Notes under the pieces: model-generated
What the model was told of the DNA's origin: nothing
The model's input: the letters and a program-made list of their open reading frames with translations, nothing else
The model's database searches: none
Source: Kofleriaceae bacterium
Lineage (GTDB): Bacteria > Myxococcota_A > Polyangia > Haliangiales > Haliangiaceae
Direction of reading: 5' to 3'
Length of the DNA: 32,948 nucleotides
Assembly: GCA_046597055.1 (NCBI GenBank)
Contig: JBKJLC010000121.1
Coordinates: 1-32,948 of the forward strand
Part shown: positions 1 through 32,948 of the stretch, piece after piece
How positions within the stretch are numbered: the stretch's first letter is position 1
Layout: each line of letters starts with the position of its first letter
Made by a program: the position numbers and the translations under genes

Positions 1-1
1 G

Positions 2-1165
2 TCAGTTCTCGCAGCGGTCGCCGGCGACCTCGATCGCGCGGTCGTAGTGCACGTCGACGCCGGCGGCGGCGACCAGGCGGTTGACCAGGATCGCGCCGAA
101 GACCTCGAGCGGGCCGCTGGCCGACAGATCGGCGGCCGGTGCGTACAGGTTGCCCGCGAGCAGCGAGCCGCCCGACAGGTTGATCGAGCCGGCCGAGGCG
201 ACGTACAGGCGGAGGTCGCGCGGCCGGAGCGGGTCCCCGAGGCGGACCGCGCCGGGCAGGTTGAGGAAGCCGGTGATGAACAGGTCGAGCTCGGCGCCGG
301 GCGCGACCTCGACCGTGAGGTCGCCGTCGATGGTGACGTTGCCGCCGATGAAGAGCGCGGTGCGCCCGGTGGCGCGCACGGTGAGCGAGCCGCCGCCGGT
401 GACCTGGAGTTGATCGAGGTAGAACCGGCCACACGGCAGCTCGAGCAGGGCGTCGCCGCGGTGATCGGCGTAGGTGTCGCGGGCCAGGCCGATCGCCTCG
501 TTGTGGTTGGCGAGGCGGTGATCGGCGACCACCGCGCCGATGTCGACCACGCCGCCCGGGTCGCACCGGCACGGCGGCGCCACCGCCACCGGCGCGGTCA
601 CCCGGCTGCCGGCGGTGACGGTGCCGGTCGCGATCGTGCCGGGCGGGGTCGTCAGCGCGCCGGTGACGCCGAGCGAGGCGACGTCGATGTGGCCGCCGAC
701 CCGGGCGGCGCCGTCGACCGTGATCCGCGACGACGAGCGGCCCAGGGTGCCACCGACGGCGAGATCGCCGCGGACGCGGAAGGTGTCGCCGACCCCGGCG
801 GCCCCGGCGATGGTGACGTCGCCGCCGATGGTGACCGTCCCGGCCAGCGAGACGCCGAGGTTGCCGCCGAGATCGCCGCCGGCGCCGCCCGGCGCCCACG
901 CCGCGGTGCGCGAGTCGAAGCCATCGGTGGTGACCGCGGTTGCGAGCGAGAGATCGCCGCACGCACACACCGCGTGGCGGAACACGGCCTCGGCGACGTC
1001 GCCGGTGCAGGCGTCGTTGACCAGCACCGGCGGCCCGGTGCCCGCACAGTAGCCGTCGCGATCGTCGCCGCCGCCGGCGGTCGCCACGGTGTCGCGCGCC
1101 ACGCACGCGACCGCGAGCCCGGCGCCGGCGAGCCCGGCCGCCGCGATCGCGAGCGCGCGGATCAT
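2..1165 (-). CDS. Putative lipoprotein, Gly/Val-rich beta-strand-repeat surface protein (DUF7305-like C-terminus)
   Basis: True start MIRALAIAAAGLAGAGLAVAC (lipobox-like Cys) at 1165, ATGA-overlapping the upstream stop; the rest of the 701-aa track ORF is a shadow extension; paired Cys and C-terminal LAGNLYAPAADL..VFGAILVNRL. Confidence 0.7.
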   Translation of the reverse strand: MIRALAIAAAGLAGAGLAVACVARDTVATAGGGDDRDGYCAGTGPPVLVNDACTGDVAEAVFRHAVCACGDLSLATAVTTDGFDSRTAAWAPGGAGGDLGGNLGVSLAGTVTIGGDVTIAGAAGVGDTFRVRGDLAVGGTLGRSSSRITVDGAARVGGHIDVASLGVTGALTTPPGTIATGTVTAGSRVTAPVAVAPPCRCDPGGVVDIGAVVADHRLANHNEAIGLARDTYADHRGDALLELPCGRFYLDQLQVTGGGSLTVRATGRTALFIGGNVTIDGDLTVEVAPGAELDLFITGFLNLPGAVRLGDPLRPRDLRLYVASAGSINLSGGSLLAGNLYAPAADLSASGPLEVFGAILVNRLVAAAGVDVHYDRAIEVAGDRCEN

Positions 1166-2070
1166 CGCGACAGCTCGGCCCGACGTCGCCGTGCGGCCGG
1201 CGCCAGCGCCGAGCCGGGATGGACCGCGAGGAAGTCGGTGAGGGCGGCCAGCTCGCCGTCGACCTCGCCCTGGGCCCGGTGCGCCTCGGCGATGCCCCAC
1301 CGCGCCTCCTCGGCGAGCGGGCCGCGCGGGCGGGTCGCCAGCGCGTGGCGGTAGCTGCGCAGCGCGCCGGCCGGATCGCGCAGATGGCCCAGGTGAATCG
1401 TGGCCGAGGCGACCTCGGCGACCACCGCGGCGTCGGTGCCGGGGAAGCTGCGCATCACCCGGCGGTAGAGCGCGTCGGCGCTGCGCCAGTCCTGATCCTT
1501 GCGCTGCTGGTTGGCCAGCGCGAGCACGTCCTCGGCCGGCGCGTCGTCGGGCAGGGTGGGGACCGGCGCGCGCTCGGGGCGCGGCGCGGGCCGGCGGATC
1601 GTGGTGCCCTCCATCTCGATCTCGGGATCGGGGGGCGGCTCGGCCTCGGGGCCGAGCGACGGCGCCGGTGCGCGGTCGGGCCCGGGCGCCGGTGCCGGCG
1701 TGGCGGTCGCGGGCGCCGGGCTCGCGAGCTGGCGGGTCACCAGGACCGCGGCGGCGGGGCCGACGGTGGCGGCCACCACCACCGCGGCGGCGAGCAGCGC
1801 GATCGTGCGACCGGGGCGGCGGCGCGGCGCCGGCGCGCGCACCACGACCCGCGCGGGCGCGGGCCCGGCCTCGGGTGCGGCGAGCGCATCCGGGACCAGC
1901 GCGGCGTCGAGGATCGAGCTCACCATCGCCGCTGACTTGGCGGCCGACATGCGCCGGGCCGGGCCCGCGTGGTCGTCCAGCCGGGGCAGCAGCAGCGCGT
2001 CGAGCGCCTCGAGGCCGCGGACCGTGTGCACGGTGGTGGCATCCTCGGTGCCGGGCCGGCGGCGGTTCAT
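1162..2070 (-). CDS. Putative membrane anti-sigma factor with Pro-rich linker and C-terminal TPR domain
   Basis: Overlaps the ECF sigma stop (ATGA); one hydrophobic TM segment (TIALLAAAVVVAATVG), Pro/Ala linker, TPR-like helices (ADALYRRVMRSFPGT, ALRSYRHALATRPRGPLAEEA, FLAVHPGSALAPAA). Confidence 0.75.
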   Translation of the reverse strand: MNRRRPGTEDATTVHTVRGLEALDALLLPRLDDHAGPARRMSAAKSAAMVSSILDAALVPDALAAPEAGPAPARVVVRAPAPRRRPGRTIALLAAAVVVAATVGPAAAVLVTRQLASPAPATATPAPAPGPDRAPAPSLGPEAEPPPDPEIEMEGTTIRRPAPRPERAPVPTLPDDAPAEDVLALANQQRKDQDWRSADALYRRVMRSFPGTDAAVVAEVASATIHLGHLRDPAGALRSYRHALATRPRGPLAEEARWGIAEAHRAQGEVDGELAALTDFLAVHPGSALAPAARRRRAELSR

Positions 2071-2615
2071 CGCTCACCTCCGGTGCCGGCGTCGGTCGAC
2101 AGCGCACGCAGCTTGCCGATGCCGATGCGCAGGCGGCTGCGCACGGTCTCGAACGGGGCGCCGATCTCCTCGGCGATCTCGGGCACCGACAGCCCGAGCA
2201 CGTGGTGCAGCACCAGCACGTGGCGCTGGTCGTCGGGGAGCTGATCGAGCAGCTTCACCGACGCCCGCCGCGCGGCGTAGTCGTCGGGCGGGCCATCGGG
2301 ATGGGGCACCGCGGCCAGATCGGCGCCGCCATCGATGCGCGCCCGCTCCCGGCGGGCCCGGCGCAGCCCGGCGAAGGTCGAGCGCACGGCGACCCGATCG
2401 GCCCACGCGTCGAGCGAGCCCTCGCCGCGGTGGCTGGGCAGCCCGCGCACGATCGCGACCATCGCTTCCTGCGCCAGGTCGTCGGCATCGACGTCGCCGC
2501 GGACCAGGTAACGCACCAGGTTGCGGATGCGCGGCAGCAGCTCGGTGACCAGCGATTCGAGGGCCCGACGGTCGCCCGCGACCGCCGCCGCGAGCCGGGG
2601 ATCCGGTTCGGTCAT
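2067..2615 (-). CDS. ECF-family RNA polymerase sigma factor
   Basis: Region 2 (DADDLAQEAMVAIVRGL..SLDAWADRVA) and region 4 (LDQLPDDQRHVLVLHHVLGLSVPEIAEEIGAPFETVRSRL); start could be 2615 or 2648. Confidence 0.92.
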   Translation of the reverse strand: MTEPDPRLAAAVAGDRRALESLVTELLPRIRNLVRYLVRGDVDADDLAQEAMVAIVRGLPSHRGEGSLDAWADRVAVRSTFAGLRRARRERARIDGGADLAAVPHPDGPPDDYAARRASVKLLDQLPDDQRHVLVLHHVLGLSVPEIAEEIGAPFETVRSRLRIGIGKLRALSTDAGTGGER

Positions 2616-2747
2616 GGCGACGGTCTCGCAGGCCAGGGCAGCGCGCATCTCTCCGGTATCGAGACCCGCACCGGGCCGATCGGGTCACGGCATCCTGCTG
2701 ATGATGACGAGATGAGCGAGCGTGTCATGACGGGCACTTGCGTGAGC

Positions 2748-3851
2748 TCAGAACGGATCGATCACGATTCCCACGCCGGCGTGGGGCTGAAGCGGCCACT
2801 GGGAGGCGACCGGGATGAACATACCGCCTCCGGCGACGCCGAACTCGGGCGGTCGTGCCACCAGGTCGACGCCGATGCTCAGGGTGATCCAGGTCGAGGG
2901 CGCCAGCCGCCGCCCCAGGCGCACGGCCGGCGTGGCGACCGGCGTCCAGCTGACCGCGGCCGCGGTCGCCTCGAGGCCCGCCGAGGTCGACGTCGTGCTG
3001 CGTCGGAAGCGCGCCATCGCGACCGCCAGGTCGGCCGCGATCCGCCAGCGCGCGGTGCGCCGGCGCTGCGCCGCGCCGTGGACGTCGAGGCCGAGCGCGA
3101 CGCCGACCGCCTGGCGCTCCACCTCGATGGTGGCGTCGCTCGACGTGTAGGTGGTGGCCGGATGGTGGGCGCCCACCGCGGCGACCCGGAACGGCCCACC
3201 GGCCGCGCCGATGCGCGCGCCGATGCCGTGGTGCCCGGCCGCGCCATCGAGCACGCCCGACCAGCCGAGCTCGGCGAACGGCCGCAGCGGGCGCACCGAG
3301 GACTCGCTCGCGCCGGTCGCGCTCGGTGTGATCGCGGCCGCCACCGGCGGCGGCGTGGCCGCGATCACCACGGGCGGCACGCTGGCGCCGTCGCTCACGC
3401 CGATCTCGCCACCGGCGGCCATCCCGCGGATCGCGGTGCGCACGATCACGGCGACCGACTCGATCGCCGCGGAGCTCGACATCGCACCCTCGCGCTCGTG
3501 CACTCGCCGCACCAGCACCCGGTCGCCCGCCGGCTCGGCCACGTGGACGATCCAGCCGTCGCGGTCGTGGCGGAACCAGACCACGGCGTCGGCGTCGCGA
3601 TCGCTGGCGACCCGGCGCGCGGTCGCGAGCTGCACCGATAGATCGGCCGGTAGCGCGGCGTGCTCGAGTTGCTCGACCACGGCGTCGAGGTCGGCGGTCT
3701 GGCCCTCGATGCGGGTCGCCAGGACCGCATCGTCCTCGCTGGCGACCAGGACGGTGACGCGGATCGGCGGCCCGGCGGTCGCGGTCCCGGACAGCGCGAG
3801 CGCCGCGAGCAGCGCGATCGCACCGGGCCACGGACGCCGACTGACGATCAC
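2748..3851 (-). CDS. Secreted/outer-membrane hypothetical protein, first gene of the ECF operon
   Basis: Signal peptide (RRPWPGAIALLAALALSGTATA), amphipathic beta-strand-like C-terminal half ending in Phe (GVGIVIDPF); TAGAGT 6 nt before the GTG start. Confidence 0.7.
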   Translation of the reverse strand: MIVSRRPWPGAIALLAALALSGTATAGPPIRVTVLVASEDDAVLATRIEGQTADLDAVVEQLEHAALPADLSVQLATARRVASDRDADAVVWFRHDRDGWIVHVAEPAGDRVLVRRVHEREGAMSSSAAIESVAVIVRTAIRGMAAGGEIGVSDGASVPPVVIAATPPPVAAAITPSATGASESSVRPLRPFAELGWSGVLDGAAGHHGIGARIGAAGGPFRVAAVGAHHPATTYTSSDATIEVERQAVGVALGLDVHGAAQRRRTARWRIAADLAVAMARFRRSTTSTSAGLEATAAAVSWTPVATPAVRLGRRLAPSTWITLSIGVDLVARPPEFGVAGGGMFIPVASQWPLQPHAGVGIVIDPF

Positions 3852-3919
3852 AGAGCGACTCTACGTGATCGCGCGGGCCACCGCCCGCGGGTGTCGACCG
3901 AGACCCGAGCCCCCGCTTC

Positions 3920-3938
3920 GGGTGGGGGGCCCCCACCC
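3920..3938. promoter_or_regulatory. Interrupted palindrome GGGTGGGGG-G-CCCCCACCC in a divergent intergenic region
   Basis: Perfect 9-bp arms read directly; function as an operator is unproven. Confidence 0.3.
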
Positions 3939-4024
3939 ACGCAAGGACGCGATTCTCGACGAGAAATCGATCGCGACCGTGACCCGAACGCGACCGGCCT
4001 CGCCTCTCTCTCCAGCAGTCGCCC

Positions 4025-5545
4025 ATGTCATCCAACCCGCCGACGCGCGTGCCTACACCCCCGCCCGATTGCTCGTGTGACGACCACGATCTGGCGCCGC
4101 TGGCGCCGCCGGTGGAGCCGCAGGATCCGACCACCCTGCCGTTCCGGAAGTCGCGCGGGACCTCGCCGCCGCCACTGCGCGACTACGATCCGGACACGCT
4201 GCCCGACACCGAGCCGGAGCACGCGCCGTTCGATGCCGCGCCCGCACCTGCGCCCGAGCGTCCTCGCCGCAACGTCAGCCGGCGCGGCTTCACCGCGGGC
4301 CTCGGCGCCGCGCTGCTGGCGGCCCCGTTTTTGGGCCTGCTCACCCGCGCCAATCGCGCCAGCGCCGCGACCGGGCGCACCGCCAAGCGGCTGGTCGTGT
4401 TCTTCACGCCCAACGGCACGGTGCCCGCGCAGTGGCGCCCGACCGGCACCGAGACCGCGTGGAGCTTCCCGGCCGGCAGCATCCTCGAGCCGCTCGCCCC
4501 CCATAAAGACAAGCTGGTGGTGATCGACGGCCTGCAGTTCACCAACAGCACCAACCACGAGGGCGGCATGGCCGCGATGCTCACCGGTGGCGGCGGGGCC
4601 GGCACGGCGTCGCGCGGCATGTCGGTCGACCAGCACGTCGCCGCCGCGATCGGCGGCACCAGCCGGCTGCGCTCGCTCGAGCTCGGGGTCCAGACCTCGG
4701 CCTGGGGCGGCAGCGTGCAGACCCGGATGAGCTACACCGCGCCCGGCCAGTACGCGCCGCCCGACGACAGCCCGCGCGGCGTGTACGGCCGCGTGTTCGG
4801 CGCCGCCACCCCGACCCCCGGCGGCGCCGACCTGGTGCTGGCCCGCCGGCGCAGCGTGCTCGACGCGGTCAAGGGCGACCTCGGCGATCTGAAGAGCCGG
4901 CTCGGCACCAGCGCGCAGGTCAACCTCGAGCAGCACCTCGAGTCGCTGCGCGAGCTCGAGCGCGGCCTCGGCGGCGGCGCCACCTGCAGCGGCGGCACGC
5001 CGGTCGCCGACCTCCCGCTCTACGACAACGCCAACTTTCCCGCGATCGGCAAGACCCAGATGGATCTGCTGGTCGCGTCGCTCGCGTGCGGCTCGACCAA
5101 GGTCGCGTCGCTGCAGTGGGCGCACACGGTCGCGCCGCACGTCTTCACGTGGCTCGGTCAGTCCGACAGCCACCACAGCCTGTCGCACATGGACGACGGC
5201 AACACCGCTGGCGTCGCCAGCTTCGTGAAGGCCGAGCGCTGGTTCAGCGAGCAGTTTGGCTACCTGATCGGCAAGCTGGCGGCGACCCCCGATCCCGCCG
5301 GCGGCACGATGCTCGATTCGACCCTGGTCGTCTGGTGCAAGGAGATGGGCGACTCGCGCGCCCACGTCTGCACCGACGTCCCGTTCGTGCTCGCCGGCGG
5401 CGGCGCGTTCAGCCCGGGCCGCTACCTCAAGGCGAGCGGCGCCTCGCACACCAAGCTGCTCGTCTCGATCTGTCAGGCGATGGGCCTGACCAACACGTCA
5501 TTCGGCGATCCCGCCACGGGCTCGGGCCCGCTGGCCGGGCTGTGA
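4025..5545 (+). CDS. DUF1552 (HXXSHH-type) domain protein with Tat-like signal
   Basis: SRRGFTAGLGAALLAAPFL twin-arginine-like motif, KRLVVFFTPNG, SVDQHVA..LRSLELGV, HHSLSH, TLVVWCKEMGDSRAH..VPFVLAGG. Confidence 0.88.
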   Translation: MSSNPPTRVPTPPPDCSCDDHDLAPLAPPVEPQDPTTLPFRKSRGTSPPPLRDYDPDTLPDTEPEHAPFDAAPAPAPERPRRNVSRRGFTAGLGAALLAAPFLGLLTRANRASAATGRTAKRLVVFFTPNGTVPAQWRPTGTETAWSFPAGSILEPLAPHKDKLVVIDGLQFTNSTNHEGGMAAMLTGGGGAGTASRGMSVDQHVAAAIGGTSRLRSLELGVQTSAWGGSVQTRMSYTAPGQYAPPDDSPRGVYGRVFGAATPTPGGADLVLARRRSVLDAVKGDLGDLKSRLGTSAQVNLEQHLESLRELERGLGGGATCSGGTPVADLPLYDNANFPAIGKTQMDLLVASLACGSTKVASLQWAHTVAPHVFTWLGQSDSHHSLSHMDDGNTAGVASFVKAERWFSEQFGYLIGKLAATPDPAGGTMLDSTLVVWCKEMGDSRAHVCTDVPFVLAGGGAFSPGRYLKASGASHTKLLVSICQAMGLTNTSFGDPATGSGPLAGL

Positions 5546-5553
5546 GGAACAAC

Positions 5554-5964
5554 ATGCGCATCCAGAACCTGCTCGTCATCGCCACCGCCTCGCTGCTGCT
5601 CGCCTGCGTCGAGGAGGCCGACACCGCGTCGTGCGCGCCCGACACCGCGACCTTCCAGGCGCAGGTCTGGACCCCGGTGCTGTCGAGCCGCTGCGCCAGC
5701 TGCCACAGCGCCAGCGGGCTCGCCGCCAACTCCGACTTCGTGCTCGCGGCCTCGGCGATGGCGGCCAACCTCGAGACCAGCAGCCAGATGGCGAGCGCGA
5801 GCGAGGGCGGCGAGTCGCTGCTCGTGCTCCGCGCGATCGGCACCAACCACCCGGGCGGCGCCATCGTCGTGGCGGGCTCGCCCGAGCACGGCGCGCTGGT
5901 CGACTTCGCCGCCAAGGTCCGCGGCACCCCCGGGGCCTGCGACGACCCGCCGGCGGGCGAGTGA
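5554..5964 (+). CDS. Small monoheme cytochrome c lipoprotein (136 aa), paralog of the N-terminal domain of the next gene
   Basis: GAGGA RBS then ATG 5554; lipobox LLAC; CASCH heme motif; NHPGG candidate distal His. Confidence 0.8.
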   Translation: MRIQNLLVIATASLLLACVEEADTASCAPDTATFQAQVWTPVLSSRCASCHSASGLAANSDFVLAASAMAANLETSSQMASASEGGESLLVLRAIGTNHPGGAIVVAGSPEHGALVDFAAKVRGTPGACDDPPAGE

Positions 5965-5969
5965 GCGCC

Positions 5970-7892
5970 ATGCGCATCGCGCACCTGATCGCGGTCGCGA
6001 CCACCGGGCTCCTGGCCGCCTGCGTGGGCCAGATCGACAACAACGCGTCGTGCCCGCCCGACACCGAGACCTTCCAGGCCCGGGTGTGGGCCCCGGTGCT
6101 TTCGACCCGGTGCGCGACCTGCCACAGCTCGAGCGGGCTCGCCGCCAGCTCCGACTTCGTGCTCTCCGGCACCGCGATGCCGACCAACCTCGAGGCCTCG
6201 AGCCGGATGGCGAGCGCGAGCGAGGCCGGCGAGTCGCTGCTGGTGCTGCGCGCGATCGGCACCAACCACCCGGGCGGCGCGGTGCTCGTGGCCGGCTCGG
6301 CCGAGCACGCGGCGCTGGTCGCGTTCGCCGGCCAGGTCCGCGGCACCGCCGGCGCCTGCGACGACCCGGCGCTGTCGTGCGCCCCCGGCGATCCCGGCCC
6401 GCGCGTGCTGCGCCGGCTGTCGCGCGCCGAGTACGACGTCACGCTCCGCGACGTGTTCGGCGTCGACGCCCGCTACGCGCCGGCCCTGGTCGCCGACGTG
6501 GTCGTGCACGGCTTCGACAACAACTCCAAGGCCCTGGTGGTGTCGCCGCTGCTCGCCGAGCAGCTGCGCAGCGCGGCCGAGGAGGTCGCGGCGACCGTGG
6601 CCGCGGGTCCCGACCTCGCGTGCAACACCGGCGACGAGCCGGCCTGCGCGCGCGGGTTCCTCGCCGGCAAGGCGGCGCGGGTGTTCCGCCGCCCGCTCAC
6701 GCCGGCCGAGATCGAGCGGTGGATGGCGATCTACCAGGCCGGCCGCGAGACCCCGGCGGTCGGGATGACCGCGCACCGCGCCGGCATGGAGCTGGTGGTC
6801 GCCGGCCTGCTGCAGGCCCCGTCGTTCCTGTATCGCACCGAGCTGGGCGAGCCCGCCGCCGACGGCCGGCACGCGCTGACCTCGTACGAGATCGCGTCCG
6901 AGCTGTCGTACTTCCTCTGGGCCGCGCCGCCGGACGACGAGCTGTGGCAGGCCGCCGAGCGCGACGCGCTGCGTGACCCCGCCGCGATCGCGACCCAGGC
7001 CCGCCGGCTGCTGGCGTCGCCGCGCGCGCGGGCGTCGATCGATCGGTTCACCGCTCAGTGGCTGGCGATCGACCAGCTCGACACCGTCGCCAAGGATCCG
7101 ATGACGTACCCCGAGTTGACGCCGTCGTTGCGCAAGGCGATGGGCGAGGAGGCGCGCCGCATGGTCGCCGAGGTCGCCCAGGGCGGTGGCACCTTCGCCG
7201 ACCTGCTCGCGTCCGATCACACCTGGGCCAACGCCGAGCTGGCCCGCTTCTACGGCCTGCCGGCGCCCGGCACCGTCGACGGCAGCGGCTTCGGTCGGGT
7301 CACCAGCACCGGTCGCACCGGCCTGCTCGCGACCGGCGCGGTCCTGACCACCCACGCCCGCGCGTCCTCGTCGTCGCCGATCCACCGCGGCAAGCTGGTC
7401 CGCGAGCGCTTCCTCTGTCAGGAGCTGCCGCCGCCGCCGCCGGGCCTCAACGCCCAGCCGCCCGCGGTCGATCCGACCAAGACCACCCGTGAGCGCTTCG
7501 CCCAGCACGCCGCCGACCCGGCCTGCTCCGGCTGCCACGACCTGATGGATCCGGTCGGCTTCGCCTTCGAGCGCTTCGACGGCATCGGCCGCCGCCGCGA
7601 GACCGAGGGCGGCCGGCCGGTCGACGACAGCGGCGAGGTCCGCGGCTCGGTCGCCTCCAACGGCGCGTTCAGCGGCACCGGCGGCCTCGCCGAGCACCTG
7701 GCCGCGAGCAACGAGGTCCAGACCTGCTTCACCCGCCAGTGGGTGCGCTGGGCCTACGCCGTCGAGGAAGACGCGCAGACCGCGTGCCTGGTCGACGAGG
7801 TCGGCGCCGCGTTCGTCGCCGGCGGCGGCAGCGTCGAGGACCTGCTGGTCGCGCTGACCCAGACCAGCCACTTCCGGTTCCGCGCGAACTGA
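5970..7892 (+). CDS. DUF1592/DUF1588/DUF1595/DUF1587 family cytochrome c lipoprotein
   Basis: Lipobox LAAC, CATCH, LRRLSRAEYDVTLRDVFG, LLQAPSFLYRTE, LTSYEIASELSYFLW..PPDDEL, SSPIHRGKLVRERFLC, CSGCH..MDPVGFAFERFDGIGR. Confidence 0.9.
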   Translation: MRIAHLIAVATTGLLAACVGQIDNNASCPPDTETFQARVWAPVLSTRCATCHSSSGLAASSDFVLSGTAMPTNLEASSRMASASEAGESLLVLRAIGTNHPGGAVLVAGSAEHAALVAFAGQVRGTAGACDDPALSCAPGDPGPRVLRRLSRAEYDVTLRDVFGVDARYAPALVADVVVHGFDNNSKALVVSPLLAEQLRSAAEEVAATVAAGPDLACNTGDEPACARGFLAGKAARVFRRPLTPAEIERWMAIYQAGRETPAVGMTAHRAGMELVVAGLLQAPSFLYRTELGEPAADGRHALTSYEIASELSYFLWAAPPDDELWQAAERDALRDPAAIATQARRLLASPRARASIDRFTAQWLAIDQLDTVAKDPMTYPELTPSLRKAMGEEARRMVAEVAQGGGTFADLLASDHTWANAELARFYGLPAPGTVDGSGFGRVTSTGRTGLLATGAVLTTHARASSSSPIHRGKLVRERFLCQELPPPPPGLNAQPPAVDPTKTTRERFAQHAADPACSGCHDLMDPVGFAFERFDGIGRRRETEGGRPVDDSGEVRGSVASNGAFSGTGGLAEHLAASNEVQTCFTRQWVRWAYAVEEDAQTACLVDEVGAAFVAGGGSVEDLLVALTQTSHFRFRAN

Positions 7893-7918
7893 TTCGCTGC
7901 TGGCGGCCGCAGCTGCGC

Positions 7919-8012
7919 GATCGGCAGCGGCAGCGGGATCGGCAGCGGCAGCGGGACCGGCAGCGGCAGCGGGGCCGGCAGCGGCAGCGGCAGCGGCAGC
8001 GGCAGCGGCAGC
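7919..8012 (+). repeat. Hexamer repeat (CAGCGG)n with 18-nt higher-order unit
   Basis: gatcgg/gatcgg/gaccgg/ggccgg each followed by cagcgg cagcgg, then a pure cagcgg run; lies just after the stop at 7892. Confidence 0.9.
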
Positions 8013-8054
8013 CGGCGATGGCAGCTGGGGGGCGCGGGGCGCGGGGAGAGTGCG

Positions 8055-8090
8055 TCCCTCTCCCTCTCCCTCTCCCTCTCCCTCTCCCCT
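8055..8090 (-). repeat. (TCCCTC)5 + variant, i.e. (GGGAGA)n on the minus strand downstream of the gene ending at 8111
   Basis: Five exact copies 8055-8084 plus tcccct. Confidence 0.9.
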
Positions 8091-8110
8091 CGTCGCCGCC
8101 TACCGCCTGC

Positions 8111-10171
8111 TCACGGCCACAACCACACCTCATCGACATTGAGATGCCCCCACGGGCCGCTCTCGTCATCCACCAGCGCCAGCGCCGCGGTCTGTCCGCG
8201 CAGCGCGGACACATCCCACGCCACGTCGCTGAACCGCTCTGACGACGGCAACGGCGGCGACGCGGTCCGCACCGCCTTGCCGTCGATGCGCAGCTCGACC
8301 CGCAGCTTCGAGGTATCCGCGCCGCCACCCACCCGCATCGTGATCCGCTCGCCCTGCACGACGAACGGCGGCGAGATCATCGTGCCGGTCGCCGCGTCGC
8401 CGCCATGGAACGACGTCGCGAACCAGCGGCCCCCGAACCGGCGGACCAGCCCCTGGCCCGACAGCTCCTTGCGCTCGGGGCCGTTGCCCCACGCGGCGCC
8501 CAGCACCGTCCAGTGCTCGAACGGCTCGTGCTCGAAGTCGAACAGCACCCGCACGCCGGGCGGCGGTCGCGCGGGCCCGGCCGGGACCCAGATCGAGTCG
8601 GGGACCACCCGGGCGCCGGTGTAGAGCCGCGGCCGCGCGTTCTGCGGCACCAGATCGTCAGGGCGGTAGTGGGCGGCGATCATGCCGCTCTCGAGGTGGA
8701 TGTCGCGGTTGTCGAGCACGATCGCCGCGAACCATTGGGCGCGCAGGGCCGGCTCGATCGCCCGGGCGTCGACCCGGTACCGCGGCATCACCAGCGCGGC
8801 CAGGCTGTCGGGCGGCAGCCGCAGCGCGGTGACGTCCTTGATGCCCATCCGGTGCACGTAGGGCCGCTTGCCGGCCAGGTGCGCGTACCACGGGTGCGAC
8901 GGCACCCAGACCTCGCCGGGCAGGGCGCGCAGGGTCGCGATCAGCTCGTCGCCCGCGCGGTGGTCGCGCGAGGTCGGGATGAACGCACGCGGGTTCCAGC
9001 CGGCGCCGAGCAGCTGCCCGCCCAGCAGCAGCGCACAGGTCGCGGCCGCGCCGATCGTGACCACCGGCTTCCAGCTGGCCGCGCCCGGCGTCTCGGCGCC
9101 GAGCAGCTCGGCGAGGCACGCGGCCACGGTCGGCACCACCAGCCCCGCCGCGATCGCGCCGTGCAGGAGCGCCGGCATGAACGCGTTGAAGTGGGCGAAC
9201 TCGGTGCCCCACCCGATCGCGCCGACCAGGGTCGACACCGCGTACAGGTACGTCCACAGCAGCAGCGCACGGGCCGGCGCCGGCAGCCGTCGCCGCACCA
9301 CCGCGCACACCGCGACCACGACCAGGCCGATCGCGATCAGCGTCGTCGCGACCGTGAAGCGGGTGAGGATGAGGTCGAACGAGCGCCAGAACCGATCGAT
9401 GTTCCAGTCGTGCAGCTGGTGCAGTTCGCGGATGTAGGTCCAGAACCAGCCGCCGGTCGAGCGCTCGAGGAGCGCGGTGCCGCCGAGCCCGACGAAGCCG
9501 GCCGCCGCGATCAGCGCCGGCGCGCGCCGCCAGTTGTAGACGAGGATGATCGGCCCGACCGCGAGCACGTACATCACGCCGGTCTGCTTGGCGAAGAACG
9601 ACAGGCCGAGGATCGCGCCGGCCGCGCCGACCCGCGCGTGGGCCCACACGTCGCGACCGCTGCCGGCCCACCGACTGATCGCGTAGACGCCGCCGGTGAC
9701 CATGCACAGGAACAGGGTGTCGGCGCGGACCAGGTCGTACCAGCCCTCGACGAACGGGTACCCGGCCGCGAACAGCCCGAGCGCCAGGCCGGCCCCGGCC
9801 AGCGCCGGCCCGCGCGCGCGCGGGGCGACCGCGATCGCCTGGCACACCACCAGCGCGCCGATGCCGATCAGCGACACCACCGAGATCGCGCGGCCGAGCT
9901 GGTACGAGATGCCGACCACCGAGCCGAGCAGCGCGACCAGCCCGGGGTAGAGCGGCGTGTACAGGAACGGGATGAAGTCGATCGACGGGGCCGGGTACAT
10001 CCCGTCGCCCTCCTCGACCCGCAGCGCGCCGTGCAGCACGCCGCCCTCCATCCACTCCAGGTCGTACGGGTAGGCGAACCGGCCGACGACCGCCCAGATC
10101 AGCAGGCCGAGCTGCCACAGGCCGGGCGCGGCCAGCGCCAGCCACAGCGCCGCGTGCAGGGCTCGCTTCAT
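8111..10171 (-). CDS. GT-C fold polytopic membrane glycosyltransferase with C-terminal beta-sandwich domain
   Basis: Start [10 protein letters not shown] at 10171 (ATGA overlap); [10 protein letters not shown] acidic first-loop motif, [22 protein letters not shown], many TM helices; C-terminal [34 protein letters not shown]. Confidence 0.8.
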
Positions 10172-12921
10172 CGCACCACCTCGATCGTGGCAGCCGCGGC
10201 GCGGTTGTCGACCACCCGCACGCTCGCGGGCGCGCGCACCGGCCGGCGATCGCCCTTGCGCGCCTTGAACAGCCCGGTCCAGACCGTGTACGTGCCGGGC
10301 GCGGCGCCCGCCGGCACCGTCGCGCTGGTCGTGTAGCGGATGAACTGGCCGCGCTGCCACCACGCCAGCGGCCGCACCGGCCGGTGATCGCCGGTGAAGC
10401 GCCCGGGACCCTCGACGTGGGCGAACACCCACCAGTCGCCGCGCAGCCGGCCGCGGACCTCGAACGTCCAGGTCAGGTCGAAGGTCTGGCCGGGCTTGAC
10501 CGTGGCCGGCACGTCGAGTCCGAGCAGCCGGATCTCGCGCCCGAGGTCGATATCGAGCGGGCGCGCGACCTCGGGCCGCCCGGGCAGGAGCGCGGCGGCG
10601 GCGCCGGCCGGGATCTCCGACGAGTCGTACCAGCGCTCGAACGTCCGGCGGGCGGACAGACAGGGGCCCGGGGTCGCCGACACGTCGTGGGTCTCGTTGG
10701 GATCGGTCTCGATCCGGTAGACCTCCCAGCTGGTGTGCGGGCTGACGTTGTAGAGCACGTGGCAGCGCGCGGTCGCGGCGCCGCGCTTCTCGTGGTTGCC
10801 CTCGTACGAGACCTGCTGGAACACCGCGCGCTCGAGGTCGTCGTCGGCCCCGGCCAACCAGGGCACGAGTGACCGGCCCATCATCTCGAGGGTCGCCGGC
10901 GCGCCGGCCAGGTTGGCCAGGGTCGGCAGCAGGTCGATGTGGCCGGCCGCGGTCGCGATCCGGCGCGGCGCCAGCCCCGGCACCCGGATGATCAGCGGCA
11001 CCCGGGTCTGCGCTGCGTACAGGTCGTAACCATGCAGCTTGATGCCGTGCTCGCCGAAGCCCTCGCCGTGATCGCCTGTAATGACCACGATCGTCTTGTC
11101 CCACAGCCCGCGCTGGCGCAGGTCGTCGAACAGCCGCCCGAGGTGCAGGTCGGTGAAGCGGATCTCGTCGTCGTAGCGGTCGAGCTCGGTCGGGCCGAAC
11201 GAGCCGACCTCGGGATGCGCCTGGTAGGTGTGGTGCGGATCGTAGTAGTGGACCCACAGGAAGAAGCGGCCACGGCCATGGCCGGCGATGAAGTCGATCG
11301 CCTTGTCGGTCTGCTGCCTCGACGAGGTGCCGGTGGTGTGGGCCGGATCAGCGCCGGTGTGCAGCGACGCGTTCGTGTTGTCGTAGCTGTCGAAGCCCTG
11401 GTTCATCCCGCGCACCGGGTCGAAGTACCAGTAGTTGGTGACCGCGCCGGTCGCGAAGCCGCGCGCCTTCAGCACCTCGGCGATCGTGGTCGCCCTGGGC
11501 AGGAGGCCGGGCCAGCCGGCGATGCTGGTGTTGTAATAGACGTCGAGCGGCAGCCGGCCGCTCAGGATCGCCGGGATCGAGTAGCGGGTCGACGGCGCGT
11601 GGGCCCAGCCGGCGGTGAACAGGCCGCCCTGGGCGGCGACCGCGTCGAGGTTCGGCGTGGTCGGCCGCGGGTGACCGTACGCGCCGACGTGATCGGCGCG
11701 CAGGGTGTCGATCGTGATCAGCACGACGTTGAAGTCGGCCGGCACCGTCGCCGGCACCGGTCCGAAGCCGACCTCGTCGACCGAGCGGGTCGTGCGCGCG
11801 TCGCCGGCCACGCAGTTCTGGTCGACGCCGTCGTCAGGGATATCGGTGCCGCCGGGGTGGACCTCGCCGTCGAGATCGTTGCAGTCGTCGCCGCCGAACA
11901 CCGCGGCATGACCGTCGCGGTCGAGATCGATCATGCGCTTGAGGCCGCGCGTGATCAGGTCGCCGCCGCCCGAGTAGGCGACCGCCGCCTTGATCACCGC
12001 CGGGCTGGCACCGGTCAGCACCGCCAGCCCGAACGCGAGCAGCGGCGCGCCGGCCATCGACGCGCTGCGCGCGCCGCGCGGCAGCTGCCACCAGCGAGCG
12101 GCGATGCGCAGCCCGAGCCACACCGCGGGCGTCGCCAGCACCACCGCGACCAGGGCGATGACGAACGGGCGCAGCGGCAGCAGCGCCAGCGTCCCGCGCG
12201 CGAGCCAGGCGATCACCCCCAGCGCCAGCAGGCCTTGCAGGATCGCCGCGACCGCCGGCGCCCACGGCGACGACAGCGGGCCGGCCAGGCGGCCCCGCGC
12301 GACCAGGCGCAACACCAGCTCCAGGAGCCGGGCGACCGCGATCGCGACCAGCGCCGCCGCGATCAGCGCGACCACGGTGCCGCCCATCGCGACCGCGATC
12401 ACCAGGCCGTGGTGCTTGCGGCCGGCGAGCTGGCCCTCGAGCACGAGGTAGGCGAGCAGCAGCGCCGCGAACCCGAACGGCACCAGCGAGCTGGCGATCG
12501 ACAGGCCGACCATCGCCTCGCGCGGATCGCGGGCGCGGATCTGGGCGTGCTCGGCGCGGGCGTGGCGGACCAGCACGCCGAGCCGGGTCACGCGCATGTA
12601 GAAGATCATCGCGGCCGCGGTCAGCGCGCCGATCGCGAGCCCGAGCAACCCGTAGATCGCCGCCAGGTAGAGGACCAGCCGCAGCCGCCCGCCAACCCCG
12701 GGCAGGAACTGACCGAGCGCGCCCCACGACCACAGGCCGTCGACCAGCGCGGTGGCGGCCGCCGCGATCAGGCCGGCGATCGCGCCGGCGACCACGAGCT
12801 GACCACCCGGCGACATCGGCCGCGGGGCCCGCTGTGGCTCGGCCAGCCGCGCGACCTCAGACCCGCTCGCAGGGACGGCGGTGACCGTCGGCGGGCCCGG
12901 GTCGGCGTGCACGTCGGCCAT
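10168..12921 (-). CDS. Membrane-anchored sulfatase-like hydrolase/transferase (alkaline phosphatase superfamily) with MopE-like metal-binding motif and C-terminal Ig-like domain
   Basis: Multi-TM N-terminus; [72 protein letters not shown] in place of CxPxR. Confidence 0.85.
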
Positions 12922-12986
12922 CGAGCGCTCGAACCTACCAGATCGTCAGCTTGATCGAAGTCGGCGGGTCAGTATCCTCCCCCGCG

Positions 12987-14675
12987 GTGTCCGAAACCCC
13001 ACGACCCAACATCCGGGCCCGCTTGCGGTGGGCGCCGCTGGTCGTGGCGTCGGCGATCTTGATCTGGCATTCGCTCCAGTACGACTTCATCACCGACGAC
13101 GCCTACATCTCGTTCGTCTTCTCGCGCAACCTGGCCGAGCACGGCCAGCTCGCCTTCAACCCGGGCAGCCCGGTGGAGGGCTACACCAACTTCCTGTGGA
13201 CGTTCGTCCTCGGCGTGCTGATGCTGGTCGGCATCCCGCCCGAGATCGCGTCGCGGGTGCTGGGCACCGCCCTCGGCATCGGCGGCCTGTGGATGAGCTT
13301 CCGCATCACCGAGCGCCTGCTCGGCCGCGGCCACGGGCTCGCCGGGCTGCCGCCGCTCTTGCTCGCGTGGTCGAGCGGCTACGCGTGCTGGTCGTCGGGT
13401 GGCCTCGAGACCCAGCTCTACACGTTCCTGGTCGCCGGCGCGCTCGACGCCTACCTCGCCGCCGACGAGACCCCGCGGGCGCTGCGCCGCATGGGCGTGA
13501 TGCTGGCGCTGGCGTCGATGACGCGGCCCGAGGGACCGATGCTGGTGGCGATCATCGGCCTCCACCGGTTGGCGACGAACCTCGTGCGCGAGCGCCGGCT
13601 GCGCCCGAGCCGCGACGAGTGGCTGGCGGCCGGCTGGTTCCTCGGCCTGTGGGCGCCATGGTTCCTGTGGCGCTGGTGGTACTACGGCGCGCCGTTCCCC
13701 AACACGTACTACGTGAAGGCGGCTGGCACCGCGATCGCCGGGTACGAGGCCAAGATGCGCCAGCACGGCCTTCATTATGTCGTGCGCTGGTTCCAGCAGA
13801 CCGGGCTGGTCTGGGCCAGCCCGGTGGCCTTCCTGGGCCTGATCGCGGCCCCGCGCGGCGCGCGCTTCCGCTTCGTCCTGCTCGCCGCCGCGCTCGCCGG
13901 TGCCTACCTCGCCTATGCGGTGAGCGTGGGCGGCGACTTCATGGGCCTCCACCGGTTCATCATGCCGGTGTTCGTGATCGCCGCGGTGGTGGTCACGCTC
14001 GGCGTGGATAACCTGACCTGGCCGCTGCGGCGCGCGCCGGACCGGGCCGCCGCGCTGGCGGCCGGGCTCGCGCTGGCGCTGCTCGTGGGGTTCGCGACCC
14101 AGCAGTGGGCGCTGACCAGGAAGAGCCTGACGTTCGGCAACTTCAAGAACGACGACGGCATCGACACGCCGGCGTTTCTGCGCGTCTACGCGCAGGATCG
14201 CGCGCTGATCGGCGACCGGCTGCGGCCGTGCGTGCGGCCCGACGACTTCGCGATCTTCGGCGGCGTCGGCGCGATGCCGTACCACGCGCGCCTGCGCGGC
14301 ATCGACGTGTTCGGCCTGGTGTCGTGGTCGATCGCGCACCTGGTGCCGCGCTCGCGCGACCGCGCCGGCCACAACAAGTGGGGCGACGACGCGCGGCTCT
14401 TGACCAGCCGCTTCGATCCGCTGGTGGCGCCGTTCGCCCAGATTCCGGGGCTCTTGCCCGGCGCCGAGGCGCGCTACCCGACCCTGGTGATGCACTGCTA
14501 CGACCTGCGCCGCACGCCCGGGGTGGCGCCGCTCGGCCACTGCGCCGGGTTCTGGGAGGCGCGCGGCTACCAGCGCGTCGTCCTTCAGGTGCCGGGCCTG
14601 CTCGAGCGCGGCGAGTACTACACGTTCCTGGTTCGCAAGGACCGCGGGTTCGAGTGTCCGGGACTCGGACGATGA
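12987..14675 (+). CDS. GT-C glycosyltransferase (AftB-like arabinofuranosyltransferase-related family)
   Basis: DDAYISFVFSRNL..G.LAFNPG.PVEGYTNFLW, SGGLET, TRPEG, YYGAPFPNTYYVK, GGDFM..HRF; GTG start chosen from the -10 spacing (track start 12951). Confidence 0.8.
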   Translation: MSETPRPNIRARLRWAPLVVASAILIWHSLQYDFITDDAYISFVFSRNLAEHGQLAFNPGSPVEGYTNFLWTFVLGVLMLVGIPPEIASRVLGTALGIGGLWMSFRITERLLGRGHGLAGLPPLLLAWSSGYACWSSGGLETQLYTFLVAGALDAYLAADETPRALRRMGVMLALASMTRPEGPMLVAIIGLHRLATNLVRERRLRPSRDEWLAAGWFLGLWAPWFLWRWWYYGAPFPNTYYVKAAGTAIAGYEAKMRQHGLHYVVRWFQQTGLVWASPVAFLGLIAAPRGARFRFVLLAAALAGAYLAYAVSVGGDFMGLHRFIMPVFVIAAVVVTLGVDNLTWPLRRAPDRAAALAAGLALALLVGFATQQWALTRKSLTFGNFKNDDGIDTPAFLRVYAQDRALIGDRLRPCVRPDDFAIFGGVGAMPYHARLRGIDVFGLVSWSIAHLVPRSRDRAGHNKWGDDARLLTSRFDPLVAPFAQIPGLLPGAEARYPTLVMHCYDLRRTPGVAPLGHCAGFWEARGYQRVVLQVPGLLERGEYYTFLVRKDRGFECPGLGR

Positions 14676-16774
14676 GCCCGGACCCGCCGCGGCCGCCGAT
14701 CCCGCGCGCGGTGGTGCCGGCGCCAGGGGGATGGCGGCGGGCGCTGCGCACGCTGGCGCCGTGGCTGCTCACCCTCGGTGCGATCGTGATCGTGCTCGCG
14801 GTCCGCGCCGGCGGCGCCGACGACCCGCTGACCCGGCTGGCCCCGGCCGAGCGCAAGCCAGGCGATCCGGCCGGGGTCGCCCGCGAGGGCAGCCTGTTCC
14901 TGCCGCGCGGCGGCCCCTACGTGATCGGCTTCTCGTCGCCGGGACCGGCGCTGCTCGAGCTCACCGGCCAGCCCCGTCATGCCGGCACTGGCCTGGTCAA
15001 GCCGCGCATCCTGCTCCAGGCTGGCGTGATCGGCCTCCGCTTCGTCGGGCCACCCGGGGCGCGCCTGGTCTGGTCGCCGCCGGGGCGACGCGGCGATCCC
15101 GAGTACCTCCCGGTCAGCTCGCTGTCGCCGGCGCCGCCGGCGCTGGCTCGCTTCGATCATCCCGGCGAGAGCCGCGGCCACGCGCTGGCCGCGACCGCGA
15201 TCGTCGTCCTCCTCCTCGCGCTCGGCGGCTGGCTGGCGCGGCGACGGATCGCGGCGGTGCCGCGGCCGGCCCTGCTCGGCTTCCTCGCGGTGCTGGTCGC
15301 GGCGCTCGCCGTGCGCGCCTGGGATCTCGGCGCCGCCGGCGAGACCTGGGACGAGGCGGTCTACTACGCGTCCGGCAAGAACTACGTGCAGAACCTCCTG
15401 CGCGGTGACCTCGACGACGCCGCCTGGCGCTGGAACTACGAGCACCCGCCGGTCTCGAAGTATCTGGCCGGGCTCGGTGGGCTGTGGGCCGACGGCTTCG
15501 GCCCGTCGCGGTTCGTCGCGGCCCTGGTGATGGCGCTGGCGTGCGCGCTGCTGGTGCCGATCGGCGCCCGCCTGCATTCCCAGGCTGCCGGCGTTGCCGC
15601 CGGCGTCGTCGCCGCGCTCACGCCGCACCTGATCGCGCACGGCCAGATCGTCGGGCACGAGGCGCCGACCGCGCTGGTCTGGTCCCTCGGGGTGTGGGCG
15701 TGCCTGCGGGTGTGGGACCGCGGCACCGCCGCGCGCGCGGTGCTACCCCGGCTCGCGCTCTGTGGCGTGGTGCTCGGCGCTGCGCTGATGGTGCGGTTCG
15801 TCAACGGGCTGCTGGCGCCGGCGATGGGGCTCACGATCTTGCTGACCGCGCCGGTCGGCGCGCGCCGCCGCGCGGTGGGGTGGGGCCTGGCGATCGTCCC
15901 GGCGGTCGCGATCATCACGGCGATCGCGCTGTGGCCCCGGCTGTGGACCAACCCGCTCGCCAACCTGACCGAGGCATGGAGCAAGCTCAAGGGCACCCAC
16001 AGCGAGGAGCCGTTCTTCGGCGTGATGACCAAGGTCCCCCCGCGCTGGTACTTCCTCGCCTATCTCGGCGCGACCGCGCCGCTCGGGCTGCTGGTCGCCG
16101 CCACCGGCGGGGTGGTCGCCTGGCTCCGCGACGGCGCGCGCCGGCCCCGGCTGTGGATCGCGCTGGTGTGGCTGATGACGCCGCTGGCGGTGGCGCTGTC
16201 GCCGGTGCGCCAGGACGGCATCCGCTACATCATCCCGTCGCTGCTCGCGCTCGCGCTGCTCGCCGGGGTCGGGGTGGCCGCGCTCGGCGCGGCGCTGGCG
16301 GCGGCGGTCGAGCGCCGGCGCCGGCTGGTCGCGGCGGCGCCGACGGTGGCTCTCGCGGGCTACCTGATCATCGCCTGCACCGGGATCCATCCGTTCTATC
16401 TCGACTACTACGGCGAGCACGTCGGCGGCACCGCGGGCGTCGCGCGCGCGCGCCGGTTCGAGGTCGCGTGGTGGGGCGAGGGCGTCGGCGCGGCGATCGC
16501 GTACGTCAACCAGCACGCCGCGCCCGGCGACCGGGTCCATCGGTCGTGCGTCGAGCCCGCGCACCTGACCTGGTTCCGCGGCGATCTGTGGGAGCCGGTG
16601 GTCGACCCGCGGGCCGCGCGCTGGATCGTCCACTACCAGGCGAGCTGGCGGAAGTGTCCGCTGCCGCCGACCGCGACCCGGGTGTACACGGTGTCGGCGG
16701 GCGGCGCGCCGCTCGCGTACGTGTACCGCAACGACGCCGCGCCTCCGGCACCGCCGCCCCCAGGATCGCCATGA
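14672..16774 (+). CDS. GT-C glycosyltransferase (ArnT/PMT_2-like) with degenerate PA14-like periplasmic domain
   Basis: ATG 14672 overlaps previous stop; GETWDEAVY, EHPPVSKYL, many TM helices, IHPFYLDYYGEHVGG, WWGEG. Confidence 0.8.
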   Translation: MSPDPPRPPIPRAVVPAPGGWRRALRTLAPWLLTLGAIVIVLAVRAGGADDPLTRLAPAERKPGDPAGVAREGSLFLPRGGPYVIGFSSPGPALLELTGQPRHAGTGLVKPRILLQAGVIGLRFVGPPGARLVWSPPGRRGDPEYLPVSSLSPAPPALARFDHPGESRGHALAATAIVVLLLALGGWLARRRIAAVPRPALLGFLAVLVAALAVRAWDLGAAGETWDEAVYYASGKNYVQNLLRGDLDDAAWRWNYEHPPVSKYLAGLGGLWADGFGPSRFVAALVMALACALLVPIGARLHSQAAGVAAGVVAALTPHLIAHGQIVGHEAPTALVWSLGVWACLRVWDRGTAARAVLPRLALCGVVLGAALMVRFVNGLLAPAMGLTILLTAPVGARRRAVGWGLAIVPAVAIITAIALWPRLWTNPLANLTEAWSKLKGTHSEEPFFGVMTKVPPRWYFLAYLGATAPLGLLVAATGGVVAWLRDGARRPRLWIALVWLMTPLAVALSPVRQDGIRYIIPSLLALALLAGVGVAALGAALAAAVERRRRLVAAAPTVALAGYLIIACTGIHPFYLDYYGEHVGGTAGVARARRFEVAWWGEGVGAAIAYVNQHAAPGDRVHRSCVEPAHLTWFRGDLWEPVVDPRAARWIVHYQASWRKCPLPPTATRVYTVSAGGAPLAYVYRNDAAPPAPPPPGSP

Positions 16775-17319
16775 AGCCCCGCCGCCTCGCGATCTACCGC
16801 GCCGCCGACCAGCTCACCACCGCGGTCATCGACGGCACCGGCCTGGCGTGTCCGACCGGCTGCGGCGCCTGCTGCATCCGGACCCCGCCCCACGTCAGCA
16901 TCGCCGACGTCGCGCCGATCGCGCGGGCCGCGGTCGCCAGCGGCGAGGCCGAGGCGCTGCTGGCCCGCGCTCGCACCACCGGCCCGGGGCCGTGCATCCT
17001 GTACGCGCCCGGCCAGCTCCCCGGCGGCTGCACGGTCTACCCGATCCGACCCATCATCTGCCGGCTGTTCGCGTTCGCCGCGGTCCGCGACAAGCACGGC
17101 GAGCCCGAGCTCGCGATCTGCCGCGAGCACTCGGCCGCCGACCCGGCCGCGCCCGCGCGGGTCCGCGCCTACCTCGCCGCCGGCGGGGTCACCCCGTACT
17201 TCGCCGATCTCCAGCTCGAGGCCCACGCCCCTGACGACGGCCCGGCCGAGCTCATGCCGATCAACGACGCGCTCGCGATCGCGCTCGAGCGCGAGCTCCT
17301 GCGCGACCAGTACCGCTGA
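16771..17319 (+). CDS. YkgJ family cysteine-cluster (CxxCxxCC) protein
   Basis: CPTGCGACC, C..Y, CTVYPIRPIICRLF; ATGA overlap with previous gene. Confidence 0.88.
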   Translation: MKPRRLAIYRAADQLTTAVIDGTGLACPTGCGACCIRTPPHVSIADVAPIARAAVASGEAEALLARARTTGPGPCILYAPGQLPGGCTVYPIRPIICRLFAFAAVRDKHGEPELAICREHSAADPAAPARVRAYLAAGGVTPYFADLQLEAHAPDDGPAELMPINDALAIALERELLRDQYR

Positions 17320-17383
17320 ACCGCTTGCCGGCGGCCAGCCGGCCGAGCGCGCGCCATTGCCCGGTGGTGACCGCGTGCCTCGA

Positions 17384-18031
17384 TCACCCCTTGCGATGGA
17401 AGCGGCTGGTGCGCTGCAAGCTCTCGACCAGCTCGGGCCGGGCCCGGCTGGGATGGCCACAGGAGAACGGCGGCTGCGGGTCGTACTCGATGCCGAGCTG
17501 GATCCGCTCGGCGTCGGCGTCGCCGAACACGCGCGCGACCAGCTCGAGCGCGGCGTCGATGCCGCTCGACACGCCGGCGCCGGTGACCACGTTGTCCGAC
17601 CACACCACCCGGCGCTCGGTCGGGTCGGCGCCGAGCCGTCCGAGCTCCTCCATCGCGAGCCAGTGGGTGGTGGCGGGCCGCCCGCGCAGCACGCCGGCCT
17701 GGGCGAGCAGCAGGGTGCCGGTACACACGCCCAGGATCCAGCGCGCTTCACCTGCGCGCGCGCTGAGGAAGCCGATGAGCGCCGGGTCGTCCATCCCCGG
17801 GGTCTGGCCGGGCCCCCCGGGGACCACGAGGATGTCGAGCGCGGGGGCGCTCGCGAAGTCCACGTCGGGGAGCAGGCGCAGACCGCGGTCCGACACCACC
17901 GGCGCGGTCGACGCGGCGACCATCAGGCACTGCAGGCTGGTCCGCGCCAGGACCTCGTGCGGTCCGATCACATCGAGGCCGGTGTAGCCCGGGAACAGCA
18001 CGATCCCGGCGGTCATGGGTGGGGTGGTCAT
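17384..18031 (-). CDS. DJ-1/PfpI family protein, isonitrile hydratase-like subfamily
   Basis: LDVIGPHEV (Asp), VVPGG, GVCTG catalytic Cys, ATTHW, TGAGVSSGIDAAL, IQLGIEYDPQPPF. Confidence 0.88.
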   Translation of the reverse strand: MTTPPMTAGIVLFPGYTGLDVIGPHEVLARTSLQCLMVAASTAPVVSDRGLRLLPDVDFASAPALDILVVPGGPGQTPGMDDPALIGFLSARAGEARWILGVCTGTLLLAQAGVLRGRPATTHWLAMEELGRLGADPTERRVVWSDNVVTGAGVSSGIDAALELVARVFGDADAERIQLGIEYDPQPPFSCGHPSRARPELVESLQRTSRFHRKG

Positions 18032-18213
18032 CGCTGCACCTCGTGGGCGGGCGCGGCGGCGCCCCGGGCCTTGCGGGAGGTCTCACGAACCAGCCGCGCG
18101 AGATACCGGCGGGGGAGCTCGCGCACCCGCGGCATCGGCAGCGGGGATCGGCCGGCACCGAGGCCGACGATCGCGTCGGGGTTGGTCCGCGAGAACGTCT
18201 TGTCGCTGTTCAT
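18028..18213 (-). CDS. Possible 61-aa small basic protein coupled to the DJ-1 gene
   Basis: MNSDKTFSRTNPDAIVGLG..EVQR fills the intergenic gap and its stop overlaps the DJ-1 ATG (ATGA); no RBS or recognised homology. Confidence 0.4.
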   Translation of the reverse strand: MNSDKTFSRTNPDAIVGLGAGRSPLPMPRVRELPRRYLARLVRETSRKARGAAAPAHEVQR

Positions 18214-18251
18214 GTAGGAGCGGCCGCGCGCGCCGCGCCGCGGACGCGCTG

Positions 18252-18818
18252 CTACTCGATCGGCGCGAGCTGCGCCGCGAACCGCTGCCCGCTCGCGCCG
18301 GCGAGGTGCGCGCCGCCGCTGTCGACCGCATCGTCGGCGTTGGCCTTCTTGCCCGACTTGTCCGCCGGCGCCGCGGCGCCGCGCACGCCCGAGATGTTCC
18401 ACGACTGCGTGCAGTAGGCCTTGCCCTGCAGGTAGTACTCGGCGACGAAGACCATCTGCAGCACGCCGTCGTCGTTGACGGTGCCGGCGACCGAGAACCG
18501 GCCGTCGAGGCCCTTGATCGAGGTCTTGCCGAGCTTGGAGGTCGCCTTGACCCGCCCGCCCTTGCTGGCCGCGCCGGCCATGATCGGGATGCGCTCGATG
18601 TCGACCGCGACCGAGCTCGACTTGCGCTTGGTGACCGCGAGCGAGCCGCGGGTCAGCGCCATCCCGGTGTTCTCGCAGTTGGAGGTGACCTCCTCGTACT
18701 TCACGTCGAACCGCCCGGAGACCTGGTCCGCATTGTCGGCGGCGGCGACCGTCACCGAGGCCAGCGAGACCACGGCGACCACAGCGATCCCGAGCAGTTT
18801 GCGAGCGAGTTCAGACAT
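18252..18818 (-). CDS. Secreted hypothetical protein
   Basis: Signal peptide MSELARKLLGIAVVAVVSLASVTVAAA, two Cys in mature part, strongly G/C-ending codons. Confidence 0.75.
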   Translation of the reverse strand: MSELARKLLGIAVVAVVSLASVTVAAADNADQVSGRFDVKYEEVTSNCENTGMALTRGSLAVTKRKSSSVAVDIERIPIMAGAASKGGRVKATSKLGKTSIKGLDGRFSVAGTVNDDGVLQMVFVAEYYLQGKAYCTQSWNISGVRGAAAPADKSGKKANADDAVDSGGAHLAGASGQRFAAQLAPIE

Positions 18819-18945
18819 GGCAACCACTGAGACATCCCGGCACGTGCGCCCATTCACACGCGCGATCGTCGTCTGAAACGTGAGCGGGCGCGAGGGGTTC
18901 GGGCATGTCTGCCGATCACTTCCGTGTAGGTGGACGTCGGTCTGG

Positions 18946-22005
<3,060 letters not shown>

Positions 22006-22012
22006 GGGTACG

Positions 22013-22041
22013 AGTATAAGCGTGGGACCGGGGCGTGCCAT
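22013..22041 (-). promoter_or_regulatory. Sigma70-type promoter for the S41 protease (probably leaderless)
   Basis: ATGGCA-N17-TATACT-N7-ATG on the minus strand. Confidence 0.6.
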
Positions 22042-22092
22042 TCCGTGTTCGTGCTCTCGGCGCCGAACGCCGCGTGTAGTATGGTGACCGCC

Positions 22093-23298
<1,206 letters not shown>

Positions 23299-23300
23299 TC

Positions 23301-24182
23301 GTGGCAGGCACGCTCTACGTGGTCGCGACGCCGATCGGCAACCTCGAGGATCTGTCGCCCCGGGCGGCCCGGGTGCTGCGCGACGCCGCGATCATCGCGG
23401 CCGAGGACACCCGGTCGGTGCAGGTGCTGCTCGAGCGCGCCGACCCCGGCGGCACCCGCCGCGGCGAGCGCCGGATCGTCAGCGTGTTCGAGGGCAACGA
23501 GGCCGCGCGGGCCGCGTCGCTGGTCGGCGAGCTCGCGGCCGGGCGTGACGTCGCGCTGGTGAGCGAGGCCGGCACTCCGGGGGTGTCCGATCCCGGCGAG
23601 CGGGTCGTGCGCGCCGCGATCGCGGCCGGCATCGCGGTGGTGGTGGTGCCCGGGCCGGTCGCGGCGGTCGCCGCGCTGGTCGCCAGCGGGCTGCCGACCC
23701 AGCCGTTCCTGTTCGTCGGCTTCCCGCCGCGCGAGGCCGGCGCGCGCGCCGAGCTGGCCGGCAAGCTGCGGGCGACCGATGCCACCATGATCTTCTACGA
23801 GGCGCCCGACCGGGTGGCGGCGACCCTGGCGACCTTCGCCGCGGCGTTCGGCGACGACCGGGCCGCGAGCGTCTCGCGCGAGCTGACCAAGCTGTACGAG
23901 GAGCACGTGCGGGGCACGCTGGGTGGGCTGCGCGACCGGTTCACCGAGGCTGCGCCGCGCGGCGAGTGCACGATCGTGGTCGCCGGCGCCCCCGAGGCCG
24001 GCGAGGTCCCCGACGCCGACGACGTCGAGGTGCTCGTGCGGGCGATGCTCGCCGACGGGCTGGGGCCCAAGGACATCGCGCAGCGGCTGGTCGTGAAGAC
24101 CGGCCGGCCCCGGCGCGAGCTGTACCAGCTGGCGCTGGCGCTCGCGCGCACCGTGGTCGACGTGCGCGAGGACGAGCCGTGA
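23301..24182 (+). CDS. rsmI: 16S rRNA (cytidine1402-2'-O)-methyltransferase
   Basis: [64 protein letters not shown]. Confidence 0.95.
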
Positions 24183-25489
24183 CCGCGACCGCGCCGGTGT
24201 CGTGGCAGGGCGGGCTGCCCTGGTTCGACGTGCAGACGTTCGTCATGCCGTGCGGGCTCGAGGTGATGGTCCACGAGGACCACGCGGTGCCGCTGTGCGC
24301 GGTGTGGATGGGCTACCGGGTCGGCAGCTCCGACGAGGGCGACGGCACCAGCGGCTTCGCCCACCTGTTCGAGCACATGTTCAAGAACTCGCTCCACCTC
24401 GGGGGCCGCCACCACTACGAGGTGCTGCGCGAGGCCGGCGCCAGCGACGCCAACGCGTCGACCGGCACCGATCGCACCGTCTATCACGAGACGATGCCGC
24501 GCCAGGCGCTCGAGGTCGCGCTGTGGATCGAGTCGGATCGCCTCGGCTACTTCTTGCCGGGGCTGGATCCGGCCCGGCTCGAGAACCAGATCCGCGTCGT
24601 GCAGTCGGAGCGCCGCCAGCGCTACGAGAACGCGCCGTACGGGCCCGAGCGCTTCCGGGTCGCCGAGCACCTGTACCCCGAGGGCCACCCGCTGCGGTAC
24701 CTGACGATCGGGCGCCACGAGGACATCGCGGCGGCGACCCTCGCGAAGGTCGAGCAGTTCTACCGGACCTGGTACGTGCCGGCCAACGCGACCCTGGTCC
24801 TCGCCGGCGACGTCACCCTCGAGGAGGCGCACGAGCTGTGCGAGCGCTGGTTCGGCAGCTTCCCGGCGTCGGCGCGGCCGGCGCGGCGGGCGTGGCCGCA
24901 GCCCGAGATCGCCGGCCCGGTGCGCAGCGAGCTGGTCGATCCGCTGGCCGCGCTCGACCGGGTGCACCGCGCATGGCACGGCCCGGCCAGCCACACCGAC
25001 GCCGACGTCGCGCTCGACGTGCTCGCGCTGGCGCTGGCGACGCCGGGCACCGGCCGGCTGTGGCGGCGGCTGGTCTACGACGCGCCCCTGGCCCAGCGGG
25101 TGTCGGCCCACGTCTCCTCCGGCCGGCTCGGCGGCGAGGTCCATATCACCGTCGATGTCCGGACGGGCGTGTCGATCGACCAGGTCGTCACCATCCTCGA
25201 CGAGGAGCTGGCGGCGGTGCGCGAGGGTGGCGCGGCCGCGGTCGACGCGCGCTCGGTCGCTCGTGGCGTCGCGCGGCGCGAGGCGGCGCTGCTGTGGCGG
25301 CTCGACGGCGTCGGTCGGCGGGCGGCCCTCCTGTGCGGCGCCCAGCTGGCGACCGGCACGCCCCAGGGCGTCGCGGTCGAGCTCGAGCGCTACACGCGGC
25401 TCGACACCGCGGCGGTGGCCGCCGCGGCCGCGCGCTGGATGGCGCCCGAGCAGATGGTCGAGGTCGTGACCCGCGCCGGCCGGAAGTAG
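24179..25489 (+). CDS. M16 family (pitrilysin-like) zinc peptidase
   Basis: GTGA overlap with rsm[19 protein letters not shown] (HXXEH), [33 protein letters not shown]. Confidence 0.9.
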
Positions 25490-25561
25490 GCACTGTCGTC
25501 ACCGCGCCCACGTTTCTTACGACTACCGGTCCGGGCGCCGGACCTCTATCCTCCGGCCCCC

Positions 25562-25696
25562 ATGACCAAGCGCGCGCTGAGCCTCGAGCCGAAGAACCTG
25601 GTCCCGCAGCCCACCGTGCGCGCGCTCGCGTCCGACAGCCTGGCCCGCGCCGCGGGCGACCGGGTGGTGACGGTGTCCACGCAGCTCGCGAAGTAG
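25562..25696 (+). CDS. 44-aa small ORF with double-glycine-leader-like sequence (not in ORF track)
   Basis: MTKRALSLEPKNLVPQPTVRALASDSLARAAGDRVVTVSTQLAK; all sense codons end in G/C; TATCCT 9 nt upstream of ATG. Confidence 0.55.
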   Translation: MTKRALSLEPKNLVPQPTVRALASDSLARAAGDRVVTVSTQLAK

Positions 25697-25728
25697 CGGC
25701 GCGCGCGCCGAGCGGCGCCGCTGGCGGG

Positions 25729-26658
25729 TCAGCTCGGCCGCACGTGCGACGCGAGCCGGGCCGCGAACCGACCGGCGATGTCGGTGCCGGCGCGGGCGTC
25801 GAAGCCGAGGAACATCGGCGACGGGTTGAGCTCCAGGAAGCGCAGGGTGCCGTGGGCGTCGCGCTTGATGTCGAGCCCGGTGAAGCGCAGGCCGATGACC
25901 TCGGCGGCGCGCACGCACTGCGCCTGGACCTCGGCCGGCAGCGTGATGGCCTCGCAGCCGTCTTCGTTCTGGCGGAAGTCGAGCGCCTTGGTGTCGATGC
26001 GGATCGCGGTGACGATCTCGCCGTCGAGCACGTAAACCCGGATGTCCTCGCCGGGGAGGAGCTCCTGGAAGGTGACCGGGGACGCGGCCAGGGTGTCGAG
26101 GCGCTCGTCGGTCAGATCGGCGGCGGTGAGCTCGCGGGTGGCGGCGCCGCCCGAGACCGGCTTGTAGGCGATGCGCCGGCCGTGCGCGAAGCGCCGGACC
26201 TCGGCCGGGTCGTTGGTCCAGCAGGTCGCCGGCACCGGCAGCCCGGCGGCCTGGAGCAGCCCGAGCTGGAACGGCTTGGTGACGCGGTGCTGGCCGGGGC
26301 TGTTGTAGAAGGGGACACCCGCCTCGTTCCAGCGATGGACCAGGCCCATGATCATGTCGGCGCGCTCGCGGTTGATCAGCGCGTTGCGACGCAGGTCGTC
26401 GGCGGTGACCGACGGGTCGGGCTCGGCGGTGATGATGCTCAGGCCGAGGTTGCGGACGTACACCGAGGCGGGGCGGAGCGCCGCGCCGTCGATCGAGATG
26501 GCGTCGAGCTGCTCACCGAGGGTGATGCGCAGCGAGCCAGGGAAAAGGGTCGCGTCGAGCGCGACGACCGGCGTCCCCATGGCCCGCAGGCGGTCCGCGA
26601 TCCCGGCGGCGTGAGCGTCCGCGGTGGGACCGATGATGACGACTGGGTGGGTGCTCAT
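25729..26658 (-). CDS. ATP-grasp graspetide synthetase (PsnB/MvdD/RimK-like omega-ester ligase)
   Basis: GGAG RBS then MSTHPVVIIG; KPFQLGLLQAAGLPVPATCWTNDP, YKPVSGG, FQELLPGEDIRVYV, DFR motif, FTGLDIK, FLELNPSPMF; 28 nt downstream of a precursor. Confidence 0.92.
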   Translation of the reverse strand: MSTHPVVIIGPTADAHAAGIADRLRAMGTPVVALDATLFPGSLRITLGEQLDAISIDGAALRPASVYVRNLGLSIITAEPDPSVTADDLRRNALINRERADMIMGLVHRWNEAGVPFYNSPGQHRVTKPFQLGLLQAAGLPVPATCWTNDPAEVRRFAHGRRIAYKPVSGGAATRELTAADLTDERLDTLAASPVTFQELLPGEDIRVYVLDGEIVTAIRIDTKALDFRQNEDGCEAITLPAEVQAQCVRAAEVIGLRFTGLDIKRDAHGTLRFLELNPSPMFLGFDARAGTDIAGRFAARLASHVRPS

Positions 26659-26686
26659 GGGGACTCCGGTCACGGCGAATCGTGGC

Positions 26687-26920
26687 TCAGCTCTCGGTGC
26701 CGCCGCCTTCTTCGCCGATCGCGAGGGTCGTGTACTCGCCGCCGCCCTCCTCGCCGAGGGCCTGGGTGGTGTAACCGCCGCCGCAGCCACCCTCTTCGCC
26801 GAGCGCGAGGGTGGTGAAGACGGGCTTCTTGTCGTTCTTGCCGCCGGTGACGAGGCCGAGGTCCTCGATGAAGAGCTTGCGGGTGGTGGTCGTGGAGGGG
26901 TGGGTGGTGGGCTTGCGCAT
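26687..26920 (-). CDS. Plesiocin-type graspetide precursor A1 (77 aa, 3 cores)
   Basis: MRKPTTHPSTTTTRKLFIEDLGLVTGG|KNDKKPVF TTLALGEE GGCGGGY TTQALGEE GGGEY TTLAIGEE GGGTES. Confidence 0.93.
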   Translation of the reverse strand: MRKPTTHPSTTTTRKLFIEDLGLVTGGKNDKKPVFTTLALGEEGGCGGGYTTQALGEEGGGEYTTLAIGEEGGGTES

Positions 26921-26932
26921 AGACGAACCGGC

Positions 26933-26951
26933 CAATACAGGATGCGTGCCA
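26933..26951 (-). promoter_or_regulatory. Sigma54-like promoter of precursor A1
   Basis: TGGCACG-CATC-CTGTATTG: exact -24 box, variant -12 box; repeated before precursor A2. Confidence 0.65.
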
Positions 26952-27107
26952 CCTGAGGCCCGTATCCCCTCGCGCGCTTGGCGCGTCCGGCGCGACGCAA
27001 CCTGCGCAGCGATGCGCGACCTGCGCACGGCTCGTGCGTCAGTTGCGCACCGACGAGCAGGTGGGTTCGGACCGGGAGCCAGGTCCTGGGACTGGCATTT
27101 CCCGCGG

Positions 27108-27341
27108 TCAGCGCTCTTCGCCGCTGTCCTCGCCGTAGGCCATGGTGGTGCCGCCGCCGTCCTCCTCGCCGATCGCCATGGTGGTCTCGTAGGACTCCTC
27201 GAGCAGCAGCCGCGTGGTCGTGCAGTCCTCCTCGCCGAGCGCGAGCGTCGTGTACCCCGAGCGAGCGCCGGTGACGGCACCGAGGTCCTCGATGAAGAGC
27301 GTGCGAGGGGCGTGGGTCGACAGCTTGTCGTTCTTGCGCAT
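27108..27341 (-). CDS. Plesiocin-type graspetide precursor A2 (77 aa, 4 cores)
   Basis: MRKNDKLSTHAPRTLFIEDLGAVTGA|RSGY TTLALGEE DCT TTRLLLEE SYE TTMAIGEE DGGG TTMAYGED SGEER. Confidence 0.93.
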   Translation of the reverse strand: MRKNDKLSTHAPRTLFIEDLGAVTGARSGYTTLALGEEDCTTTRLLLEESYETTMAIGEEDGGGTTMAYGEDSGEER

Positions 27342-27351
27342 GGTCGTTCCG

Positions 27352-27370
27352 CAATACAGACGACGTGCCA
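27352..27370 (-). promoter_or_regulatory. Sigma54-like promoter of precursor A2
   Basis: TGGCACG-TCGT-CTGTATTG, identical to the A1 element apart from the 4-nt spacer. Confidence 0.65.
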
Positions 27371-27466
27371 GCCGGGGGCGGTGCGATGTCGCGCGGTTGG
27401 CGTGGAGGCGTGCTGCGCGGTCGCGCACCGCGCTGCGCGACTGGTGCACCCGCATTGCCCGCTGGC

Positions 27467-27494
27467 TTGACATACCCCCGGGGGGTATTAGAGT
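27467..27494 (+). promoter_or_regulatory. cop operon promoter with CsoR operator
   Basis: TTGACA-N16-TAGAGT-N6-ATG; perfect dyad ATACCCCC-G-GGGGGTAT (27472-27488) fills the spacer, matching the C/G-tract operators of CsoR; csoR is in the operon. Confidence 0.88.
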
Positions 27495-27500
27495 CGGGTC

Positions 27501-27734
27501 ATGTCCCAGCCATTCGCGCTGTCCATCGAAGGCATGCACTGCGGTGCGTGCGTGCGCCGGGTGCGCGCCGCGCTCGACAAGATCCCGGGCGTGACGGTCG
27601 GCGAGGTCGCGATCGGCAAGGCGGCCGGCACGCTCGAGACCGCGTCGCTGGAGGCGGTGGCCGCGGCGGTCACCCAGGCCGGCTACCCCGCCACGCCCGC
27701 GCCGACGACCCACCGCGCGCCCGACGCGTCATGA
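27501..27734 (+). CDS. copZ: Heavy-metal-associated (HMA) copper chaperone
   Basis: LSIEGMHCGACVRRV..AVTQAGY; first gene after the CsoR operator. Confidence 0.88.
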   Translation: MSQPFALSIEGMHCGACVRRVRAALDKIPGVTVGEVAIGKAAGTLETASLEAVAAAVTQAGYPATPAPTTHRAPDAS

Positions 27735-30091
27735 CGGCGACCCCGGCCCACCCGGCCGCGCGCGGCACCCAGCTGACGCTGCCGGTCGGCGGCATGACCT
27801 GCGCGGCGTGCCAGGGCCACGTCGAGAAGGCGCTGCGCGGCCAGCCGGGCGTGGTCGACGCGGTGGTCAACCTGGTGACCCGGAGCGCGCGGGTCTCGCT
27901 CGCGCCCGATGCCCGCGCCGAGCAGCTGGCGCCGGCGCTGGTCGCGGCCGTCGAGGCGGCTGGTTATGACGCCGAGCTGCCTCGCGACGACGAGGATGTC
28001 GCCGCGGCTCAGCTCCGCGACGACGCGGCGCGCGCCCGCGAGGTCCGGGACCGGGCCTGGCGCGCGACGATCAGCCTGGCCGGCATGCTGGTGCTGATGT
28101 TCGCGGGCGCGCCGCTGATGGCCCACGCCGGCCACGCCGTCGGCGGCGACGTGCTGACCCGCGCGCTGGCCCGGCTGGTCGATGGGCCGGCCCACGCGCT
28201 GGCGCCATGGCTATGGTCGATCGATCCGCAGACGCTCGCGGCGACGCTGGTGGCGGCCGGCGCGGCGATCGCGGCGGTGGTGGCGTACCCGATCTGGTCG
28301 CGCGGCCTGCGCGCGTTCGTGCGGCGTCAGCCCGACATGAACGCGCTGGTGACGCTCGGCGCGGTGGCCGCGCTGGCGATGTCGGTGGCGACCGTGGTGG
28401 CGCCGGCCAGCGCGCACGCGGGTGGCGGGCTCTACGTCGAGGCGGTGCTCGGCATCTTCGGCTTCGTCCTGCTCGGCAACGCCCTCGAGGCCAGCGCGCG
28501 CCGGCGCACGACCAGCGCGCTGACCCGGCTGGCGTCGCTGGCGGCGCCGCGCGGCCGGGTCGAGACCGACGACGGCGAGCGCGAGCTGGCGGCGGCGCTG
28601 CTGCGCAAGGGCGACCTGCTGGTGATCCGCCCGGGCGAGCGGATCGCCGCCGACGCGATCATCGTCGACGGCGAGAGCGAGGTCGACGAGGCCCTGGTCA
28701 CCGGCGAATCGATGCCGGTGCACCGGCGTCCCGGCGATCCGCTGATCGGCGGCACATTGAACGGGACCGGTCGGCTGCGCGCGCGCATCGTGGCGGTCGG
28801 TGCCGGCTCGACCCTGGCCCGGCTGATGCGGCTCCTGCGCGACGCCCAGGGCGAGCGCGCGCCGATGCAGCGGCTGGCCGATCGGGTCAGCGCGGTGTTC
28901 GTCCCGGCGGCGCTGGTGCTGGCCACGCTGACGCTGCTCGGCTGGTGGGTCGGCACCGGCGACCTCGCCCGCGCCGGCGTCCACGCCGCCGCGGTGCTGG
29001 TGATCGCGTGTCCGTGCGCGATGGGACTCGCGGTCCCGACCGCCGTGATGGTCGCGACCGGCCGCGCGGCCCGGATGGGCGCGCTGGTGAAGGGCGGCGA
29101 CGTGCTCGAGCGCCTGGCGGCCGCCCGCGTGGTCGCCTTCGACAAGACCGGCACGCTCACCCGCGGCGAGCCGGAGGTGATCGCGATCGAGGTCGTGACC
29201 GGTGACCGCGACCAGCTCGTGCGGCTGGCCGCGGCGATCGAGGCCGGCAGCGAGCATCCGCTCGCGCGCGCGGTGCTGGCCGCGGCGCGCACGGCCGGTG
29301 TGACGGTGCCCCCGGCGACCGAGGTGGTCGCGCGCCTCGGCGCCGGGGTGGTCGGCCGGGTCGACGGGGTCGTGGTCGGCGTCGGCAGCCCGCGACTGGC
29401 GTCCGAGCTCGGCGCGGATCTGGCTGCGGCGACCGAGCTCGCCGACACGATCGCCGCGACCGGCGCGACGCCGGTGCTGGTGTTCGCCGGCGGTGTGCTG
29501 CAGGGCGGCCTGGCGCTCCGCGATGCGCTGCGGCCCGAGGCCCCGGCCGCGGTCGCCGCGTTGCGCCGGCTCGGGCTCGAGGTCGCGCTCATCACGGGCG
29601 ACCGGGCCGAGCCGGCCGCGCGGGTCGCCGCCGCGGTCGGCATCGCCGACGTCGCCGCCGGCATCGATCCGGCCGGCAAGGTCGCGCGGGTGCAAGCGCT
29701 GGCGGCGCGCGGCGTGATCATGGTCGGCGATGGCATCAACGATGCGCCGGCGCTGGCCGCGGCCACCGTCGGCGTCGCGATGGCGAGCGGCACCGATGTC
29801 GCCGCCGCCGCCGCGCACGTCGGTCTGCTCCGGCCCGACCTCGGCGTGGTGCCGGAGCTGGTCGCGCTGGCCCGGGTCGCGGTGCGCACGATGCGCCGCA
29901 ACCTCGGCTGGGCGCTCGGTTACAACGCGCTCACGATCCCGGTCGCCGCCGGCGCGCTCGAGCCGTGGGGCATCGCGGTGTCGCCGATGCTCGCGAGCGC
30001 GCTGATGGCGCTGTCGTCGGTGAGCGTGGTGGTGTCGAGCCTGTTCCTTGGCGGTGCCCGCCGGCCCGCTCCGCCGGGCGGTGGCTCGTGA
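27731..30091 (+). CDS. copA: Cu(I)-translocating P1B-1 type ATPase
   Basis: GMTCAAC, TGES, ACPCAMGLA, DKTGT, SEHPLA, GDGINDAPAL, YN and MALSS motifs; ATGA overlap with copZ. Confidence 0.95.
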   Translation: MTATPAHPAARGTQLTLPVGGMTCAACQGHVEKALRGQPGVVDAVVNLVTRSARVSLAPDARAEQLAPALVAAVEAAGYDAELPRDDEDVAAAQLRDDAARAREVRDRAWRATISLAGMLVLMFAGAPLMAHAGHAVGGDVLTRALARLVDGPAHALAPWLWSIDPQTLAATLVAAGAAIAAVVAYPIWSRGLRAFVRRQPDMNALVTLGAVAALAMSVATVVAPASAHAGGGLYVEAVLGIFGFVLLGNALEASARRRTTSALTRLASLAAPRGRVETDDGERELAAALLRKGDLLVIRPGERIAADAIIVDGESEVDEALVTGESMPVHRRPGDPLIGGTLNGTGRLRARIVAVGAGSTLARLMRLLRDAQGERAPMQRLADRVSAVFVPAALVLATLTLLGWWVGTGDLARAGVHAAAVLVIACPCAMGLAVPTAVMVATGRAARMGALVKGGDVLERLAAARVVAFDKTGTLTRGEPEVIAIEVVTGDRDQLVRLAAAIEAGSEHPLARAVLAAARTAGVTVPPATEVVARLGAGVVGRVDGVVVGVGSPRLASELGADLAAATELADTIAATGATPVLVFAGGVLQGGLALRDALRPEAPAAVAALRRLGLEVALITGDRAEPAARVAAAVGIADVAAGIDPAGKVARVQALAARGVIMVGDGINDAPALAAATVGVAMASGTDVAAAAAHVGLLRPDLGVVPELVALARVAVRTMRRNLGWALGYNALTIPVAAGALEPWGIAVSPMLASALMALSSVSVVVSSLFLGGARRPAPPGGGS

Positions 30092-30387
30092 AGCCGGCCG
30101 CTCCGCGCCGGCACGCGCACGGAGTCGAGCCGGCGACCAAGCAGAAGAACCTGGCGCGGCTGCGCCGCATCGAGGGCCAGGTGCGCGGCATCGCGCGCAT
30201 GGTCGAGGACGACCGCTACTGCATCGAGGTCCTCGATCAGGTGGCCGCGGTCGAGAAGGCGCTGCGCGCGGTCTCGGCCGAGCTGGTCAAGCACCACCTG
30301 CGCCACTGCGTCCGACACGCGCTCGCCACCGGCGGCGAGGCGGCCGAGGCCACCGTCGAAGAGCTGGTCGCGGTGCTCACCCGCTGA
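30088..30387 (+). CDS. csoR: Copper-sensing repressor CsoR/RcnR family
   Basis: RLRRIEGQVRGIARMVEDDRYCIEVLDQ..HHLRHC (Cys-His-Cys ligands); GTGA overlap with copA. Confidence 0.92.
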   Translation: MKPAAPRRHAHGVEPATKQKNLARLRRIEGQVRGIARMVEDDRYCIEVLDQVAAVEKALRAVSAELVKHHLRHCVRHALATGGEAAEATVEELVAVLTR

Positions 30388-30389
30388 GC

Positions 30390-31784
30390 CTAGAACAGCA
30401 GCTGGACCTGGGCGCCGACGACGTAGTTGAAGATGTCGTGGGCGCGGTAGCGGTGACCGACCAGGTCGATCAGCGGCACGTGCAGCGGGTTGACCTCGCT
30501 GGTGCTGGGGGTGACCAGGTCGTCGTCTTCGATCTCGCAGCCGGTGGTCTGGCTGCCGCTGCACGCGGACAGGTCGATCCCGGCGTCGGTGAACGTGATC
30601 ACGTGCTCGGTCTCGGCGGTGAGCTCGAAGCCGGCGCTGATCCGGAAGCGGGGGCCGACCGAGAGCCGGGTCGCCAGGCGGGCGCCGGCCTCGAGGTAGT
30701 TCTCCACGTTGGTGACGCCGGGGTGATCGACGCCCTGGACGCCGGCGGTCAGCGGGTCGGCGTCGAGCACCAGCGGGCCGTCGCTCGCGGCGTCGCCGGC
30801 CATCGCGAAGACCTCCCACATCTCGGTGTGGGCGCGGCCCTCGAAGTGGGTGACCAGCCGGCTCGACAGCTCGATCGACAGGCGGGCGCCTTCGTCGCCC
30901 TGGTCGACGGCGTAGGCCTCGAAGCCGAACCGGGCGCCGCCCTGTTGCTGCGGCAGCGTGCTGCGCGCGCCGAAGCCGGGATCGGCGTAGGGCGAGTTGT
31001 CTTTGACGGCGAACGGGGCCAACCACCAGGCCTCGACGAACGGCTCGACCCAGCCGAGCCGGCGCGCCATCGAGGTCCACAGCCGCACCTCGTGCACGCC
31101 GCGGCCGATGCCGGTCGCGCTGCCCGGATCGGCCGAGACCATGTTGGCGACCTTGCCGGTGGCGAGGCGCAGCTCGGCGCCGAGCTTCCAGGTCGGCTTG
31201 GTGTCGTCGCGCTCCTGGTTCATCGCGGCCCAGGTCAGGCCGAGGTGGACCTGGTCGAGCCCGCTGCGGGTCGGGCCGCGGAACACGGTCGGGTCGTCGC
31301 CGGTGAAGCCGGCGCCGCCGTGCTGGCCATCGTAGCCGGCCATCTGGATCAGGTCGTCGGCCAGGGTCGACGACGACGCGCGGTTGACGCAGGTGCGGTC
31401 GTCGCCTTCGAAGTCACACGGGGTGTTGCGCTGGTCGAGCTCGAGCGTCCGGTTATCGGACAGCACCAGCGGCACCGCCAGGCCGAACGAGACGTCGTGG
31501 AACAGGCCCAGCTCGAGCCGCGGGATCACCGTGTGGCGGCTGCCAGCGAAGATCAGATCGGCGATGACCGGCACCGGGTCGAGCCGGGTGGTCCCGGGCG
31601 CGCCGGTTGCCTCGCGCCGGATCGCGCTGCGGCGGATGTCGAGCCGGTAGTCGACCGTCAGGATGAGGTCGAACCCGTCGTCGGGATCGAACGCGCTCGC
31701 GACGTCGGAGTGAGGGCCGGCGGCGGCGGTAGCAGGCACGGCGAGGCCGCTGACCGCGAGCACGAACGAGGCGAGCCGGCGCAA
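30390..31784 (-). CDS. Putative outer-membrane beta-barrel protein
   Basis: Signal peptide (M)RRLASFVLAVSGLAVPATAAA from TTG 31784, alternating beta strands, two Cys pairs, C-terminal YVVGAQVQLLF beta-signal; start uncertain. Confidence 0.7.
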   Translation of the reverse strand: MRRLASFVLAVSGLAVPATAAAGPHSDVASAFDPDDGFDLILTVDYRLDIRRSAIRREATGAPGTTRLDPVPVIADLIFAGSRHTVIPRLELGLFHDVSFGLAVPLVLSDNRTLELDQRNTPCDFEGDDRTCVNRASSSTLADDLIQMAGYDGQHGGAGFTGDDPTVFRGPTRSGLDQVHLGLTWAAMNQERDDTKPTWKLGAELRLATGKVANMVSADPGSATGIGRGVHEVRLWTSMARRLGWVEPFVEAWWLAPFAVKDNSPYADPGFGARSTLPQQQGGARFGFEAYAVDQGDEGARLSIELSSRLVTHFEGRAHTEMWEVFAMAGDAASDGPLVLDADPLTAGVQGVDHPGVTNVENYLEAGARLATRLSVGPRFRISAGFELTAETEHVITFTDAGIDLSACSGSQTTGCEIEDDDLVTPSTSEVNPLHVPLIDLVGHRYRAHDIFNYVVGAQVQLLF

Positions 31785-31883
31785 GATGGCGCACGTTACC
31801 AAGCGCCCCGTCGGCGAAGCAAGCCGGGGTGGTATCGGGCCGGCCACGGTTGCCCGGCGCCCGGCCGCGCCCAGAATGCTCGG

Positions 31884-32849
31884 ATGCGGTTCATCATCGT
31901 CGGTGCGGGTGCGATCGGGGGCACGCTGGGCGGGCGGCTGGCGCTGGCCGGCGCCGAGGTGGTGCTGGTCGCGCGCGGCGCGCAGCTCGCGGCGCTCCGG
32001 GCCGGTGGCTTGCGGCTGGAGGCACCCGACGGCGCCGTGACGGTCGCGGTGCCGGTGGTCGACACGCCGGGCGCGGTCGCCTGGCGCCCGGGCGACGTGG
32101 TGCTGCTCGCGGTGAAGAGCCAGGACGCGGCCGCTGCGCTGAGCGCGCTGGCCGCGGTCGCGCCGCCGACCACGCCGGTCGCGTGCCTGACCAACGGCCT
32201 CGAGGTCGAGCGGCTGGCGCTGCGCTGGTTCGCGGACGTGCACGGCGTGTGCGTGTTCCTGCCGGCGTCGGTGGGCGACGCGGGTGTGGTCCAGCAGTGG
32301 CTGGTGCCGGTGCGCGGGGCGCTCGAGGTCGGGCGTTATCCCGACGGCGCGACGGCGGTCGACGACGAGCTGGCCGCGTGGTTCGCGCGGGCGGGATGTT
32401 CGGCGGTCGTGCGGACCGACGTGATGCGATGGAAGCGCGGCAAGCTGGTCAGCAACGTCGGCAACGCGGTCGAGGCGCTGTGCGGCGGCGCCGCCGATGA
32501 CAGCGAGCTGATGCGGCGCGCGGAGGCGGAGGCGCACGCGTGCTTCGCCGCCGCCGGGCTGAGCGTGCCGAGCGAGGCCGAGACCGCGGCGCGGTGGGCG
32601 GGGCTGGTGCTCGGGCAGATCGCGGGGCGCGAGCGCGAGGGCGGGTCGACGTGGCAGAGCCTCGCGCGCGGGGTCGGGTCGGCGGAGGGGGACTATCTGA
32701 ACGGAGAGGTAGCGCTGCTCGGGCGGATGGTCGGGGTGGCGACGCCGGTGAACGCGCTGCTGCAGCGGAGGATCGCCGCGGCGGCGCGGGGCGGGGCGAG
32801 GCCGGGGAGCGTGAGGAGCGAGGCGCTGGCGGCGGAGCTGGCGGGGTAG
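31884..32849 (+). CDS. Ketopantoate reductase (ApbA/PanE) family oxidoreductase
   Basis: MRFIIVGAGAIGG, LVARG, LLAVKSQD, LTNG, WKRGKLVSN, STWQSL..EGDYLNGEV. Confidence 0.88.
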   Translation: MRFIIVGAGAIGGTLGGRLALAGAEVVLVARGAQLAALRAGGLRLEAPDGAVTVAVPVVDTPGAVAWRPGDVVLLAVKSQDAAAALSALAAVAPPTTPVACLTNGLEVERLALRWFADVHGVCVFLPASVGDAGVVQQWLVPVRGALEVGRYPDGATAVDDELAAWFARAGCSAVVRTDVMRWKRGKLVSNVGNAVEALCGGAADDSELMRRAEAEAHACFAAAGLSVPSEAETAARWAGLVLGQIAGREREGGSTWQSLARGVGSAEGDYLNGEVALLGRMVGVATPVNALLQRRIAAAARGGARPGSVRSEALAAELAG

Positions 32850-32858
32850 GCGCGGGCG

Positions 32859-32948
32859 GAGCGGGAGCGGGAGCGGGAGCGGGAGCGGGAGCGGGAGCGG
32901 GAGCGGGAGCGGGAGCGGGAGCGGGAGCGGGAGCGGGAGCGGGAGCGG
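32859..32948 (+). repeat. (GAGCGG)15 simple repeat running to the window end
   Basis: 90 nt of perfect hexamer starting 10 nt after the stop at 32849. Confidence 0.97.

Follow-up and report, generated by a model that had tools for sequence, protein, structure and literature searches.

The window analysed here (the whole stretch of 32,948 nucleotides) holds three adjacent genes on the minus strand, i.e., precursor A1 (27108-27341), precursor A2 (26687-26920) and a PsnB-type ATP-grasp macrocyclase of 309 aa (25729-26658), the last of which begins 28 nt past the A2 stop and has GGAG placed 4 nt before its ATG. An earlier note on this DNA had described two 77-aa ORFs before an ATP-grasp gene, and this is the order in which A1, A2 and the ligase were found. 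It had also described the small ORFs as hidden, and both indeed lie at the ends of longer listed ORFs. The interval given there, 25729..27341, spans exactly the distance between the stop of the ligase and the start of A1. Each precursor gene is preceded by a copy of an upstream element, and the three genes occupy a lineage-specific insertion that extends approximately over 25490..27465, between an M16 peptidase gene and a copZ-copA-csoR operon.

Precursors and their upstream elements

Both precursors are 77 aa long, are 52% identical to each other and carry a leader reading LFIEDLGxVTG, followed by Ala in A1 and by Gly in A2. In A1, LFIEDL occupies residues 15-20 and the GA site residues 25-26. 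Its four cores start at residues 31, 42, 53 and 65 (31-38, 42-49, 53-60 and 65-72), with L, R, M and M as their first variable residues. Three of these cores are strict TTxxxxEE motifs, one of them Gly-free, and the last one (core 4) ends in ED. Core 2 (42-49) begins its variable part with Arg, carries Leu where Gly is usual and is immediately preceded by a third Thr; since three Thr stand at its start, its register is ambiguous. In A2, LFIEDL is found at residues 16-21 and the GG site at 26-27, followed by three canonical TTxxxGEE cores (36-43, 51-58 and 64-71; 3/3 strict TTxxxxEE) with L, Q and L as first variable residues and with Gly-rich linkers between them. The combination of an LFIEDL leader with three or four TTxxxxE[ED] repeats, as previously noted, is thus exact for A2 (three) and A1 (four). 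A1 is 52% identical to PsnA2 (P0131) and 56% identical to its best-scoring homologue, P0123, while A2 is 49% identical to PsnA2. The sole PDB match of A2 is PsnA2(14-38) in 7DRM (E 2.3e-4).

The TTxxxxE[ED] motif occurs 74 times in the 16.75 million six-frame codons of the 8.4-Mb genome, which corresponds to approximately 2e-4 occurrences expected per 50 residues. A1 and A2 are the only frame segments in the whole genome that pass a filter of two cores, or of a leader and one core. A scan of the same genome for additional LFIEDL precursors or a PsnB paralogue yielded none, the sole other ligase match being 27% identical. In all three genes GC3 lies at 0.94-0.96, matching that of the flanking genes. 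In run X3, the stretch is spanned by three overlapping contigs, none of which shows more than one difference; X3 comes from the same study as the possible source runs and is not independent, and with this restriction the agreement of its contigs makes an assembly artefact unlikely. No RNA dataset was listed for the stretch. Two 151-nt pieces on the precursor genes in run X13, which is probably DNA, were not counted as expression.

The approximately 100 bp before A1 and before A2 (27342-27449 and 26921-27028, minus strand) are alike, with a local alignment score reached by one of 1000 random genome windows and by none of 1000 shuffles. This element is GC-rich and includes TGGCACG-N4-CTGTA, which occurs twice in the genome, only before A1 and A2, and ends 13 nt and 15 nt before the respective ATG. 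We take this motif to resemble a sigma-54 promoter, but with GT in place of GC and unusually close to the ATG (13-15 nt). No copy of it was found ahead of the homologous precursors examined in myxobacteria, and similar TGGCAC-type motifs precede the precursors of loci L027, L029, L030 and L042. Judged from these sequences, A1 and A2 are likely the outcome of a tandem duplication that copied promoter and gene as one unit. Tandem precursors were considered as an unusual trait and dismissed as such, as two genomes (G317 and G456) have two each and a third (G444) has four clustered copies. The latter, at locus L085 (G444:C1149:1071-2630), are four tandem LFI[ED]DL precursors within 1.6 kb whose core sets differ.

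The deviations in the A1 cores were compared with those in related precursors. In 142 wider homologues, with 1012 cores in total, Gly is found at the usual place in 972 cores, an ED ending (TT..ED) in 11, and Arg as first variable residue in 68. The 45 closest short precursors have 155 cores, none of which carries Arg at this position. Basic and hydrophobic first variable residues are mixed in 70 of 187 homologous proteins, and together with the 68 wider Arg cores this weakens the idea that A1 is unique through its Arg core. Gly-free nine-residue motifs number 13, distributed over eight of the 187 homologues, and three of them lie in the precursor at L108:4034-4267, directly before the PsnB-identical gene; this precursor also has one canonical core, and one of its three nine-residue motifs ends in ED. 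The leader and the first core are invariant across a 23-row precursor alignment.

Other precursor architectures were observed beside related ligases. In Myxococcus/Pyxidicoccus-type loci (L003, L005, L012, L014 and L016), the ligase is closely preceded by short single-core precursors, whose leader is a variant form and whose cores end in EET or EEK/EES; most of them escape a two-core filter. Loci of Actinomycetota and Acidobacteriota (L026-L029, L031-L038 and L040) encode Cys-rich single-core precursors approximately 2 kb ahead of the ligase gene; in the core, two neighbouring Cys stand before EE, and a membrane or thioredoxin-like ORF lies between precursor and ligase. Loci of betaproteobacterial ligase relatives (L015, L017 and L047:4528-5004) encode eight-core precursors with a helical-looking C-terminal tail and a stop that abuts the ligase start. 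A same-genus genome holds a seven-core TTxxxxEE repeat ORF (L109:3389-3805; G006:C48), and no ligase matching the window ligase (P0003) at E 1e-30 was found there.

The ATP-grasp ligase

Compared with solved structures, the ligase matches PsnB best (7DRM chain A, E 1.2e-81, 278 bits), the next match having an E value of 4e-13. A global alignment with PsnB, for which we used the full-length gene from locus L108 that matches the 7DRM chain, gave 144 identical residues in 306 aligned positions (47%). The PsnB paper (10.1101/2021.03.09.434688) names 19 residues, of which 16 are kept (R72, R101, Y171, K172, T180, R181, R192, L196, V201, F203, R213, I227, D233, F234, R235 and F292) and three are changed (I193L, R195T and I241C). 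The catalytic set is present, with R207 corresponding to Arg213, R69 to Arg72 and D227-F228-R229 to the D(F/W)R loop, so that the DFR motif reported in the earlier note is located at residues 227-229. According to the same paper, Arg213 of PsnB presents the ring-forming Glu, the DFR loop is essential, and R101 and many leader-pocket residues are conserved in group 2a enzymes only (10.1101/2021.03.09.434688). The group 2a set is present here as well (R97 for Arg101, Y165, L187 with Ile changed to Leu, L190, V195, F197, R175 and R186), with L190 and F197 as the counterparts of the leader-pocket residues Leu196 and Phe203.

Curated family models are less specific for this protein. No NCBIfam model reached its curated cut-off, the best being TIGR04187 (90 of 350 bits), and neither NCBIfam nor Pfam returned a PsnB-specific model. 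The ligase scored 57.5 of 143.4 bits against TIGR00768 (RimK-family), 38.5 of 275.6 bits against TIGR02144 (LysX), and 51.8 of 425 and 49.3 of 475 bits against the MvdC and MvdD models. A microviridin (group 1) identity was rejected based on these MvdC/MvdD scores below the cut-offs, the presence of one ligase only and the lack of a TxKxPSD-type core in A1 and A2. A RimK/LysX identity was likewise rejected, because the scores are below the curated cut-offs and the PsnB match is far stronger.

RimK is the sole Pfam family above cut-off for the ligase, and many of its homologues are named 'glutathione synthase/RimK-type ligase'. Both facts could be read as pointing to a housekeeping enzyme of the RimK/LysX type, next to which the small ORFs would be unrelated or chance frames. 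We regard this as having almost no probability, since the match to PsnB reaches 278 bits and those to RimK, LysX and related glutamate ligases 23-45 bits (with E values of 1e-10 or worse for RimK, LysX and the microviridin enzymes), the group 2a residues are conserved, the clustering of motifs in A1 and A2 is far beyond chance and the gene, unlike a housekeeping gene, was not found in close relatives. The structure-match scores and the conservation of PsnB residues effectively refute it. Whether the ligase is nearer to RimK/LysX or to PsnB had been set as a check beforehand, and the answer is PsnB by far; the leader and core motif of the precursors and the orthology and catalytic residues of the ligase all agree with the plesiocin-type class to which the locus had been assigned.

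The nearest ligases in the protein collection are 63-65% identical. A quick unrooted tree, in which PsnB was not included, was built from the window ligase together with 49 ligases of the loci and 41 of 119 listed homologues. Here the window ligase falls into a group of metagenomic and betaproteobacterial enzymes (38 rows, support 98) that is separate from the Nannocystaceae ligases. In contrast to this placement, A1 and A2 resemble the myxobacterial type. As this tree has no root or clade test, we do not name a donor of the cassette. In a collection of approximately 15 billion proteins, A1, A2 and the ligase are each alone in their own 90% cluster, and on this ground the three sequences are taken as new within a class that is already known; the earlier note, too, had not recognised them. 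The family is large: of 8000 candidates scored, at least 517 are ligase relatives, and there are 819 precursor-like clusters. The precursor filter matched at 23 of 47 related loci, and several of the others hold single-core variants missed by the filter. A literature search returned no paper on this locus, the main graspetide surveys and their supplements being outside its reach.

Insertion site and distribution

The M16 peptidase gene (24179-25489) follows rsmI, and the copZ-copA-csoR operon starts at 27501. The orthologous M16 locus was found in 15 of the 16 same-genus genomes searched (65-85% identity). In 12 of these 15 loci copZ begins approximately 30-145 bp past the M16 match, and the remaining three show other sequence or end. 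The gap between M16 and copZ in the window is 2011 bp and holds the three cassette genes and an orphan ORF of 44 aa (P0168; 25562-25696, plus strand), which is convergent on the ligase and called as a gene (GC3 1.0). Searches with P0168 gave no match in NCBIfam, Pfam or the Atlas, no paralogue and no counterpart among 120 other genomes of the same family.

The ligase was sought in 36 same-family genomes, 16 of them of the same genus, and was found in none. Precursor profile matches were found in one of 67 same-family genomes, versus 26 of 71 in another family of the same class (f14), which includes a genome identical for PsnA2/PsnB; the host is accordingly inferred to be a myxobacterium, likely from soil, of a family other than f14. 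These distributions suggest that the cassette was likely gained recently by this lineage. A repeat scan at the insertion found no target-site duplication and no terminal inverted repeat.

The flanking genes were also inspected. The M16 peptidase was rejected as a candidate leader protease, as its orthologues occur in 15 of 16 same-genus genomes without the ligase and its synteny with rsmI and copZ-copA is conserved, in an orientation opposite to that of the cassette. Further upstream in the window (18946-23298), the gene for an S41 peptidase of 1031 aa, which has PDZ, CARDB and SH3 domains, is divergent from a sigma-70 (RpoH-like) gene. A sigma-70 scan found the copZ promoter only. This promoter (27467-27494, plus strand) has a C-run/G-run palindrome as spacer, is kept in several same-genus loci (L059-L062), and presumably includes the CsoR operator in that palindrome.

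None of the three reading frames of the cassette is disrupted, their GC3 is like that of the host, and both copies of the upstream element are conserved, which argues against a second alternative, namely that the plesiocin-derived cassette is a silent or decaying passenger, with a ligase that perhaps still works, peptides that are not released and an A1 that drifts to loss of function. The cassette lacks a transporter or protease, its distribution is patchy (ligase in 0/36 same-family genomes) and two of the four A1 cores deviate, as such a passenger would predict. However, cores as deviant as those of A1 recur in unrelated precursors, including the neighbour of the PsnB-identical gene, and an exporter is encoded in only a subset of GG-motif graspetide clusters (PMC11626197), and the genome has six C39 domains. 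We therefore hold this alternative to be improbable.

Proposed pathway and relation to known systems

We propose instead that the cassette, with its two LFIEDL precursors and a PsnB orthologue, very probably makes two group 2 graspetides by forming Thr-Glu side-chain esters in each repeat. By orthology with PsnB (10.1101/2021.03.09.434688), the leader Phe would dock in the ligase pocket around L190 and F197 and activate the dimeric ligase. R207 would then present the first core Glu to ATP, and the second Thr would attack the acyl-phosphate to form the inner ring. The first Thr would next close onto the second Glu to form the outer ring, giving a hairpin bicycle per core. The analogy with PsnB gives us high confidence that these ring-forming steps would be carried out by the R207/DFR ligase.

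The unmodified core peptides that follow GA and GG have calculated monoisotopic masses of 5494.41 (A1, 51 aa) and 4935.29 (A2, 50 aa). A loss of six waters is predicted for A2. For A1, the two canonical cores would account for four waters and the deviant cores for up to four more, with a main product expected at six to seven. Hence, of the ester counts given in the earlier note, six for the three-core A2 is well supported, whereas eight for the four-core A1 stands only as a ceiling, given the deviations in cores 2 and 4. Replacing T or E by A in the PsnA2 core slowed cyclisation more than 4-fold (10.1101/2021.03.09.434688), and the deviant A1 cores may therefore be poor substrates.

After ring formation, a weaker prediction is that the leader would be cut after GG or GA and the product exported by a C39-peptidase ABC transporter encoded elsewhere. 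No peptidase or exporter lies inside the cassette, and the genome holds six PF03412 (C39) matches above cut-off, all on other contigs. It is likewise predicted less firmly than the ring formation that the products would inhibit serine proteases, by analogy with the RcpA-derived peptide and with plesiocin, for which Ki values of 16 nM for elastase and 7.5 nM for chymotrypsin are given in a review (PMC10125368). A more specific and rather doubtful idea is that A1 is a natural multi-target protease inhibitor in which core 2 closes in a widened Gly-free register of nine residues (two Thr, five residues and two Glu, instead of the canonical eight residues), and which together with A2 forms a two-peptide cocktail. 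The widened register would join Thr41 to Glu49 and Thr42 to Glu48, and the canonical one Thr42 to Glu49 and Thr43 to Glu48. If the idea were true, the nine-residue register would be a recurring, uncharacterised ring size for PsnB-type ligases, and A1 and A2 would be a co-regulated inhibitor cocktail for trypsin-, chymotrypsin- and elastase-like proteases.

Overall, the locus contributes two unseen sequences to a family of which few members have been characterised, as well as an example of a plesiocin-type cassette as a 2-kb lineage-specific insertion. It also offers a compact three-gene system to probe the tolerance of PsnB-type ligases for Gly-free, three-Thr and ED-ending cores, which is relevant to engineering libraries of multicyclic peptides and to the question of whether inhibitors of different proteases are combined in natural precursors. 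No general view is changed, and the chemistry would be new only if the widened ring register exists.

The closest known system is PsnA2/PsnB of Plesiocystis pacifica (group 2a; PDB 7DRM-7DRP), with which the cassette shares the LFIEDL leader, a double-Gly-type site, tandem TTxxxxEE cores and a single ATP-grasp ligase with conserved R72, R101, R213, DFR and leader pocket, the precursors being 49-52% identical. PsnA2 has four near-identical Leu-first cores, in contrast to L/R/M/M and L/Q/L here, with one core Gly-free and one ending in ED. Both precursors adjoin the ligase here, whereas psnA2 is distal to its ligase (10.1101/2021.05.19.444834). The precursor-then-ligase order is also found at L044-L046 and at L108, the locus of the PsnB-identical gene. 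A HlyD-like gene follows the ligase at L108, unlike in the cassette, which has no HlyD-like or membrane-protein gene.

A second comparison is with the group 2 system RcpA/RcpB/RcpC of Rheinheimera, described in PMC11626197. Like A1, RcpA mixes canonical and non-canonical cores that are served by one ligase. RcpA, with TTxxxED and VTxxxxED as deviant motifs, acquires four (major product) or five (minor product) esters, below its motif count, with the Asp ester of the shorter ED-ending motif formed in the minor product only (PMC11626197). The leader site of RcpA is GG, as in A2, and is cut by a C39 domain; the rcp cluster, unlike the cassette, encodes its own C39-ABC exporter, and an RcpA-derived peptide inhibits elastase (PMC11626197).

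The engineered peptide Psn-LLLR resembles A1 in that a single chain combines Leu cores with Arg cores (in A1, core 1 has Leu and core 2 has Arg), and is reported in a review to inhibit both chymotrypsin and trypsin (PMC10125368). From the PsnA2 sequence, LLLR would denote the first variable core position. Such mixing is not unique to A1, as the 70 homologous proteins with basic and hydrophobic residues at that position indicate. Unlike in Psn-LLLR, the Arg core of A1 is Gly-free; it may form its rings in a different register or fail to cyclise.

What the first reader, a model, noticed from the sequence alone, without database searches (positions are those of the whole stretch)
26687..27260. 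Non-identical cores suggest a natural multi-target protease inhibitor
Seen: the residue after TT is L, Q, L in A1 and L, R, M, M in A2; TTRLLLEE also drops the usual Ala and Gly. Established, from memory and to be verified: plesiocin's TTLA[IL]GEE cores inhibit chymotrypsin/elastase through this Leu, and an engineered Leu-to-Arg swap gives trypsin inhibition. Inference: A2 natively strings chymotrypsin/elastase-type and trypsin-type hairpins on one chain, and A1 adds a Gln-presenting loop.
Basis: partly seen in the sequence, partly recalled or inferred. Interest (0 to 1): 0.78.

Follow-up and report, generated by a model that had tools for sequence, protein, structure and literature searches.

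The report
Plesiocin-type peptides with mixed inhibitor loops
Two small repeat peptides sit beside the enzyme predicted to staple each repeat into a protease-blocking hairpin, and their repeats differ at the residue that likely picks the target protease; this mixing is real but common across the whole family, and the arginine repeat here is an atypical one that may not work.

Summary
A1 (26687-26920) has L, Q, L after TT; A2 (27108-27341) has L, R, M, M, and its Arg core lacks the usual Ala and Gly. Both carry the LFIEDL leader and lie upstream of a PsnB orthologue (E 1e-81) with the catalytic and leader-binding residues kept, so this is a group 2 (plesiocin) graspetide cluster. A review confirms the plesiocin Ki values and the engineered trypsin-inhibiting Psn-LLLR.

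Mixed cores are not special to this locus. Hydrophobic plus Lys/Arg occurs in 26 of 175 and 60 of 122 precursors in two sets, including a natural L,L,L,K chain in Nannocystis pusilla. Across the family, radical change concentrates at this one position (132 of 154; 326 of 409) and uses protease-specificity residues (Q, K, R, F, Y, E) while avoiding V, I, P. That supports natural multi-target inhibitors at family level, but pN/pS is 0.78, not above 1.

A2's Arg core is a weak example: 66 of 67 other Arg cores keep the Gly it lacks. Trypsin inhibition by A2 is about 0.3 likely. No activity was tested.

The parts
27356..27370 (-). sigma-54-like promoter motif upstream of A2 (-24 box perfect, -12 box imperfect); function inferred
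   Evidence: consensus from PMC7910581
27108..27341 (-). precursor A2, 77 aa, four cores (residue after TT: L, R, M, M)
   Evidence: 45 homologues besides itself, including PsnA2
27282..27299 (-). A2 leader motif LFIEDL (macrocyclase docking site)
   Evidence: same motif as PsnA2 14-19
27264..27269 (-). A2 Gly-Ala, predicted double-glycine-type leader cleavage site
   Evidence: sequence; GG or variant described for about half of graspetide precursors; inferred
27228..27251 (-). A2 core 1, TTLALGEE (Leu)
27195..27218 (-). A2 core 2, TTRLLLEE (Arg; lacks Ala and Gly; preceded by a third Thr)
27162..27185 (-). A2 core 3, TTMAIGEE (Met)
27126..27149 (-). A2 core 4, TTMAYGED (Met; Asp as second acid)
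26937..26951 (-). sigma-54-like promoter motif upstream of A1, same form as that of A2; function inferred
26687..26920 (-). precursor A1, 77 aa, three cores (residue after TT: L, Q, L)
   Evidence: matches PsnA2 14-38 in PDB 7DRM, E 2e-4
26858..26875 (-). A1 leader motif LFIEDL
26840..26845 (-). A1 Gly-Gly, predicted leader cleavage site
   Evidence: sequence; inferred
26792..26815 (-). A1 core 1, TTLALGEE (Leu)
26747..26770 (-). A1 core 2, TTQALGEE (Gln)
26708..26731 (-). A1 core 3, TTLAIGEE (Leu)
25729..26658 (-). ATP-grasp macrocyclase B, 309 aa, PsnB orthologue; starts 28 nt after the A1 stop
   Evidence: Pfam RimK E 3e-11; TIGR04187 E 2e-25, below its cut-off; PsnB 7DRM E 1.2e-81, next PDB hit 4e-13; key residues located

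Best explanation
This is a plesiocin-type (group 2 graspetide) cassette of two precursors and one PsnB orthologue, predicted to make two chains of ester-stapled hairpins that likely inhibit several proteases, with the residue after TT likely choosing the target. Shown: genes, leader, cores, enzyme orthology, and family-wide variation concentrated at that residue. Inferred from plesiocin: B binds LFIEDL, phosphorylates the Glu side chains and joins Thr2-Glu7 and then Thr1-Glu8 in each core; a double-glycine peptidase-transporter encoded elsewhere would remove the leader and export the chain. Each hairpin would then present its first loop residue as P1. Leu and Met cores would block chymotrypsin-, elastase- or subtilisin-like enzymes. 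The Gln core would address another specificity. The Arg core would add trypsin-type inhibition only if B closes it despite the missing Ala and Gly (about 0.3). The Ala-x-Gly part of the loop is likely held by the cyclase, leaving P1 free to be retuned.
For: B matches PsnB at E 1.2e-81 and keeps the equivalents of Arg72, Arg101, Arg213, the DFR loop, Leu196 and Phe203. Both precursors carry LFIEDL and TTxxxxEE, the features PsnB needs. Engineered Psn-LLLR gains trypsin inhibition; the only position that is Leu in all four PsnA2 cores is the one after TT (P0010). In microviridin L, position 5 sets specificity: Leu elastase, Arg trypsin, Tyr chymotrypsin, Met subtilisin. Cores with exactly one radical departure have it at this position in 132 of 154 cases and 326 of 409. 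Of 173 non-Leu/Met residues there, Q 65, K 26 and E 15 exceed a one-mutation expectation (5.9, 9.3, 0), while V 4, I 2, T 4 and P 0 fall far below it (31, 45, 19, 21). In the larger set the position holds L, M, Q, F, R, K, Y, E in that order. A2's best homologue P0002 also has an Ala/Gly-less second core with a basic residue (Lys) at this position.
Against: No activity or modification was measured. pN/pS at this codon is 0.78 (bootstrap 0.64-0.95; 74 precursors with DNA), so there is no formal sign of positive selection. PsnB orders the AIGEE part of the core, and Arg72 binds the Gly backbone: this explains freedom at the first loop position without any selection by proteases, and puts A2's Arg core at risk. 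Arg cores elsewhere keep the Gly in 58 of 58 and 8 of 9 cases; cores lacking both Ala and Gly are 10 of 731 and 18 of 951. Arg was rarer than the one-mutation expectation in the first set (9 against 19.7). Four relatives have Lys-Pro in their odd core (P0100, P0107, P0126, P0127), which should not suit trypsin (established knowledge). In a study of a natural group 2 precursor with non-identical cores (RcpA), the graspetides tested inhibited elastase and, for one, chymotrypsin, with no trypsin inhibition reported (its loop residues were in a supplement I could not read). The favoured residues are also simply long side chains unbranched at C-beta, which a cyclase or turn preference could explain.
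Confidence: 0.55

Rival explanations
1. Ordinary Leu/Met-type plesiocin. The variant cores are tolerated passengers; TTRLLLEE is a degenerate repeat that stays open or gets one ring and acts as a spacer, even a trypsin-cleavable one.
For: pN/pS below 1 at the variable codon; the cyclase docks on AIGEE; the Arg core lacks the Gly kept in 66 of 67 other Arg cores; non-consensus motifs of RcpA were only partly cyclised.
Against: Drift should yield V, I, T and P, which are nearly absent, rather than Q, K and E. The odd core keeps both Thr, both Glu and the 4-residue spacing while its loop codons changed. P0002 has a similar odd core with Lys at the same place.
Confidence: 0.3
2. The hairpins form, but their natural role is not protease inhibition (for example signalling or metal binding next to the copper-export genes).
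For: No natural target is known for any plesiocin in the passages I read; copZ and copA lie directly beside the cluster.
Against: In 12 of 16 same-genus genomes the M16 peptidase gene abuts copZ-copA with no cluster between, so the copper genes are only the insertion site. The acidic residues are consumed by ring formation. The group 2 products that were assayed inhibit proteases.
Confidence: 0.1
3. The Arg core is an assembly or frameshift artefact, or the cassette is silent and decaying.
For: The genome bin has 7.6% contamination; the odd loop lies in a short CTG run.
Against: Identical in contigs of two samples; by hand, the two shifted frames of the codons do not give a canonical core; all three frames are intact with GC3 of 0.92-0.95; the promoter-like motif is kept before both precursors.
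Confidence: 0.05

Closest known systems
Plesiocin, PsnA2/PsnB of Plesiocystis pacifica (group 2 graspetide; PDB 7DRM-7DRP)
   Same: LFIEDL leader, tandem TTxxxxEE cores, one ATP-grasp macrocyclase with the same key residues. P. pacifica also encodes a second LFIEDL precursor with atypical cores (P0132).
   Different: PsnA2 has Leu after TT in all four cores. Here the residues are L,Q,L and L,R,M,M; one core lacks Ala and Gly and one ends in ED.
Engineered bifunctional plesiocin Psn-LLLR (Lee et al. 2020, PMID 31644266; seen only through review PMC10125368)
   Same: Leu-type and Arg-type cores on one chain.
   Different: As its name implies, Psn-LLLR changes only the one residue, in the last core. 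A2's Arg sits in core 2 in a rewritten loop. Closer natural counterparts are Nannocystis pusilla P0007 (L,L,L,K), Enhygromyxa salina P0048 (L,K,L,L) and locus L117 (Leu plus two TTRALGEE cores).
RcpA/RcpB of Rheinheimera (group 2 graspetide, PMC11626197)
   Same: Natural precursor with non-identical cores modified by one enzyme; graspetides of that study inhibit elastase.
   Different: Its cores differ in ring motif and loop length; no trypsin inhibition was reported; its cluster has a peptidase (RcpC), none lies beside the cassette here.
Microviridins (group 1 graspetides)
   Same: Ester-stapled serine-protease inhibitors in which one residue (position 5) switches the target.
   Different: Cage topology with a lactam, two ligases, different leader (PFFARFL); B scores only E 5e-6 to 6e-4 against their ligases.
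Multi-headed canonical inhibitors (Bowman-Birk, potato type II)
   Same: Works like them if the reading holds: repeated constrained loops with different P1 residues on one chain (search listing; otherwise recalled).
   Different: Disulfide-bonded plant proteins; no homology.

Membership tests
Group 2 graspetide (plesiocin type) | ATP-grasp macrocyclase orthologous to PsnB next to the precursor | tested here: met
   E 1.2e-81 over residues 6-302; next PDB hit 4e-13; 28 nt from A1
Group 2 graspetide (plesiocin type) | PsnB functional residues (Arg72, Arg101, Arg213, DFR 233-235, Leu196, Phe203) | tested here: met
   R69, R97, R207, DFR 227-229, L190, F197 of B; read from the alignment with a 20-residue chain offset inferred from Arg213 and DFR
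Group 2 graspetide (plesiocin type) | LFIEDL leader motif | tested here: met
   exact in A1 and A2
Group 2 graspetide (plesiocin type) | TTxxxxEE core motifs | tested here: met
   6 of 7 cores exact; the seventh ends in ED
Group 2 graspetide (plesiocin type) | Two Thr-Glu macrolactones per core in hairpin connectivity | not testable with these tools
   needs co-expression and MS/MS; doubtful for TTRLLLEE
Group 2 graspetide (plesiocin type) | Leader removal and export machinery | tested here: inconclusive
   none beside the cassette; six Peptidase_C39 matches elsewhere in the genome, link unknown
Natural multi-target protease inhibitor | Different residues at the specificity position on one chain | tested here: met
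Natural multi-target protease inhibitor | Positive selection on the specificity codon (dN/dS above 1) | tested here: not met
   pN/pS 0.78, 95% 0.64-0.95; a rough pairwise estimate over diverged repeats
Natural multi-target protease inhibitor | Different domains inhibit different proteases | not testable with these tools
   needs Ki measurements
Microviridin (group 1 graspetide) | TxKxPSDxE-type core, PFFARFL leader, two ligases | tested here: not met
   motifs absent; one ligase, far below the MvdC/MvdD cut-offs

The most novel reading that the evidence does not exclude
Plesiocin-type graspetides are a bacterial family of natural multi-headed protease inhibitors: a fixed cyclase-docking scaffold carries one hypervariable P1 residue (L, M, Q, F, R, K, Y, E), so single chains cover chymotrypsin-, trypsin-, Gln- and Glu-specific proteases at once, and A2's rewritten Arg loop is a second, Gly-free trypsin-type hairpin that the same enzyme closes. 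Nature would have built the engineered bifunctional plesiocin many times over.
Probability: 0.3. Interest if true: 0.65.

Novelty: new variant of a known kind. Interest (0 to 1): 0.42.

Why it matters
The locus alone is one more plesiocin cluster. What following it exposed matters more: the residue that engineers changed to make plesiocin bifunctional is the family's natural hot spot, with Gln the commonest alternative. If confirmed, this gives a ready library of ring-locked inhibitors with predictable targets, a clue to which proteases these bacteria face, and a test of how far a PsnB-type enzyme tolerates loop changes. Surprise for a specialist is moderate, because P1 switching in microviridins and multi-headed inhibitors are known.

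Tried and rejected
Pfam and NCBIfam have no model for either precursor. Copper link rejected by synteny. Frameshift or assembly error rejected. A formal positive-selection signal was sought and not found. Expression: no RNA holder listed, no evidence either way; runs X4 and X5 gave only short or partial pieces, and runs with small shares were not interpreted. A profile of A2 plus three odd-core relatives listed 11 new proteins among the best 120 of 315 and none had an Arg-Leu-Leu-Leu-like core. A test of whether mixed chains outnumber pure Lys/Arg chains was not run, because the search seeds require Leu/Met cores. No complex or fold prediction was sent: unmodified peptides cannot show ester rings, and Arg would dock in trypsin whether inhibitor or substrate. 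An attempt to confirm from a paper that squash-type trypsin inhibitors tolerate bulky residues after Arg failed, so that argument is dropped. The sigma-70 scan found only the copZ promoter. The 47 loci mostly held single-core, Cys-containing precursors or none. The primary papers on bifunctional plesiocin (PMID 31644266) and the Ramesh 2021 survey (PMC8688276) are not held, and the PNAS supplement was unreadable; any of them, or the 2020 JACS survey I did not try, may already note the natural variation. Earlier-findings look-ups by sequence and by place returned nothing.

Full report
Observation. On the minus strand lie two 77-residue frames, A2 (27341-27108) and A1 (26920-26687), followed 28 nt later by a 309-residue gene B (26658-25729). 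A1 has three cores with L, Q, L after TT. A2 has four with L, R, M, M; the Arg core is TTRLLLEE and the last ends in ED. A six-frame scan of the genome (8.4 Mb, 72% GC, 303 contigs) found clustered cores only here, and B has no close paralogue. Contigs of run X1 (possibly the source) and X3 (same study, another sample) match both precursor genes with no difference.

Identity. B matches PsnB (PDB 7DRM) at E 1.2e-81, against 4e-13 for the next structure. The PsnB preprint (10.1101/2021.03.09.434688, parts 1-3 of 5 read) names LFIEDL as the required leader, TTxxxxEE as the core, the inner ring as forming first, and Arg72, Arg101, Arg213, the DFR loop, Leu196 and Phe203 as key residues. All have equivalents in B (numbering offset inferred). 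A1 aligns with the PsnA2 peptide of 7DRM. Every sequence-testable mark of a group 2 graspetide is met; ring formation is untested. No peptidase-transporter lies beside the cassette; six C39 peptidase matches occur elsewhere in the genome.

Context. B was not found in any of 36 same-family genomes searched, 16 of them from the same genus, and in 2 of 60 relatives overall. The precursor profile hit 2 of 400 other genomes of the phylum. In 12 of 16 same-genus genomes the M16 peptidase gene directly abuts copZ-copA; of the other four, two loci end at a contig edge, one shows no copZ within 1.5 kb and one is a paralogue. The cassette is therefore likely an insertion and unrelated to copper. Both precursors are preceded by TGGCACG-N4-CTGTA, a perfect sigma-54 -24 box with an imperfect -12 box (consensus in PMC7910581, passages). 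My pattern was fitted after seeing the sites, so its chance figure (2 found, 0.09 expected) is optimistic. It was seen within 60 nt of 0 of 35 other precursors. The shared upstream DNA suggests A1 and A2 arose by duplication. Named precursor relatives are myxobacteria; the host is probably similar (inference).

The recalled background. A review (PMC10125368, passages) gives plesiocin Ki 16 nM for elastase and 7.5 nM for chymotrypsin, no trypsin inhibition, and Psn-LLLR with Ki 5.4 nM (chymotrypsin) and 130 nM (trypsin). The primary paper is not held. That the changed Leu is the one after TT follows from PsnA2 (P0010), where no other position is Leu in all four cores, and agrees with my recollection of the abstract. 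In microviridin L, position 5 switches the target between elastase, trypsin, chymotrypsin and subtilisin (PMC7823629, passages).

Is the mixing unusual? No. Set 1 pooled 122 proteins (the latter listed the best 120 of 1134) with 84 multi-core precursors mined from 129 loci (one search kept the best 80 of 256), own locus excluded, and reduced 206 to 175 at 90% identity, 731 cores. The residue after TT differs within 108 of 175 chains; 26 mix hydrophobic with Lys/Arg, 6 with Arg, 35 with Gln. At 75% identity, 22 of 103 mix hydrophobic and basic. Among 55 of the 74 locus-derived precursors with an ATP-grasp gene in the fetched DNA, 11 mix hydrophobic and basic and 21 hydrophobic and Gln. Set 2 was the 124 proteins new (best 150 of 950 listed); 122 have two or more cores, 951 cores in all; it includes A1 itself, overlaps set 1 a little, and has no genomic context. 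There 111 chains are non-identical, 60 mix hydrophobic and Lys/Arg, 39 with Arg, 49 with Gln, and 32 carry all three classes. Cultured examples are Nannocystis pusilla P0007 (L,L,L,K) and Enhygromyxa salina P0048 (L,K,L,L). Ranking by a Leu-rich profile should understate the mixing.

Is that position special? Yes. Cores with one radical departure from the consensus have it there in 132 of 154 and 326 of 409 cases. Within-chain radical difference is 0.28 against 0.07, 0.10 and 0.06 at the other three loop positions (set 1), and 0.48 against 0.20, 0.18 and 0.05 (set 2). The search seeds fixed all four loop positions alike, so this is not a seed effect. The residues used are not those of drift: Q 65, K 26, E 15 against 5.9, 9.3 and 0 expected from one mutation of Leu/Met codons, and V 4, I 2, T 4, P 0 against 31, 45, 19 and 21. 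These are counts of cores, not independent events, and kin were not corrected for. Against the reading: pN/pS at this codon is 0.78 (0.64-0.95), no higher than at the third loop position (0.81), where changes are conservative; Arg was under-represented in set 1 (9 against 19.7); and PsnB orders only the AIGEE part, so freedom at this position and a dislike of branched residues could come from the enzyme.

The Arg core of A2. It keeps TT, EE and the spacing, and its loop is rewritten. For it: the top homologue P0002 has TSKQLFEE in the same place, and other relatives also carry odd second or third cores. Against it: Arg cores keep the Gly in 58 of 58 and 8 of 9 cases; cores lacking both Ala and Gly are 10 of 731 and 18 of 951; four odd cores have Lys-Pro, unsuited to trypsin; the third Thr leaves the register open; and non-consensus motifs of RcpA were incompletely cyclised (PMC11626197, passages and sections 11 and 13). 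I put trypsin inhibition by modified A2 at about 0.3. The Gln core of A1 is canonical in scaffold and is the family's commonest variant (65 of 731), so it likely closes; its target is unknown.

Mechanism committed to (0.55). B staples the cores into bicyclic hairpins; the leader is cut at GG (A1) or GA (A2); each hairpin presents the residue after TT as P1; the two chains together inhibit more than one protease class. The main rival (0.3) is a Leu/Met inhibitor with passenger repeats.

Novelty. Searches for plesiocin or graspetide (40 of 70 listed), plesiocin + trypsin + bifunctional, TTxxxxEE, multicore microviridin and graspetide + hypervariable + specificity determinant showed no report of a natural Leu plus Arg/Lys plesiocin or of this position's hypervariability. 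I also read passages of PMC8939145, PMC13097080 and PMC9576775 without finding it. The key subscription papers were not available and may say it. Verdict: a real, new member of group 2 that shows a natural, family-wide variant of an engineered idea.

Noticed in passing
window 26937-26951 and 27356-27370 (-): The same sigma-54-like motif lies 14-16 nt before each precursor start, with no obvious ribosome-binding site between; suggests separately controlled, short-leader transcripts.
   Followed up: partly
proteins P0135-P0258: Long precursors (150-550 aa) with up to about 20 cores mix many residues after TT (for example P0136, P0148, P0165); better cases of possible multi-target chains than this locus.
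   Followed up: partly
L008, L009, L020-L029, L031-L041, L043: A large group of PsnB relatives pairs with single-core, Cys-rich precursors (TTxACGEE or TTxACCEE), often about 2 kb upstream of the ligase gene; genes between were not examined.
   Followed up: no
P0002, P0100, P0107, P0125, P0126, P0127, P0132, P0133: A recurring class of odd cores keeps TT and EE but rewrites the loop, often with aromatic residues or Lys-Pro.
   Followed up: partly
L015, L017, L047, L052, L058, L060-L063: The closest B relatives (59-64% identity) pair with mostly Met multi-core precursors that carry a leader-like motif at both ends.
   Followed up: no
window 27501-30387 (+): copZ, copA and a small frame resembling a CsoR-type repressor (by eye), with a sigma-70-like promoter at 27467-27494; ordinary copper-export operon.
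   Followed up: partly
window 4025-7892 (+): Three adjacent frames that look like the secreted DUF1552/DUF1592-type proteins of myxobacteria (recalled, not searched); a stretch near 5500-6100 appears duplicated within them.
   Followed up: no
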